From NCBI GenBank assembly GCA_910589555.1, contig CAJUTE010000006.1:32406-96405 (forward strand): a stretch of DNA of 64,000 nt, in the 5' to 3' direction. The notes below the pieces were generated by a model, which was given only the letters and a program-made list of their open reading frames with translations, had not been told where the DNA came from and ran no database searches. Both the position numbers and the translations under genes were made by a program. This document shows positions 1 through 64,000 of this stretch, piece by piece; the stretch's first letter is position 1, and each line of letters begins with the position of its first letter. This DNA comes from an uncultured Muribaculum sp. Lineage in GTDB: Bacteria; Bacteroidota; Bacteroidia; Bacteroidales; Muribaculaceae.

Positions 1-715
1 AGACCGCCACCGCCACACCTCACACCTGTGGGGACTATATCCGGGACGACAGATCACCTACCGCACTCCGGTGCTGATGGAAGCCGCCAAAAAGACCCTT
101 AACGGCAGGGGCGACCACTCTACCGGATGGTCAATGGGATGGAAAGTGTGCTTCTGGGCACGACTTCTCGACGGAAACCACGCCTACAAGCTGATTACCG
201 AGCAGATTGTGCCTACCACCGAGGAAAAGGGTCAGAACGGAGGCACATATCCCAACCTGTTTGACGCTCATCCGCCGTTCCAGATTGACGGAAACTTCGG
301 GTGTACCGCCGGAATCGCCGAGATGCTTGTACAGAGCCATGCCGGCACAGTGCATCTGCTTCCAGCATTGCCTGATGTGTGGACGAAAGGCGAGGTCAAA
401 GGACTACGCTGCCGTGGAGGATTTGTGCTTGACGACATGACTTGGGACAACGGAAAAATAAAGCAGGCTGTCATAACATCCACTACCGGAGGAACTCTCC
501 GCATAGCATCGGCAACTCCACTGAAATGCAACGTGGAGATGTCGCGAGTAGACAACGGAACAATAGTGGAAAATCAGCTGCTCACCCCGCAAGAGATCAG
601 AAAACCGCTCATATCACCTGAAGCACCCATAAATACGGAGGCTGCCAAATCGCCGGAATACATCTACGATATAGCAACCGTGCCGGGAGAATCCTACACT
701 TTTTCTGCGGAATAA
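1..715 (+). CDS. Glycoside hydrolase family 95-like (alpha-L-fucosidase type), C-terminal part; 5' end outside the window
   Basis: The frame is open from nt 2. The translation [74 protein letters not shown] matches conserved GH95 blocks as I remember them. A hairpin terminator follows. Confidence 0.8.
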
Positions 716-747
716 CGGCTATCTTTTTATAGCTATAGATGACGATG

Positions 748-781
748 CAAGGCTCTAATTTTAGAGCCTTGTATCATTTTT
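748..781 (+). terminator. Intrinsic terminator after the GH95 gene
   Basis: 10-bp stem caaggctcta/tagagccttg (748-771) with a 4-nt loop, followed by a T-rich tail. Confidence 0.7.
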
Positions 782-924
782 ATAGTGTGTTTAATAAAAA
801 CGGGATCGTGGGATGGCGTGGTAAAAATGCGGTCTGCAGGACCGTAAAAGCTGAGCTCTTGCGGTCATACTGACCGCCTCCCTTACAACAAGAACAATAC
901 GGAATCAACTCACTGCCACGGTAC

Positions 925-960
925 AAAAAATGGCTGCGTCACATCACGTGACACAGCCAT
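925..960 (-). terminator. Intrinsic terminator after the M48 peptidase gene
   Basis: 12-bp stem with one mismatch (tggctgcgtcac / gtgacacagcca, 931-959). An A6 run at 925-930 gives a T-run on the minus strand. Confidence 0.65.
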
Positions 961-980
961 TCCAATTTTTATGATTAATA

Positions 981-1778
981 TTATTTGCTTTCTTTGCTCT
1001 CAGGACGAGTGAAACCGTCTTTCTGGCAACGCTCAGTCATGTGCTTGATGCGAGCGGCAGTTTCAGGGTGAGAAGAGAACATTTTGTTAATGTAGCTTGA
1101 GCTGCCTGAGCTTTCGCCTTCCATGTTCTGGAACTTTTCAAATGCCATCACCATACCCCACGGGTTCTTGCCGTTTGCCTTCAGGAAATCGTAGCCGCAA
1201 TCATCAGCTTCATTTTCCTGCTTCTGAGAATACTTGGCGTTGATGAGCGAAGAACCGAGGTCGCCGAGCTGAGAGTCGGTCAATGCAGCAGCCTTACCGC
1301 TTGTAGAAGCGACACCATCCTTAAGCGCATCGCTCAACAGCTGGGTTTTGAAAGCATTCTTTGAATGATGCTTCATGACATGACCGATCTCGTGGCCGAT
1401 GATGCCGAGAAGCTCATCATCGCTCATGATATCCATCAATGAAGAAAACACGCGCACACTTCCGTCGGGACACGCAAACGCGTTTACATCGATCACATCG
1501 TAAACCTTAAAGTTCAATGGAATACCATCGGCTTCAGTGATGCCTTCAGTGAGCTTGTTAAGACGGATGGTGTAGGGATCCTTCTCATCACACACCTTGT
1601 TGTGGGTGTCCATCCATTCCACTGATTCCTTTACATATTCAGCCATCTCTTTATCGGTCAAAGTCACTGCCTTGACTGCCTTGGTGGCACCCTTTACGGC
1701 TCTTCCGAGATTAAACTGCGCCGACGCAGAAACGGTCGACAACAACAAAATCGACAAAAAAATCTTAAATCCTTTCAT
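981..1778 (-). CDS. M48 family zinc metallopeptidase, secreted
   Basis: HEIGH zinc motif (GHEIGHVMKHH). Signal peptide MKGFKIFLSILLLSTVSASA. I chose the internal ATG at 1778 instead of the ORF-track start at 1859. Confidence 0.8.
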   Translation of the reverse strand: MKGFKIFLSILLLSTVSASAQFNLGRAVKGATKAVKAVTLTDKEMAEYVKESVEWMDTHNKVCDEKDPYTIRLNKLTEGITEADGIPLNFKVYDVIDVNAFACPDGSVRVFSSLMDIMSDDELLGIIGHEIGHVMKHHSKNAFKTQLLSDALKDGVASTSGKAAALTDSQLGDLGSSLINAKYSQKQENEADDCGYDFLKANGKNPWGMVMAFEKFQNMEGESSGSSSYINKMFSSHPETAARIKHMTERCQKDGFTRPESKESK

Positions 1779-1852
1779 AAAAATAACGATATTTGCATTA
1801 AGTTTTTCCGGGACAAAATTACAAAAAATATAGCTTTGATAAAATTTTAACC

Positions 1853-2374
1853 ATGGCAAAAATCATAATATCCCTTCTTGCAGCATTCCTGTGTTATGGC
1901 GCCATAATGGGCTTGTCATCGGCAACGCTTATAAGCCCTTGGTTTCCAGCGGGCACCGCCCTTCTGTTCTCGGCAATCACGGGATTTGCCTTCGCACATA
2001 AATGGGAGAAATTCACCAACACCGCCTCCTTCATACCCAACTATATATGCCACCTCATTGCGGTGACGGGAGTGCTGGGAGCCTCCTTTTATATAATCAA
2101 CTATGCTTTTGCCGACTCTTCGACCACCCACACCGTCAAAGCCGTGGTAGAACGACGCTATACCGAGACTCGCTATAAATCGAAACGCATCAGGCGGAAC
2201 GTCTACGGCAGAGGGGAGCCATATAAAGTGTATTACATGGAATTGAGGTTTGAGAACGGCATGAAAAAATCACGCCTCATAGACATCAAGAAATTCAACC
2301 GCCTGAGAAAAGGCGATACCGTGAATGTCGACATCGCCCGCGGCGCCCTCTACGTTCCCGTGATAAAAAAATAG
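1853..2374 (+). CDS. Hypothetical membrane protein (about 3 TM helices plus a basic C-terminal domain)
   Basis: Hydrophobic N-terminal half, no recognisable motif, terminator downstream. Confidence 0.55.
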   Translation: MAKIIISLLAAFLCYGAIMGLSSATLISPWFPAGTALLFSAITGFAFAHKWEKFTNTASFIPNYICHLIAVTGVLGASFYIINYAFADSSTTHTVKAVVERRYTETRYKSKRIRRNVYGRGEPYKVYYMELRFENGMKKSRLIDIKKFNRLRKGDTVNVDIARGALYVPVIKK

Positions 2375-2422
2375 CCCTTGAGCAAGAGCTCCCGGGCAAC
2401 ACACCTGTCCACGTAAGGACAC

Positions 2423-2458
2423 AAAAAAAGCTGATCACTTGAGTGGTCAGCTTATTTC
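2423..2458. terminator. Bidirectional hairpin between convergent genes
   Basis: Stem agctgatcac/gtggtcagct (one G-U pair) flanked by A7 upstream and a T-rich stretch downstream. Confidence 0.6.
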
Positions 2459-2476
2459 ATGCTGTGTAATTTCTAA

Positions 2477-2677
2477 TTACTGAGCAACAGCAGCTGAGTC
2501 AGCAACAACAGCAGCAGAGTCAGCAACAGCAGCAGCTGAATCAGCTACAACTTCAACAGCCTCTTCTACAACTTCAACTTCTTCTGCAGGAGCAGCAGCT
2601 TCAGTATTTTCAGCATTCTTGCAAGAGAACATAGAAACGCTGAATACAACAGCAAGTAATAAAACTAACTTTTTCAT
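2477..2677 (-). CDS. Small lipoprotein with an acidic/Ala-rich tandem-repeat tail
   Basis: Signal peptide plus lipobox (SMFSCKN). C-terminal repeats AAAVADSAAVVADSAAVAQ are encoded by about 18-21-nt DNA repeats. Confidence 0.6.
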   Translation of the reverse strand: MKKLVLLLAVVFSVSMFSCKNAENTEAAAPAEEVEVVEEAVEVVADSAAAVADSAAVVADSAAVAQ

Positions 2678-2819
2678 TTCTTTGTAAATTAATAATAAAA
2701 CAATTTTTTAGCTTCAAAAACGATGCAAAGTTAATACAAAATTAGAATACTACAACTTTTTTTTGTGATTATTTTCGTCTTATTAATGAACATACACCAA
2801 AAAAGAGCCGTTTTACCCA

Positions 2820-4523
2820 TTATTTAACATTTGCAGCCGCTATTTTATTCGCCATAGCCACCGCTTTGGTGATATGGTCGCAGATGTGATCCCGTCCAAT
2901 GAGTTCGTCAATCTTCGATTTTTCGAGAATCTGTCTAACCGAAGGATTGACTCCCGAAAGAACCACATGAATACCGTCGGCTTGCGAAGACTTGATAAGC
3001 ATCTCAAGATTGTGCACGCCTGTAGCATCGATAAACGGCACTCGACGCATACGGATAATACGCACCACGGCAGTCTTTCCTCCGATTGTGGTGCGCATGA
3101 GTTCGTCAAATTTAGTAGCGACACCGAAGAAGAACGGACCGTCAATCTCATACACGCTCACACCGTCGGCTACATTGAGCACCTCATGCTGGGTGAGATC
3201 AGTGCCTTCAGCCACATCAAGCTGCTCGGAATAGACACGCACCTGGGTGTTTTCCATAACGCGGCGCAGGAAGAGGATGATGGCAAGCAGCAATCCTATC
3301 TCAATAGCGATGGTGAGGTCAAAGATCACGGTGAGCAAGAAAGTCACGATAAGCACCGACACATCGCTCTTAGGCGACTTGAAAATGCCCACCACCGTGC
3401 GCCAGCCACTCATATTATATGACACCATAATAAGTACTGCGGCGAGGCAGCTCATGGGCACGAGATTGATAAGCGGCATCAGGAACAGGAATATCAACAG
3501 CAGCACTACAGTGTGGATAATACCGGCTACCGGGGTGCGTCCGCCATTGGTGATATTGGTCATTGTGCGGGCGATGGCACCGGTGACAGGAATACCGCCG
3601 AAGAAGGGCACCACCACATTGGCTATACCCTGACCGATAAGCTCGGTGTTGCTGTTGGTGCGCGAACCGGTGACACCATCGGCAACCGTAGCCGACAGCA
3701 ACGACTCAATGGCGCAAAGGATGGCGATGGTGAATGCCGACGGCATCAACTGGTTGATGGTGTTCATCGACAGTTCGAAGCCTTGCGGCTGAGGGATATC
3801 GGTCGGGAGCGAACCGAAGCGGTCGCCGATAGTCTCAATTTCAAGTCCCGGGAACAGGCTTTCGGCAAAATAGACGCCGATAGTCGCGATAATGATGGCG
3901 ATAAGCGAACCGGGAAGCTTCTTGGAGATTTTCGGAGTCAATATTATAATAAGGAGTGACACCACGCCCACCACGAGAGTGGCAAGATGAGTGTTGCCGA
4001 AGTTTTGGATGAACACGCCCCACTTCGACAGGAACTCACTCGGCACATCGGTCAAGCCAAGTCCGAAAAAGTCATTGATCTGAGTGGAAAAAATCGTTAG
4101 GGCGATACCGCTCGTGAATCCTACCACTATAGGATAAGGGATGAACTTGATGACAGTTCCAAGGTGGAACAGACCAAGCATTATCAAAATCAATCCAGCC
4201 ATGAGAGTGGCGATGGCAAGCCCCTCAAGACCGAAATTCTGGATAATACTGTAGACAATCACGATAAAAGCTCCGGTGGGACCACCTATCTGCACTGAGT
4301 TTCCGCCAAATGCAGAAACGAGAAATCCGCCGATGATGGCAGTGATAAGACCGATGGTAGGGCTCACACCTGACGCAATACCGAATGCGATAGCAAGAGG
4401 AAGAGCAACAATACCTACAACAACTCCGGCAACAAGATCATCCTTAAACCGGCTCATAGAATAATGACGTAAAGCCGAAAAAAACTTTGGCTTAAAGTCA
4501 ATTGCACCTGATAATTTCATCAC
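2820..4523 (-). CDS. SulP family anion (sulfate/bicarbonate) permease with a C-terminal STAS domain
   Basis: Multi-TM SulP-like N-terminus (FKPKFFSALRHYS..DLVAGVVVGIVALPLAIAFGIASG) and a STAS-like C-terminus (VYEIDGPFFFG..IRMRRVPFIDATG). Confidence 0.85.
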   Translation of the reverse strand: MMKLSGAIDFKPKFFSALRHYSMSRFKDDLVAGVVVGIVALPLAIAFGIASGVSPTIGLITAIIGGFLVSAFGGNSVQIGGPTGAFIVIVYSIIQNFGLEGLAIATLMAGLILIMLGLFHLGTVIKFIPYPIVVGFTSGIALTIFSTQINDFFGLGLTDVPSEFLSKWGVFIQNFGNTHLATLVVGVVSLLIIILTPKISKKLPGSLIAIIIATIGVYFAESLFPGLEIETIGDRFGSLPTDIPQPQGFELSMNTINQLMPSAFTIAILCAIESLLSATVADGVTGSRTNSNTELIGQGIANVVVPFFGGIPVTGAIARTMTNITNGGRTPVAGIIHTVVLLLIFLFLMPLINLVPMSCLAAVLIMVSYNMSGWRTVVGIFKSPKSDVSVLIVTFLLTVIFDLTIAIEIGLLLAIILFLRRVMENTQVRVYSEQLDVAEGTDLTQHEVLNVADGVSVYEIDGPFFFGVATKFDELMRTTIGGKTAVVRIIRMRRVPFIDATGVHNLEMLIKSSQADGIHVVLSGVNPSVRQILEKSKIDELIGRDHICDHITKAVAMANKIAAANVK

Positions 4524-4773
4524 AATGATGATTTAAACTATTTATAATTCGAAAAACAAGGCGCAAAATTAACAATTTTTTTCGATTTATGAAAATTACT
4601 AATTCCATGCCACCACTCTCTGTAATATAATACACTAATAATAAATGCATTAAATATAATGTCGTGCAATTTTTCAATAATAATTTTTTGTTGCTATTTA
4701 CCTTTTATGTTAATTTGGCATATAGGCATACAGCAACACGACAACCAACAATATCATCAAATAAAATCGCATC

Positions 4774-5172
4774 ATGACAATATCAATCGCAGACAGCATC
4801 AATTGTGTCGGACTCCCCATTATCGTAACGACAAGTTACCCTTATCTGAATTTTCTCATTGACACCGGAGCAAACTTAAATTCTATCTTCGACTTTGTAT
4901 ATGAAGGATTGCCTGATTTTTTCACTCCATTGGAATCAAAGCAATCCCAATATGGAATAGAAGGAAATGAGATGTCCTACAGCATGGCAAAAGCAACGAT
5001 TGAGTTCAACGACACAAAAGCGGAAACAGCATTTTCGGTAATGAACGCCGATAGAGTGGTTCGCCGACTTCAAGAAGACAATGGTTTTCAACTTCATGGT
5101 ATATTAGGCACACAATTCCTGAAAGACAACAAGTGGATTATTGATTTTGGAAAACTCGAAATCATAACTTAA
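4774..5172 (+). CDS. Stand-alone retropepsin-like (clan AA) aspartic protease, 132 aa
   Basis: Active-site block FLIDTGANLNSI and the C-terminal GILGTQFLKDNKWIIDF block typical of retropepsin-fold domains. No signal peptide. AT-rich coding sequence. Confidence 0.7.
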   Translation: MTISIADSINCVGLPIIVTTSYPYLNFLIDTGANLNSIFDFVYEGLPDFFTPLESKQSQYGIEGNEMSYSMAKATIEFNDTKAETAFSVMNADRVVRRLQEDNGFQLHGILGTQFLKDNKWIIDFGKLEIIT

Positions 5173-5185
5173 TTTTGTCGTCACT

Positions 5186-6613
5186 ATGTCACACTCGTTC
5201 GAAAAAACTTTAGCCGAAATCATACAAATGTATGACTGCACGGATGTAAAAGAGCAACAAACATGCTATGGATTCCGTATTCTGAATAATATACTGCACA
5301 TATCCGCCTACAATCATGTAATAAAAACATTTCTTTGCAAAAGGTTAGAGGAAAAGCCGCCGATTGACACACTGCTCATCGGAAAATCTCTCACATACAA
5401 TAATTGGATAGGCGAAAACAATAATTGGATAGGTGATATTAAATCAATTTTACATCTACCTTATTGTCATCAAGTCATAAAAAATCTGATATTTGAAGAT
5501 TCCAAAAGATATTATTCTGAGCATGGATTATTGATTGACAAGGGAACCATGTCAATTCTATGTTATGCGCCGGGGAGAATCGACGAAAGCATCATTATTC
5601 CGGAGGGGATAATCACCTTAGACTATGGATGTTTCAATTATAATCGATATGCGAAATACATCACGCTGCCCTCATCCATACGTAATATACAAGGTTTAGA
5701 AGCTCTTCCGGAATTGAGACACATCACAATCAAGGGGGATACAGGAAAATACATCACTAAAGATGGAATAATTTTTCTTAATGATGGCAGTCAACTTCCT
5801 TATTTCGTTCCTCGTGCCAACACAAACGCCATAACATCTTACGAATCAGGAGATTTGTTTAAAAGAATATTGTGGGCTGTTAGAGAAAAGGTCATCAAAG
5901 ATAGATGGACCGGAATCAAGTGTAACAATATATTATCCGACTACGGCAGTTATTATGGAGAACCTAATCATTCAGTAGAAATCATCTATCAAGGTGGTTT
6001 CTATCAGCAAACATGGTACATTTCGATGAATCGACGAGCGAGAATCATTATAGGCTATTCATTCTTAGGATTTTGGAAAGATAGCGTTGGCAAATGTATT
6101 GAGCAGAGTATATCATATGAGTCAGAACACACTGATAAACAACATATTTACGAGCCATTAAGCGATTGTAACCCCTGTTGCAAATACCGTAATAATTGCG
6201 AGGCTATATACAGGTCAAACTATGTGTATGCACGTAATCTTCATAGAAGACTTAAAGGGTTTGGCGATTTTAAGATAGACGATTACGGGGAGGTCGAATT
6301 TGATATGCCCACAACAGCTTCATTTGAATATATAAAGCATATTTTATTGAGATTTCTTGACATAGCATTTGAGCTGAGGACGAAACACTTGATATTGGAA
6401 CAACCACTGCAGCCATCTCTTTTTTATAATCCTGACGCCCTCATATCTGATGAAGAATGTTTTGAACCTTTTCCTTTTAATTACTATTACCCGATAGATT
6501 CAGAGTCAAAGGGCTTCAAATCAGAAATAGAAAATCTGATTTACAATGATCCCGATTTCTATCATGAAGAGCCTGATGATAGCGACACAGAGGATAGGGA
6601 GCCTCCTTTTTGA
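5186..6613 (+). CDS. Orphan 475-aa cytoplasmic protein with a short BspA-type LRR-like segment, a Cys cluster and an acidic tail
   Basis: Starts 13 nt after the protease stop. IIIPEGIITLDYGCFNYNRYAKYITLPSSIRNI resembles LRR_5 repeats. Other features: CNPCCKYRNNC cluster, tail EEPDDSDTEDREPPF, no signal peptide. Confidence 0.6.
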   Translation: MSHSFEKTLAEIIQMYDCTDVKEQQTCYGFRILNNILHISAYNHVIKTFLCKRLEEKPPIDTLLIGKSLTYNNWIGENNNWIGDIKSILHLPYCHQVIKNLIFEDSKRYYSEHGLLIDKGTMSILCYAPGRIDESIIIPEGIITLDYGCFNYNRYAKYITLPSSIRNIQGLEALPELRHITIKGDTGKYITKDGIIFLNDGSQLPYFVPRANTNAITSYESGDLFKRILWAVREKVIKDRWTGIKCNNILSDYGSYYGEPNHSVEIIYQGGFYQQTWYISMNRRARIIIGYSFLGFWKDSVGKCIEQSISYESEHTDKQHIYEPLSDCNPCCKYRNNCEAIYRSNYVYARNLHRRLKGFGDFKIDDYGEVEFDMPTTASFEYIKHILLRFLDIAFELRTKHLILEQPLQPSLFYNPDALISDEECFEPFPFNYYYPIDSESKGFKSEIENLIYNDPDFYHEEPDDSDTEDREPPF

Positions 6614-6726
6614 AAAAAATCGGGGTGAGGTAAACTTTTTACAGGGGAGAGTGTTTTAGAAGTAAGAGAAGGCATTTTTCTGGCGTTATTAAAAAGCCAA
6701 CTCCGTAAAAAATGCTATACCTTCTC

Positions 6727-6768
6727 AGCCCCCTTCCTCCACCGGAAGGTGGGCTCTTTTTTTTGCCC
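6727..6768 (+). terminator. Strong intrinsic terminator closing the AT-rich two-gene island
   Basis: agccccc-ttcc / ggaagg-t-gggct stem (about 11 bp, one bulge) followed by cTTTTTTTT. It lies about 113 nt after the stop at 6613. Confidence 0.75.
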
Positions 6769-6840
6769 TGCCGTAACTTCTTTCTTGCGCAATAGCCGGG
6801 GATTGACTAATTTTATCTTTAAAATCAACTTTATACCGTT

Positions 6841-8091
6841 ATGTTCAACAATACCCACAATGAAATACCGGTGCTCCTGCTCACCGGCTACCTCGGGAGC
6901 GGTAAAACCACCCTCCTCAACCGCATCTTGACCAACGAACGCGGCATACGCTTCGCGGTAATAGTCAACGACATAGGCGAAGTGAACATCGACGCATCGC
7001 TCATCCAGAAAGGCGGCGTGGTGGGAAATGACGATTCCGGCGACCTAGTGGCTCTCCAGAACGGATGCATCTGCTGCACGCTGAAAATGGATCTCGTGAA
7101 CCAACTGACCGAAATCGCCGCCACAGGAAAATTTGACTACATCGTGATCGAAGCAAGCGGAATATGCGAGCCGGAGCCTATCGCACAGACCATCTGCTCC
7201 ATCCCGGCGATGGCACCCAAATTCTCGCGTGGCACAATGTCTAAACTCGATTGCATAGCCACGGTGGTCGACGCACTGAGGATGAAGAGCGAATTTGGAT
7301 GCGGAGAGGATCTGCAATCAACGAAAATCGACGAGGAAGATATCGAAAATCTCATCATCCAGCAGATAGAGTTCTGCAACGTAATCATCCTTAACAAGAT
7401 ATCGGAGGTGACACCCACCGAAGCTGGGCGAATCAAGGCGGTGATACGCGCATTGCAGCCTAAAGCGAAGATAATAGAGTGTGACTATGCCGATTTCAAC
7501 TTCGAGGAGATACTCGGCACGGGAATGTTTGATTTCGAGGATGTAGCCACTTCAGCCACATGGATACGCGAGCTTGAAGGACACCATGACCACGACGAGG
7601 AAGAGGAGGAGCATCACCACCATGACCATGAGCATCACCATCATGACCATGAGCACTGCGACGACGAGCATTGCACTTGCCACCACCATCATCATCACCA
7701 CGGCGAGGGCGAAGCTGAGGAGTATGGCATACAGACGATGGTCTACTGCCGCCGACAAGGTTTTGACCTCAACAAATTTGACCGTTTCATCGCTACAGGA
7801 TGGTATGCCAACATAATCCGCGCCAAGGGAATACTCTATTTCTCAAGCAACCGCGATATGTGCTACCTATTCGAGCAAGCGGGTGTTCAGAAAAAGCTCA
7901 CCGAAGTGGGATTATGGTATGCCGCCGCGCCTGCCGACGAGTTGCAGCAGATGATGGAACGCGACGCTACACTGCGCCGTGACTGGGACGAACAGTATGG
8001 CGACCGCATGATAAAACTCGTGTTCATAGGGCAAAACCTCGACCGCGACGCCATAACGGCTTCGCTCGACGCCTGTCTCGCAAAATACTAA
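6841..8091 (+). CDS. COG0523/CobW-family G3E GTPase (putative zinc metallochaperone) with a His-rich insert
   Basis: Walker A GYLGSGKTTLLN, CxCC motif GCICCTLK, and insert HHDHDEEEEEHHHHDHEHHHHDHEHCDDEHCTCHHHHHHHGEGE. Confidence 0.85.
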   Translation: MFNNTHNEIPVLLLTGYLGSGKTTLLNRILTNERGIRFAVIVNDIGEVNIDASLIQKGGVVGNDDSGDLVALQNGCICCTLKMDLVNQLTEIAATGKFDYIVIEASGICEPEPIAQTICSIPAMAPKFSRGTMSKLDCIATVVDALRMKSEFGCGEDLQSTKIDEEDIENLIIQQIEFCNVIILNKISEVTPTEAGRIKAVIRALQPKAKIIECDYADFNFEEILGTGMFDFEDVATSATWIRELEGHHDHDEEEEEHHHHDHEHHHHDHEHCDDEHCTCHHHHHHHGEGEAEEYGIQTMVYCRRQGFDLNKFDRFIATGWYANIIRAKGILYFSSNRDMCYLFEQAGVQKKLTEVGLWYAAAPADELQQMMERDATLRRDWDEQYGDRMIKLVFIGQNLDRDAITASLDACLAKY

Positions 8092-9101
8092 GAGGCAAGG
8101 AGACTTATCGCAAAATCAAGAATGGTGTCATGTCCTTCAAGAGCTTGCTGAGGATCCATATCCATGGCACACCCCTCGGAAGGCTCGACGCCATTTTCTG
8201 TCGACACACCTTCGGGATCGAGCATCGAGCAAGCTGAGAACCTCACGCCCCAACCGTTGGGAATCTCCGAATTATAGGGCATACCGCTGCCACCGCCGGT
8301 GACGGCGCCCACGATCTTCACGCCGGGAATAGACTTCATCACCGACACAAAATTATTGGCGGCGCTGAATGTGCCGCGCGAGGCGAGCACCACCACCGGT
8401 TTGCCCCACATTATGCGTCCCTTCTCGGCAGGATCATAATAATAGGCGTAGGGGGTTGAGAATGCGTCATGCCCCGGTCCGGTTTTGTGCGATATGTATC
8501 CGGCGAGCATCCGCTCGGTGATAAATCTCCTCACGATCGTCTCGACATTGGTGAGCATCCCGCCCCCATTGTCGCGCACATCGATGATAAGTCCGGCACA
8601 CACGTTGAAATAGGCGAGTATGTGGTCGAGATTCCCCTCCCCTATGGGATTGGCAAAGCTGCCGTAACGCATATAGCCTATATTTTCCGGAAGTATGGCA
8701 TAGTCGATGCCCCCCACCGTGCGGTAATTGAAGTTGAGATAGTGCTCCTCGATGAGACGGGCACTGTAGTTCTGCGGATAATCGCTCCACCACTTGCGGT
8801 AATATGAAGTGTTGAACGAGGCTATGAGATTGGTGTGTCCGTCGCGGAGCTCGTTGAGCATATCGGCACACACGTCAAACAGCTCCTGCTGCGTCATCTT
8901 GTTGCTGACCTTGGCGGCATAGCGGTCATGCACATCATTCCAGTCCACGCCTTTCTCCTTGAAAAAGCAATAGTGCTCGTCAAGGATGGTCCAGAGCGCT
9001 TCGAAATTACCCTCCGGATTGTTGTCCCATGATTCCACCGGATGACATCCGGCAACAAGAATCATGGCGATTATAATCACAATATGTCGTATTGCATTCA
9101 T
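8088..9101 (-). CDS. S41 family peptidase lipoprotein
   Basis: Lipobox LVAGCHP. S41-like blocks IIDVRDNGGG and VLASRGTFSAANNF. Its stop overlaps the convergent COG0523 stop by 4 nt. Confidence 0.75.
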   Translation of the reverse strand: MNAIRHIVIIIAMILVAGCHPVESWDNNPEGNFEALWTILDEHYCFFKEKGVDWNDVHDRYAAKVSNKMTQQELFDVCADMLNELRDGHTNLIASFNTSYYRKWWSDYPQNYSARLIEEHYLNFNYRTVGGIDYAILPENIGYMRYGSFANPIGEGNLDHILAYFNVCAGLIIDVRDNGGGMLTNVETIVRRFITERMLAGYISHKTGPGHDAFSTPYAYYYDPAEKGRIMWGKPVVVLASRGTFSAANNFVSVMKSIPGVKIVGAVTGGGSGMPYNSEIPNGWGVRFSACSMLDPEGVSTENGVEPSEGCAMDMDPQQALEGHDTILDFAISLLAS

Positions 9102-9119
9102 TGCCTGTTATATATGTGT

Positions 9120-9965
9120 TCAATATAAAGCCGATATCACACGCGCTTCGCGTGAAAGCCCTTTATAGGGGTTGAAGCTGAGCCATTCGCCCGACACTCC
9201 CACCACCACCGAGTTGGTGACAGTGCGTGTGGTGATGTGGTTCACCTTGGTCGACAGAATCTCTCCGTGATAGCCTATCCGCAAGCAGGTAGAGCCGAAA
9301 TGGAAGTCGGCGGTGAGAAGATTGTCGAGGCTGAAATAATTGCCCCACCAAGCACCATGCACGAGCCCTTTGTCATTGCCGAGATAAATCTCATAGAACA
9401 GCTCGCCATAGTCGGGTGAGAAAAAGATTCCGGTCAACGGCAATGTGGGCTGATAGCGCAGTGTGACCGGCAATCCCCACACTTTCACGTTCCATGCGGC
9501 GTATGCCGTGGCATTCACCGTCCATGCAGCCTCGACCGCCACCGGGTTATTTCCGTTGCGCGGAGCATACAGCGCGCCGAGGTTAAGGGAAGTGCTTCCT
9601 CCGGCACCCACAGTCACATTATAAGGCAGGCGCCATCTGTAGGTCATGCCCCACGAAAAGTCGCCCTTGATGCGCCACATCTCGGCATTCTTAACCGGAT
9701 TCTCGGTGCGGCTTCCGCTCAACCCCGCCACGAGCCTCATCACAAGGCGGTCGGGATTCTGCTTCATCGCCTGCATACGCTCATAACGCAGTCCCAGATT
9801 CATGCCTGAGTATTTAAGCGGAGTGAGATAAGTGTTCACAATCGAAGCTCCTCCAGCCTCCAGGGTATAAGCCGATGTCACAGGGCGCAGCGGTTTATCC
9901 TCCTGCGCGGCGGCGTGGCTCCATCCGGCGAAGAACACCAGCAATGATGCTATTACAGATTTCAT
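9120..9965 (-). CDS. Putative outer-membrane beta-barrel protein, unknown family
   Basis: Signal peptide, alternating amphipathic beta-strand pattern, aromatic C-terminus (..ISALY). Tightly packed between parC and the S41 gene. Confidence 0.5.
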   Translation of the reverse strand: MKSVIASLLVFFAGWSHAAAQEDKPLRPVTSAYTLEAGGASIVNTYLTPLKYSGMNLGLRYERMQAMKQNPDRLVMRLVAGLSGSRTENPVKNAEMWRIKGDFSWGMTYRWRLPYNVTVGAGGSTSLNLGALYAPRNGNNPVAVEAAWTVNATAYAAWNVKVWGLPVTLRYQPTLPLTGIFFSPDYGELFYEIYLGNDKGLVHGAWWGNYFSLDNLLTADFHFGSTCLRIGYHGEILSTKVNHITTRTVTNSVVVGVSGEWLSFNPYKGLSREARVISALY

Positions 9966-9968
9966 CGG

Positions 9969-12644
9969 TTAAAATATTCGTTGCTGTCCGTTGATTTCGT
10001 CACGCACCTCATCGTCCGAGCGGTCGGGCTCGACATTCTCGTCGGGGGTCGGTTCATCATCACCTTCAATCTCTTCGACATCAACTTCGGGCACCGGCTT
10101 AGGCTCGATCTCCACCACGCTCTCCATGGTGAAAGTAGTCAATCGTTTCCCCTTAGCCTTATAGCTCTTGACGCCGATAAACTCATCGACATCGATCACA
10201 GCGCTTCCACGGAAGGCATCGGCACCTCCGAAGGTCACCTCAAGGCGGCATCCGGGAGCATCGCTGAGCAATATCAACGACGATTTCTCATTCTCGCCTA
10301 TGAACCGGGCACGCTTGGTGGTGGGCTCAAATGCGAAACGCTTCACGTAGGGATAGCCCTGGTCGGCATCGTTAAGCACAGCCGTCCACACATGACCGGG
10401 ACGGAACTTCTCGATCCGGAGGATATTGTCCTCATAATGGTTACCGGCATCGAAGCTCGACATATAATATTCGCCCGATTTAAGAATCACCAGTATCTGA
10501 TCCTGTCCGTGGAACTCGCCAAGGTATTCACCGCGTTTGTCATAGTTCAGGCGCAGCACATCGGGGTCAAACCACACCTCTCTGCCGCCCAAGGTCGACG
10601 CGCCGCGCTCTTTGAGCGAGAAGCGGTGCACCTCGTTTTTGGTGACTATGTTGCCTTGCGCGCCCTTGCCTTTGATGGCAAGCTCGGCAAAATCAACGTC
10701 AAACTGCATGGTTTTCAACCTCAGCTTTGGTTTAAGGGTGACTTTCACCACTTCAGCCTCGCCGTTGGAATTGGCTGAGAACCACATCACCTTGGATCCG
10801 GGCAAGCCTTGGGTGAGGTCATACTCCTTGTCGCGGGTGACTCCGGTCACGGCAAAGCGCTTCATGAAGTAGATGCCCCCCTTGCCGTTCTGATATATCA
10901 CATTATAGATGGTGCGGTTGTCATTGCGCTTGAACAGATTAATGTAGAGCACGTTCTTGCCCACAAACATCTTGTCCTGCACCTTCACCACCTTATATTT
11001 TCCATCCTTGTAGAAGATGATTATGTCGTCAAGATCCGAGCAGTTGCACACAAACTCATCCTTCTTCAGCGAAGTGCCTATGAAGCCCTCCTCACGGTTT
11101 ATGTAGAGGCGCTCGTTAGCCTCAGCCACCTTCGCCGCCTCGATATTGTCGAAGCTGCGCAGCACCGTGCGGCGCGGGTAGGCGGAGCCATATTTCTCTT
11201 GGAGCCCCTTGTACCATTCGATAGTGAAAAGCGTCAGGTGGGCGAGATGATCGTCGATCTTGGCTATGCGCTCCTTATAATTGGCGATAATGCGGTCGGC
11301 TTCCTCACTGTTGAACTTGAGGATGCGCTTCATCTTGATCTCCATGAGCTTCGCGAGGTCATCGCGTGTCACCTCGCGCCACAATCCCTTCTTGAACGGT
11401 TCAAGACGGCGGTCGATGTGGTCAAGCACCTCATCCATCGACTCACCCTGCTCAAACTCCTTGTCTTTGTATATGCGCTCCTCGATGAAGATTCTTTCCA
11501 GCGACGCGAAGTGCAGCGACTCCTCGATTTCGCCACGCTGTATCTCAAGCTCGCGACGCAACAGGTCGCGGGTGAGATTGACACTGTGGCGCAGCACGTC
11601 GCTCACGCCAAGGAATTGAGGTTTATTGTCGGAGATGACACAACAGTTGGGCGACACGCTGAGCTCGCAATCGGTGAACGCATAGAGCGCGTCGATAGCC
11701 TTGTCCGACGATGTCCCCGGGAGCAGATGCACCAGTATCAACGCCGTCGACGAGGTCATGTCCTCCACCTTCCTCACCTTAATCTTACCCTTCTCGGCAG
11801 CCTTCTGTATCGAGTCGCTGAGCGATCCGGTATTCTTGCCAAAAGGAATCTCGGTGATGGCGAGAGTCTTGTTGTCGACTTTCTCAATCTTGGCGCGTAT
11901 CTTCACCGCGCCGCCACGCTCGCCGTCATTGTATTTTGTTACATCCAGAAATCCGCCTGTGGGGAAATCGGGATACAGTTCAAACGGCTCATCCCTCAGA
12001 TAAGCGATCGCCGCATCGATGATCTCATTGAAATTATGTGGAAGTATCTTCGATGAAAGTCCCACGGCGATACCCTCCACGCCCTGTGTGAGCAGCAACG
12101 GGAACTTCACCGGAAGAGTCACCGGTTCAGGCTTCCTGCCGTCGTAGGACATGGTCCACTCCGTGGTCTTGGGATTGAAGAGCACGTCAAGCGCGAAAGG
12201 CGACAATCGGGCTTCGATGTAACGTCCGGCAGCCGCCGAGGCTCCGGTCAGGATATTACCCCAGTTACCCTGCGTCTCCACGAGCAGTTCTTTCTGTCCG
12301 AGCTGCACGAGCGCGTCGTTGATCGACGCGTCGCCGTGGGGGTGATACTGCATGGTGTTTCCCACTATGTTTGCCACCTTGTTGAAACGCCCGTCGTCAA
12401 GCGTCTTCATCGAGTGAAGGATGCGGCGCTGCACCGGCTTAAGTCCGTCGCTTATGTGGGGCACTGCACGCTCAAGGATCACATAGGAGGCATAGTCCAG
12501 AAACCAATTGCGGTACATACCGCGCAATTGGTGGCGCACGACACTGTCACGCGAATCACCTCGCGAAGCGTCGTCGGTATTATTGGATTGAGGGGTTGCT
12601 GCGCCCTCTTCATTATCATCAGGAGTCAAAATGTCGTCGCTCAT
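9969..12644 (-). CDS. parC: DNA topoisomerase IV subunit A (GyrA/ParC family)
   Basis: Conserved blocks DGLKPVQRRILH, MQYHPHGDASI and AAGRYIEARL. The length and acidic C-terminal tail fit Bacteroidota ParC. Start moved to the ATG at 12644 (MSDDIL). Confidence 0.85.
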   Translation of the reverse strand: MSDDILTPDDNEEGAATPQSNNTDDASRGDSRDSVVRHQLRGMYRNWFLDYASYVILERAVPHISDGLKPVQRRILHSMKTLDDGRFNKVANIVGNTMQYHPHGDASINDALVQLGQKELLVETQGNWGNILTGASAAAGRYIEARLSPFALDVLFNPKTTEWTMSYDGRKPEPVTLPVKFPLLLTQGVEGIAVGLSSKILPHNFNEIIDAAIAYLRDEPFELYPDFPTGGFLDVTKYNDGERGGAVKIRAKIEKVDNKTLAITEIPFGKNTGSLSDSIQKAAEKGKIKVRKVEDMTSSTALILVHLLPGTSSDKAIDALYAFTDCELSVSPNCCVISDNKPQFLGVSDVLRHSVNLTRDLLRRELEIQRGEIEESLHFASLERIFIEERIYKDKEFEQGESMDEVLDHIDRRLEPFKKGLWREVTRDDLAKLMEIKMKRILKFNSEEADRIIANYKERIAKIDDHLAHLTLFTIEWYKGLQEKYGSAYPRRTVLRSFDNIEAAKVAEANERLYINREEGFIGTSLKKDEFVCNCSDLDDIIIFYKDGKYKVVKVQDKMFVGKNVLYINLFKRNDNRTIYNVIYQNGKGGIYFMKRFAVTGVTRDKEYDLTQGLPGSKVMWFSANSNGEAEVVKVTLKPKLRLKTMQFDVDFAELAIKGKGAQGNIVTKNEVHRFSLKERGASTLGGREVWFDPDVLRLNYDKRGEYLGEFHGQDQILVILKSGEYYMSSFDAGNHYEDNILRIEKFRPGHVWTAVLNDADQGYPYVKRFAFEPTTKRARFIGENEKSSLILLSDAPGCRLEVTFGGADAFRGSAVIDVDEFIGVKSYKAKGKRLTTFTMESVVEIEPKPVPEVDVEEIEGDDEPTPDENVEPDRSDDEVRDEINGQQRIF

Positions 12645-12714
12645 TGCAAGAGTTGTGGAATTAAAGCACGCAAAACACGCACATTTACAAAGATAACATT
12701 TTTTTTCCAAAACA

Positions 12715-12752
12715 GAAAAAAGTCCTTAAAGCCGTTGCCGGCTTTAAGGACT
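12715..12752 (-). terminator. Intrinsic terminator after the SusD-like gene
   Basis: Perfect 14-bp stem agtccttaaagccg/cggctttaaggact (12721-12752) with a 4-nt loop. The A-run at 12715-12720 gives a T-run on the minus strand. Confidence 0.8.
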
Positions 12753-12778
12753 TTAAAAACTTTATGCACCTTCTCCTA

Positions 12779-14833
12779 TTACTGAGCGCCGGTTGCGTAG
12801 CCGGGAAGCTGGGTAAGGTTCGGGTTGGTGACCATCGGGTCGCTTGCGTTCAAGTTGGCAAACGGCAGCAACTCCGAGCGGTTTTCTACGAATCCGCTGT
12901 ACAAGCCTGTAACCCATCCGGGCATCGAGCCGCCGCGACCCTTGTTGATAGTAGCGGTCTTCATGGCGTTACCGATACAGAGGTCATTGGAGGTGTAGCC
13001 CACCATAGCCATTGACTTCTTGTTGTAGTCTGACTGGAATCCGAGATACATATCGATAGGATACCACTTGTCGCCTGAACCTACGTTCTTGCCGTGAGCG
13101 CGAGCGATAGCGGCAGTCTTTTCAAGATATGCGTCATAGCCCGATGCGGTCGGAGCGCTCTTGATCTGAGCGATTTCGGCAGCGTCAGCCACGGGATCGA
13201 GGTCGATATAGTCGATGGCGAGGATGTCATAGCCCCACTTGTTCTCATCCTTGGTGTACTTGTAAAGACGGTACTGAGGAAGGTTGGCATACTTGCCTGC
13301 ACGGTTCACCATATCGATAGAGCCCTGCTTGTCGGCAGCGAGCACCTTGGCAAGACGGTTGATGCGGATAAGGTCGGTCTTAAGCAGCATTTCGCCTGAA
13401 AGCTCCCACATACGCTCCTGAGCCAGGTCGTCGATGAAACCTTCAAGATCGGAAGCGATAGGAAGATGGTCGACACCGGCACGGCTGCGCACCTCCTTAA
13501 GGGCGCTTATGGCAGCAGCTGAAGGACCGTTGTGGAGATAAGCCTCAGCCTCGGCATAGTTCAACAGCACCTCGGCATAGCGGATCACGGGAAGGTTCAC
13601 GTTACGCTTTGAAGTGCTTGACACCTCGTAGGCGGTACACCATGGAATTCTGAACTTACCGCCGGGAACCAAAGTATAGGTGACACCGATATTGGTCTGA
13701 GTGCCCTCCTTGTCGTTCACGTTGCCATAGAAGCAACCGAAGTTGGCGCAAGTCACATCACGACGGGTGTCCTTCGGGTCAAATGACAGATAGTAAACAG
13801 GGCTCATTGACTGAAGAGCGCGGTAACGTCCATACTCTCCTCCTTCCGAACCTACGTTAAGATATTTCGGGAAGTCGGCATTAGTGATTTCACCATACTC
13901 AGCGATTGAGAACAGCATCTCATAGTCGCTCACTCCGAAATTACGCTGGCAGAAGTTGTAGAACAGGTCGTGGAAACCGCTGGCACCCTTGATAAGACCG
14001 TTCTCGCCCTGAGTGATAAGCTCCTTGCAAGCATCAGATGCGATCTGGTAAAGCTCGGTCACACGAGCGGCATCATCGCGGCGGCGCACCGACATGGTGG
14101 CTACGTCATTTGTCTCGAGATTCCAGCGCAGTGAATATCCGGCAGCATAGCAAGCTACACGACCGAGCACTGCAAGAGCGGCATTCTTGGTGAGACGCTC
14201 GGCGCTGGTATAGCCGAGTTCGCTCTTCCAGGGGATATCGTGGGCTGCCTCCTGAAGATCCTCTACGATGTGGTCATAGATGATGTCGCGCGACACTCGC
14301 TTCGGGAAAAGCACGTCGGCATCGGTAGGATCCTTCACCACCATCGGCTCCCATGACGCGGGAACGTCGCCATACATTCTGATGAGGGTCAGATAGGCAA
14401 GCGCGCGGATCACCTTAGCCTCGCCGATAAGACGCTTCACGTCATCACTCTGGGCACGTTGTCCGAGACGGTAGATCGCGAGGTTACATGATTCGATAAC
14501 CTTGTTGGACTGAGTGTAGGAGGTCGACAAGGTCATGTCAGGAGCATAACCGTAGTTGGCGATGTTATACTTACTACCGGCGAGACCGCCATCCTCACAG
14601 GAATAGACGGTGCCGTCGCCGGCGAGGAATTGATACCACTGCTCCTTATGGATAAGGTCGCGGTAGCAGCCGCGCACGAAAGCCTCGGCAAGACGGTCGT
14701 CGGCAAACACCGATTCTTCGTCAGTCTCGGTAAAGTTGGGCATATCGAGATAATCCTCACATGATGTCATTGCCCCGAGAAGGACAAGACCGCCCAATAT
14801 GTTAGCTAAATATTTTGTTTTCATTTTTGTCAA
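12779..14833 (-). CDS. SusD/RagB family nutrient-binding outer-membrane lipoprotein (684 aa, long for the family)
   Basis: Lipobox AMTSCEDYLD directly after the signal peptide. Lies 6 nt downstream of a SusC-like gene. TPR-like SusD blocks (RALAYLTLIRMYGDVP, YAEVLLNYAEA). Confidence 0.9.
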   Translation of the reverse strand: MTKMKTKYLANILGGLVLLGAMTSCEDYLDMPNFTETDEESVFADDRLAEAFVRGCYRDLIHKEQWYQFLAGDGTVYSCEDGGLAGSKYNIANYGYAPDMTLSTSYTQSNKVIESCNLAIYRLGQRAQSDDVKRLIGEAKVIRALAYLTLIRMYGDVPASWEPMVVKDPTDADVLFPKRVSRDIIYDHIVEDLQEAAHDIPWKSELGYTSAERLTKNAALAVLGRVACYAAGYSLRWNLETNDVATMSVRRRDDAARVTELYQIASDACKELITQGENGLIKGASGFHDLFYNFCQRNFGVSDYEMLFSIAEYGEITNADFPKYLNVGSEGGEYGRYRALQSMSPVYYLSFDPKDTRRDVTCANFGCFYGNVNDKEGTQTNIGVTYTLVPGGKFRIPWCTAYEVSSTSKRNVNLPVIRYAEVLLNYAEAEAYLHNGPSAAAISALKEVRSRAGVDHLPIASDLEGFIDDLAQERMWELSGEMLLKTDLIRINRLAKVLAADKQGSIDMVNRAGKYANLPQYRLYKYTKDENKWGYDILAIDYIDLDPVADAAEIAQIKSAPTASGYDAYLEKTAAIARAHGKNVGSGDKWYPIDMYLGFQSDYNKKSMAMVGYTSNDLCIGNAMKTATINKGRGGSMPGWVTGLYSGFVENRSELLPFANLNASDPMVTNPNLTQLPGYATGAQ

Positions 14834-14839
14834 TGAGCA

Positions 14840-17800
14840 TTAGAATGAAAGATTAACTCCGATCACATAGCTGCGGTTACGCGGATAGGGGTTAGCGTCA
14901 TAACCCGGCTTAACGGCAGGTGTGGTGCTGTCGGCTGAGTTCACTTCGGGGTCATAGCCTGAGTAGTTGGTCCACACGGCGAGGTTGTTGCCGGTGAAGT
15001 AAACGCGAAGACGGCTGATGTGAGCCTTCTTGGTAAGGCGTTCGGGAAGGGTGTAACCCAAAGTGACGGTAGCGAGACGCAGATAAGAACCATCCTCCAC
15101 GAAGTAGCTTGACGGATAAGTGATGCGGTCGGAATTGTTGCCCGACACGTTCCACACACGTGCATTCTCATCGGGGTTAAGCTCGCGGAGCTTGTGGGCA
15201 TCCATAGTCACAAGACCGGTTGCCGGGTCGATGGTGCGGTAGTAGTTAAGACCGAACTCTTTGGTCACGTTGGAGAACTGTGAGTAAGGGCTGATAGCCT
15301 GCTTGCTCGCATTGTAGATGTCCTGACCTACCGAGAACTTCAAGAACACGTTAAGGTCAAATCCTTTATAGGTGAACGTGTTGTTGAAACCTCCGTAGAA
15401 CTTGGGAGCGCCGTTACCGATCTTCTGATACTGACCGATCTGGAAATATTCAGTTCCTTCCTCGTCAACTGAAGAACCGGCAAACTTGATGTCGCCCGGC
15501 TTCACGTTGATGATTTCGCCGGTTGACTTACGCTGGTAAACCACTCCGTCGTTAAGCAAGAGGTTGCCCGAAGCGTCGGTGATGAAGTTGCCGTCAGAAT
15601 CCTGCTGGAAGTCATCAGTGGTGTAGAGACCCAAATACTTGTAACCCCACATATCACCGAGAGGCTGACCTACCGATGCATAGTAGCGCACATTACCGTT
15701 CACGCCGCTACCTGCGGTGAAGGTCTTGTTTTCAACACCGTTTTCAAGAGAGATAACCTTGTTGCGGTTGAATGAAAGGTTGAGAGCAGAAGTCCACTGG
15801 AAATCGCGGTTAACGATGTTGACAGTGTTGAGGGCGAATTCCCATCCACGGTTACGCATCTTACCCATGTTCTGGAACTGGGTCTTGTAGCCGGTAGATG
15901 AAGGGATCTCACACTCCATGAGAAGGTCGTTGACCTGGTTGTTATACCAGTCGACAGTGAAGTTGACACGACCGTTGATCAACGACATGTCAAGACCGAT
16001 GTTGGTGGCGTGAAGAGTCTCCCACTTCAGGTCGGGGTTACCGAGACGGGTTGAGGGGACGTAAGCCATGTTCTTGTCATCGCTGTCGAAAGGATAAGTT
16101 GTCTGAGTGATGGCGGTGGTGTAAAGATAGCTGTCGATGTTACAGTTACCGGTCACACCGTAACCCACGCGGAGTTTCAAGTTGTCAAATACTGATGCAA
16201 GCGGGCTTGCAAGGAAGAACTGCTCCTGAGAGATACGCCATGCTGCGGCTGCCGAGGGGAACACACCCCAACGATGTCCGCGGGCAAACTTGGATGAACC
16301 GTCGGTACGGATAGTGGCGGTCAACAAGTAGCGGTCGTCATAGTTATAGTTGGCACGACCGAACACTGACACGATACCTGAGTGAGAGTGTGAAGTCTTC
16401 TTCGAAGTAACGGTAGTGTTGGAAATATCGTCAAGACCGAAGTTGGGGTTGGGGAACTGAGCAAGCTCAACTTTCATACCCTCGCTCTCGGCGTGAGTCA
16501 CTTCCTGACCGGCAAGAAGGTCAAGGCGGTGAACCTTGTTGAATGTGTGGCTCCAACGAAGGGTGTTGGTGATTTGCCAGTTGGTATTCTGCTTGTATTC
16601 GATAGAACCCTCCATACCCGAAGCATTGCCTACGAGATAGTTGTAGGAGTTTTCATCGGCAAATTTGGTTGACTTTTCATCGGAGTACTTGTAGCTTCCG
16701 GCAGTACGCCACACAAGTCCGTAAGGAAGATCGATTTCAATACCGCCGTTCACTGAGTAAAGGTTCTGAACCTTGCGTGTCACTACTGCGGCATTCTCAA
16801 TCAACTGGTTGGTAGCGCCATAGTTGGTGTTAAGACCGTTAAGGATAAGACGGGTCTGAGTGTTGATAAGCTCGTCTTCGGTGAAGTAAGTACCACCCAT
16901 GATAGGCGACTGGAGCACCGAAGTCATGCCTGAGTAAGAACCGCCACCGTGAGTGTCGGTGTTGGTGTAAAGGGCGTTCATGTCGAAACGGATACCCTTC
17001 CACAGCTCGGTATTGATGCGGGTGCGGATAGAGTTGTTCTTATAGTCGTGGTTCTTGATGGCTCCATCCTGACCGTTGAAGTTGTAGCTCACAAGGATCT
17101 GCGACTTATCGGTACCGGTAGCGATGCTCACGTTGTGGCTCTGAGTGAAAGCCGAGCCTGAGAACACCTCATCCTGCCAGTCGATCACGCGACGTCCGGC
17201 GTAACGCTCAGCGATGCGGCTGTAAGCGCCTGAGTTGAATGCGGGGTCGTCAAATCCCATATCGTTGTCGAAGATGCGGGCATAGTTTGATGAGTTGCCG
17301 GTGAACATACCGTAGTCATACTGGTAAGTGGCATAGTCAACAGCGTTGTCAAGCATCTTCATCTTCTTGCTCATGTGGTCAAATGACACAAAAGCGTTGT
17401 AGTCCACCTTGGTCTTACCCTTCTGGGCGCTCTTGGTGGTGATAAGAATGATACCGTTAGAACCACGAGCACCATAGATGGCGGTGGCTGAGGCATCCTT
17501 AAGCACGTCGATGGTCTCGATGTCGTTCACGCTGATGTTTGAAAGAGCGTCGCTCATCTCGAAACCGTCCACGATGTAGAGCGGAGCTGATGACTGGGTG
17601 ATTGACATACCGCCACGCACAGTGATCTGCGAAGATGCGCCAGGAGCACCACCGGCGGTGGTGATGTTCACACCCGCAGCCTTACCCTGGAGAGCCTGAG
17701 CAGCTGTAGTAGCCGGAACATTCACAAGTTCCTTTGCGCCTACCGATGATGCAGCACCGGTCAAGTCGCTGCGCTTTACGGTAGCGTAACCGATAGCGAC

Positions 17801-18160
17801 AACCTCATCGAGCACGTTGCTGTCCTCCTGAAGTTTCACTTCAAATTTGCTCTGCCCCGCAACAGAAAGCTCGGTCGGCTTGTAGCCGATATAGCTGATG
17901 CGGATTTTTGCATTGTCTGCCACATTGGGGATTGTGAAATTACCGTCAATGTCAGTTGCCACTCCGGTAGAGGTGCCAACGACAGTAACACTGGCGCCGA
18001 TGATCGGCTCCCCATCCGGATCAAAGACCGTTCCTGAAACAGTCTTTGTTTGGGCTGCCGCCGTAAAGGCAAGCATGAGACACAAGGCGATCAGCGAGAT
18101 GCGGCGTGAAATAGCGCTGCTCACGGCTGTCACTTTGTGCTTAAGGTTACAGTCCTTCAT
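14840..18160 (-). CDS. SusC/RagA family TonB-dependent outer-membrane transporter
   Basis: N-terminal carboxypeptidase-regulatory-like domain (VSGTVFDPDGEPIIGASVTVVGTSTGVATDIDGNF). Plug block (IETIDVLKDASATAIYGARGSNGIILITTK). C-terminal ..VIGVNLSF. Confidence 0.92.
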   Translation of the reverse strand: MKDCNLKHKVTAVSSAISRRISLIALCLMLAFTAAAQTKTVSGTVFDPDGEPIIGASVTVVGTSTGVATDIDGNFTIPNVADNAKIRISYIGYKPTELSVAGQSKFEVKLQEDSNVLDEVVAIGYATVKRSDLTGAASSVGAKELVNVPATTAAQALQGKAAGVNITTAGGAPGASSQITVRGGMSITQSSAPLYIVDGFEMSDALSNISVNDIETIDVLKDASATAIYGARGSNGIILITTKSAQKGKTKVDYNAFVSFDHMSKKMKMLDNAVDYATYQYDYGMFTGNSSNYARIFDNDMGFDDPAFNSGAYSRIAERYAGRRVIDWQDEVFSGSAFTQSHNVSIATGTDKSQILVSYNFNGQDGAIKNHDYKNNSIRTRINTELWKGIRFDMNALYTNTDTHGGGSYSGMTSVLQSPIMGGTYFTEDELINTQTRLILNGLNTNYGATNQLIENAAVVTRKVQNLYSVNGGIEIDLPYGLVWRTAGSYKYSDEKSTKFADENSYNYLVGNASGMEGSIEYKQNTNWQITNTLRWSHTFNKVHRLDLLAGQEVTHAESEGMKVELAQFPNPNFGLDDISNTTVTSKKTSHSHSGIVSVFGRANYNYDDRYLLTATIRTDGSSKFARGHRWGVFPSAAAAWRISQEQFFLASPLASVFDNLKLRVGYGVTGNCNIDSYLYTTAITQTTYPFDSDDKNMAYVPSTRLGNPDLKWETLHATNIGLDMSLINGRVNFTVDWYNNQVNDLLMECEIPSSTGYKTQFQNMGKMRNRGWEFALNTVNIVNRDFQWTSALNLSFNRNKVISLENGVENKTFTAGSGVNGNVRYYASVGQPLGDMWGYKYLGLYTTDDFQQDSDGNFITDASGNLLLNDGVVYQRKSTGEIINVKPGDIKFAGSSVDEEGTEYFQIGQYQKIGNGAPKFYGGFNNTFTYKGFDLNVFLKFSVGQDIYNASKQAISPYSQFSNVTKEFGLNYYRTIDPATGLVTMDAHKLRELNPDENARVWNVSGNNSDRITYPSSYFVEDGSYLRLATVTLGYTLPERLTKKAHISRLRVYFTGNNLAVWTNYSGYDPEVNSADSTTPAVKPGYDANPYPRNRSYVIGVNLSF

Positions 18161-18200
18161 GTTGTTAAGTTTGTGATTATGGATTTGGTTTTATTTAGGA

Positions 18201-18238
18201 AAAAAAAGTACACGCCTCATCGGCAGTGTACTTTTTTT
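18201..18238 (-). terminator. Hairpin/attenuator between the LamG gene and the SusC-like gene
   Basis: Stem agtacac/gtgtact extended by flanking A8/T7 runs. Lies in the 105-nt gap upstream of the SusC start. Confidence 0.55.
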
Positions 18239-18265
18239 CAGTTTTCTGATTATCAGAATCTGTGA

Positions 18266-19303
18266 TTAGCGGTTGATGAATTTCTTTCCGTTTTTGATTA
18301 CGATGCCCTTGTAGTTTTCATCTACCTGTACACCCTGAAGGTTGTACATAGGAGCGTTTTCATCTTCTGCGGGAGCAACAGTGACATCCTCAATACCGCT
18401 TGTTTCGTAGAAGTTGGGGAATACTTCGTTGTACCATCCGCGGATCTGGTCGGTAGTAGCAGCACCCTCGTAAACAACGATTGAATAGATTGAACCAACA
18501 AGCTGCTTGGTACCTGCATCCTTCACATTGTGACCGATTGAAAGATTTCCTACATAGTTAAGTTCAGCAGTGGGCAAGCCGGCTTTAGTCTGCTGAGAGT
18601 TCTTTCCATCATAAGGAACGCGGATATCTTTAAATGCGTTAAGACCGTCATCCCATGATGCATTCTTCATCTCCTGAGAGAGAGCGTACTTGTCAACAGA
18701 CTCATCATCGCTTACAACACCATCGATGTTCACGCACCAGTTAGCGGTTTCGGTATTGCTCTTTATGCCGACCATCATGTGCCAGTTACCATCGTTCACA
18801 TAGTGCTTGTTGCCCTCTTCAGTATCCTTAATAGAACAAGCAGCCTGACATTTTCCGGCATTACCGCTGGCAAAACGACCGAAGAAAGTCAAAGTTCCTG
18901 CCGGTGGGTTTCCGCCTTGGAGTTCGCACTGGAAGAACTTGTTTCCGTCAGTTTGTCCTACCTGAATAAAGCAACCTTCCTTAGCTGTTTCGGGAGTGGT
19001 TCCGTCAAATTTAAACCAGGTAACAACTGTCCATTCCTTAGTACCGAGCTGAGTGCCGGGAACTTTTGCACAGTCATCGAGGTTATACCAAGTGCTTCCA
19101 TCGAAATGGATAGCCTTTGAGCCTGCTACAGGACCGTCAACGATGGTGGGAGTACCTTGAGCAAGAGGAATTGCAACGCCAGAAACAGCATCCTTCATGT
19201 TCACGTCGTCCATCTTGAACTCCATAAGTTTAGTTCCGGTTACTTGTGCCATCATGCTTGCTGATGCAGCGACAGCGAGAGAAGCGAGTAAAAATTTCTT
19301 CAT
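18266..19303 (-). CDS. Secreted LamG/concanavalin-like (Laminin_G_3-type) protein with a T9SS C-terminal sorting domain
   Basis: Signal peptide. Laminin_G_3-like end block GNLSIGH..LVGSIYSIVVYEGAATTDQIRGWY. C-terminus APMYNLQGVQVDENYKGIVIKNGKKFINR resembles Por_Secre_tail CTDs. Confidence 0.7.
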   Translation of the reverse strand: MKKFLLASLAVAASASMMAQVTGTKLMEFKMDDVNMKDAVSGVAIPLAQGTPTIVDGPVAGSKAIHFDGSTWYNLDDCAKVPGTQLGTKEWTVVTWFKFDGTTPETAKEGCFIQVGQTDGNKFFQCELQGGNPPAGTLTFFGRFASGNAGKCQAACSIKDTEEGNKHYVNDGNWHMMVGIKSNTETANWCVNIDGVVSDDESVDKYALSQEMKNASWDDGLNAFKDIRVPYDGKNSQQTKAGLPTAELNYVGNLSIGHNVKDAGTKQLVGSIYSIVVYEGAATTDQIRGWYNEVFPNFYETSGIEDVTVAPAEDENAPMYNLQGVQVDENYKGIVIKNGKKFINR

Positions 19304-19385
19304 TTTAGGTTATTTAAAGGTTAAAAGATTGTCAAGTAAAACGTGCAGCCGACACTGACGACACACAGTCATGGTATCAGCGGGA

Positions 19386-19418
19386 CAAATGTACGAAAAA
19401 AACTACCCTCCCCCAATT
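19386..19418 (-). promoter_or_regulatory. Bacteroidetes-type promoter for the LamG-SusC-SusD unit
   Basis: On the minus strand, TACATTTG (TAnnTTTG, plus coordinates 19386-19393) with aTTG 20 nt upstream. About 83 nt before the ATG at 19303. Confidence 0.45.
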
Positions 19419-19439
19419 TATTAACCAACCTTAACACCA

Positions 19440-19520
19440 TTTAACCAAATGAATTCCACAACCCTTAACGACCCTTAAAGTCCATTAAAGTCACTAAAAT
19501 CGTTAAAGACTTTAAAAGCT
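19440..19520. repeat. Degenerate 9-10-nt periodic TTAAAG(T/A)C repeats upstream of the four-helix-bundle gene
   Basis: The sequence ccttaacgac ccttaaagtc cattaaagtc actaaaatcg ttaaagac tttaaaag. It shares cgttaaagactttaa with 20153-20167. Confidence 0.7.
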
Positions 19521-19586
19521 ATTGTATTTTTTGATAATACACCGTTATTTACTATCTTTGAGAATATTAACCAATCAAGCAATCCT

Positions 19587-20132
19587 ATGGAGCATCTTAT
19601 CCCGAGGCGAGGGAATTATAAGAACCTTATAAGCTATCAAAAAGCTGACGCCATTTATCAGATCACATATTATTTTTGTTGCCGTTATCTAATAAAGGGT
19701 GATCGCACAATAGATCAGATGATTCAAGCAGCAAGGAGTGGCAAGCAAAACATTATAGAAGGTTGCGCAGCCTCGACTACATCTTCAAAAACGGAGATAA
19801 AGCTGGTCAATGTGGCTAAAGCAAGCCTGAAAGAACTATTGGAAGACTATGAGGATTTTTTGAAGACACGAGGTTTCCGGCAGTGGGAGCGTGGGAGCCG
19901 TGAACATGACGCTATGCGCAGACTTGGAAAGGAACATAATGATGCAGAATTTTTCATGAAATTAATACAAGTGCGCCCACCCGAGACAATAGCCAATATG
20001 GCGATCATCCTTTTAAATCAAGCCGATTATTTGCTTTTCAAACAATTGGAACGGCTTGAGGATGATTTTATGCGCGAGGGCGGCTTTTCAGAGCGGATGA
20101 CGCGTATGCGGAAACAGCAGCGAGGGTTTTAA
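19587..20132 (+). CDS. Four-helix-bundle protein (23S rRNA IVS protein / Avd-like family) with a C-terminal suffix domain
   Basis: YQKADAIYQITYYF..DQMIQAARSGKQNIIEGCA..KLVNVAKASLKELLEDYEDFL fits the TIGR02436-type pattern (..QlrRAa.Si..NIaEG..). Antisense to the surrounding minus-strand genes. Confidence 0.7.
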   Translation: MEHLIPRRGNYKNLISYQKADAIYQITYYFCCRYLIKGDRTIDQMIQAARSGKQNIIEGCAASTTSSKTEIKLVNVAKASLKELLEDYEDFLKTRGFRQWERGSREHDAMRRLGKEHNDAEFFMKLIQVRPPETIANMAIILLNQADYLLFKQLERLEDDFMREGGFSERMTRMRKQQRGF

Positions 20133-20137
20133 CGACT

Positions 20138-20201
20138 TTCAGGTCATTCAGGTCGTTAAAGACTTTAAGGACCTGAATGACCTGAATGACCTGAATGACC
20201 T
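20138..20201. repeat. 17-bp perfect inverted repeat built from 9-nt tandem units (GACCTGAAT x3.5); likely a bidirectional terminator
   Basis: ttcaggtcattcaggtc (20138-20154) is the exact reverse complement of gacctgaatgacctgaa (20170-20186). The loop is gttaaagactttaag. Tandem copies continue to 20201 and abut the stop of the 590-aa gene. Confidence 0.85.
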
Positions 20202-20209
20202 TAGTGACT

Positions 20210-21982
20210 TTACTGCGCTATGGCGCGGAGGTGGTCGGCGAGTTCGCCGATGCTGCCTTCGCGCTTGTTGCGGTAAGCCATGTCGGTGTAGAGTGTGGCA
20301 CACCACCAGCTTGACTCTTTCAGCTGCGCCCACTCATGCCATAGAGCATCGTATGACGCCAAAATTTCTTGCAATTTCTCGCGGTCGAGCGGCTTGCCTC
20401 GCTCAATCTCGGCATTGATGAGCATCATCTGCCACATACGCTCGATCAGGTGATATTTGATTCTGCCGTAGCTGCACGACACCTGCACAGCTTCAAGCAG
20501 GTCGGCATCCTTGCAGTCGAGTTGGCGTGACAATGCCTCAATCTGCGACCATATTGCCGATGCCTCAGCCTTCTCGGCGAGAACCTTGGACTGAAGCCCG
20601 CGATCAAGAATCTCTTTTATGACCTTGGCGTTGGCTGCGGCGCTGAAAAATTCATCGCGCGCCCACCACACATTGTTGAAGGTGTAGCTGTTGCACTGCC
20701 CTTTGCGCACACCCTCTTCGGTGAGGAGGGCGATGTTGCGGAATATGTCGGCATTCATGCCTGTGAACCCGATGGAGTCGGCAAATTGCATGAACGCTTC
20801 CTCCTCGGTGAGATCGGTGTTGCGCGCCCACCGCGCCATGACCGATGTGTTGAGATCGGTCCATATTTCGTGAGTGATGTAGGGACCTTGCCATCCTCCG
20901 CCATGCGACCATGTGACGACACCGGCAAACAGATTGCGGTCGAGAATGTCGCGGAGACCGCGCGGAGCATCCTTGGGTGTGAGATTGCCGGTGAAACGAT
21001 GCTTGCCGAACTCTATCTCATACTTCGTTTCGGGGAATCCTTCGATCACACCCTTTGCAGTGTAATATGGATGCGCCCCCTTGCCATATCCCTCCATTCT
21101 GGACTGGCATTCCACAATCTGCCGATGCTTTCCAAGCCCCAACGCGGGATTGAACGGCGACATACGCTGAAAGTCGTCCTGCGGATACTTGATGGAGAAA
21201 ATCAGGTTGGGGTGAGGCTCGACTCGGTCAGTGACACGCTTGTAGTAGTCAGGATTGTTATGGAAATTGTAGCCGAAATCCCAAGTGCGGTAGAAGAGCT
21301 TTTTGTCGCGCTTCACACACACTTCATCGCGCAAGATGTTGAGCAGAAGCACGTGATCGTCAATTCCGGCGTCGCCCTTGGTGATGGGGCTTCCACCCAT
21401 GTGGAAAGGCGTGTCGTGGAGATAGGTTTCGCCGAAACGCAGCGTCAACCCGTCAAGCGAGGGAAATGTGGTGAAAATGGCATCGATCTGCGCCCGCAGC
21501 AGCTCCTGGGTCAACTTGCTGTTAAGATTAGGCTTGCGGGCGCGGGCATCGGAACCGCCGGTGCCTTCCACCTTCCCTACTCCTTCGATCTCCTTGCCAT
21601 ATTTGTCCCATACGCTTTTTGGGAACACCACGAAGTCAGTGAAGGGATATACGGCTATTCCGGCGGCATGGCATTCGTCAAGCTTCCGAGATATCTCACG
21701 CGCTTTCTCCGCTATCCATTCCCGCTCCTGAGCGCTCTGTGGAATGCGCCGCTTGAATGAATCATAATTAACGGCACAGTTGATGTGCCAATGCGGCACG
21801 GTGCCGGTAAAGCCCTGCGACTTCAAGAATTCAGGGTCATTATACTTGGTGTCGAAAGGCTTCTCACCGGGATTGTTATGTACCATATCGAGCACGAAGG
21901 GTGCCGGATCGGCAGCTGCGAGGCTGAAAACATCGCCACATAAGGCAAACATAGCTGCCGCCAAGAATTTCCAATTTTGCAT
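20210..21982 (-). CDS. Secreted 590-aa protein of unknown family, possibly a glycoside hydrolase-like enzyme of the PUL
   Basis: Signal peptide. Long, well-behaved ORF on the same strand as the LamG/SusC/SusD genes. I do not recognise a family. Confidence 0.5.
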   Translation of the reverse strand: MQNWKFLAAAMFALCGDVFSLAAADPAPFVLDMVHNNPGEKPFDTKYNDPEFLKSQGFTGTVPHWHINCAVNYDSFKRRIPQSAQEREWIAEKAREISRKLDECHAAGIAVYPFTDFVVFPKSVWDKYGKEIEGVGKVEGTGGSDARARKPNLNSKLTQELLRAQIDAIFTTFPSLDGLTLRFGETYLHDTPFHMGGSPITKGDAGIDDHVLLLNILRDEVCVKRDKKLFYRTWDFGYNFHNNPDYYKRVTDRVEPHPNLIFSIKYPQDDFQRMSPFNPALGLGKHRQIVECQSRMEGYGKGAHPYYTAKGVIEGFPETKYEIEFGKHRFTGNLTPKDAPRGLRDILDRNLFAGVVTWSHGGGWQGPYITHEIWTDLNTSVMARWARNTDLTEEEAFMQFADSIGFTGMNADIFRNIALLTEEGVRKGQCNSYTFNNVWWARDEFFSAAANAKVIKEILDRGLQSKVLAEKAEASAIWSQIEALSRQLDCKDADLLEAVQVSCSYGRIKYHLIERMWQMMLINAEIERGKPLDREKLQEILASYDALWHEWAQLKESSWWCATLYTDMAYRNKREGSIGELADHLRAIAQ

Positions 21983-22102
21983 AAACGTGAATATAAAGTT
22001 GATTTACCGTTTCAAATTTACGAATTATTTCTTACCCAACCATTATGATGGCACAATTGTTATAACATCAGGAACTATTAAAACACTTCACCACACACTC
22101 TT

Positions 22103-22348
22103 ATGAAAAGAAAATACACGATATGGCTTTTAGTGCTATGTATCTTCGCCGGAAGCTCCGCTCTCTCCTCTTGCGGTTCAATGAGAAGCTACTGGGGAAT
22201 TGAGGGAAACTACGATTTCGATGAGGGCTATCATTACGGTAAACACAAACCCCCAAAGCACAAGAAATACAAAAAGCCGAAACCTCCAAAACATAAAAAA
22301 CATCATCACCATCACGATGATGATGATGACGACGATGATGACGATTGA
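22103..22348 (+). CDS. 81-aa lipoprotein with a Lys/Pro/His-rich segment and an H5-D10 C-terminus
   Basis: Signal peptide plus lipobox ALSSCGS. Tail KHKPPKHKKYKKPKPPKHKKHHHHHDDDDDDDDDD. Terminator hairpin downstream. Confidence 0.6.
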   Translation: MKRKYTIWLLVLCIFAGSSALSSCGSMRSYWGIEGNYDFDEGYHYGKHKPPKHKKYKKPKPPKHKKHHHHHDDDDDDDDDD

Positions 22349-22388
22349 ACAGCCTCGTCCTTTTCGAGACTGTTATGATATATAAAAG

Positions 22389-22412
22389 AGGCTGCACCAA
22401 ATGATGCAGCCT
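22389..22412. terminator. Bidirectional hairpin between convergent genes
   Basis: 8-bp stem aggctgca/tgcagcct with an 8-nt loop and A/T-rich flanks. Confidence 0.6.
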
Positions 22413-22436
22413 TAATATTTTCAAGCGCCCGGAGAG

Positions 22437-23339
22437 CTACTCATCAGGATTGTTGTGCTGGACAGTCCAACCCATGTCTATATAACGGCTGAATGTAGCC
22501 TTGCCGGTCATGAGCTTTCCTGACTCAGGAGCCTTGAACACATGGCCAAACGGAGTCTTATCGACGAACCGATAGATATAGGCGCAACTGCCTACACCGT
22601 TTTCCTTCATGTTTTCAGGGCAGAACACCTCTTTGACTTTCACAAGCTCAAACTTTCCTAAAAGCATATCGTGGGTCTTGGTGTCAACCTTGGCGAGCAT
22701 CGCCTCATATTCATTTGCCGGCACAGCTGCATCCTTCTTATCCACCGATGTAGCAACCGGCGCATCGCTTTGCGTGACCGTGTCGGCGCTCGCGATCACC
22801 TCCTCTTCGGCAGCCGCGGTCTCAACGACCATCTCTTCCACATCGGATTCGATGGCAAGGTCATTGTCAGACAACACGTAGTCAGGCACAGGATCGCCGG
22901 CAACGCCTTCGCGCAACTTCAAGTCCTTCTCCTGATCCTCGCGCCGGGTCACCACGTGGTTCACCACATAGCGGGTGGCGGCATCAGTAAGCGACACTGT
23001 GGCAAACGTGTGCTCCACATCCTGTGATGCCGTCGTGTAGCCCGACCAATAGCTGTAGTTGCTCACCTTTTTCTTTTCAACCACCGATGTCAGCTTAAGC
23101 TCGACCATGCCGGCTTTCTGCAATTGCTGCAGCTGTCTTAACTGAGCGGGGTTCACCTCATAGAAACCGGTAGTGAAGCTTTTCACGCAAGAACTATCGG
23201 CAAACATCGCCTCCTTCAGAAGCGCGTTCTTTGCCAGACGAGGATTTAAAGTGTCGCTGTCACACGAGGTGAACGCGGATGTTATCATCAATGCTCCCGC
23301 CATAATGGCAATGCGGGAAAAGCCTTTCTTCGGTCTCAT
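22437..23339 (-). CDS. Hypothetical lipoprotein with an acidic central linker
   Basis: Lipobox SAFTSCDSD. Central low-complexity region EEMVVETAAAEEEVIASADT. No recognisable domain. Confidence 0.6.
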   Translation of the reverse strand: MRPKKGFSRIAIMAGALMITSAFTSCDSDTLNPRLAKNALLKEAMFADSSCVKSFTTGFYEVNPAQLRQLQQLQKAGMVELKLTSVVEKKKVSNYSYWSGYTTASQDVEHTFATVSLTDAATRYVVNHVVTRREDQEKDLKLREGVAGDPVPDYVLSDNDLAIESDVEEMVVETAAAEEEVIASADTVTQSDAPVATSVDKKDAAVPANEYEAMLAKVDTKTHDMLLGKFELVKVKEVFCPENMKENGVGSCAYIYRFVDKTPFGHVFKAPESGKLMTGKATFSRYIDMGWTVQHNNPDE

Positions 23340-23363
23340 GATTGTATGTCGTTTTTTTGATTG

Positions 23364-23714
23364 TTAGTTCATACCCAGTTTCAGCTTCATGCGCTCCCAC
23401 AGAGTAGGTCCCTCAAGCTGCAGGTGCACGTTGACACCATGATCATGCTTGTTGAGAAATATTATGCTGCTGTGGAGCACAATCGCCACAACATCTTCAA
23501 AATGAGTAAGCCCATGAATATTGGCAAGCGGAAATTTGTGAAACGGTGATCGCGAGTCGATGCTTTTTATCACAAGAGATCCGTTTTCGTCAATAGTGAT
23601 GTTGTGATGATCGGAGGCATATTCAAAAAGCAGCCCGATATCGAGATTTTCAATTCCGTGGGGTGGCTTACGGTATCGAGCATAAAGTTCATCTATAACC
23701 TTTTTTGTAATCAT
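23364..23714 (-). CDS. Hypothetical 116-aa cytoplasmic protein
   Basis: ORF lying 24 nt upstream of the lipoprotein gene on the same strand. No recognisable motif. Confidence 0.45.
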   Translation of the reverse strand: MITKKVIDELYARYRKPPHGIENLDIGLLFEYASDHHNITIDENGSLVIKSIDSRSPFHKFPLANIHGLTHFEDVVAIVLHSSIIFLNKHDHGVNVHLQLEGPTLWERMKLKLGMN

Positions 23715-23900
23715 AATTTTCTCTGATTTTGCCTGCGTGCGATGAATTAAGGGTCACCGTTGATTAATAAACATCAATGGATGCAAAAATGTTTGAAGAC
23801 TACTGAATTTATATGTGACCGCCAACACTACGCTCAACAAGGCTTCACTGATATAAAGCTCAAACGCACCTACATTCACTAACCGGCGCAAATATACACT

Positions 23901-23950
23901 AAAGAAAAAGAAGGTGTATCAGAGCCCTTATCCGGGACAGATGATACACC
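23901..23950 (-). terminator. Intrinsic terminator after mmdB
   Basis: 9-bp stem ggtgtatca/tgatacacc (23913-23950). aaagaaaaagaa at 23901-23912 gives a T-rich run on the minus strand. Confidence 0.7.
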
Positions 23951-23961
23951 CTCTTTGATAA

Positions 23962-25119
23962 TTAAGCAAGGAATCCAAGCAGAACACCGGCGGCGACAGC
24001 CGAACCGATCACACCGGCAACATTCGGACCCATGGCGTGCATGAGCAGATAGTTGCTGGGGTCATACTCAAGTCCGAGATTATTGGAAATACGCGCCGAC
24101 ATAGGCACAGCCGACACACCGGCATTTCCGATAAGCGGATTGAGCTTCTTGGACTTGGGAAGCACGAGGTTGAACAGCTTCACGAAAATCACACCTGACG
24201 CAGAAGCGATGATGAACGCCATGAATCCAAGCGCGAAGATGAAGATGGTGTTGAGCGTCAAGAACTCGGTAGCCTGAGTGGACGCGCCCACTGTCATACC
24301 CAACAGAATGGTGACAATATCGGTGAGAGCGTTGCTTGCGGTCTTGGCAAGGCGGTTGGTGACACCGCACTCACGAAGCAGGTTGCCGAAGAAGAGCATA
24401 CCCAACAATGGAATGCCTGAGGGCACCACGAAGCAAGTGAGCAGAAGTCCCACGATGGGGAAAATGATCTTCTCATTCTGCGACACGGCACGCGCCGGCT
24501 TCATCTTGATGAGACGCTCATTCTTGGTGGTGAGCAGTCGCATGATAGGCGGCTGGATGAGCGGCACAAGCGCCATATAGGAGTAAGCCGACACGGCAAT
24601 CGCACCCATGAGATTGGGGGCAAGCTTTGACGACAGGAAGATCGCAGTAGGACCGTCGGCTCCACCGATAATGGCGATAGCACCTGCCTGGTCGGGCGAG
24701 AAGCCAAGCGCAAGCGCCACCATATAGGCTCCGAATATACCGAACTGCGCGGCAGCGCCCACCAACATCAACTTAGGATTGGCGATCAGCGCCGAGAAGT
24801 CGGTCATGGCGCCAATGCCCAGGAAGATGAGCGGCGGATACCATCCGGCACTTACTCCGTTGTAAAGTATATTCAGCACTGAGCCCTCCTCATAAATGCC
24901 GATTTCAAGACCGGCGGTAGCGTTGAAGGGGATGTTTCCGATCAATATACCAAAGCCTATCGGCACGAGGAGCATCGGCTCAAAATTCTTTTTAATGGCG
25001 AGCCACAGGAAGAAAAGTCCCACAAGCAGCATAACCAGATGCTGCCAAGTAGCATTGGCAAATCCGGTCAGCTCCCAGAACTGCTGGAAATTGGACGCCA
25101 TAAAACTTTCGGTATTCAT
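23962..25119 (-). CDS. mmdB: Na+-translocating decarboxylase beta subunit (OadB/MmdB family)
   Basis: Polytopic membrane protein with OadB-like blocks (AIIGGADGPT, NLLRECGV). Last gene of the mmd operon. Confidence 0.88.
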   Translation of the reverse strand: MNTESFMASNFQQFWELTGFANATWQHLVMLLVGLFFLWLAIKKNFEPMLLVPIGFGILIGNIPFNATAGLEIGIYEEGSVLNILYNGVSAGWYPPLIFLGIGAMTDFSALIANPKLMLVGAAAQFGIFGAYMVALALGFSPDQAGAIAIIGGADGPTAIFLSSKLAPNLMGAIAVSAYSYMALVPLIQPPIMRLLTTKNERLIKMKPARAVSQNEKIIFPIVGLLLTCFVVPSGIPLLGMLFFGNLLRECGVTNRLAKTASNALTDIVTILLGMTVGASTQATEFLTLNTIFIFALGFMAFIIASASGVIFVKLFNLVLPKSKKLNPLIGNAGVSAVPMSARISNNLGLEYDPSNYLLMHAMGPNVAGVIGSAVAAGVLLGFLA

Positions 25120-25172
25120 AAACTTGATTATGTTTTTAGGTTGTTTCTATTAGCCAATAATCGCGTTATGAA

Positions 25173-25604
25173 TTATTCGAAAGTCACCAATACCGTACCT
25201 TCAAGGACAGAATCGCCGGCAGCCACATTGATAGCGGCGATCTTTCCGTCGCGTCCTGCGTGGATGGCGTTTTCCATCTTCATCGCCTCAAGCACTACCA
25301 CAGTGTCGGCGGCAGCGACAGTATCGCCCACCTTGCAGTTGACAGAGATGATTGTGCCGGGCAGCGGAGCTGTAACCTTGTAGGCAGATGACTGCGCGGG
25401 AGCCTTGGCAACGACCTTTTCACCGGTAGCGGTGCGCGGAGCAGCTGATGGACGGGGTGCTGTCACCACGCTCACAGGCTTGCTCTTTTCAAGCTCCACC
25501 TTGTAGGGAGTACCGTTGACAAGAACATCGGCTATATTGTCAACGATGTCGCCGATAGCCACATTGTAAGTGTTACCGTTGATTTTGTATTTATATTCTT
25601 TCAT
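25173..25604 (-). CDS. Biotin carboxyl carrier protein of the decarboxylase (MmdC-like)
   Basis: Biotinylation motif VLEAMKMEN and an Ala/Pro-rich linker. Confidence 0.88.
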   Translation of the reverse strand: MKEYKYKINGNTYNVAIGDIVDNIADVLVNGTPYKVELEKSKPVSVVTAPRPSAAPRTATGEKVVAKAPAQSSAYKVTAPLPGTIISVNCKVGDTVAAADTVVVLEAMKMENAIHAGRDGKIAAINVAAGDSVLEGTVLVTFE

Positions 25605-25651
25605 TTTTGTTGTAGTTGTTTTTACTTTTGTTGACTGGTCAATGTTGATTG

Positions 25652-26572
25652 TTAACGGCGGGGAAGTTCACGAAGTCCATATATCTTCGAGCTCCACGGA
25701 GAATAGCTCTTTCTCACCTTGTTGATGGTGAGGATGGTGCTTTCGAGGTCATGGGCGTTGATGTGCTCGTTGAGAGCCATAACGATTGCCGCGATCTCCT
25801 CACCCGAGTCATGGTCGGGACGCTCTTCCTTAGATACTGTCTTGATGTCCACGCCCTGTGAACGCATCTTGTTGCGGCTGCTGATGCGTGCTCCGATGCG
25901 GTTGATGGCATAGAACGACAGGCTCAGCAACAACAGAGCCGAGAACACGATGCACATAGCCATGATTGTGAGACCGAAACCGTTGGCATCCTCTTCGGCA
26001 AAGCGGTCGACCTTGCGGTTGGTGTCAACAATGCGGTTGGCGCTGCTGGGGGTGATATAGGACTCTTCCGTGCCCTGACGCACTTCCCAGGCATTGTGAC
26101 CTGTGCCTATACCGTCGAGAATACGAGCATAGGTGGTGTTGGGAAGCAGCGACGCCGGCACTGTGATCGAGTCAATAAGAGTGATGCCGTTGGCATCATA
26201 TACTCCGATCCAGTTGTCCTGTCCGGGAGTCAGAGAGAAGCTCAGGTGGAATGTACCTTTGCTCGGCTCGGAGTCAGCCCAGAAAATTATGTGCTGACGC
26301 GGAGGGATCTCGGTATTCACGTCACCAAGCGGCACCGGATACTTTTTAGGCTGGAGGCTGTCGTTGGTGATGAACACGCTTGAAATCTCCATCGGCGCAT
26401 AGGTTGAGTTGAAAAGCTCAATCCATGCTCCGTGTCGACCGTAGTCATCAACGTAGTTGCTGTCGTTCTGCACCATTATCTCATTGATGCGCAGACCGCG
26501 ACGCCCTTGGGCGTTGCTTACCGCACAACAGGCGACAACAGCGACGAGCAATATCAATAATTTCTTTTTCAT
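25652..26572 (-). CDS. Lamin-tail-domain (LTD) protein fused to an OadG-like decarboxylase gamma/delta subunit
   Basis: Signal/anchor MKKKLLILLVAVVACC. LTD-like block LRINEIMVQNDSNYVDDYGRHGAWIELFN. A TM segment, then an OadG-like tail EEIAAIVMALNEH. Start set at the ATG at 26572, which avoids the overlap the ORF-track start (26629) would have with mmdA. Confidence 0.7.
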   Translation of the reverse strand: MKKKLLILLVAVVACCAVSNAQGRRGLRINEIMVQNDSNYVDDYGRHGAWIELFNSTYAPMEISSVFITNDSLQPKKYPVPLGDVNTEIPPRQHIIFWADSEPSKGTFHLSFSLTPGQDNWIGVYDANGITLIDSITVPASLLPNTTYARILDGIGTGHNAWEVRQGTEESYITPSSANRIVDTNRKVDRFAEEDANGFGLTIMAMCIVFSALLLLSLSFYAINRIGARISSRNKMRSQGVDIKTVSKEERPDHDSGEEIAAIVMALNEHINAHDLESTILTINKVRKSYSPWSSKIYGLRELPRR

Positions 26573-26588
26573 TGCTTTCGATGGCTTT

Positions 26589-28142
26589 TTATAGAGGTAT
26601 ATTGCCGTGTTTTTTAGCCGGGTTGACAACCTTCTTGGTAGCCAACTGCTGGAGAGCGCGGATCACGCGGAAACGGGTGTTGCGAGGTTCGATAACATCG
26701 TCGATGTATCCGTAGCGTGCTGCGTTGTAAGGATTGCAGAAGAGCTTGTTGTATTCAGCTTCCTTCTCCTGGAGCACCTTCTTGGGATCCTCGGCTTCCT
26801 TAGCCTCACGTGCATAAAGCACTTCCACAGCTCCGGCACCGCCCATCACAGCGATTTCAGCGGTAGGCCATGCGTAGTTCATGTCGCCACGCAGCTGCTT
26901 ACAGCTCATCACGATGTGGCTACCACCGTAGCTCTTACGCAATGTCACAGTCACCTTGGGCACAGTGGCTTCTCCGTAGGCATAGAGCAACTTGGCTCCG
27001 TGGAGGATCACGCCATTGTATTCCTGACCGGTACCGGGGAGGAAGCCGGGGACGTCGACAAGTGTGACCAAAGGAATGTTGAACGCGTCGCAGAAACGCA
27101 CGAAGCGCGCGCCCTTGCGTGAAGCGTTGCTGTCAAGCACTCCGGCAAGATATTTGGGCTGGTTAGCCACGATACCTACCGACTGACCGTTCATGCGGGC
27201 AAAACCCACGATGATGTTCTTGGCATAGTCACGCTGTATTTCAAGGAACTCGCCGTTGTCGACGATAGCGCCGATCACGCCATACATATCGTAAGGCTTG
27301 TTGGCAGCGTCGGGGATGATTTCGTTGAGCGAGTCCTCCATGCGGTCAACAGGGTCGGTGCATTCCACGAGGGGAGCCTCCTCAAGATTGTTCTGCGGGA
27401 TGAAGCTGAAGAGCTTGCGGATGATGCGGATAGCGTCTTCACCATCTTCAGCGGCGAAGTGAGCCACACCACTCTTGCAAGCGTGAACCTCAGCGCCACC
27501 GAGAGCTTCCTGAGTCACATCTTCACCGGTCACGGTCTTCACCACCTTAGGTCCGGTGAGGAACATATAGGAGATGCCCTTAGCCATGATTGTGAAGTCG
27601 GTGAGAGCGGGAGAATATACCGCACCACCGGCGCAAGGACCGAGGATGGCAGAAATCTGAGGCACTACGCCCGATGCCATGATGTTGCGCTGGAATATTT
27701 CAGCGTATCCGCCAAGGGCGTTGATACCCTCCTGAATACGCGCGCCACCCGAGTCGTTAAGACCGATGACAGGCGCGCCCATCTTCATAGCCATGTCCAT
27801 AATCTTGCAGATCTTCTGCGCCATGGTCTCAGAGAGCGATCCGCCAAACACGGTGAAATCCTGAGCGAATACATATACGAGACGACCGTCGATAGTACCG
27901 TAGCCGGTCACAACGCCATCGCCGAGATAACTTTTCTTTTCTTGTCCGAAGTTAGTGCAACGATGACGCACGAACATATCAAGTTCTTCAAAGCTTCCTT
28001 CGTCGAGAAGCTGCGCAATACGTTCGCGAGCAGTGTATTTGCCTTTGTCATGTTGCTTCTGGATTGCTTTCTCACCGCCGCCGATACGGGCTTGTTCGCG
28101 GAGGGCAATCAGTTCCTGCACTTTTTCAAGTTGGTTGCTCAT
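26589..28142 (-). CDS. mmdA: Methylmalonyl-CoA decarboxylase alpha subunit / acyl-CoA carboxyltransferase
   Basis: 517 aa with strong carboxyltransferase blocks ([43 protein letters not shown]). Confidence 0.9.
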
Positions 28143-28176
28143 TTTGTGGAATATGTTGAACTAAGTGTGGATAATG

Positions 28177-28599
28177 TTATTTTTTAGCAGGGTCTTCGCA
28201 AAGTTCTACCAGAGTTCCGCAAGTGGACTTCGGGTGCAGGAATGCGATGTTAAGACCTTCAGCGCCTTTACGTGGAGCCTTGTCGATGAGACGGCAGCCG
28301 TTAGCCTCAGCCTCAGCGAGAGCGTTTGCCACTCCATCCTCGATAGCGAAAGCTATGTGCTGTATGCCTCCACGGCCGCCATTGTTGGCGATGAATTTAG
28401 AGATAGCGCTGTCTTCGCTTGTACCTTCAAGGAGCTCGATTTTAGTCTGTCCGACCTTGAAGAACGCCGTGCGCACTTTCTGATCGGCCACCTCTTCAAT
28501 GGCAAAGCATTTAAGACCTAAGATTTTTTCGTAGAAAGGAATAGCCTCGTCAAGCGACGTAACGGCGATACCAACATGTTCGATATGGGAAATGTCCAT
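28177..28599 (-). CDS. mce: Methylmalonyl-CoA epimerase (VOC superfamily)
   Basis: IEHVGIAV..IELL..GGIQHIAF..IAFLHPKS..G.LVEL pattern. First gene of the mmd operon. Confidence 0.85.
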   Translation of the reverse strand: MDISHIEHVGIAVTSLDEAIPFYEKILGLKCFAIEEVADQKVRTAFFKVGQTKIELLEGTSEDSAISKFIANNGGRGGIQHIAFAIEDGVANALAEAEANGCRLIDKAPRKGAEGLNIAFLHPKSTCGTLVELCEDPAKK

Positions 28600-28665
28600 A
28601 CTTTAAATTATTAAAATTAAGAATAATGCACTGTTAAGCGTGGCGGCACACCCCGCCACACTCTG

Positions 28666-28673
28666 CAAAATTA
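28666..28673 (-). promoter_or_regulatory. -7 box (TAATTTTG) of a Bacteroidetes-type promoter for mce-mmd
   Basis: On the minus strand, TAATTTTG fits TAnnTTTG about 67 nt upstream of the mce ATG. The hairpin gtggcgg/ccgccac (28641-28660) would then fall in the 5' leader. Confidence 0.4.
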
Positions 28674-28802
28674 ATAATTATTATGGAATAAAACTCATTT
28701 TGGCAGTCACTATTTTATTATAATAATATGTGTGGCGGCGTTCTTCCTGCATATAACGGCAGCCTTTGAAAAGCGGCACCGATTGAAAAGTGCCGGAAAA
28801 AC

Positions 28803-28837
28803 TGACATTTTTTGATGTTTTTAGTGAAAAAATGTCA
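28803..28837. promoter_or_regulatory. 11-bp perfect inverted repeat in the mce/dnaK divergent region
   Basis: tgacatttttt (28803-28813) and aaaaaatgtca (28827-28837) are separated by 13 nt, about 185 nt upstream of dnaK. Confidence 0.4.
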
Positions 28838-29022
28838 CGTGCGTGTCAGTAAGCCGATTAAGTTTAGACAATTGGGAATTAATTATTTAAGCATCAACTC
28901 AACCTTTTTGGCACATGATTTGTTTTTCTTGTGAATGTCGGAGTTCAACGCGATTGATTTCTCCGGTAGATATTGTTATAGTGTAAATAAAATAAATAAC
29001 CAAAATAAAAAGTAAAATCATT

Positions 29023-30930
29023 ATGGGAAAGATTATTGGTATAGACTTAGGAACAACCAATTCCTGTGTTTCTGTCCTTGAAGGTAATGACCCTGTCGTT
29101 ATCCCTAACAGCGAAGGCCGTAACACCACTCCATCTATAGTTGCATTTATCGCCGGCGGCGAACGTAAGGTGGGCGATCCTGCCAAGCGTCAAGCAATCA
29201 CCAACCCTGAAGGCACGATTTATTCAATCAAGCGTTTCATGGGTGAAAATTACAATGAAGTAGCAGAAGAGATCAAGCGTGTGCCTTACGAAGTGGGCAA
29301 ATCAGACAACGGCGGCGTGCGAGTACTCGTGGACGGTCGTGAATACACTCCTCAAGAGATTTCGGCAATGATTCTTCAAAAGATGAAGAAGACCGCCGAG
29401 GATTATCTTGGACAGACTGTAGACGAAGCCGTGATCACCGTTCCGGCATACTTCAACGATTCACAGCGTCAGGCTACTAAGGAAGCAGGCGAAATCGCCG
29501 GTCTTAAGGTGCGTCGTATTGTCAACGAGCCTACCGCAGCAGCGCTTGCTTACGGTCTTGACAAGAGCGATAAGGATCAGAAAATCGCAGTGTTTGACCT
29601 TGGTGGCGGTACATTTGATATCTCCATCCTTGAACTTGGCGACGGCGTGTTTGAGGTGAAGTCAACCAACGGTGACACTCACCTTGGCGGTGATGACTTT
29701 GACCACGTGATCATCGACTGGCTTGCCGATGACTTCCAGCAGGAATACAACGTAGACCTCCGCAAAGATTCAATGGCTCTTCAGCGTCTTAAAGAGGCCG
29801 CAGAAAAGGCTAAGATTGAACTTTCAAGCTCAACCACTACTGAAATCAACCTTCCTTATATAATGCCTGTCGACGGTGTTCCACGCCACTTGGTAAAGAC
29901 TCTTACCCGCGCAAAATTCGAGCAGCTTGCCGACAAGCTTATCCAGGCAACCGTTAAGCCATGTGAACAAGCTCTTAAGGATGCCGGCATGAGCGCATCG
30001 GATATTGATGAAGTCATCCTCGTGGGTGGTTCAACCCGTATCCCGGCAATCCAGGAGATTGTCAAGAAGTTCTTCGGCAAAGCTCCGTCAAAGGGCGTTA
30101 ACCCCGACGAAGTTGTAGCAGTGGGCGCCGCTATCCAAGGCGGTGTGCTTTCAGGCGACGTGAAGGATGTGCTTCTTCTTGATGTTGTGCCTCTGTCAGT
30201 AGGTATCGAAACTCTCGGTGGCGTAATGACCAAGCTTATCGAAGCCAACACCACTATCCCTACCCGCAAGAGCGAGGTATTCTCAACCGCTGTCGACAAT
30301 CAGCCGTCAGTTGAAATCCATGTGCTTCAGGGCGAACGTCCTCTTGCTAAGGATGACAAGACCCTTGGCAAGTTCCACCTTGACGGAATCGCACCCGCAC
30401 CTCGTGGAATTCCGCAGATCGAAGTGACATTTGAAATCGACGCCAACGGTATTCTTAATGTATCGGCAAAGGATAAAGCCACCGGCAAGGAGCAGAGCAT
30501 CCGTATCGAGGCTTCATCAGGCTTGACCGATGCTGAGATCAAGAGAATGAAGGACGAAGCAGCTGCCAACGCTGCAGCCGACGAAGCTGAAAAGCAGCGT
30601 ATCGACAAGCTCAACCACGCTGACGCTGTCATCTTCCAGACCAAGAAGCAGCTCGAAGAACTTGGCGCAGCAATTCCTGCCGACAAGAAAGCTACTATCG
30701 AATCAGCTCTTTCTCGTCTTGAAGAAGCTCACAAGGCTCAGAACATCGAAGGAATCGACTCTGCCATCAGCGAAATCCAGAAGGCATTCGGCGAAGCTCA
30801 GCAAGATATCCTCAACGCCCAACAGCAGGCTCAGGCAGGCGCACAGCAGCAAGGCGGCGCACAGCAGGGTCCCGCTAACAACGGCGGCGATGACCACGTG
30901 ACCGACGTAGACTTCGAGGAAGTGAAGTAA
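29023..30930 (+). CDS. dnaK: Molecular chaperone DnaK (Hsp70)
   Basis: [29 protein letters not shown] and a C-terminal EEVK-type tail. Confidence 0.98.
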
Positions 30931-30950
30931 ACGATATCATAAAATAAACT

Positions 30951-30995
30951 GATGCGGGATGCAGCCCGACAGGGATGCGTCCCGCATCTTCTTTT
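30951..30995 (+). terminator. Intrinsic terminator after dnaK
   Basis: 9-bp stem gatgcggga/tcccgcatc followed by ttctttt. Confidence 0.75.
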
Positions 30996-31019
30996 AAAAA
31001 CCTTTAATTTTTCTTTTTT

Positions 31020-31262
31020 ATGGAAATCAACGAAATTATCAGCCAGTTGAAGGACAAGTTAGGCGATTCTGTCAATGTAGAGCAGATAACAGAGAAACTG
31101 GGTGGATTTGACCACTCCAATATGTCGTTTACGGAGATTGTAGCGAAACTGAAAGATGGTAACATTCTCGGTGATCTTGATGGAGATGGCAAAGTGGAAT
31201 CCAATATCGATGAAATCAAAGGTAAAGCCTCCCAGATGTTCGGCGGCATCTTTGGCAAATAA
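31020..31262 (+). CDS. Hypothetical 80-aa protein with a DxDxDG calcium-loop-like motif
   Basis: GDLDGDGKVE motif. Lower-GC coding sequence directly after the dnaK terminator. Confidence 0.45.
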   Translation: MEINEIISQLKDKLGDSVNVEQITEKLGGFDHSNMSFTEIVAKLKDGNILGDLDGDGKVESNIDEIKGKASQMFGGIFGK

Positions 31263-31491
31263 CCTTGAAACAAAAAATACGGAATTCCGTAAGAACGATT
31301 ACCCCAATGATTAAAAAGGAGCATAGTCAGCTGATTGTGCTCCTTTATATTGCCGTCAATATTAGTATTCATTTCGCTATATTTAGCTCATATTGAGCTG
31401 GTTATATTTTCGAGAGGCAAAATCAGCATTAGGGTGGCATATAACTTCCTATTTGAGCCAAATATTGTTTTTATATACTCAAAACTTTTGC

Positions 31492-31499
31492 TATATTTG
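31492..31499 (+). promoter_or_regulatory. -7 box TATATTTG upstream of the DUF4143-type ATPase gene
   Basis: Exact TAnnTTTG 16 nt before the ATG at 31515. Supports the internal start over the ORF-track start at 31335. Confidence 0.45.
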
Positions 31500-31514
31500 C
31501 AAAAACTTTTGGAT

Positions 31515-32723
31515 ATGATTAAAACAATAGAAAATATCCCGAGACCAAAATATCTTGATAAGATTTTTAGATATAAGGGTAAAGGCGTGATAAAGGTGCT
31601 GACGGGTCAACGGCGCGTCGGGAAGAGCTGCATATTAAATTCCGTCGAGGAGAAACTCCGCCAGTCATCACCAACCGCTAATTTCATTCGCATCAATCTT
31701 GAGGATTTTGCTTTTTCTCATATCAAAAGTGCGTCAGATTTAAACGAGGAAATTGTCAGGCATCTGTCGGATTCATCCATGAACTACATATTCATTGATG
31801 AAATTCAGGAGATTGAGAATTTTGATAAGGTTATTCGTTCGCTATGTCTCGATGCACGGAACGACATCTATGTCACAGGAAGCAATTCATCAATGTTGTC
31901 TTCCGAAATCGCCTCGCGGCTTGCCGGACGAAGTATAGAGATTAGAGTGCATCCTCTTTGTTATGATGAGTTTCTTCTGTTTCATTCACTTGGAGATTCA
32001 GATGAAAGCTTAGACCTATATTTGAGATTTGGAGGAATGCCATATTTGAGGAATCTTCCCAAACGAGAGACGTGGAATGAATATCTCACAGGAATTACCG
32101 ATGCTTTGGTTTACCGTGACATCGTAAGCCGACATTCCATCCGCAACAATGATTTTTTGCAAAGGTTACTGCTTTTCCTGGCCGATAATACCGGACAGAT
32201 TTTTACGGCAAAACGCATAGCCGACTATCTGAAATCGCAACGTGTAGCCGGAACCGTGAACAGTGTACAAACATACGCCGACTATATTTGCGATGCCTAT
32301 ATCACTAATAAAGTGCGACGATGGGATATAGTGGGAAAGAAATTCTTTGAGATAGGTGAAAAATATTATTTCGAGGATATCGGAATACGCAATTCTATTA
32401 TAGGCTATCGGCCAATGGATATTGGGGCAATCCTCGAAAACGTCATTTACAACAAATTGTCAGGAGATGGTTACGACATAAAGGTCGGTGTGCTTTCAAA
32501 AAACAAAGAAATTGATTTTGTCGCTGAAAAAGATGGGGAGCGAAAATACATTCAAGTTGCGGTAAATGTCTATGACAAAGCCACTGCTGACCGCGAGTTT
32601 GGCAATCTCGAATCGATTGGCGACAATTATGAAAAGTTGGTTGTCACACTACACGATTCGGCACCAAACACTCAAAACGGCATCAAAATGCTTTCTCTCC
32701 GTGACTTCTTGAATATGCCTTAA
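31515..32723 (+). CDS. AAA+ ATPase of the COG1373 / DUF4143 type with a C-terminal nuclease-like module
   Basis: Walker A GQRRVGKS, Walker B IFIDEIQ, and the C-terminal block EIDFVAEKDGERKYIQVA. Confidence 0.75.
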   Translation: MIKTIENIPRPKYLDKIFRYKGKGVIKVLTGQRRVGKSCILNSVEEKLRQSSPTANFIRINLEDFAFSHIKSASDLNEEIVRHLSDSSMNYIFIDEIQEIENFDKVIRSLCLDARNDIYVTGSNSSMLSSEIASRLAGRSIEIRVHPLCYDEFLLFHSLGDSDESLDLYLRFGGMPYLRNLPKRETWNEYLTGITDALVYRDIVSRHSIRNNDFLQRLLLFLADNTGQIFTAKRIADYLKSQRVAGTVNSVQTYADYICDAYITNKVRRWDIVGKKFFEIGEKYYFEDIGIRNSIIGYRPMDIGAILENVIYNKLSGDGYDIKVGVLSKNKEIDFVAEKDGERKYIQVAVNVYDKATADREFGNLESIGDNYEKLVVTLHDSAPNTQNGIKMLSLRDFLNMP

Positions 32724-32941
32724 CCTATGCAGGCAGGTATTATTGATTTATCTTGATAACAATCAATTTTAAAGTTGCCCATATTTGGAACACTTTAACA
32801 TAATGCTCTATTTACCTATGTTTAGCTGAGATAGAAAAAAAAATAAATGGATAATAAACAATAGAAAGGGTTGCAAATATTTGGTTACTGCCCTTTCTGT
32901 TGCAATCTCGTGCTTTTTTTTCGTAACTTTGGCATCGGGTT

Positions 32942-33511
32942 ATGGACGGGAACTTCAATACATATATTGACCATATCGAGCCTGAGTTCTGGCGTGAACT
33001 TTGCGTCAGCCACGGCAAGCTGCGCCATTATAATCGCGGCGAAGAATTTCTACACTTTGGCGAGGTCGGGAAATACATTGGCATGGTCAAAGATGGCACT
33101 CTCAAATATGTGACATATTCAGCCACAGGAACAGAGCACGTGATAGGACTGATCTTCCCCAATGAGTTTGTGGTCGACTGGCCTTTCGTGTTATACGAGC
33201 AGCCGTCGAGAGTTGCCATAATAGCGTCTTCGCAATGTGCGATATATCGCCTTCCGGTTGAAATGGCGCGCCAAAGAATGAAGGAAGAACCCGAGTTTAT
33301 GGAACGTATGATGCACTGCACCGAAGCAGTGTTTTCCACCGTCTATGACAGATACATCGATCTTTATGGCAAGACGCCGCAGCAGCGATATGCCGAACTC
33401 GTTGAAAAGCATCCCGATCTGTTCTCCCTCTTTTCACTTCATGACATCGCGTCATTCCTGAATATCACCCCAACCCATATGAGCCGCCTGCGAAAAAACT
33501 ACGGCAAATAA
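32942..33511 (+). CDS. Crp/Fnr family transcriptional regulator
   Basis: cNMP-binding-like N-terminus and a C-terminal HTH (LHDIASFLNITPTHMSRLRK). Confidence 0.8.
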   Translation: MDGNFNTYIDHIEPEFWRELCVSHGKLRHYNRGEEFLHFGEVGKYIGMVKDGTLKYVTYSATGTEHVIGLIFPNEFVVDWPFVLYEQPSRVAIIASSQCAIYRLPVEMARQRMKEEPEFMERMMHCTEAVFSTVYDRYIDLYGKTPQQRYAELVEKHPDLFSLFSLHDIASFLNITPTHMSRLRKNYGK

Positions 33512-33584
33512 AAACTCTCAACAAATGTTGAGAGTTTTTATTTTTATTGGTGGTAACTTTGCGTCATTACAAAATGAATGGATT

Positions 33585-34307
33585 ATGACAAAGTTCAGCT
33601 TTTTCCTATTAGCGGCAAGCCTGTGCTTGGCATCATGCACGACACACAAACTACCGGCATTCTCCAATCAACAATGGCACGTGGATCCACACAGCGGAAA
33701 TGCAGTCAGCACGGCAGGGACCGAACTGGCATTCGGTTCGGAATGGATGATTACCGACACCACCCTCATGCAGACTGCCGAACAAATAGCCGCCTATCCC
33801 AAATTATCGTCCCATCTCGCGAGCGGCATAGCTCAATTCCCTGAAATCAAAGTAGACTCGGTGCTTTTTTACAATCCTCATCGAGGGCTTCTATTCGTAG
33901 CCTACCATCAGGCAAAGCCTCTGAAGCCCACATCAGAAATTGGTTTATACAATGACTCTGCCGTCGTATACAGCAAGGAGTATGCTCGAATTTTTGGAAA
34001 CATGACTACATATATCGATGACGACGGGTGGGAGATAGGTCCCTCGGAATCGGTTTATTCCAACGTGCGTTACAACCCTAACCACAAGCGGCTCGTACTC
34101 TTGCAGAGGCTACCGCATAGCAATATTGCCGTTTTCGTGATTTGCTACACAAATACCAAAAAAGGAAAATGGTGGGAGAACTATCCTCCTGGCACATTAT
34201 GGAATATTGACCTCGGCGATACCGACAATCTCGAACGAATCTCATCATTTTTGCATTCCTCACGGAATCTTGCAGTTGAAAACTTAAAATTAGCTCTCCC
34301 TGAATAA
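33585..34307 (+). CDS. Hypothetical lipoprotein
   Basis: Lipobox LCLASCTT. Its stop lies 1 nt before the next ATG (34309), suggesting translational coupling. Start moved to the ATG at 33585. Confidence 0.6.
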   Translation: MTKFSFFLLAASLCLASCTTHKLPAFSNQQWHVDPHSGNAVSTAGTELAFGSEWMITDTTLMQTAEQIAAYPKLSSHLASGIAQFPEIKVDSVLFYNPHRGLLFVAYHQAKPLKPTSEIGLYNDSAVVYSKEYARIFGNMTTYIDDDGWEIGPSESVYSNVRYNPNHKRLVLLQRLPHSNIAVFVICYTNTKKGKWWENYPPGTLWNIDLGDTDNLERISSFLHSSRNLAVENLKLALPE

Positions 34308-34308
34308 C

Positions 34309-36390
34309 ATGAAATCAATTTTCATTTCTGTTCCGATAGCTCTGACAGCACTTTCCTCAGCTGCCCAGGAAACGGTAGATACAATCGCAACTCAACAGCT
34401 ACAGGAAATAGTTATCGCGGCTCCTAAAGTTATCCGAAAAGCCGACATGGATGTTTATCACCCGTCGGAAAGCGCAGTGAACAACTCCAAAAACGGAATG
34501 CAACTGCTCAGGAACCTTATGATTCCAACGCTTTCAGTCAACGATGCGCTCGGATCCATAACTTCAGGAGGTCAAAGTGTGCAGGCGCGCATCAATGGCA
34601 GAGAGGCGACAATAGAACAGATACAACAACTATTGCCGGAAACAATAAAACGCGTGGAATGGATCGACAATCCGGGACTTCGCTACAACGGCGCCACCGG
34701 CGTTATAAATTTCATCGTGTCCAATCCGGCAACCGGCGGGTCATTGATGGCATACGCAAATCCGTCACTGAATTCCGCATGGGGCATGTATCGCGCCGCA
34801 GTGAAAATCAATCATGGCAGATCACAGTGGGGAGCATCAGTCAACTATAAACTCGCAAACCACCTGTCGGCATATCGCGAATTCAGCGAATCATTCACGA
34901 TGCCCGACGGTACTAAAATTAATCGCAGCGAAAAGCCTCACGGCGGATATTTAAGCGACTCATTCGGCAGCATTCAATTGGACTACAGTTATATCAAGCC
35001 CGACACAACCGTAATTTGGGTAGCGGTACATGGCTATAAACAGTTGCCCGAGACATCTTTATATCGCAGCTTAATGTCGGAATCATCAGGATTAAGCAAT
35101 GTGCTGATCAGCGACTTTGATTCACAATCAGGATTCACTCCGTCATTTACCGCCTATCTGGAACAGCACCTTCCTCACAAGCAATTGATAGCAGTGGATT
35201 TCAACGGTTCGTTCTACAACGGCAGCACACAGCGCACCTATACTGAAGAGGAGGATGCCGGTCAAGGAACCGCAATCGCTGATGTCAACACCGCAATCAA
35301 GGACCGCAATCAGGCATACGGCATCGAAGCCGATTACATAAAAAATTGGTCACAATCCCGCTTTACAGCCGGGATAAATTACAAGGCAAACCGCAACCGC
35401 TCGACATACGAAAATCTTGGCAATGAAATTTTTCACCAACGTCAGGACCGCCTGTATTTTTTCGGCGAGTATTTCCAACGCATCAACAAAGTGACATTGA
35501 CAGCAGGATTAGGAGCCCAATACACCTCATTTAAATTCAAAGAAACCAACCAAGGCACTGATTCCTGGAATCTGAGACCACAATTCACCTTCACATATCG
35601 CCCCAATCAGATACACCAATTGCGGCTAAATTTCACATCATGGCAAACCGCACCATCGCTTGCCGAAACCAACGTAGTGCCCCAGCAAGTCGACGCATTT
35701 CAATGGTCGCAGGGCAACCCTGATCTGCATACGTCACAATCATATATGCTCACACTGCGTTACAGCTATGACCTAAAACGCATCTCCGGATCATTCGGCA
35801 TCCGGGCTTTCTCAAGTCCCGATGCCATAGCGCCATATACATTTTGGAGCAATGACCGCCTCATCACAAGCCATGAAAACAGCAAAGGACTGCAAAATCT
35901 TTCATTTTGGCTCGCTCCGAGCATCGAAGTGGTTCCCGGATGGATGTGGATTGAAGGCATGGTTCAATATCGTGCCGAACGCATGAAAGGCACCGGCTAT
36001 ACACGTTATAACCATGACTGGAGCGGGCAAGGCGGCGTGATTCTGCAACATTGGGGTTGGCAGTTGGTGATAATGTATCAACGCGCTCAACGCGATTTGT
36101 GGGGACAAAAGCTCTCTTGGGGAGAGGATATATCGCTCATCAATCTCGAATATAACCGGAAGAATTGGCAGTTTGGCGCGTCTCTCATTTGTCCATTCAC
36201 AAAATATGACCAAGGAGCACGCTCCTATGACCCATATCATACCTATGAAAAACACATCAGAATAAACGGCTATCCCATGCCGTGCATCTCCGTGTCATAC
36301 AATCTCCAGTGGGGACGACAACGCCGCGATGCCCGCAAAATCGTGAACGCTGACGGAGAGGTCACAAAATCATCGGCAGCCCGCCGTTAA
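34309..36390 (+). CDS. Outer-membrane beta-barrel family protein (TonB-dependent-receptor-like, OMP_b-brl_3 type)
   Basis: Signal peptide, plug-like N-terminus (..INGREATIEQIQQLLPETIKRVEWIDNP), and a long alternating beta-strand region. Confidence 0.55.
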   Translation: MKSIFISVPIALTALSSAAQETVDTIATQQLQEIVIAAPKVIRKADMDVYHPSESAVNNSKNGMQLLRNLMIPTLSVNDALGSITSGGQSVQARINGREATIEQIQQLLPETIKRVEWIDNPGLRYNGATGVINFIVSNPATGGSLMAYANPSLNSAWGMYRAAVKINHGRSQWGASVNYKLANHLSAYREFSESFTMPDGTKINRSEKPHGGYLSDSFGSIQLDYSYIKPDTTVIWVAVHGYKQLPETSLYRSLMSESSGLSNVLISDFDSQSGFTPSFTAYLEQHLPHKQLIAVDFNGSFYNGSTQRTYTEEEDAGQGTAIADVNTAIKDRNQAYGIEADYIKNWSQSRFTAGINYKANRNRSTYENLGNEIFHQRQDRLYFFGEYFQRINKVTLTAGLGAQYTSFKFKETNQGTDSWNLRPQFTFTYRPNQIHQLRLNFTSWQTAPSLAETNVVPQQVDAFQWSQGNPDLHTSQSYMLTLRYSYDLKRISGSFGIRAFSSPDAIAPYTFWSNDRLITSHENSKGLQNLSFWLAPSIEVVPGWMWIEGMVQYRAERMKGTGYTRYNHDWSGQGGVILQHWGWQLVIMYQRAQRDLWGQKLSWGEDISLINLEYNRKNWQFGASLICPFTKYDQGARSYDPYHTYEKHIRINGYPMPCISVSYNLQWGRQRRDARKIVNADGEVTKSSAARR

Positions 36391-36440
36391 CATCTCTGCC
36401 TCTCTCCTAAAGCTAAACAACTTTTCATACAGCTAAACCG

Positions 36441-36475
36441 AAAGCCGGTATCCGCGAGGAATGCCGGCTTTTTAA
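36441..36475 (+). terminator. Intrinsic terminator
   Basis: Stem aagccgg/ccggctt followed by ttt. Confidence 0.6.
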
Positions 36476-36570
36476 GTGTGTTACGTGCGATTCATACTCC
36501 CAAATTGACCGTCCATCATAATTTTGTTGCCGACGAAGGCGTTCCAGCCTAATTTTGCAGCAAAAAAACG

Positions 36571-37470
36571 ATGAAGCAATTTATTTTCACATTCCTTTTG
36601 TTTCAGTCATTATTGACATCGGCTCAAGGGTATGTCAGTTATGACCATTTTTCCACAAGCACTCTGCGCGACGATACCGGAAACCGATTCGGCTCAGGCG
36701 ATATGCGAACGATTTCTGCCGGATACAACATTCCGCTGTCAATGAAGATGAACGAGCACAACCAGCCTACCCTATGGTCTGCCGGCATCTCAGGCACCTA
36801 TGCCATAATGTCAAATTCCGGTGAGGCTAAAGAGCTGAATCCATGTAAAATCATCAACTCAGGCATCAGCCTCACCCATCTGCGTCCTATTTCAAAAAAA
36901 TGGAGCATACTCGCTTCGGTGGGATGTGGAATTTATGCTCCGGTCGATGAAATTTCGTTTAGAAGCATTCTTGGCAGTGGCGGAATCATATTCATTTGCC
37001 GGTTGAACGACCATTTGAGCCTTGGCGTTGGAGGCGGAATCACGAATTCCTACGGTGCTCCTATGGCAATGCCGATGCTGTATCTTAACTGGCAGCATTA
37101 TGGCAAATTCTCCTTTGAAATCAATATGGCTAACAGCATCAAGGTATCGGCATCCACATGGCTATGGAAAAAGCTCAAATTAGAATTCACCCCACTTGAA
37201 GTCGACGGGCTGGCGGCAATCACTGTCGATTCCGACAATAAAGAGTGGATATACTCAATGACAATGCTACAGTCCTATTTTTCGCCATCCTACCATTTCA
37301 ATGACAAATTCAGCATATTCACTTCCATAGGTGGAAATTGGATAAGAGGAATCTCGAAATCAGAGCGTAGTCTGAAAGGATTTTTCAGCAGTTTTAATGA
37401 CAATGATGAGGAAAAGCCTTATTTCCAGGCAGCACTAAGGTTGTCGGCAGGAATCAGATTCAAATTCTGA
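36571..37470 (+). CDS. Putative outer-membrane beta-barrel protein
   Basis: Signal peptide (..LLTSAQG), alternating strand pattern, terminal ..GIRFKF. Confidence 0.5.
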   Translation: MKQFIFTFLLFQSLLTSAQGYVSYDHFSTSTLRDDTGNRFGSGDMRTISAGYNIPLSMKMNEHNQPTLWSAGISGTYAIMSNSGEAKELNPCKIINSGISLTHLRPISKKWSILASVGCGIYAPVDEISFRSILGSGGIIFICRLNDHLSLGVGGGITNSYGAPMAMPMLYLNWQHYGKFSFEINMANSIKVSASTWLWKKLKLEFTPLEVDGLAAITVDSDNKEWIYSMTMLQSYFSPSYHFNDKFSIFTSIGGNWIRGISKSERSLKGFFSSFNDNDEEKPYFQAALRLSAGIRFKF

Positions 37471-37513
37471 AAAATGACTAACTTTGAGTTTTAATTCATT
37501 CATCATAATACGG

Positions 37514-38275
37514 ATGGTAAGATACCTTATAATAGAAGATGAGTCTCTCGCATACGAGGAGCTTAAGCGAATGATGGATTTATTGCGGCATGACTATCAA
37601 ATGGCAGGCTGGGCGCAAAGCATCACACAAAGCGTGGCATTGTTAAAGTCGCAGCAATTTGACTTAATTCTCGCCGATATTTCTCTTGGCGATGGTCTTT
37701 GTTTCGAAATATTCGAGCAGATAGCGGTTGATATACCTGTAATATTCACAACAGCCTATGATGAATATGCCATTAAAGCGTTCAAGGCAAATGGCATCGA
37801 CTATCTATTGAAACCGATAGAAAAGGAAGAACTCGAATCAGCGATTGGACGGTTTGAAAAAAGATTGATCGTTCCGGGCGACCATGCCAAGATGGCAAAA
37901 ACAGCAAATGCTTATAGCGACAACTTGCCCAAGTCACGATTTCTTGTACAATCGGGCGATACCTATATGCACATCAACACCAATGATGTGGCGGCATTCT
38001 ACAGCGAAGATAAATACACTTACCTGCATCTCTTTTCGGGCAGGCGTTACATAGTGGACTATGCCTTGGACAAACTGGAACAGCTTCTTGACGGCAAATG
38101 CTTTTTCCGCATATCGCGTGCCGGAATTGTGAATATAAGGGCGATAACACGCTGCACAAAACACTTCGGAGGACGGCTGAAACTCCACTATGATCCTGAA
38201 CTCCCGATGGAAATGCACGTAAGCCGCAGCAGGTCAAAAGATTTTCTCAATTGGATTGACGGAAAATACAATTAA
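37514..38275 (+). CDS. LytTR-family response regulator
   Basis: Receiver domain (LIIEDE.., DLILADISLGDG) plus a LytTR DNA-binding C-terminus. Start moved to the ATG at 37514. Confidence 0.85.
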   Translation: MVRYLIIEDESLAYEELKRMMDLLRHDYQMAGWAQSITQSVALLKSQQFDLILADISLGDGLCFEIFEQIAVDIPVIFTTAYDEYAIKAFKANGIDYLLKPIEKEELESAIGRFEKRLIVPGDHAKMAKTANAYSDNLPKSRFLVQSGDTYMHINTNDVAAFYSEDKYTYLHLFSGRRYIVDYALDKLEQLLDGKCFFRISRAGIVNIRAITRCTKHFGGRLKLHYDPELPMEMHVSRSRSKDFLNWIDGKYN

Positions 38276-38280
38276 ACATC

Positions 38281-39300
38281 ATGAAACAGCAGAAATACAT
38301 AATCTTATTCATCCTTGTAACATCCGTCTCCTTCATCCCATTTATAGGATTTACGGGGATATACAGTATAATAGGCTGGAATCATGATGATATTGCCCTC
38401 CATTTGCTGATAAATCTGCCGGTATGCGCGATAATCGGTTGCTCCGACTATTTTCTCATCAATTGGCTGGCAAAAGTATGCATTCAAAACAAACCGATGC
38501 GGCTTGTGATGGACCTGACCGTGACAACCATTACCTGTGTGGCAATTATTTGCATTCTGAATTTTATATTATCTGATTTCAGCTTCAGCACGACCGAGCT
38601 TATGAAATCGGCTTTGCCGGCAATCCCATGGAACTGGGTTGTGAGCCTGCTCATCGAATTATTTTTCTACAACAACCGCCAGCAGGAAATCGAGCGCGAA
38701 AAGGCTAATTATCAATATATCGCTCTCAGGAATCAAATCAACCCCCACTTCTTGTTCAACAGCCTTAACACACTCGCCTCCCTCGCCTATATAGACGGGG
38801 AGAAAGCCAATCTGTTCACCAAACGCCTGTCATCGGTCTACCGCTATCTTCTGTCCAACAATGGAAACCGCACAGTGGAGATAGACCATGAACTCGAATT
38901 CGTCAACAAATACCTCTACCTTGAGCAAGTGCGTTTTGAAAATGCCATCGATGTGGAGATACAGGATCGGCGGCAGTCAAAGCTCGGCAGAGTAGTTCCG
39001 GCAAGCATACAGATGCTTGTGGAGAATGCCATCAAGCACAATTCATGTTCAAAGGAATCGCCATTGTCAATACGCATCATCGTCGACAACGACAATGTCA
39101 CAGTCATCAACAACCTACAACCACGTAAAAACATCGCTCCATCGGGAGTCGGACTTGAAAACATAAGACGTCAGTACGAGCTCCTTGACAAAAGAATCAC
39201 AGTAATCAAAACCGACAAGGAATTTATTGTGACCCTGCCCACAATCCACCACCGACAGAAAGGCACCGGTGTGTCATCTACACCCAAAAAGCCCGCTTAG
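38281..39300 (+). CDS. LytS/YehU-type sensor histidine kinase
   Basis: Four to five TM helices, His_kinase block QINPHFLFNSLN, and N-box LVENAIKHN. Confidence 0.85.
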   Translation: MKQQKYIILFILVTSVSFIPFIGFTGIYSIIGWNHDDIALHLLINLPVCAIIGCSDYFLINWLAKVCIQNKPMRLVMDLTVTTITCVAIICILNFILSDFSFSTTELMKSALPAIPWNWVVSLLIELFFYNNRQQEIEREKANYQYIALRNQINPHFLFNSLNTLASLAYIDGEKANLFTKRLSSVYRYLLSNNGNRTVEIDHELEFVNKYLYLEQVRFENAIDVEIQDRRQSKLGRVVPASIQMLVENAIKHNSCSKESPLSIRIIVDNDNVTVINNLQPRKNIAPSGVGLENIRRQYELLDKRITVIKTDKEFIVTLPTIHHRQKGTGVSSTPKKPA

Positions 39301-39446
39301 ACACACTAAGTGCCGCCAGGCACGGGTCTGTACCTATCCCCGACTGTAGCGAAGCAAAGTCGGGGTAGCACAGCTCTATTCGGCACGAGTCCCGTACGGG
39401 ACGAGACTGTCAACCTCAAAACGACACGTATCCATATCAAAAACAC

Positions 39447-39478
39447 GCACCCCCGCCGGCTGATGCCGACGGGGGTGC
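39447..39478 (-). terminator. Intrinsic terminator after glmM (possibly bidirectional)
   Basis: 9-bp GC stem gcacccccg/cgggggtgc. The A-rich stretch upstream gives a T-run on the minus strand. Confidence 0.7.
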
Positions 39479-39499
39479 ACATTATATAGGTACGGTTGT

Positions 39500-40885
39500 T
39501 TATGCCAATGAGGCTATCACCGCCTTTATCTGTTGGGCGAGAGCATTCGCTTCATCCATCGAAGGAGCCTCGGAATATATGCGGATTATAGGCTCGGTAT
39601 TGGATTTACGCAAGTGAACCCATGAATCGGCAAAGTCAATCTTCACGCCATCAATATCGGTTATTGTTTCAGAAGCATACTTTTCTTTCACGGCTTCCAG
39701 AATCTTGTCAACATCAATATCGGGAGTGAGTTCTATCTTGTTTTTAGCGATAGCATACTGCGGATATCCGGCTTTCAACTCGCTCACCTTTTTGCCGCTC
39801 TTTGCGAGAAGGGTAAGGAACAGTGCCACACCCACAAGGGCATCACGGCCATAATGAGATTCCGGATAGATGACACCTCCATTGCCTTCGCCGCCTATCA
39901 CGGCTCCGGTTTCCTTCATCTTGGTGACTACGTTGACCTCCCCTACTGCTGCTGCCGAGTAATTGCATCCGTGCTTAACGGTCACATCGCGCAGAGCACG
40001 GGAAGAGCTGAGATTGCTTACAGTGGATCCGGGAGTGTTTGCCAATACGAAATCGGCAATTGACACCAAGGTATATTCCTCGACAAACATCTCACCGTTT
40101 TCCATCACGATAGCGAGACGGTCAACGTCAGGATCGACAACGAAGCCGACATCGGCACGTCCGTCACGCATAAGGTCGGAAATCTGTGTGAGATTTTCCG
40201 GAATAGGTTCCGGAGTGTGAGCAAAATGACCCGTTGCCTCGCAATTAAGCTCAATGATATTCTCCACTCCAAGCGCACGGAGCAACTGGGGAATCACAAC
40301 ACCACCCACTGAGTTCACTGCATCGACAGCCACAGTGAAATTTGCCTTGCGGATAGCATCGACATCGACAAGTTTCAGATTCAGAACCGAGTCGATGTGT
40401 TTACGATTGTAAGTATTGTTAGTATATACTGTTCCAAGATTGTCGACCGAAGCAAAAGTGTATGCGTTCTCCTCTGCAATACGAAGCACCTCTTTTCCTT
40501 GCTCGTCATTCAGGAACTCACCATTCTCATTCAATAGCTTCAGGGCGTTCCACTGCTTCGGATTATGGGAAGCGGTGATGATTATACCCCCGCAAGCGCC
40601 TTCCATCACCACAGCTATCTCAGTAGTGGGGGTCGATGCAAGACCTATGTTAACCACGTCAAAACCCATTGCGGTGAGAGTCGACTCCACGAGCCCGCTC
40701 ACCATGGGACCTGACAGACGCGCATCCCTGCCCACTACTATAGTGCGAGAAGTGCGAGTGGTGGAGCGTGATATGAAATCGGCATAGGCAGCCGTAAACT
40801 TCACCACATCGACAGGGCTCAATCCCTCTCCCGGCACGCCACCTATAGTGCCACGTATACCTGAAATTGATTTAATTAAAGACAT
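39500..40885 (-). CDS. glmM: Phosphoglucosamine mutase
   Basis: SISGIRG N-terminus, active-site TASHNP, FVVDPDVDR Mg-loop, 461 aa. Confidence 0.85.
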   Translation of the reverse strand: MSLIKSISGIRGTIGGVPGEGLSPVDVVKFTAAYADFISRSTTRTSRTIVVGRDARLSGPMVSGLVESTLTAMGFDVVNIGLASTPTTEIAVVMEGACGGIIITASHNPKQWNALKLLNENGEFLNDEQGKEVLRIAEENAYTFASVDNLGTVYTNNTYNRKHIDSVLNLKLVDVDAIRKANFTVAVDAVNSVGGVVIPQLLRALGVENIIELNCEATGHFAHTPEPIPENLTQISDLMRDGRADVGFVVDPDVDRLAIVMENGEMFVEEYTLVSIADFVLANTPGSTVSNLSSSRALRDVTVKHGCNYSAAAVGEVNVVTKMKETGAVIGGEGNGGVIYPESHYGRDALVGVALFLTLLAKSGKKVSELKAGYPQYAIAKNKIELTPDIDVDKILEAVKEKYASETITDIDGVKIDFADSWVHLRKSNTEPIIRIYSEAPSMDEANALAQQIKAVIASLA

Positions 40886-40900
40886 AATCTCAATATTTCT

Positions 40901-41578
40901 TTAGATATTACTCTTAAAATAGCGTATGACATAAAGATAAGGAATCACGATGCCGATCTCGTCATTAGGACCTTTGCGGGAACGCACCACAATCTCAACC
41001 TCGCTGCCATATCCGAGATAATCGAGCGGAAGCTGTATTCCCTCACCCCACTGAGTGTAGGACTGAGAGTTTTCGTTGTCATAACGTATTGTTATCGCTG
41101 TAGCCACATCATAGGCATTACCATAGCCCTCAGGGAGGATTCCGTCATAATCCTGAAGATTATAGCGGGTGAGACGCACATAAACCAGATCGTTGAATTC
41201 AGGACGATTCTCCATGTCGCCGGTTTTCACCACGCGCATATATACATCGCCGTCCTCATCCATTCGGTAGAAAGGCGCATCGATCGCCGGATCCTTTATC
41301 ATTTCATCAAGAGCCTCGCTGAACTTCTTGTCATACTGAGGATCGGTCGTGCTGATATTATTGTCGCGGAGCATTTTCTCGGCAAGTTCGTAACGTGTCA
41401 CAAACACCGAATCATCGGGCACAGTCGACACTACACGCTGGTCAGCGAGAAACGCGTTGATACTCTTTGTCTCATCGTTAAGAAGATCGGCATAACTCTT
41501 TGAGTCTTCACACCCCGAAAAGAGAGTGACAGCGGCAAACATCAGCAACGCCGAACCGAGTTTGAATGATATTTTCAT
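40901..41578 (-). CDS. Hypothetical lipoprotein
   Basis: Lipobox LFSGCEDS. Packed between the DHH phosphoesterase gene and glmM. Confidence 0.6.
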   Translation of the reverse strand: MKISFKLGSALLMFAAVTLFSGCEDSKSYADLLNDETKSINAFLADQRVVSTVPDDSVFVTRYELAEKMLRDNNISTTDPQYDKKFSEALDEMIKDPAIDAPFYRMDEDGDVYMRVVKTGDMENRPEFNDLVYVRLTRYNLQDYDGILPEGYGNAYDVATAITIRYDNENSQSYTQWGEGIQLPLDYLGYGSEVEIVVRSRKGPNDEIGIVIPYLYVIRYFKSNI

Positions 41579-41607
41579 TTTAATTTTTTTGTATTATCGT
41601 GATTACT

Positions 41608-42648
41608 TTACTTTTGTTTCAATTTATCAAGGAGTTGCCGTTCAACCTCGGGGAGAGTCAACATAAATATGTCGACAGCCTCCTCCAGCGAACAGTTCAA
41701 TTCGCCGCCTGAAGCATTTATATGCCCTCCGCCGTTGAAAAACTTCTCGCAGATGTCGTTCACCCTCAAGTCGCCCTTGCTTCGGGAGGAGATTTTTATC
41801 TCTCTCTCATCCTCACGTATAAACACCGAGTAAATAATGCCCGGTATTGAAAGGGGCACGTTCACCAGCCCCTCGGTATCGCCCTTGCGGTAATTGAATT
41901 TTTTGAGTTCTTCAGCCGAAAGGGTGATCAACGCCGCTTTCTGCTCCTCAAAAACTCTCATGTTGGCTATGGCATAAGAATGAAGCTTAAGCACGTTCAA
42001 GCTCTTAGTGTCCATCACTTTTTTGTAAATCTCATCCTTATTGATGCCTTTGCGTATCAATTCGGCGATAATCACATATAGGTCAGGATCGTTAGAGTTA
42101 TATGAGAAGTTGCCGGTGTCGGTCATCATGCCGGTATATATACACGTGGCAGCCTTACGCCCTATCATGCCAAACAATTCAAGGCGGCACAGCAGCCTGA
42201 ACAGCAAGGCACAGGTCGACGACTGACGCGGATAAGAGATGATGATGTCGGCAAAATCCTCAGGATTTTCATGATGGTCAACAAGCACTTTCTTTGCCGT
42301 GGCAGAGGCAAGAGCATCGCTCATGCGATCCACGCGATACAGTGCGTTGAAGTCAAGGCAAAAAATAACCTCGGCTTCACGAAGCAATTTGCTTGCAAAG
42401 TCAGTATACTTGGAGTAAGGGACAATCTCTTTAGCACCCGGAAGACAGCGCAATGAGTCAGGAATGCGGTCAGGAGTGACCACATGAACATCTTTGCCTA
42501 TCTTTGAAAGGGTGTGCATAAGTCCGAGTGAAGAACCCACTGCATCGCCGTCGGGCGACATGTGGCAAGTGATAACGATGCGGTCATTCTCCTCAAGGAG
42601 CTTTCTCACCGCTTTTACCTTCGATTCCTCGATTAACGGTTGGAGCAT
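41608..42648 (-). CDS. nrnA: DHH/DHHA1 phosphoesterase (NrnA-like oligoribonuclease / pAp phosphatase)
   Basis: Motifs DGDAVGS, VDHHEN and GGGHINASG. Confidence 0.8.
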   Translation of the reverse strand: MLQPLIEESKVKAVRKLLEENDRIVITCHMSPDGDAVGSSLGLMHTLSKIGKDVHVVTPDRIPDSLRCLPGAKEIVPYSKYTDFASKLLREAEVIFCLDFNALYRVDRMSDALASATAKKVLVDHHENPEDFADIIISYPRQSSTCALLFRLLCRLELFGMIGRKAATCIYTGMMTDTGNFSYNSNDPDLYVIIAELIRKGINKDEIYKKVMDTKSLNVLKLHSYAIANMRVFEEQKAALITLSAEELKKFNYRKGDTEGLVNVPLSIPGIIYSVFIREDEREIKISSRSKGDLRVNDICEKFFNGGGHINASGGELNCSLEEAVDIFMLTLPEVERQLLDKLKQK

Positions 42649-42890
42649 AAGTGGATATTAAAAATCAATTCACAAAGATAGGGAAATGTCATGTAATTTT
42701 CAAATCACCGATGGCATAACCCGAATTTATTCCACTTATTTAACGAATTTACTACTCGTGCACCCTCTGCCGCTTCTAAAGGAAACACTCCGCTACACAC
42801 ATTATTGCAGAAGCTCCACTAATCACGAGAATGCTCAAGGGCGCTCCGTCACTATGCACAGCTCTTATTAACGCATTTCGCCGGGGGATG

Positions 42891-43154
42891 TCATTTTGTC
42901 TTTTTCTTCGCAGGTGCCGGTGCTTTAGCCGGTTTCATCCTTATGATAATCATGCTGTCGCCAAGCACGTCGATGGTTTGGATCGAATCATGCGGCAACT
43001 TTCCAATTTCCGACACAAGGATATTTTGTTGTTTGCCGCCATTTATCACAACGACTTTTGGATCTTTTTTCTCCTTTTTGACTGCTTCTGCCGCTCCTGC
43101 ATGGATCTGCGCTCCCATCATCAGGCAAAATACGGCGATTAATAAATGTTTCAT
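42891..43154 (-). CDS. Small secreted protein with a Lys/Ala/Pro tail
   Basis: Signal peptide and tail KPAKAPAPAKKKTK. Confidence 0.45.
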   Translation of the reverse strand: MKHLLIAVFCLMMGAQIHAGAAEAVKKEKKDPKVVVINGGKQQNILVSEIGKLPHDSIQTIDVLGDSMIIIRMKPAKAPAPAKKKTK

Positions 43155-43288
43155 ACTGTATTATTTTATTTGGTTAATGGATAGCGAACTAAAACTCTTT
43201 CAGGAAGCTCGTGGATTACGTATATAAATCCGGTTTTATTTGCAAATATAATCTATTTCCCGGAAATATCTGTTCCCGAAGCCACAAA

Positions 43289-43333
43289 ACAACAGTCAGC
43301 CACTTAGCTGATTGCCAAATGGCTGACTGTTGT
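43289..43333 (-). terminator. Terminator hairpin after the YeaQ-like gene
   Basis: Perfect 13-bp stem acaacagtcagcc/ggctgactgttgt. Confidence 0.65.
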
Positions 43334-43351
43334 CAATTCCTACATCAATTG

Positions 43352-43603
43352 CTAATGCCCGGAAGAACGGCTCAAAAGCCCAACTATCCACAGGAGCACC
43401 ACAGCACCTACCACCGATGTGATCAGGCTGCCGATAATGCCACCTGCCGATATGCCGAGCAGGCTGAAAAGCCATCCGCCCAGCACGCCGCCAATGACAC
43501 CTACGATCAGATTGACGATAATTCCGAAACCACCTCCACGCATAAGTTTGCCGGCAACAAATCCGGCAACGATTCCAATAATAATAAACCAAATAAAGCT
43601 CAT
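43352..43603 (-). CDS. GlsB/YeaQ/YmgE family stress-response membrane protein
   Basis: 83 aa, Gly-rich TM helices (IIIGIVAGFVAGKLMRGGGFG..). Confidence 0.8.
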   Translation of the reverse strand: MSFIWFIIIGIVAGFVAGKLMRGGGFGIIVNLIVGVIGGVLGGWLFSLLGISAGGIIGSLITSVVGAVVLLWIVGLLSRSSGH

Positions 43604-43755
43604 AATATGTATATAACTTAAAAGTTAAACTTATTTCATAAAAACGTGCCACCCACACTCTTGGTTCATTAAGAGGGTGTTTAAGAGCATCACGTCTATG
43701 GCACCGAAAGAAATAAATGCTATCTTTGCACCGATAACCCGCTACCAAACTTTCT

Positions 43756-44298
43756 ATGGAAGTTAAAATCGACATATACACCGAAGCATTGGACCGCGAC
43801 AGCCGCCACAACGCACGCATGGCTGAAAAGCGGGCTACCAGCCAACTGATAAGCAGAGTGTTTGGCGAAACCGCATCAATTGAGCATGATTCCGAAGGCA
43901 GACCATCAGTGGCGGGGGTGGATTTCACGGGGATGATCTCCATCACCCACAGCTGCGCCTCATGCCTGCTTGCGGTGACTCACCGCTCCGACATCTCCAT
44001 AGGGATCGATGCTGAGACATGGAGAGAACAGTTGACGCGCGTGGCATCTAAATTTCTCACCGATGAAGAGCGCACTCACTATCTCACCCCCGCATTGCTC
44101 CTGCTTGCATGGACCACCAAGGAAGCCGTATACAAGGCGGCACGCATCCCGGGACTTGCGCTGAAAGAGATTCAACTGCCGGTGCCCGTGGTAGAATCGG
44201 CATCATTCACCGCGACCGCGCGAGGCAAAAAATATACCGTAATGTCCCACTCCCTGTCACCGACCGAAGCTATTACCACCGCCTACACGCATTTATAA
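43756..44298 (+). CDS. 4'-phosphopantetheinyl transferase (Sfp-type, short)
   Basis: GIDAE and WTTKEAVYKA motifs. A TATCTTTG -7 box lies at 43721-43728. Confidence 0.7.
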   Translation: MEVKIDIYTEALDRDSRHNARMAEKRATSQLISRVFGETASIEHDSEGRPSVAGVDFTGMISITHSCASCLLAVTHRSDISIGIDAETWREQLTRVASKFLTDEERTHYLTPALLLLAWTTKEAVYKAARIPGLALKEIQLPVPVVESASFTATARGKKYTVMSHSLSPTEAITTAYTHL

Positions 44299-44432
44299 GT
44301 TGACAATATTTATAATTTTATCCATTTTATCTGTTTCCAACCGCTATTTTATCAAAAATGAGTTGACAGTTTGATATTTTTTTACGAAATTTGCCAATAA
44401 ACCAGAAACATTTAAATTCAATTTTAATAATA

Positions 44433-46085
44433 ATGAAAAAGAGTGCACTACAGAAAGCCCGTGCAGCTTATAAGCCCAAATTGCCCATCGTGCTGACTGG
44501 AGCAGTAAAAGCTGTAGAAGGCAAAGCGACTCAATCCGTTGCCGATCAAGAAGAGATTCAAAAGTTATTCCCCAACACCTACGGTCTTCCCGAAATCCGT
44601 TTTGAGAAAGACGGAAACTCTATCAAGGGTGAGGCAGTGAATGTTGGCGTTATCCTGTCGGGCGGACAAGCTCCCGGCGGACACAATGTCATCAGCGGAA
44701 TTTTCGACGGTATAAAGAAAATCAACAAGGAGAGCCGTCTATATGGATTCCTCATGGGCCCCGGCGGTTTTGTTGACCACCAATATATGGAGCTCACCTC
44801 TGAAATAATTGATGAATACCGCAACACCGGCGGTTTTGACATCATCGGTTCCGGCCGCACCAAACTTGAGACAAAAGCTCAGTTTGACAAGGGTCTTGAA
44901 ATTCTGAAAGAACTCAACATCAAGGCACTTGTGATCATCGGTGGCGACGACTCCAACACCAACGCAGCCATCCTTGCCGAATACTATAAGCAGATCAACG
45001 CAGGTGTGCAGGTGATCGGTTGCCCCAAGACTATCGACGGCGACCTCAAGAATGAGGTGATCGAGACATCTTTCGGCTTTGACACTGCGACCAAAGTTTA
45101 CAGCGAGGTAATCGGAAACATCCAGCGCGACTGTAACTCAGCTAAAAAATACTGGCACTTTATCAAACTTATGGGCCGCTCGGCAAGCCACATTGCGCTT
45201 GAATGCGCCCTGCAGTGCCAGCCCAACATCTGCATAATCTCAGAAGAAGTTGAAGCCAAGAAGCAGACTCTCGACGACATCGTCAACTCTATCGCCGATG
45301 TTGTAGCACGCAGAGCAGCTAACGGCAACAATTTCGGAACCGTGCTCATTCCCGAAGGACTCATCGAGTTCATTCCTGCAATGAAGGCACTCATCGCCGA
45401 GCTCAACGAACTTCTCGCTGTAAACGCCGAAGAATTCTCTCACGTGGACAAGGCTAACCAACTCTCTTGGATCGCCGACCGCCTGACTCCGGAAAACACA
45501 GCAATCTTCACCAGCCTTCCCGAAGGCGTGGCACGTCAGCTCTGCCTTGACCGTGACCCCCACGGTAACGTACAGGTGTCGCTCATCGAAACCGAGAAAC
45601 TGCTCGGCGAAATGGTGGCGCGTCGCCTGAATGCTCTTAAAGCTGAAGGTAAATATGTGGGCAAGTTCGCTTCACTCTACCACTTCTTCGGATATGAAGG
45701 ACGTTGCGCCGATCCGTCAAACTTTGATGCTGACTACTGCTACGCGCTCGGCTTCAACGCCGCTTGCCTTGTGAAATCAGGCGTGACAGGCTATATGTCA
45801 AGCGTGCGCGGACTCACCAAGCCATCAGTACAATGGATGGCAGGCGGTATTCCAATCACCATGATGATGAACATGGAACGCCGTCACGGAGCAATGAAAC
45901 CCGTGATCCAAAAAGCTCTCGTATCGCTCGATGGACGCCCATTCAAGAAATTCGCTTCTCAGCGCGACAATTGGGCTATCAACACCGAATTCGTATATCC
46001 CGGACCGATCCAATATTTCGGACCGGCAGAAGTATGCGACCAGCCGTCGCTCACTCTGCAATACGAACACGAAGCATTGAAATAA
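44433..46085 (+). CDS. pfp: Diphosphate--fructose-6-phosphate 1-phosphotransferase (PPi-PFK)
   Basis: GGDDSNTNA and PKTIDGD signatures (Asp/Lys variants associated with PPi use). About 550 aa. Start moved to the ATG at 44433. Confidence 0.88.
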
Positions 46086-46172
46086 GAAAACCCGAATCTC
46101 AGCTTGCATAGGGTCACCTCGGGGGAGCAATGTCGCTCTTTGGGCGACCCTATTATTTTACCCGCTTGAATC

Positions 46173-49100
46173 ATGAAAAAACTTGCACTATCTATCATCT
46201 CACTTTCTACTGCCGCTATCGCATGGTCATCAGCCCCGACAATCAACGATATGCGGCAGTCATTCATCACCCCTCCCGACTCCACCCGCACAAAAGTGTG
46301 GTGGTTCCATGGTGAAGATTCAGCAACCCGCGAAGGCATAACCGCCGACCTTGAGGCATTCCGCCGGCAAGGTGTAGGCGGGATTGTATATTATGACCAA
46401 GTGCATGGAAAAGACGTCAACGCACCGCAGCTAATGTCAGAACAATGGTGGGACGCCCTTCTGTTTTCAGCAAGCGAAGCTCAACGTCTCGGACTCTCTT
46501 TTGAGGCAAACGTGGGCAATGGATATGTGGCGGGAGGACCTTGGATAACACCGGAACTCAGCATGAAACGTGTCGCCTCATCTGACATAACCATAGACGG
46601 AGGTCTCGAAATCGACACCATTCTACCCACTCCGGAAGCGCCGTTCAATTACTTCAGCGATATAGCCGTTCTCGCCATTCCCGCCACCAATCACCGCAGC
46701 GTCACCATCCTGTCGGACTCAACCATACGCGGAAACAATCCCGAAGATACAATAGTGATCGATTATGACTGCGGCGAAAACTTCACGGCGCGAAGCATCA
46801 CCTACACACTCAATGGCAGAGCCAAGGCAAAAACATTGGCTATGAACTATCCCGGCAAACCCGGCGAGGAATTCTACGGCTGCCTATACAGAACACTTCC
46901 TTCGCCGGGAACTCTCGAAGTGTCAGACGATGGAATAAACTACCGCACAGTCATCGCCCTTGAGCCCCGCTACCGCAACCATGGCGGAGTAAAATTCAAG
47001 ACCATATCCTTCCCCGCAGTCACAGGGAGGTACTACCGTATAAAATTGCAGGGTTGGGGAAGCGGGCACAAAGATGACAACCGCATAGCAATCGAAAATG
47101 TGACATTGCGCCAGGACGCCATGAACTACGATTGGGAAACCAAGGCAGCTTTAGTTTCGGAATATATTGATCCCGACCTTACCCCCGACTATGGCGAAGA
47201 TGAAATAATACCGCTCGACCGCGTCATAAATCTCACTTCCAATATGGATAAAGATGGCAGGCTGCGCTCCTCGCCACTCCCTCCCGGGAAATGGGCAATC
47301 ATGAGATTTTACACAATCTCAACCGGTGCCAGAACCAAACATGGACGAAAAGAGGCATTAGGACTTGAATGTGACAAGCTGTCGACTGCCGGAGCGGAAT
47401 GCCAATGGAACAACTACGTGAAGCCGGTCGTCGACTCCATACGTGCCCATGGTGCCATAATCGAAGGGATAACCATGGACAGCCACGAGGCGGGACCGCA
47501 GAACTGGACACAAGGGTTGGACAGCGACTTCATGTCACGCAACGGCTATGACATGACTCCGTTTCTGCCGGCAATGGCAGGCTACGTGGTTGATTCCAAA
47601 GAAGCTACCGCCACATTCCTTCAGGATCTGAGGCGCACATTGTCACAATTGACCGCCGAAAGATATTACGGTGCGTTTGATTCCCTTGCAAGAAAGGAAG
47701 GACTTAGATTCACCGCTCAGGCAATAGGCGGTGCGCTATGCCTGACCGGCGACAACATCGAAGTGAAAAAGCACATCGACAAGCCCCAAGGAGAGTTCTG
47801 GGCATATCAAACCGACGGCAGCTACGACATAAAAGATTGCTCCTCAGCTGCCCATATCTACGGCAAGAGGATAGCATCGGGCGAAGCATTCACCGATGCC
47901 AAGTACAGCCACAAACCTCACGATATAAAAAGCCTCGCCGACTATGCCTGCGCTTTTGGCATAAACGAATTTGTAGTGTGCGCGTCGGCATATCAGCCGA
48001 GCCTGACCGATATTCCGGGAAACACCGCCAACGGACGACAATATTGCCTGAACCGCAACAACACATTCTGGGAACTCTCCAAACCGATGTGGGATTCGCA
48101 GGCACGTTGCAACTATATGCTGCGCCAGGGAGAGCCGGTAGTGGATCTTGGCGTGTATCTCGGCGACGAAGTTCCCATAAGGATTATATCGCACCGCCTG
48201 CCGGAAATACCAGCCGGATTCAATTTCGACGCATTCACCACCGATGCCCTGATGAGCATGACCGTCGACAACGCCGGCATGATCACCCTACCCTCAGGAA
48301 TGAAATTCACAGCAATCACCTTGCCTGATGCCGAGTTCAAGGAATCAATCCGAAAGAAAATCGCGGAATTGAAAAAAGCGGGAGCTCGAGTTTACGAACC
48401 TGCCGCCAATGAATCGTTGGCTACATTCCTGCAAAGCAACCGGATAATGCCCGATTTGACATATCAAGGCTCCGATACCCTGTTTTTCGCTCACCGCCGC
48501 CTGCCGGATGCCGACATATATTTCATCGACAATCATTGCGGCACACCCATGGATTTCAACTTCACTTTCAACACATCCCGCAAGAATGCTGAGATATGGA
48601 ATCATGTGACCGGAAATATCACCTCGGTCAAGACTGAAAGCACAGGCGACAGCCGACAAGCCGCCCATCTGCCTATGGCTCCACATGAATCAACATTCGT
48701 GATATTCCACGACCACGCCACCGTGCTCCCCGCTTATACACATGAAGCTGTCGATTCAATCACAATAACCGGAGAGTGGAAAGCGTGGTTTGACCCAAAA
48801 ATGGGTGGCGCAGGCAACGTGGTACTGCCCCGTTTAAGCGACTACACCCTAAGCGACAATCCGGCAATAAAATATTTCTCAGGCACCGCAACCTTCACCA
48901 ACAGTTTCACAGCGTCGCCCGATGCCAAATCTCGCTACGAGCTCAAGCTGGACGGATTTACCGATGTAGCGGAAGTTATCGTCAACGATAAATCGGCAGG
49001 GCATATATGGTGTTCTCCATGGACTCTCGACATAACTTCCTACATAACCTCAGGCAACAATGAGATAACGCTCCGCGTTGCCAACAGCCTTTACAACCGC

Positions 49101-49235
49101 ATGATCGGCGACATCAACTTGCCTGCCGACCGACGTGTGACCAAAGCCACCACCACCATCGTCGATGAATCCACACCACTTGTCCCCTCCGGCATCAACG
49201 GAAACGTCACAATAATCCGCTACACCGATCATTAA
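46173..49235 (+). CDS. Large secreted glycoside hydrolase, GH106-like (alpha-L-rhamnosidase-type architecture)
   Basis: N-terminus FITPPDSTRTKVWWFHGE..TREGITADLEAFRRQGVGGIVYYD. C-terminal galactose-binding-like block DVAEVIVNDKSAGHIWCSPWTLDIT..GNNEITLRVANSLYNRMIGD. The family assignment is from memory. Confidence 0.6.
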   Translation: MKKLALSIISLSTAAIAWSSAPTINDMRQSFITPPDSTRTKVWWFHGEDSATREGITADLEAFRRQGVGGIVYYDQVHGKDVNAPQLMSEQWWDALLFSASEAQRLGLSFEANVGNGYVAGGPWITPELSMKRVASSDITIDGGLEIDTILPTPEAPFNYFSDIAVLAIPATNHRSVTILSDSTIRGNNPEDTIVIDYDCGENFTARSITYTLNGRAKAKTLAMNYPGKPGEEFYGCLYRTLPSPGTLEVSDDGINYRTVIALEPRYRNHGGVKFKTISFPAVTGRYYRIKLQGWGSGHKDDNRIAIENVTLRQDAMNYDWETKAALVSEYIDPDLTPDYGEDEIIPLDRVINLTSNMDKDGRLRSSPLPPGKWAIMRFYTISTGARTKHGRKEALGLECDKLSTAGAECQWNNYVKPVVDSIRAHGAIIEGITMDSHEAGPQNWTQGLDSDFMSRNGYDMTPFLPAMAGYVVDSKEATATFLQDLRRTLSQLTAERYYGAFDSLARKEGLRFTAQAIGGALCLTGDNIEVKKHIDKPQGEFWAYQTDGSYDIKDCSSAAHIYGKRIASGEAFTDAKYSHKPHDIKSLADYACAFGINEFVVCASAYQPSLTDIPGNTANGRQYCLNRNNTFWELSKPMWDSQARCNYMLRQGEPVVDLGVYLGDEVPIRIISHRLPEIPAGFNFDAFTTDALMSMTVDNAGMITLPSGMKFTAITLPDAEFKESIRKKIAELKKAGARVYEPAANESLATFLQSNRIMPDLTYQGSDTLFFAHRRLPDADIYFIDNHCGTPMDFNFTFNTSRKNAEIWNHVTGNITSVKTESTGDSRQAAHLPMAPHESTFVIFHDHATVLPAYTHEAVDSITITGEWKAWFDPKMGGAGNVVLPRLSDYTLSDNPAIKYFSGTATFTNSFTASPDAKSRYELKLDGFTDVAEVIVNDKSAGHIWCSPWTLDITSYITSGNNEITLRVANSLYNRMIGDINLPADRRVTKATTTIVDESTPLVPSGINGNVTIIRYTDH

Positions 49236-49263
49236 TAACTATTGCTCAATCATTAAAATAACA

Positions 49264-49296
49264 AAAAGGGGCGAGAATATCACCCCTTTTTATTAT
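49264..49296 (+). terminator. Intrinsic terminator
   Basis: Stem aaaagggg/cccctttt followed by tattattttt. Confidence 0.75.
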
Positions 49297-49318
49297 TTTT
49301 GTGAAAAATATACTTATT

Positions 49319-49765
49319 ATGAAGACTAAATTTTTGACCTTACTGATAGCTATAGTGATGATTCCGTTCCTTGCCGCTTGTGGCGACGATGATGACAACT
49401 TCAATCCCAACAAGTTTGGCTCCACATCACTACGCTCATCGCAATGGACCGGCACACTCACAAAAAAATATGATGTGGGAACAGTTCAGAAAGACCGTGT
49501 GGCAAACTGCGGAATGATTTTCGACAGCAAAAAGGGCGGCGAGTTCAGTTGCCAATGGACCGACACTTATGAAAAGACCGAAAAAGTGAGCTTCACATAT
49601 AAAATCAGCGGCAAGTCGGTGATATTCACCAGCTCCGACAATATCCTGTCAGGTGAATATATCGTTCTTGAATATTCATCATCCAAGATGAAACTCACCA
49701 AAGGCACAGGAAGTTTCGGATCAGACAATTTCTATCTTGACCTGACCCGCGTAGGAGGTAATTAA
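49319..49765 (+). CDS. Hypothetical lipoprotein
   Basis: Lipobox FLAACGDDDD. Start set at the ATG at 49319, after the terminator. Confidence 0.6.
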   Translation: MKTKFLTLLIAIVMIPFLAACGDDDDNFNPNKFGSTSLRSSQWTGTLTKKYDVGTVQKDRVANCGMIFDSKKGGEFSCQWTDTYEKTEKVSFTYKISGKSVIFTSSDNILSGEYIVLEYSSSKMKLTKGTGSFGSDNFYLDLTRVGGN

Positions 49766-49774
49766 ATTACCTCC
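49754..49774. terminator. Perfect 9-bp hairpin containing both convergent stop codons
   Basis: ggaggtaat-taa-attacctcc. The plus-strand stop (49763-49765) and the minus-strand stop (49762-49764) both fall at the 3-nt loop (49763-49765); the minus-strand stop also takes the last stem base, 49762. Confidence 0.5.
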
Positions 49775-50517
49775 ATGTCGGCAAGAAGGCGCTGACGCAC
49801 CACCTCATACATTATCACACCTGCGGCAACCGACACATTGAGCGACCCTATGTGTCCGAACTGCGGTATGCTCACAAATGTGTCACACAGCTTCAATGCC
49901 TCGGGAGATATGCCGGTGTCCTCCGAACCCATGACGATAGCCACCGGAACGGTAAAGTCACACTGCGTGTAATTGATGTCGGCTTTTTCCGAAGCGGCGA
50001 CAATCTTGTAGCCGTTATCCTTCAAGAAACGGATGGCGCCTGTCACCGAGCGTTCACGGCACACAGGAATATGCAGCAATGCTCCTGCCGAGGTCTTGAC
50101 TGCATCACCTCCCACCGACACGCTTCCGCGCTCAGGGATGACAATAGCATCAACACCGGCACACTCACAGGTGCGGGCGATAGCTCCGAAATTCCGCACA
50201 TCGGTGATGCCGTCGAGCACCACGATAAACGGCAGCATTCCGTCCTCATAAAGCTGCGGAACCACATTGTCAAGACGGTGATAAGTCACTGCCGAAAGCA
50301 ATGCTATGACACCTTGGTGATTCTTACGGGTGATCTTATTAAGTTTCTCTACCGGCACCCTCTGCACAAGGATTCCGTTGCTTTTCAACACTCCAAACAA
50401 TTCTTTGCAAAGTTCTCCCTGAAAATCTTTTTTCACAAGCACTTTGTCAATCTCCTTGCCGGCTTCTACGGCTTCCATCACGGCACGTATGCCGAATATA
50501 TATTCATTTGATTCCAT
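49762..50517 (-). CDS. rlmB: 23S rRNA (guanosine-2'-O)-methyltransferase RlmB (SpoU/TrmH family)
   Basis: SpoU_sub_bind-like N-terminus (IFGIRAVMEA) and SpoU blocks (GITDVRNFGAIART, IVMGSEDTGIS, SLNVSVAAG). Confidence 0.8.
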   Translation of the reverse strand: MESNEYIFGIRAVMEAVEAGKEIDKVLVKKDFQGELCKELFGVLKSNGILVQRVPVEKLNKITRKNHQGVIALLSAVTYHRLDNVVPQLYEDGMLPFIVVLDGITDVRNFGAIARTCECAGVDAIVIPERGSVSVGGDAVKTSAGALLHIPVCRERSVTGAIRFLKDNGYKIVAASEKADINYTQCDFTVPVAIVMGSEDTGISPEALKLCDTFVSIPQFGHIGSLNVSVAAGVIMYEVVRQRLLADMEVI

Positions 50518-50533
50518 TGTCAATTTTGTTTTA

Positions 50534-52198
50534 TCATTTAACACCATCTAAAAGAGAACGCGCGTTGGCGCGAGCCGCTTCATCCACGGTCGAGCCGCTA
50601 AGCATCACAGCAAGTTCATCCACTCGCTCCGCAGGTGTCAATAATTTTATTCTTGTATAGGTCGACGTGTCGTCATCCTCTTTATACACCTTGTAGTGGG
50701 CATTTCCTTTTGATGCCACTTGCGGCAGGTGTGTGATGGCGGTCACCTGTATGTTTTCGGAAATAGACTTCATCAATTGTCCCATGCGGTTTGCCACATC
50801 ACCCGACACTCCGGTGTCCACCTCATCAAATATGATCGACGGCAGTTTCATCTTAGTGGCGATGATCGATTTTATCGACAACATGAGACGAGATATCTCA
50901 CCGCCCGATGCAGTACCGCCCACAGGCATCAACTGCTGGTTTTTATTGAACGCAAAAAGCAGTTCCACCTTGTCCATGCCTGTAGAGGTCAATTCGCCGG
51001 TGGTTATATTCACCTTCACTTGTAGATTTTTCATTCCGAGCGGCACGGCTGTAGCTCTCAGAACCTCCTCAAACTTAAGAGCCTCTTCACGTCGGCGTGC
51101 TGAAAGCTCAAGAGCGAGCTCCTTTGCCGATGCTTTCGCGCGACGAGCCTCCTTTTCAAGCTCCTCCACAGTGTAAGAGCTGTTTTCAAGCTGGTCCAGC
51201 TTTTCCCTCAATGCTTCACGAAGCTCAATCAATTGATCGACAGTATCCACCCTATGCTTCTGTTCAAGCGAATAGATGGTGTTAAGACGTTCCTCTATCG
51301 CCTCAAGCTCATCAGGGTCAGCCTGAAGATTGCTGTCATACGCCGTAAGCGTCTCGGCGATATCCTGAATTTCAATGCGAGCCGACTCCAGACGTTCGGA
51401 AATATTATCGCTGTCCTCAAGTATTTTCGCCAGCTCCTCACAATAATCCGATGCCTCGCCTAACAAAGACAACACATTGGAACCGGCGTTGGTCAATGCG
51501 TCGAGGGCGCCATTGAGAGTCAGCTTGATATCGGTCATATTGGACAGCACATCACGGTCATGCTCAAGCTGCTCCTGCTCTCCGGGCTTCAGTTTCAGCT
51601 CGTCAAGCTGTTCAAGCTGAAACCGCGTGAAATCCTCATCACTGCGGTTCTGCTCGATTTTCTTCTTTGTTTCATGAAGGCGCTTAACGGCATTGCGGTA
51701 CACGAGAAAACGCTTGGCGTAATCCCGCAACAACCGTGAATTGCCGGCAAGATTATCTATTATCTGTAATTGGAACTCCGCCGAAGTGAGCAACTGGTTC
51801 TGATGCTGCGAGTGTATGTCGACAAGCTGCATCGCCACGTGAGAAAGTAGATCAAGAGTCACCGGAGAGTCGTTGATAAACGCACGCGACCGCCCCGCCG
51901 GAGCAATCTCACGCCTGAGTATGCACACAGCGTCATCCCACTCAATATCGTGAGCCACGCAGTATTCTTTCAATGCCGGATAGCCCGTGACATCAAACAC
52001 AGCCTCGATCACCGATTTCTTGCTTGAATCGCGCACTGCCTTCAAATCGGCCCTGCCGCCAAGTATCAATGACAACGCTCCAAGCATGATCGACTTTCCC
52101 GCACCGGTCTCTCCGGTGATAATGTTAAACCCGGAATGGAAATCGATATCGACAATGTCGATCAAAGCATAGTTGGATATATATAATGATTTTAGCAT
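50534..52198 (-). CDS. recN: DNA repair protein RecN
   Basis: Walker A GETGAGKS, long coiled-coil, and signature GGTASGGEISR. Confidence 0.92.
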   Translation of the reverse strand: MLKSLYISNYALIDIVDIDFHSGFNIITGETGAGKSIMLGALSLILGGRADLKAVRDSSKKSVIEAVFDVTGYPALKEYCVAHDIEWDDAVCILRREIAPAGRSRAFINDSPVTLDLLSHVAMQLVDIHSQHQNQLLTSAEFQLQIIDNLAGNSRLLRDYAKRFLVYRNAVKRLHETKKKIEQNRSDEDFTRFQLEQLDELKLKPGEQEQLEHDRDVLSNMTDIKLTLNGALDALTNAGSNVLSLLGEASDYCEELAKILEDSDNISERLESARIEIQDIAETLTAYDSNLQADPDELEAIEERLNTIYSLEQKHRVDTVDQLIELREALREKLDQLENSSYTVEELEKEARRAKASAKELALELSARRREEALKFEEVLRATAVPLGMKNLQVKVNITTGELTSTGMDKVELLFAFNKNQQLMPVGGTASGGEISRLMLSIKSIIATKMKLPSIIFDEVDTGVSGDVANRMGQLMKSISENIQVTAITHLPQVASKGNAHYKVYKEDDDTSTYTRIKLLTPAERVDELAVMLSGSTVDEAARANARSLLDGVK

Positions 52199-52204
52199 CG
52201 TCTA

Positions 52205-53110
52205 TTATTTATTAACTCCTCGCTTTATCATGTCAAGACGCGTGGTCTCCACCGGATAAATCGAATAAAGCAGTTCATAAACTCCCGTCCGCTCATTCTG
52301 AGGCGACTTGGTGTAAAGATTCACAAGCTCGTCAAGCTTCGCATCCTTGAACATCGACAATCCCACCGACATAGGCGACTGGGAAAAGACCTCTTTCAAC
52401 ACATTGAGCGACTCCGTGATAGTGGCACGCCCTTTAGCCGGACTTACCGACATCTCATCAAGCCCTTTCCTGTGGTATTGGTAAGTAAGATCACGCAACT
52501 TTGAAGTGGCAGGATCGGTGAACGCTGACAATACCGCGCTGCGGTTTTTGGTGTCTTCAAAAGCCTTCCATCCGCTCTCGCCCGATGATTGAGCCATCTG
52601 AACCACGCGCTGCAACTCTTTGAAAAACGGTTCACCGCCACGAGGCGAGAAACTGTCAAAATCCATGGCGAGAATCAGGTACACATAAAAATCGATTATC
52701 GCAGTAAGATTGCTCTCCATCGAATTTTCCGAAAAAATAAGCGGCTCACCTTCCCTATACTCAAATTCCACTTTAGTGTCCTTAAAATTGATCAAAGTAG
52801 TGGTATAAGAGCTGTTGTAGACGGGACGCGAGGACTGCACCTGAAGGTCGCCCACCATCTTGTCGTCATTATATTCTTTTATGGAGAAAAACAGCTTGCA
52901 CTCGATCTTCTCATTGGGCGAAATTTGGGCGGGAGTCCATTTCCGCGTATTGACATACTCGGAAATAGCCTCTTTAAGTGTTTCGAATACTGAAGTATTG
53001 GTGCCGCCCACCTGTGAGTAGTCGACTGTCACTTGACAATTCAGCTCCTGAGCATGAACGTCAACAAACAAGAGCGCCGATAAAATAGTGAGGAGAAGCG
53101 AGCGCATCAT
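52205..53110 (-). CDS. DUF4835-family protein (some databases label this family T9SS-associated PorD; not verifiable here)
   Basis: Signal peptide plus QELNCQVTVDYSQV..VFETLKEAISEYVNTRKWT, as I recall for DUF4835. It sits between recN and coaBC, where I recall this family lying in Bacteroidota. Confidence 0.6.
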   Translation of the reverse strand: MMRSLLLTILSALLFVDVHAQELNCQVTVDYSQVGGTNTSVFETLKEAISEYVNTRKWTPAQISPNEKIECKLFFSIKEYNDDKMVGDLQVQSSRPVYNSSYTTTLINFKDTKVEFEYREGEPLIFSENSMESNLTAIIDFYVYLILAMDFDSFSPRGGEPFFKELQRVVQMAQSSGESGWKAFEDTKNRSAVLSAFTDPATSKLRDLTYQYHRKGLDEMSVSPAKGRATITESLNVLKEVFSQSPMSVGLSMFKDAKLDELVNLYTKSPQNERTGVYELLYSIYPVETTRLDMIKRGVNK

Positions 53111-54303
53111 AAAGTTTCGATTGTGTCGAGAATGTCACCGGCGACCTCCGCCTTTGATTTCATGCTGAATGGAAGCGCACGTCCATCAGCCGTGTATATG
53201 GTCACCTTATTGGTATCGGTTCCAAATCCCGCTCCGGCATCGCGCAGCGAGTTAAGCACGATCATGTCAAGATGCTTTGACGCAAGCTTGCCCTGAGCGT
53301 TAGTCTCCTCATGGTCAGTCTCAAGCGCAAATCCCACCAATATCTGTCCCGGGCGTTTTGCTCCGCCGAGAGTTTTGGCAATGTCAGGATTCTTAACAAG
53401 CTCGATCACAGGCGCATCATGCCCTTCGCGTTTTATCTTTTTATCGCTCGAATGAGCCGGAGCATAATCAGCCACAGCCGCACACATCACGGCAATGTCG
53501 CTGTCGCCAAAATGAGCCTCGCAAGCTTCAAGCATCTGCCGTGCCGACTCCACTTTAACCACATTTATGCCGCGTCCCGACACTTTAATGTCCACGGGAC
53601 CGCTCACCAGAGTGACCTCAGCCCCACGGGATGCAGCCTCCTCGGCTATAGCATAGCCCATTTTCCCTGAGCTGTAATTGCCTATGAATCTCACCGGATC
53701 GATCTTCTCGTAGGTGGGACCGGCGGTGACAAGCACCTTTTTGCCTGAAAGTGTCTTCTGCTTGGCAAAAAACGCCTCAAGCGCCTTCACGATGTTCTCA
53801 GGCTCCTCCATCCTGCCTTTTCCTACAAGATGGCTCGCAAGCTCACCAACAGCCGGCTCTATGATGTGATTGCCATAGCTTTTCAGCAATTGCAGATTTC
53901 GGCAAGTCGACGGATGAGCCATCATGTCAAGATCCATAGCGGGAGCCACGAAAACCGGAGCCTTCGCCGAAAGATAAGTGGTCACAAGCATATTGTCGGC
54001 AACTCCATTTGCCATCTTTCCGATGGTCGAGGCGGTAGCCGGCGCTATCACCATCGCGTCAGCCCACAATCCGAGGTCGACATGGCTGTGCCATTCGCCG
54101 GTGTTGGCGGTGAAGAATTCACTCACCACCGGCTTTCCGCTGAGAGCCGACAATGTGACTGGCGTAATGAATTCCTTAGCCGAAGGCGTCATCACCACCT
54201 GCACTTCAGCGCCAGCCTTTATCAACAGACGCAAAAGATAAGCCGATTTATAGGCGGCTATGCCTCCGGTTATACCGAGTACTATGTGCTTTCCTTTCAA
54301 CAT
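53107..54303 (-). CDS. coaBC: Bifunctional phosphopantothenoylcysteine decarboxylase / phosphopantothenate-cysteine ligase
   Basis: GITGGIAAYK flavoprotein N-terminus and the CoaB block NYSSGKMG. The 4-nt ATGA overlap falls at its 3' end, where its stop meets the start of the next gene. Confidence 0.92.
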   Translation of the reverse strand: MLKGKHIVLGITGGIAAYKSAYLLRLLIKAGAEVQVVMTPSAKEFITPVTLSALSGKPVVSEFFTANTGEWHSHVDLGLWADAMVIAPATASTIGKMANGVADNMLVTTYLSAKAPVFVAPAMDLDMMAHPSTCRNLQLLKSYGNHIIEPAVGELASHLVGKGRMEEPENIVKALEAFFAKQKTLSGKKVLVTAGPTYEKIDPVRFIGNYSSGKMGYAIAEEAASRGAEVTLVSGPVDIKVSGRGINVVKVESARQMLEACEAHFGDSDIAVMCAAVADYAPAHSSDKKIKREGHDAPVIELVKNPDIAKTLGGAKRPGQILVGFALETDHEETNAQGKLASKHLDMIVLNSLRDAGAGFGTDTNKVTIYTADGRALPFSMKSKAEVAGDILDTIETL

Positions 54304-54314
54304 CAGCCTGCCTG

Positions 54315-55076
54315 TTATTTGATTCTCATTCTTATGCGGGTTATGACCTGCTTGGTGTTTTCGGCAAATTCGCCCTGCATCATCCAGCTATAATAGCTCG
54401 GTTCGCGGGCAAAAACCTTTTCCACCTCCTGACCCTTGTATTTACCGAAATTAAACACCTCTTTGCCCGCTTCATTAAATATGATTCTGCCCATGAGATC
54501 GGCGTTCTTGTTCATGGTAGAAAATTCGGCAAGATAAGCTATGTCGTTTTTCAACGAAGGATAGCGGTCAAGCTGAGCCTTCAGCACCTCGTATGTGGCA
54601 CGGGTGTCGGCATTCGCCGAGTGTGCCGCTTCCAGATCCTTTCCGCAATAGAACTTATAAGCCGCCACAAGCGTGCGTTGCTCCATCTTATGAAAGATGT
54701 TCTGGACATCGACAAAGTTATGGCGAGCCATGTCAATCTCCACACCGGCTGTGGCAAACTCCTGCATGAGAAGAGGCACGTCGAAGCGGTTGGAGTTGAA
54801 TCCGGCGATATCGCATCCCTGAAACACTCTGGCAAGCTCCTTTGCCACATCCTTGAACCGGGGACAATCCTTCACATCATCATCAGTGATGTGATGCACG
54901 GCAGTCGCTTCAGCAGGAATAGGCATCCCGGGATTGACTCGGAGTGTCTTTTCCTCCTCTTCTCCCGAAGGAAGCACCTTTATGTAGGAAATCTCTACGA
55001 TTTTGTCGCGAAGTATATTGACACCGGTAGTTTCAAGGTCAAAGAAAACTATCGGCTTCTTTAATTGCAATTCCAT
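54315..55076 (-). CDS. DEDD-family 3'-5' exonuclease (DnaQ/epsilon-like)
   Basis: ExoI FFDLETTG, ExoII GFNSNRFD, ExoIII HSANADT. Confidence 0.8.
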   Translation of the reverse strand: MELQLKKPIVFFDLETTGVNILRDKIVEISYIKVLPSGEEEEKTLRVNPGMPIPAEATAVHHITDDDVKDCPRFKDVAKELARVFQGCDIAGFNSNRFDVPLLMQEFATAGVEIDMARHNFVDVQNIFHKMEQRTLVAAYKFYCGKDLEAAHSANADTRATYEVLKAQLDRYPSLKNDIAYLAEFSTMNKNADLMGRIIFNEAGKEVFNFGKYKGQEVEKVFAREPSYYSWMMQGEFAENTKQVITRIRMRIK

Positions 55077-55090
55077 TTAGGCGTAAGATC

Positions 55091-56224
55091 TTAAAAGTCA
55101 GTGACGGTCATCGGCATAAGCAACATCAGAAGATCATCGGCGGCACCCTCTTCCTGAGTGGGAAGGAACACACCGGGACGGCTCGGATCCGACAACTTGA
55201 TCACCATGTCATTAGTCGACAATGTGCTTGTGATTTCAATCAGATAAGGAGCGCTGAAGCCTATCACCATCTCTCTGCCGGTGAAGTCGCAAAGCACCTC
55301 TTCACGAGCCGATGTGCAGAAATTATTGTCGGCGGCGCGGAGTGTCATCTTGTCAGGTTCGATCTTGAACTTCACAAGTCCGTGTCCGGGATCCACAAAC
55401 ACGGCTACGCGGCGTATCGCGTTGAGGAACTGATGACGGTCGACAGTGAGCACGTAAGGGTTATCAACCGGAATAACGCGGTTATAATCGGGGAAAGAAC
55501 CCTTGATGAAGCGGCAAGAGAACTTATAGGACGGAGTTTCAAATGTCGCGCTCTTGGGAGTGATGGTGATATTCACCTGCTGCTCCTTGGCAAACACATT
55601 CTTAAGCACTGCCGCCGGCTTGACAGGAAGGATGAAAGAGCCCTCATGTCCCGGAGCGGCTACGCTGTTGCGATAGCGCACGAGCTTACGTGTGTCGGTA
55701 GCAACAAATGTGATCGAATCAGGCTTGATGTCCCACAGGATACCCATCATCTGCGGACGAAGGTCGTCATTGCCCACTGCGAAAAGGGTGTTGTCGATCC
55801 CTTTAAGCATCTGATCCACCGGATAGGTGAACGAGAATGTCGCAGCATCCCCCTCGGTTGATTCATTGGAAGGATACTCGTTGCCGTTAAGAGCGATGAA
55901 GCTGTAGTTACCGTTGCTGTAGTTTATCTCTACCGACAGATTATCGTCATTGATCGAAAATTCAATGCCTTGGTCGGGCATCTCTTTCAAGAGATCCACA
56001 AGACGGCGCGCGTCGATACAGAATTTGCCACTCCCTTCCGAATCCATCACTTCAAGATGAGCCACCAATGTATTTTCCAAATCCGATGCCGTAACGGTCA
56101 GCGAATTATCATTTAGCTCAAACAGGAAATTATTAAGAATCGTCAGCGCGTTCTTAGAGTTAATCACCTTACTCACTGCCGATACGCAGTTGTAAAGAGT
56201 CTTGCTCGATACATTGAATTTCAT
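55091..56224 (-). CDS. dnaN: DNA polymerase III beta sliding clamp
   Basis: 377 aa with a typical DnaN N-terminus (MKFNVSSKTL..AVSKVI..K.ALTILNNFLFEL). Confidence 0.9.
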   Translation of the reverse strand: MKFNVSSKTLYNCVSAVSKVINSKNALTILNNFLFELNDNSLTVTASDLENTLVAHLEVMDSEGSGKFCIDARRLVDLLKEMPDQGIEFSINDDNLSVEINYSNGNYSFIALNGNEYPSNESTEGDAATFSFTYPVDQMLKGIDNTLFAVGNDDLRPQMMGILWDIKPDSITFVATDTRKLVRYRNSVAAPGHEGSFILPVKPAAVLKNVFAKEQQVNITITPKSATFETPSYKFSCRFIKGSFPDYNRVIPVDNPYVLTVDRHQFLNAIRRVAVFVDPGHGLVKFKIEPDKMTLRAADNNFCTSAREEVLCDFTGREMVIGFSAPYLIEITSTLSTNDMVIKLSDPSRPGVFLPTQEEGAADDLLMLLMPMTVTDF

Positions 56225-56380
56225 ATACTATAATTTTATTTCTGTTTTTCCTTATTAACTTACAAAAATAGCAATTTCCATCCAATTCTCACCTATTTTT
56301 CCTCCAATAAATAAATCACCCTGAAATTTTACGTCCCAATCAGAGCCCGACATCAATATCGCGAACTCCGTTCCAAACCA

Positions 56381-56407
56381 ATTATTATTTTTCACAAAAA
56401 TAATTTT
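56381..56407. promoter_or_regulatory. Palindromic site copy 1 (ATTATTTTT-N3-AAAAATAAT)
   Basis: attattattttt cac aaaaataatttt. Identical to 56531-56557 except for the 3-nt centre. Confidence 0.5.
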
Positions 56408-56530
56408 CCACAAAAATAATCCACACCACCTACACCACAACATAGCACTGAATCATCCTTGCAGCTACGCTTCATCTTAAAATATTTCGGCATACGCAAT
56501 ATATTTATGAATTTGGCTTAATCGAAATTT

Positions 56531-56557
56531 ATTATTATTTTTACGAAAAATAATTTT
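56531..56557. promoter_or_regulatory. Palindromic site copy 2, 15 nt upstream of the ATPase ATG
   Basis: attattattttt acg aaaaataatttt. Confidence 0.5.
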
Positions 56558-56571
56558 TGCTCAAAATAATT

Positions 56572-57963
56572 ATGGAATTTCTTGACCGTACAGATGAGAT
56601 AGCCGAACTAAAAAGAGTGCTTAACACTGCAACTCCGGCAAAATTTGTCGTTGTTTATGGGCGTAGGCGACTTGGGAAGTCTACTCTCATAAAACGCGTG
56701 CTTTCTGCCGACGATATTTACTATATGGCAGGAGATTTGGTCGACAATGTCCAGCTGGAAATGCTTCAGGAGCTCCTTTCGCAGAAGTTTCCGGAGATTG
56801 GGATGGCGAAATTTTCAGGCTGGGAGGAACTGTTGCTTATGCTCAATCGATTGACCGATCAGCAATTCACGTTGTGTCTCGATGAATTTCCCTACATGGT
56901 GAAGCATTCCCCTGAGCTGCCATCTATCCTCCAGCGGATTCTCGATTCAAAGACACTGAAATACAACCTCATCATCTGCGGAAGCTCACAACGAATGATG
57001 CAGGAAATGATTCTCAGCCAAAGCGAACCGCTTTATGGTCGTGCCGATGCCATCCTTGATGTGCGACCTATTCCATTGCCATTTTTACAGAAGGGGCTGC
57101 ATATCGATGCAATTTCAACCATCGAGGAATACAGTGTATGGGGCGGTGTGCCAAGATATTGGGAACTTAGGGAGGAGTATGCCTCCCTTAAAGAAGCTAT
57201 TAGAGGAATGATGCTTGGCACGACAACTGTGTTGTATGACGAGCCGAAGAAACTGTTTCTTGACGATATGAAAGCGACAGTGCAGTCGGAATCATTAATG
57301 GCGGTAATCGCAGGGGGAGCAAACCGCCTTTCCGAAATAGCCTCACGCATGGGACGCGAAGCCACATCACTGTCAGCCCCGCTTGACAAATTGATTCAAA
57401 TGACCTATATCCGCAGGGAGATTCCATTTGGAGACAGTCCGAAAAAATCGAAGAAAGGGATATACCGAATAAACGACCCAATGATGGATTTCTACTACTC
57501 ATTTATCATGCCAAACATATCAAACCTTGCTCGAGGACGCAAAGCTATTGTTATGGAGGAGATAGAGCGAGATTTCACAGGTTACGTTTCGCTGCACTGG
57601 GAACACCTATGCCGTGAGGCTATAAGCGGAAACATGATGTTTGGTCACCGCTGGAGCGAGGCAAGAAGATGGTGGGGAACAGTCCCGGGCGAGGAGAAAG
57701 GATCATTCAGAGAAATGGAGTTTGATGTCATTGCAGAATCCACTGATGGCAACGCCCTGTTGATAGGCGAATGCAAGTGGACAAATCCGGAAATAGCATC
57801 GGAACTGCACCGAAAATTATTAGACAAAGCCAACCGATTACCATTTGCGAAAGGCAAGGAAATAATAACGGTTCTATTCCTTAAGAATAAACCCAAAGAC
57901 GCTCCGGCGCCCATAAACATACTATATCCCGAGGATATCATCCAGGCTATGCTTGGCGATTAA
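56572..57963 (+). CDS. AAA ATPase with a DUF234-type C-terminal PD-(D/E)xK-like module
   Basis: Walker A GRRRLGKST and Walker B LCLDEFP. C-terminal EFDVIAES..LLIGECKW (D..ExK pattern). Start moved to the ATG at 56572. Confidence 0.75.
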   Translation: MEFLDRTDEIAELKRVLNTATPAKFVVVYGRRRLGKSTLIKRVLSADDIYYMAGDLVDNVQLEMLQELLSQKFPEIGMAKFSGWEELLLMLNRLTDQQFTLCLDEFPYMVKHSPELPSILQRILDSKTLKYNLIICGSSQRMMQEMILSQSEPLYGRADAILDVRPIPLPFLQKGLHIDAISTIEEYSVWGGVPRYWELREEYASLKEAIRGMMLGTTTVLYDEPKKLFLDDMKATVQSESLMAVIAGGANRLSEIASRMGREATSLSAPLDKLIQMTYIRREIPFGDSPKKSKKGIYRINDPMMDFYYSFIMPNISNLARGRKAIVMEEIERDFTGYVSLHWEHLCREAISGNMMFGHRWSEARRWWGTVPGEEKGSFREMEFDVIAESTDGNALLIGECKWTNPEIASELHRKLLDKANRLPFAKGKEIITVLFLKNKPKDAPAPINILYPEDIIQAMLGD

Positions 57964-58021
57964 TAAGGTAGTTGCTTAAACCTCTTTATGCCACCTGACA
58001 CTACTGCATAAGCCTCAACAA

Positions 58022-58058
58022 AAAATCCATGAACCGAATATCTCGATCCATGGATTTT
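58022..58058. terminator. Bidirectional terminator
   Basis: Perfect 10-bp stem aaaatccatg/catggatttt between convergent genes. Confidence 0.7.
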
Positions 58059-58104
58059 ATTGTTGTTTTGCCGAGGTCAGAGCCTGACCATGACAATGCG
58101 ATTT

Positions 58105-59556
58105 TTACAGATTGGCGTTGTTTTCGCCTTCCGACTCCATGAGCTTCTCCTCATCGTTCTTCACGATATTGGGAAGTTCAAGTCCGTAATGGTTCTTGGC
58201 ATCGACTATCTTCAGCCATATACCGAAGAGCAACGCCAGCACGCCGAGCGATGCGAAAAGCAGCATCGGGTTGGTGTAATTATAATCCATCGGGTCGGTC
58301 ACGCCGGGATTGGAAGCGGTGAGCACCTGACCGATCAATATCGGGAAGAGAGCCAGACCGATGTTCTGCACCCAGAAGATGAGCGAATAAGCGCTGCCCA
58401 GGAAACGAGCCTCCATGATCTTGGGAACCGAAGGCCACAACGCAGCGGGCACAAGCGAGAACGACACGCCGAGAATGACGATAGCCGAGAACGCAAGAGC
58501 CTCGCTCGGGAACACCGGAAGAAGCAACGCGAAAGTAAGGTGGCACACAATCATCAGGATAGCGCCAAGGATGAGCATCGAAGCGCCCTTACCCTTGCGG
58601 TCAAGATAATAGCCCAGAAGCGGAGTGAGCACCATAGCGCCCATCGGGAACCAACGGAATATGTCGGCGGCGGTTGTTGCCGATATGTGAAGCGTGCATT
58701 GAAGCATATTGGCGGCATAACGCTGGAACGGGAAGATAGCCGAATAATATAGCACACACAGCATGGCAACGATCCAGAACAGTTTGCTGCCGAATATTTT
58801 GCCCACATCGCTCAGCTTGAATTCCTCCTCGGCGGGTTCAGCCGCTGCATCACGGGCATCGCCGAGCTGCTTGTCAAGCTTGGTGTCGAAGAATGTGAAC
58901 ACGATGTAGCAGAGCAAACCCACTATGAGAAGGCAGGTACAGAAACCCACCGGAATAACAACCGTGGGATCATCCTTGCCCATCCAGTCGGCAAGACGCG
59001 GAGAAATCGAGAAGATCGCAAACACGCCAAGACGCGCGATAGCCATCTCAAGACCCATGGCAAGCGCCATCTCCTTGCCCTCAAACCATTTAGCGATAGC
59101 CTTCGACACGGTGATACCCGCCATTTCACAGCCGCAGCCGAAAATCATGAAACCGAATGCGGCAAGCTTGGCGCTTCCAGGCATCTCGACCCACCATGAG
59201 TTGAGCCACTGCTCTAAACCGGTGCCCTGAAACCAGCTACTCACCGCATAGAACTTTATGCAGGCGCCGACCACCATGACCGATGCCGACAAAGTGCCGG
59301 TGAATCTCACCCCCATCTTGTCAAGGATGATACCCGCAAGAATCAGGAATCCGAAAACATTAAGAATATACTCGGCGCCGGCATAATAGCCGAAAGCGTC
59401 AGGCGACCATCCACGCTGAGTCTCTATCAAGGACTGCAACGGCGACATAACATCGACAAACATATAGGCGAAGAACATCATCGATGCCACAAGAATCAAT
59501 GCTGTCCAACGAGCCCATGCTTTATCGTTGATCAGTTGTTTTACTTTTTCTGTCAT
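58105..59556 (-). CDS. MFS transporter
   Basis: About 12 TM helices in a two-halves organisation with a central loop. Confidence 0.8.
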   Translation of the reverse strand: MTEKVKQLINDKAWARWTALILVASMMFFAYMFVDVMSPLQSLIETQRGWSPDAFGYYAGAEYILNVFGFLILAGIILDKMGVRFTGTLSASVMVVGACIKFYAVSSWFQGTGLEQWLNSWWVEMPGSAKLAAFGFMIFGCGCEMAGITVSKAIAKWFEGKEMALAMGLEMAIARLGVFAIFSISPRLADWMGKDDPTVVIPVGFCTCLLIVGLLCYIVFTFFDTKLDKQLGDARDAAAEPAEEEFKLSDVGKIFGSKLFWIVAMLCVLYYSAIFPFQRYAANMLQCTLHISATTAADIFRWFPMGAMVLTPLLGYYLDRKGKGASMLILGAILMIVCHLTFALLLPVFPSEALAFSAIVILGVSFSLVPAALWPSVPKIMEARFLGSAYSLIFWVQNIGLALFPILIGQVLTASNPGVTDPMDYNYTNPMLLFASLGVLALLFGIWLKIVDAKNHYGLELPNIVKNDEEKLMESEGENNANL

Positions 59557-59659
59557 ATCAATTGAACTTTGTGATAATAATTTTCTACAAAATTAAAGAA
59601 AATCACGTTAATGACAGAAATATTCAGTAAATTCGTAACATATTTTTCCTTTTTACGTC

Positions 59660-60793
59660 ATGTACAAACAGCGTCCCTATACATTTGACCGCGTTGTAAG
59701 GCTCGTGATAACCTGCATCGTCATCTGTGCCGCGATATGGCTCATCAGCATTCTGAAAGGTGTTCTGCTCCCATTCTGTGTAGCTTGCCTTGTGGCATAT
59801 CTATTCGAGCCGTTTGTGCAGTTCAACCGCCGGTTGCTGAAACTGAAGGGGCGCGTAATCGCCATATTCGTAACCCTGTTTGAAGCCACATTCCTCTTTG
59901 GCGTGCTGTGCTACATCCTCATCCCGATGATAACTTCCGAGATGCACCACATGGCACATCTGCTGAAAATATATTCCGAAACCGAACTCGACATACCCTT
60001 CCTCCCTGAAAAATTCCACGAGATAATCAAGCGCTACATCGACTTCAACTATCTGGCAGCCCTACTCTCCGACCATGACCAGATGAAACTCGTAGAGGCA
60101 GCGATACAATCGGTGTGGAGTCTTCTCAGCAGCGGAATAGCCATGATAATAGGGCTGTTCAGTTGGCTGATAGTGTTCCTGTATGTCATCTTCATAATGC
60201 TTGACTACGAAAAACTCGCCAAAGGGTTCCGCCGCATGGTGCCCGCTCCCTACCGCAAAACCATTTTCAAAATCGGCAATGACATCCAGCGGTCCATGAA
60301 CCACTATTTCCGCGGACAGGCGTTGGTGGCTCTATGCGTGGGCGTGCTCTTCTGCATCGGCTTCCTCATCATCGATATGCCTCTCGCCATCATCCTCGGG
60401 CTGTTCATCGGAGTGCTAAACATGGTGCCCTACCTGCAACTCATTTCACTCGTTCCGGCGATACTTCTGTGCCTGGTATGCTCTGTCGATTCCGGAGTGG
60501 ATTTTTGGATTATTTTCTGGAAATGCATGGCTGTCTATTGCATCGTTCAGGCGATACAGGACCTCTTTCTCACACCCAAGATCATGGGAAAGGCGATGGG
60601 GCTGAACCCGGCGATAATATTGCTGTCGCTCTCTATATGGGGAACTCTGCTCGGATTCCTCGGGCTCATCATAGCATTGCCGCTCACCACACTGCTGCTC
60701 GCCTATTACGACGAATATCTCATAATCATACAGCAGCGACGGAAACGCGACGAGCCAAAGAGCATCGAAAGCGCCAAACAGCCGGAAAAATAA
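59660..60793 (+). CDS. AI-2E family transporter (PerM-like permease)
   Basis: Polytopic protein with the block NMVPYLQLISLVPA and typical length. Confidence 0.75.
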   Translation: MYKQRPYTFDRVVRLVITCIVICAAIWLISILKGVLLPFCVACLVAYLFEPFVQFNRRLLKLKGRVIAIFVTLFEATFLFGVLCYILIPMITSEMHHMAHLLKIYSETELDIPFLPEKFHEIIKRYIDFNYLAALLSDHDQMKLVEAAIQSVWSLLSSGIAMIIGLFSWLIVFLYVIFIMLDYEKLAKGFRRMVPAPYRKTIFKIGNDIQRSMNHYFRGQALVALCVGVLFCIGFLIIDMPLAIILGLFIGVLNMVPYLQLISLVPAILLCLVCSVDSGVDFWIIFWKCMAVYCIVQAIQDLFLTPKIMGKAMGLNPAIILLSLSIWGTLLGFLGLIIALPLTTLLLAYYDEYLIIIQQRRKRDEPKSIESAKQPEK

Positions 60794-60805
60794 CCGGCGA
60801 CACCA

Positions 60806-61051
60806 TCACGCCTCATCGGCATTGCCGGCAAGCAACCGGCGCGCCTCCTCAAGGTCACGCCGGAATATAAGCAATCTTATCTCACCGAGCGACGTGACCG
60901 TGATAGGATACACGCTCGACATGATCTCATTATTGATTATACACGGGATGCCGTTGGTCTCAAGCACACCTTTGGCTATATACGCGTCGACATCACTGTA
61001 ATATGTGTCAAGCAGGATCAAGTCATCATCCTTTTCCATATCGCGGTTCAT
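60806..61051 (-). CDS. DUF2007-like putative signal-transducing protein
   Basis: 81 aa, ..AYIAKGVLETNGIPCIINNE.. pattern. ATGA overlap with the mltG stop. Confidence 0.55.
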   Translation of the reverse strand: MNRDMEKDDDLILLDTYYSDVDAYIAKGVLETNGIPCIINNEIMSSVYPITVTSLGEIRLLIFRRDLEEARRLLAGNADEA

Positions 61052-62064
61052 TTTATCCCTCTCGCATTAAGAGCCTTATGATATTTACGGGCATTAGCCT
61101 GATGGCTGCTGTAGTCCGAGGCGAAATTATGCCTTCCTGAAAAGTCCTCCTTGGCACACATATATAGATAGTTATGCGGCTTGGAGTTAAGCGTGGCATC
61201 AAGTGTAGCCGCATCGGCTATCCTTATTGGACCCGGAGGAAGCCCCGCATTCAGATAAGTGTTGTAAGGTGAATTCACATTAAGATGCACACCCTTGATG
61301 CGGCGCAGCGAAAAATCGCCCACCGCGAATTTCACAGTAGGGTCAGCCTGCAATTTCATCCCCTTGTGCACACGGTTGAGATAGAGCCGCGCCACAGTGC
61401 CGCGTTCGCCGCGGTTATTAGTCTCCTCCTCGGCTATCGAAGCCACCGTAGCCACCTGCACCGGGGTGAGCCCCATCGACTTTGCCTTGGCTCGCCTCTC
61501 ATCATTCCAGAATCGGTTACGATGCCCGGCAAGAGTGCTGACTATCTTTTCCGGCGAGGCAGTCCAATAAAACTCATACGTGTCAGGAAGAAAAGCCGCC
61601 GGATATTCAGCACGCTTGAACCCCATGCCGGGGAGCAGCGAGTCACACGCCGCAAGAAAAGATGCCGAGTCGCCCTCCACACACGATGCCACGCGTGACG
61701 CAAGCTGATTCATGGTGCGGATATTATTGAACGTGAGCTTGACCGGAGTCTGGGCGCGGTTTTTCAATGTGCGGTAGATTTTCATTGGCGAGCTTCCCGG
61801 CTCGATGCGGTAAGCGCCATGAGCCCGCGAGGCGTCACCGCCAAACAATGACCACAGCACGGCAGCCCGCGAACCGGTCACACCAAGCGAAGACGACAGT
61901 TCTGACTTGACATCCCCGTCGCTTGCTCCGCTCCTCACATAAATCCAGCAAGGCTCGTCGCCTGAATAGCCCGACCAGAGAAACAAACAGCAAGCCACCA
62001 GCAAGGCGGCAATAACAGCCGCCACTGACACCGATATTATCGTGATTGCTTTTTTCGCTTTCAT
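61048..62064 (-). CDS. mltG: Endolytic murein transglycosylase MltG (YceG-like)
   Basis: N-terminal TM anchor and YceG blocks (VASIAEEET, LQADPTVKF, SPYNTYLNAGLPPGPI). Start moved to the ATG at 62064. Confidence 0.85.
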   Translation of the reverse strand: MKAKKAITIISVSVAAVIAALLVACCLFLWSGYSGDEPCWIYVRSGASDGDVKSELSSSLGVTGSRAAVLWSLFGGDASRAHGAYRIEPGSSPMKIYRTLKNRAQTPVKLTFNNIRTMNQLASRVASCVEGDSASFLAACDSLLPGMGFKRAEYPAAFLPDTYEFYWTASPEKIVSTLAGHRNRFWNDERRAKAKSMGLTPVQVATVASIAEEETNNRGERGTVARLYLNRVHKGMKLQADPTVKFAVGDFSLRRIKGVHLNVNSPYNTYLNAGLPPGPIRIADAATLDATLNSKPHNYLYMCAKEDFSGRHNFASDYSSHQANARKYHKALNARGIK

Positions 62065-62153
62065 AACTACCCGTTTTTTACCGAGACAAGCGTCTCGTTT
62101 TCGCGGCAAAGTTAATAAAAACTATCCCCTCACCGCAAGAGATGCAATTATAA

Positions 62154-62185
62154 TTTGTTAATACAGCACAAAACAATTATATTTG
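62154..62185 (+). promoter_or_regulatory. Bacteroidetes-type promoter for fbp (-33 TTTG, -7 TATATTTG)
   Basis: TTTG at 62154-62157 and TATATTTG at 62178-62185, with a 20-nt spacer. About 40 nt before the ATG. Confidence 0.5.
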
Positions 62186-62224
62186 CCCTTGCAATGTATC
62201 GACAAGATAGCACCTTGATAAGAC

Positions 62225-64000
62225 ATGACAGACATTCAATCACTATATATCACTCCTGAAAAGATAGAGGCCGACAGGCGCGTGCTCGAACTGCTTTCAA
62301 GATCATTTCCCGATGTAAGCTCAGCGAGCACCGAAATAATAAACCTGGAAGCGATCCTCAACCTACCTAAAGGCACCGAACATTTCGTTGCCGACCTTCA
62401 TGGAGAACACGAAGCATTCAGGCACATCCTGAAAAACGCATCAGGCAACATAAAACGCAAAGTCAACGAGCTCTACGGAACCGCGCTGCGCGAAGGCGAA
62501 ATCAGGGAACTGTGCTCTCTGATATATTACCCCGAACAGAAACTCGAATACATCGCCGCGTCAGGAGAAAACAATGTGGATTTCTACTCCACTACCCTGC
62601 ACCGCCTGGTGAGAGTGTGTCAGTCAGTATCTTCAAAATACACCCGTTCAAAGGTGCGTAAAGCCTTGCCTAAATCATTTGCTTACATCATCGAGGAGCT
62701 GATGCACGAATCTCCATCCGACGATGACAAGCAGGCTTATTTCAACCGCATCATCGAAACAATCATATCCACCGGACAAGCCGATGCATTCATCGTGGCG
62801 CTGTGCAACGTGATCCAACGCCTCAGCATCGACCAGCTGCACATACTCGGCGACATTTATGACCGCGGTCCGGGAGCCCACATCATAATGGACACGCTGT
62901 GTGACTACGGAAAGTGGGACATACAGTGGGGAAACCATGACGCGCTTTGGATGGGCGCCGCGGCAGGAAACGATGCCTGCATCGCCAATGTGCTGCGACT
63001 GTCACTGCGCTACGGCAACCTTGCCACACTTGAGGACGGATATGGCATAAATCTGGTGCCACTCGCCACATTTGCAATGGAAGAATACGGCGACGACCCG
63101 TGTGAAGGCTTTGAACCGCATCTGAGCGAGGATTCCCAACACTCGGAAAAGACTCAACGGCTCATCGCCAAGATGCACAAAGCCATCAGTATACTGCAAT
63201 TCAAACTCGAAGCGCAGCTCATCGACCGTCGTCCCGAATGGGGAATGGCAGACCGCAAACTGCTCGGCAACATCGACTTCGACCGGAAAGTGTTCACCCT
63301 CGACGGTAAAGACTACGAGATGCGCGACACCAACTTCCCCACCATAAACCCCGACGACCCCTACGCTCTGTCGCCCGAAGAGGAGGAGCTGATCGAGAAG
63401 CTGCACCACTCATTTCAGGTGAGCGACAAACTGAGCAAGCACATAAAGTGTCTGCTTTCCCACGGATGTATGTATGGCGTGTATAACTCCAATCTGCTTT
63501 TCCATGCATCCATGCCGTTGAATGCCGACGGCTCATTGAAGGACGTGGAGATAAACGGCAAAAAATTCAAGGGTAAGTCTCTCATGAAAGAGATAGGCTC
63601 TACCATGAGAGCCGCGTTCAATTTCGACACCACGCCCGAAGAACGCAGTTTCTCTCGCGACTACTACTGGTATCTGTGGTGCGGTCCCGACTCCCCTCTG
63701 TTCGACAAATCCAAGATGGCGACATTCGAGCGCTATTTCCTTGCCGACAAATCCACCCACCACGAAGAGAAAGGCTACTACTACAAGCTTCGCAACAACG
63801 AAGAGGTGTGCGACATGATCCTCGACGAGTTTGAGGTTACAGGTCCTCACCGCCACATAATCAACGGACACGTGCCGGTAAGGCTCAACAAGGGCGAAAC
63901 CCCTATACGAGCCAACGGAAAACTCATGGTGATCGATGGCGGATTTGCCAAGGCTTACCACGAGACCACAGGCATGGCGGGATACACGCTCGTATTCCAC
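62225..64000 (+). CDS. fbp: Class 3 fructose-1,6-bisphosphatase, 5' part (runs off the window end; absent from the supplied ORF track)
   Basis: My own translation from the ATG at 62225 gives MTDIQSLYITPEKIEADRRVLELLSRSFPDVSSASTEIINLEAILNLPKGTEHFVADLHGEHEAF.. and later ..YIIEELMHESPSDDDKQAYFNRIIET. Every stretch I translated was in-frame, the track's minus-strand ORFs tile the region with short gaps and overlaps, and there are 592 codons to nt 64000. Confidence 0.85.
   Translation, partial: MTDIQSLYITPEKIEADRRVLELLSRSFPDVSSASTEIINLEAILNLPKGTEHFVADLHGEHEAFRHILKNASGNIKRKVNELYGTALREGEIRELCSLIYYPEQKLEYIAASGENNVDFYSTTLHRLVRVCQSVSSKYTRSKVRKALPKSFAYIIEELMHESPSDDDKQAYFNRIIETIISTGQADAFIVALCNVIQRLSIDQLHILGDIYDRGPGAHIIMDTLCDYGKWDIQWGNHDALWMGAAAGNDACIANVLRLSLRYGNLATLEDGYGINLVPLATFAMEEYGDDPCEGFEPHLSEDSQHSEKTQRLIAKMHKAISILQFKLEAQLIDRRPEWGMADRKLLGNIDFDRKVFTLDGKDYEMRDTNFPTINPDDPYALSPEEEELIEKLHHSFQVSDKLSKHIKCLLSHGCMYGVYNSNLLFHASMPLNADGSLKDVEINGKKFKGKSLMKEIGSTMRAAFNFDTTPEERSFSRDYYWYLWCGPDSPLFDKSKMATFERYFLADKSTHHEEKGYYYKLRNNEEVCDMILDEFEVTGPHRHIINGHVPVRLNKGETPIRANGKLMVIDGGFAKAYHETTGMAGYTLVFH

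Follow-up and report, generated by a model that had tools for sequence, protein, structure and literature searches.

Retropepsin-like proteases, with Ddi1 and the rickettsial APRc among the single-domain examples (Pfam clan AA: Asp_protease_2, RVP and gag-asp_proteas), are common in bacteria and in crAss-like phages, which are the most abundant phages of the human gut. To our knowledge, almost nothing is known about the function of these bacterial and crAss-phage proteins, and literature searches on PDC-M08, DUF3871, the crAss001 aspartyl protease and retropepsins in connection with defence found nothing useful. In the present study, we analysed a small AT-rich two-gene island within a 64-kb stretch of a gut Bacteroidales chromosome (the whole of which is referred to as the window), in which a gene for a retropepsin-like protein (gene 1) precedes that of a much larger partner (gene 2).

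A described counterpart is PDC-M08, the cassette FAM_03167>>FAM_00414, for which its authors report 381 occurrences within established defence systems (Payne et al., bioRxiv 10.1101/2024.01.29.577857) and which is itself an unvalidated PADLOC candidate for phage defence. PDC-M08 and the window pair share a small (~100-130 aa) retropepsin-like protein and a two-gene cassette; however, the protease-like gene is second in PDC-M08 and first in the window pair, and the window copy is neither embedded in nor beside defence genes. In addition, PDC-M08A gave no match for the 475-aa partner or for 15 other non-protease neighbours from related loci (E up to 1; up to 0.1). The aspartyl protease of crAss-like phages (e.g. 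cr85_1, Kehishuvirus) is homologous with gene 1, with 29-38% identity over 95% of the latter, and its host range (Bacteroidales) is shared with the island, although the phage protein has 166-179 aa vs 132 aa for gene 1. All 48 phage records with a gene 1 homologue are Crassvirales, in which the gene order is dUTPase, aspartyl protease, DNA polymerase I; no phage record contained a partner of the gene 2 (EPPF) family.

For the partner, parallels exist with SSB, with β-clamp binders and with leucine-rich repeat (LRR) proteins. The C-terminal tip of E. coli SSB is DDDIPF (PMC5872125), and that of phage HK620 SSB, NDYPPF, binds Sak4 and is needed for this binding (PMC5928155). The gene 2 product likewise has a folded domain, a long disordered linker and an acidic tip ending in x-P-F; however, its core has no OB fold and no SSB profile match (Pfam, NCBIfam, AF2 topology and Foldseek), and its family has an extra internal E-x-[FC]-P-F and a clamp-motif-like QxSLF. 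An SSB with a PF tip was not found in the crAss-phage regions and loci that we examined. The QPSLF sequence in the disordered tail resembles the β-clamp-binding consensus QLxLF (PMC4549789), a predicted site by short-motif match alone, and the resemblance to the SSB tip is similarly a short-motif match only. BspA-type LRR proteins (4gt6 and pneumococcal PcpA, 4cp6) resemble residues ~100-185 of the gene 2 product, which differs from them by having no signal peptide and by the fusion of its LRR to an unrelated core and tail. Accessory and defence hotspots of phage satellites and prophages are known, for example, from P4-like satellites and PICIs. The DUF3871 elements described below are also small and integrase-bearing, with replication genes, no capsid genes and variable genes at the end; however, the protease is constant, not swappable, in close DUF3871 elements, the satellite status of these elements is putative, and the window copy lacks the rest of the element.

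Composition and architecture of the island

The island (4524-6840) has a G+C content of 0.364 vs 0.528 in the next 2.3 kb and 0.487 across the whole window, making it the lowest of all 2.3-kb stretches of the 64 kb. Its flanks lie at ~52-53% vs ~36% for the island, and GC3 is 0.36-0.39 in both island genes vs 0.65 in cobW. These data support that the segment is compositionally foreign, as an earlier sequence-only reading had concluded from hand counts of G+C per 60-nt line; its counts of 17 at 5401 and 24 at 6001 are exact, and its count of 36 at 7001 is 35 when measured. The two closely spaced, co-oriented genes and the strong terminator of that reading were also recovered, and all features are collected in Table 1. 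The terminator region is 97-100% conserved among relatives; in the presumed promoter region, sigma-70-like matches are generic and at the level expected by chance.

Table 1 Features of the island and its flanks (positions within the window)
Feature	Position	Strand	Basis or remark
SulP gene	2820-4523	-	Left flank
AT-rich 250-nt intergenic region, presumed promoter region, divergent from sulP	4524-4773	+	Sequence reading; 95-100% identity in conspecific contigs
Gene 1, 132-aa retropepsin-like protein (clan AA, Asp_protease_2-type)	4774-5172	+	PADLOC PDC-M08B match, family alignment
Active-site motif D30-T-G-A33	4861-4872	+	Direct reading
C-terminal retropepsin signature block G109-ILGTQFL116	5098-5121	+	G109, G112, F115 and L116 invariant (family alignment)
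Spacer between gene 1 and gene 2, 13 nt, operon arrangement	5173-5185	+	Sequence reading
Gene 2, 475-aa three-part protein (LRR N-domain, EPPF core, disordered acidic tail)	5186-6613	+	ORF, profiles, alignments, AF2 model
Hypervariable, recombining tract	5240-6620		Sliding identity, trees; left edge ~5240 or ~5720 depending on allele
In-frame 21-nt tandem duplication (NNWIGE / NNNWIGD)	5397-5436	+	Repeat search; missing in alleles P0004 and P0005
BspA-type leucine-rich repeat (LRR_5) segment, ~residues 100-185, approximate	5483-5740	+	Family profile
EPPF-family core domain, residues 211-405: helix, 4-strand meander, Cys loop, helix, strand, helix	5816-6400	+	Homology and AF2 model
Invariant cysteines C304, C328, C332, C338	6095-6199	+	Alignments A5 and A6
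Disordered acidic tail, 70 residues, pI 4.05	6401-6610	+	pLDDT <50; composition and motif census across family
Tail motif QPSLF (residues 409-413)	6410-6424	+	Alignments, motif census
Tail motif EPFPF	6464-6478	+	Alignments, motif census
C-terminal motif EPPF	6599-6610	+	Alignments, motif census
Intrinsic-terminator-like hairpin 6727-6755 and T8 6757-6764	6727-6764	+	Stem dG -19.7 kcal/mol
CobW/COG0523 gene	6841-8091	+	Right flank

The window contains no tRNA and, anywhere in its 64 kb, no homologue of the integrase, AAA_24, DUF3871 or ~720-aa proteins of the elements described below, in agreement with the earlier remark that neither integrase nor tRNA is visible. Flanking direct repeats are limited to one 15-nt pair (14/15 matching) inside both flanking genes, which we rejected as an att site because it lies in conserved coding sequence and because a two-copy match so short is likely to be due to chance. 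The neighbours are genes for SulP, CobW, an S41 peptidase, DUF3316 and topoisomerase IV, of which SulP, CobW and the S41 peptidase are housekeeping genes, with no defence island.

Gene 1 is a retropepsin-like protein by alignment

Judged by the family alignment, the product of gene 1 is a conserved single-domain retropepsin-like protein with an intact DTGA site, as the sequence-only reading had recognized. The motif lies within FLIDTGAN (residues 27-34), where hydrophobic residues precede it, and the wider family keeps [FL][IL]DTG[AS]. This motif, the G-I-L-G-x-x-F-L block and a single ~130-aa lobe that would have to dimerize are shared with clan AA retropepsins; however, gene 1 is below the family cut-offs and some of its relatives lack the catalytic Asp. 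The active-site motif is lost in two variants, P0015 (YTG) and P0033 (DTD). In P0015, which is the most abundant element-borne protease (876 contigs), Tyr replaces the catalytic Asp, so that proteolysis cannot be essential everywhere.

The best profile match of gene 1 is PADLOC PDC-M08B (PDLC04405, E 9e-8, residues 1-130 vs model positions 1-123 of 127), which is the sole defence-library match of the gene pair and concerns gene 1 only. PDC-M08B is the best profile for all relatives of gene 1 as well (E 9e-8 to 4e-8 with gene 1 included, nearly the whole model), and in distant relatives it is the G109-L116 block that shows the best alignment with the PDC-M08B models. Gene 1 itself falls below every Pfam and NCBIfam cut-off, scoring 13.4 bits with Asp_protease_2 (PF13650) vs a cut-off of 24.3. 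Its homologues L026a, L033a and L034 exceed this gathering score (27.9-30.6 bits, full model), and gene 1 is therefore assigned to Asp_protease_2 by transitive homology; L034, which comes from a phage contig, has a hydrophobic N-terminal extension. An AF2 monomer model built with 17 homologues was unusable (pLDDT 48), Foldseek with this model found nothing at E<=1e-3, and a PDB profile search with the protease family gave no match.

Gene 2 combines an LRR, a rare core and an acidic tail

The short BspA/LRR_5-like stretch, the Cys cluster and the acidic tail ascribed to the gene 2 product by the sequence-only reading are all present. With the single protein, Pfam LRR_5 matched residues 135-169 below threshold (E 0.012, 15.9 bits vs a cut-off of 27.7), and the family profile A6 matched the BspA-type LRR structures 4gt6 (E 3.9e-13), PcpA 4cp6 (E 2.3e-9) and 4h09 (E 4.7e-6). 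This LRR has just one and a half to two repeats and is missing from half of the gene 2 family. The protein had been regarded as an orphan, which no longer holds: its C-terminal 265 aa belong to a small family, found directly after the protease in integrase/AAA_24/DUF3871 elements, with stand-alone (~250 aa) and LRR-fused (~430-480 aa) forms, and residues 223-475 are collinear with residues 24-262 of the stand-alone 262-aa protein of L012 (BLASTP E 3e-4). A 908-aa match from the exhaustive family search (P0048) was rejected as a spurious repeat protein.

The EPPF core is a very rare α/β domain (AF2 model with pLDDT 59.7 and pTM 0.60) with four invariant Cys and without a detectable fold relative. 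When PDB and BFVD were searched by Foldseek with the core model, no match reached E<=1e-3, and the best entries (PcyA, a p32-like protein and DR_1245) had TM-scores <0.45. The core has no family in Pfam, NCBIfam, PHROGs or PADLOC, stand-alone EPPF proteins and the 133-195-aa upstream genes match nothing in PADLOC, NCBIfam or Pfam, and PHROGs gave no family for the product of gene 1 or gene 2. The four cysteines, which sit in or beside a loop of low model confidence, may possibly form a metal site. At its end, the tail reads EDREPPF; a PF C-terminus is present in about three-quarters of the listed family members and [QKH]x[ST]LF in 10 of the 12 long forms.

The pair is fixed at one junction and gene 2 is hypervariable

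Within the species cluster, the pair is fixed between sulP and cobW. It occupies the same junction in L006-L009, L011/L016, L124-L126 and L129, and is present in all of the 24 contigs read that encode an identical CobW, among which there is no empty site. A metagenome scan with CobW returned just relatives of <=73% identity, none of them syntenic. At two distant loci, sulP and cobW are divergent and only 220-260 bp apart, with nothing inserted between them, which hints weakly that the junction was once empty. The island is not strain-variable: every relative seen has it at the same junction, and it is the sequence of the partner that varies instead.

Among conspecific contigs, the partner gene has 62-85% nucleotide identity vs 98-100% for the flanks, and 60-nt sliding identity is 48-88% in the tract vs 97-100% in the flanks, with a sharp right breakpoint at the gene 2 stop codon. 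In addition, the partner allele tree conflicts with the flank tree, and dS is 0.34-0.66 in the partner vs 0.04 in cobW. These data show that recombination swaps deeply diverged alleles of gene 2 against a background of a near-identical protease gene and near-identical flanks. No copy seen at this locus has a disrupted ORF, and both genes are under purifying selection in at least five lineages; dN/dS values are 0.11-0.12 for gene 1 and 0.26-0.38 for gene 2. A DGR (diversity-generating retroelement) was considered as a source of the variability and rejected, given that substitutions affect all four bases (A 0.12-0.27, C 0.17-0.37) and mostly third codon positions, with no adenine bias and no RT nearby.

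The module matches the end of integrating elements

Relatives of the protease (56-74% identity) and a stand-alone or LRR-fused EPPF protein are the terminal genes of AT-rich elements of ~10 kb in Bacteroidales, which have a G+C content of 0.32-0.37 vs 0.364 for the island. The gene order is integrase, ~720-aa protein, 89-aa protein, AAA_24, DUF3871, a variable stretch, the retropepsin-like gene and the partner gene, with the full backbone present in L001, L012, L029 and others. The protease lies 1-5 kb downstream of DUF3871 in every element seen that has a DUF3871 protein with >=70% identity to the L001 one and sufficient contig sequence on the downstream side. As the composition of the island (0.36) and its gene order equal those of the terminal module of these elements, its acquisition route, which the sequence-only reading had left unclear, is no longer obscure. 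Protease and EPPF partner are found together in the elements; outside Muribaculaceae, a second retropepsin-like paralogue takes the place of the EPPF partner. This paralogue is degenerate (DTS or DKR) in the elements of Bacteroides and Odoribacter, which suggests that heterodimers may be formed. That all close elements contain the protease is as compatible with a function intrinsic to the element as with a role as cargo.

Proposed role and alternatives

Taking these results together, we favour, tentatively, the explanation that the island is a stranded terminal accessory module of the ~10-kb element family that has been kept by the host, and that it may act as a two-component conflict module for anti-phage or anti-element exclusion. 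A role in conflict with phages or other mobile elements is the most likely one. The hypervariable gene 2 protein would be the recognition and docking subunit, with its LRR and core binding a variable invader protein and its tail motifs docking on to the readers of SSB tips or clamp-binding motifs, e.g. replication or recombination factors. Catalysis or clamping would fall to the conserved subunit, the retropepsin-like dimer, which would cleave the docked client or the tail itself, and the invading phage or element would in the end be impeded in its DNA replication or recombination. As the signature of conflict we count the divergent partner vs its near-identical flanks, the sharp breakpoints, the discordant trees and the excess of dS; as the link to defence, the best profile of the protease; and as the link to replication, the Crassvirales protease gene beside that for DNA polymerase I, the phage-SSB-like tail tip, given that the HK620 tip binds Sak4 and that the AAA_24 protein of the elements is a weak Sak4 match, and the [QKH]x[ST]LF conserved in long forms. 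Counted against a conflict module are the unvalidated status of PDC-M08, the unusable protease model, the shortness of the tail-motif matches, the missing PDC-M08A partner, the housekeeping neighbours, the partner's lack of an effector domain or invariant catalytic-type residues, and the Asp-less P0015.

In a wider and considerably more speculative form, which we think unlikely to hold as a whole, the EPPF proteins would be a new class of mobile-element hub or decoy. Their tails would mimic the SSB tip (..EEPPF) and QxSLF, a swappable LRR or WG-repeat domain (the latter from a separate gene) would set the target, and the retropepsin-like dimer, shared with crAss-like phages, would cleave or lock captured replication or recombination proteins, with the allele diversity reflecting an arms race of crAss-like phages, satellite-like DUF3871 elements and Bacteroidales hosts.

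The locus is a minimal two-gene, host-fixed form of a module whose other copies are carried by undescribed integrating elements in gut Bacteroidales, and it places a conserved enzyme-like gene next to one of the most variable genes of the region. Should the pair prove to be a conflict system, it would provide the first functional anchor for the candidate PDC-M08B family and would point to replisome-docking motifs as weapons in the conflicts of gut phages, hosts and elements; if it does not, the fold of the EPPF core, the family of elements and the recombination hotspot with its sharp edges are still new.

Unlikely, although the best placed of the alternatives, is an accessory role in replication or recombination of the element, in which the EPPF protein would be an unconventional DNA-metabolism adaptor or an SSB substitute. 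Its acidic ..PPF tip would recruit the AAA_24/Sak4-like protein or SSB partners of the host, the retropepsin-like protein would assist it, much as its crAss-phage homologue may act beside DNA polymerase, and the chromosomal copy would be a leftover. The architecture of the tail (folded core, disordered linker, acidic PF tip) mirrors that of SSB, the HK620 tip is required for Sak4 binding, the elements encode an AAA_24 protein with a weak Sak4-like match (phrog_1366), all close elements keep the protease, and the crAss homologue is flanked by the genes for dUTPase and PolA. Yet the window copy, without AAA_24 or backbone, still has two unbroken ORFs that evolve under purifying selection, a replication accessory would not usually be hypervariable or have trans-lineage alleles, the core lacks an OB fold and any match to SSB models, and the variable LRR or WG-repeat add-ons are hard to account for.

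It is improbable that the pair is a decaying relic, or a selfish addiction-type pair of no present benefit to the host, which persists by its small size and by recombination with element-borne copies. The pair is stranded without integrase or backbone, its composition shows no drift towards the host's, some relatives no longer have the catalytic Asp, and L024 has a truncated protease and a partner without the PF tail; however, the ORFs are intact in all copies seen at the locus, dN/dS values lie well under 1, conservation of the promoter region and terminator is 95-100%, and each of the 24 contigs read with the identical CobW has the pair.

More improbable still is a protease-gated toxic effector, a strict form of the idea put forward in the sequence-only reading, in which the protease would activate or release a toxin domain of the 475-aa protein in abortive infection. 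Tight operon coupling, the PDC-M08B match and the mobile-element origin fit such a mechanism, and the disordered tail could serve as a cleavable inhibitor, but no toxin, nuclease, pore, NADase or other effector domain was found in the partner by Pfam, NCBIfam, PADLOC, PHROGs, PDB profiles or Foldseek, the residues kept invariant in its core (Cys, Trp, Tyr and Arg) are not catalytic Asp/Glu/His sets, and the commonest protease variant lacks the catalytic Asp. BspA-type LRR proteins are usually surface proteins, and a cell-surface or secreted BspA-like adhesin with a maturation protease would fit the structural matches (a 'cell surface protein' and PcpA) and the small lipoproteins and WG-repeat lipoprotein that adjoin the protease in some loci, but it is very unlikely, since on inspection neither the N-terminus of gene 1 (no signal or lipoprotein sequence) nor that of gene 2 (MSHSFEKTLAEIIQMYDCTD, no hydrophobic signal segment) looks exported, as the sequence-only reading had also found, the C-terminus is the acidic EPPF tail and not a sorting (T9SS) domain, and stand-alone family members have no LRR.

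A second stranded copy of the pair is present in another MAG (L010), and contigs of the elements also occur in the IMG/VR viral collection.

Organization of the island

The two co-oriented genes lie between sulP and cobW, and the ORF coordinates bear out the layout described in the sequence-only reading of this region. The genes are separated by 13 nt and, as that reading had also proposed, are closed by a strong terminator of their own. The G+C content is 0.364 in 4524-6840, compared with 0.528 in the next 2.3 kb and 0.487 in the whole window, and the island is the lowest-GC 2.3-kb stretch within these 64 kb; of the earlier hand counts of G+C, 17 and 24 were exact and the third is 35 rather than 36. 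In agreement with the reading, the 64-kb window lacks tRNAs, integrases and other element genes. The sole flanking direct repeat is a 15-nt repeat (14/15 match) located within the two flanking genes, which probably arose by chance.

The CobW protein carries a long His/Asp/Glu-rich insert (HHDHDEEEEEHHHHDHEHHHHDHEH...CHHHHHHH; residues ~235-295, window 7540-7720) between its GTPase and C-terminal domains, which is typical of the metal-chaperone members of the family. A second low-GC patch (30600-33700, G+C about 0.40-0.41) lies downstream of an Hsp70 (DnaK-type) gene.

Coordinates of the island, of the domains of its products and of the related loci compared (L-handles denote related loci or contigs; other positions refer to the window or to protein residues)
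Feature	Location	Remarks
SulP/STAS permease gene	2820-4523	minus strand; one flank
Gene 1 ORF, 132 aa	4774-5172	plus strand
Gene 2 ORF, 475 aa	5186-6613	plus strand
Hairpin closing the operon	6727-6755	dG -19.7 kcal/mol, then T8
CobW/COG0523 gene	6841-8091	other flank
15-nt direct repeat, CAACAATACC[T/C]ACAA	4406-4420 and 6846-6860	within the coding sequences of sulP and cobW, at their 5' ends
AAA_14/DUF4143 ATPase gene	31335-32723	second low-GC patch
Crp-like cNMP-binding protein gene	32942-33511	second low-GC patch
260-aa ORF without assignment	33525-34307	second low-GC patch
Gene 2, BspA-type LRR	residues ~100-185	
Gene 2, family-specific core	residues 211-405	
Gene 2, disordered acidic tail	residues 406-475	pI 4.05
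Tail motif [QKH]x[ST]LF (QPSLF)	residues 409-413	conserved
Tail motif E-x-[FC]-P-F	residues 427-431	conserved
Tail motif [DE]-x-P-F	C-terminal end	conserved
Elements	L001:285-9217, L012:309-9868, L029:532-8101, L031	L031: two tandem copies
P0015 gene	L001:8001-8399	adjoining EPPF gene intact
Second stranded copy	L010:7545-10261	= L018; MAG JAMPHF010000002.1
Protease and paralogue	L020:4619-5523, L022:10001-10850, L021:10001-11307, L031:9290-10636, L027:64-1169	
WG-repeat neighbours	L012:8401-8994, L020:3427-4473, L023:4609-5505, L030:4178-4804, L114:9617-10543	
Phage loci	L127:4902-7708, L128:4884-8034	Crassvirales cr85_1; Kehishuvirus 'tikkala'

The partner protein and the EPPF family

The gene 2 product is a three-part fusion of an LRR domain, a family-specific core and a tail. 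Pfam LRR_5 reached an E value of only 0.012 on the sequence itself; a profile of the long-form family matches the BspA-type LRR structures 4gt6 (E 3.9e-13), 4cp6 (E 2.3e-9) and 4h09 (E 4.7e-6). The LRR_5-like stretch, Cys cluster (four invariant Cys) and very acidic tail noticed earlier are all confirmed. The view of this protein as an orphan did not hold, as its last 265 residues are collinear from end to end with stand-alone 255-271-aa proteins that adjoin the protease elsewhere (BLASTP E 3e-4), sharing the landmarks RW..I...N, C..C.....C..IY and the C-terminal EPPF after which the family is named here. This EPPF family has very few members: only 11 clusters came out of a word-indexed profile search across 5.8 billion, and HMMER run exhaustively over 1.84 billion representatives gave 16 matches at E<=1e-3, of which one is spurious.

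Besides the four Cys, the residues invariant in the family are Arg, Trp and Tyr, and together they do not make up a typical catalytic set. The AF2 model of the core is of medium confidence (pTM 0.60) and starts with a helix and a meander of four strands; a loop modelled with low confidence, which bears the invariant Cys, leads on to a helix, a strand and a helix, and the disordered tail comes last; Foldseek found no relatives of the core in PDB or BFVD, and no family in Pfam, NCBIfam, PHROGs or PADLOC matched it. The tail includes the peptides QPLQPSLFYN, EECFEPFPFNYY and DTEDREPPF. In motif alone, the C-terminal [DE]-x-P-F resembles the SSB tip DDDIPF (PMC5872125) and, more closely still, the tip NDYPPF of the phage HK620 SSB, which is needed for Sak4 binding (PMC5928155), and [QKH]x[ST]LF likewise resembles the clamp-binding consensus QLxLF (PMC4549789).

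The N-terminal part of gene 2 contains an in-frame 21-nt tandem duplication (NNWIGE/NNNWIGD; window 5397-5436) that the alleles P0004 and P0005 do not have. At a further locus (L024:8177-9741), a protease fragment (residues 72-132 only) precedes a 444-aa long-form EPPF protein without the PF tip, and this pair looks like a decaying copy. This contig is labelled 'uncultured Staphylococcus sp.' and the MAG of locus L016 Lachnospiraceae, both in mismatch with their Bacteroidales gene content.

The retropepsin-like protein and its other partners

The gene 1 product displays the motifs FLIDTGAN (residues 27-34) and GILGTQFL (residues 109-116), and on its own falls under all Pfam and NCBIfam retropepsin thresholds (E 0.05-0.2). 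Its top library match, over the full length, is the PADLOC candidate PDC-M08B (E 9e-8). The family comprises 27 clusters at 90% identity, each from Muribaculaceae-type Bacteroidales, with homologues at 31-44% identity reaching Bacteroides, Odoribacter and other MAGs. Three distant relatives score above the Asp_protease_2 gathering threshold across the whole model, and the assignment of gene 1 as retropepsin-like therefore rests on transitive homology. The AF2 model reached a pLDDT of only 48, and neither Foldseek nor a PDB profile search lent structural support. The DTG motif is widely kept across the family. The most abundant element-borne homologue (P0015; 876 contigs; uncultured Duncaniella) has LIYTGAS in place of LIDTGA, replacing the catalytic Asp with Tyr, and another homologue (P0033) has DTD at this motif. 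That the commonest variant lacks the catalytic Asp counts against models requiring proteolysis everywhere.

The family is also encoded by phages, with 48 records, all Crassvirales, at 29-38% identity and annotated 'aspartyl protease', the gene lying between those for dUTPase and DNA polymerase I. It overlaps the start of the next gene, and one phage-contig homologue (L034) has a hydrophobic N-terminal extension.

In elements of Bacteroides, Odoribacter and other MAGs, the protease is partnered instead by another retropepsin-like protein, a paralogue of 140-148 aa whose site is degenerate (DTS or DKR, in FLIDTSS or LLDKRMK); at some loci a small lipoprotein gene separates the pair. This arrangement suggests a heterodimer with one dead half-site. 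In addition, the protease gene repeatedly has, directly up- or downstream, a gene for a WG-repeat (PF14903) protein that looks cytoplasmic and whose acidic-aromatic C-terminus, FEGDxxxYWNI[DE], is conserved.

Origin from an integrating element

On contigs of Duncaniella and other Muribaculaceae, the last gene but one of a ~9.5-kb element encodes the protease. The element runs integrase, ~720-aa protein, 89-aa protein, AAA_24 (phrog_1366, a weak Sak4-like match), DUF3871, variable stretch, protease and EPPF protein, followed by a second integrase or unrelated DNA. Counting only elements whose contig extends downstream, the protease lies 1-5 kb downstream of DUF3871 in every element seen with a DUF3871 protein at least 70% identical to that of the Duncaniella element L001; more distant DUF3871 elements are without it. 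IMG/VR holds protease-bearing elements as viral contigs, one of which (L029) encodes an LRR-fused 448-aa EPPF protein like that of gene 2. These ~10-kb AT-rich integrating elements of Bacteroidales, in which we found no capsid genes (L001, L012, L029 and L031) and which also occur in tandem arrays, apparently constitute an undescribed family. Since their G+C content (0.32-0.37) is as low as that of the island, the latter is best read as the terminal module of a DUF3871-type element, left without its backbone, which supplies the acquisition route previously considered unclear; the island as an intact integrative element was rejected. A second, independent stranded chromosomal copy (L010) contains a 147-aa ORF, a 146-aa protease and a 556-aa WG-repeat lipoprotein at G+C 0.34-0.39 between housekeeping genes at 0.51, with no EPPF protein and no element backbone.

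Retention at the junction and diversity of gene 2

The possibility that close strains differ in presence of the island was not upheld, as the pair is present at the sulP-cobW junction of each recovered relative (L006-L009, L011/L016, L124-L126 and L129) and on each of the 24 contigs read that carry the gene for an identical CobW, with no empty junction among them. At two distant metagenome loci, divergent sulP and cobW genes are just 220-260 bp apart.

Gene 2 itself is hypervariable, being 62-85% identical to its counterparts on contigs whose flanks are 98-100% identical, and the variable tract has sharp edges, the right one at the gene 2 stop codon. By Nei-Gojobori estimates (dS for the window against L006, dN/dS as the range over three pairwise comparisons), dS was 0.043 for cobW, 0.024 for the protease, 0.335 for whole gene 2 and 0.66 for its core, with dN/dS of 0.02-0.035, 0.11-0.12 (against L016, the window and L006 proteases being identical), 0.26-0.38 and 0.33-0.36 respectively. 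The allele tree conflicts with the flank tree: the allele of L125, a conspecific, shares 70% identity with the window allele and is closest to the L016 allele, whereas the L124 allele, whose genome is more distant, shares 86% identity with the window allele, and the L126 allele is a mosaic. Substitutions favour third codon positions and show no adenine bias, which rules out a DGR or local hypermutation and indicates that the diversity comes from recombination among old alleles.

Proposed function

A conserved enzyme-like gene beside a recombining, hypervariable, modular binding protein, together with mobile carriage and host retention after loss of the element, is the signature of a conflict module, and we propose this function for the pair with modest confidence. 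The partner would act as the recognition and docking subunit, its LRR and core binding a variable invader protein and its tail motifs engaging readers of SSB tips or clamp motifs among the replication or recombination proteins. Next, the retropepsin-like dimer may cleave or clamp the captured protein, or the tail itself, such that replication of the invader DNA would be blocked. The data show the origin, architecture, selection pattern and hypervariability of the pair; its interactions, any proteolysis and any phenotype are inferred. As the main alternative, the pair may belong to the element's own replication or recombination machinery, and the partner would connect the AAA_24/Sak4-like protein as an adaptor with an SSB tip. 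This reading agrees with the protease being constant among the elements and lying beside PolA in crAss-like phages, but not with the retention of the pair without a backbone or with the allele diversity of gene 2. Membership of PDC-M08, a phage-defence candidate of components A and B, was rejected, as the pair lacks component A and sits in another context; gene 2 is neither an SSB, as it has no OB fold, nor a surface BspA protein, as inspection shows no export signal.

Our literature search returned nothing naming PDC-M08, describing DUF3871 elements or discussing the crAss-phage aspartyl protease, and the partner family is in none of the libraries searched. The protease has relatives in PDC-M08B and among the aspartyl proteases of crAss-like phages, and the pair can be placed broadly with the candidate conflict cassettes that mobile elements carry.
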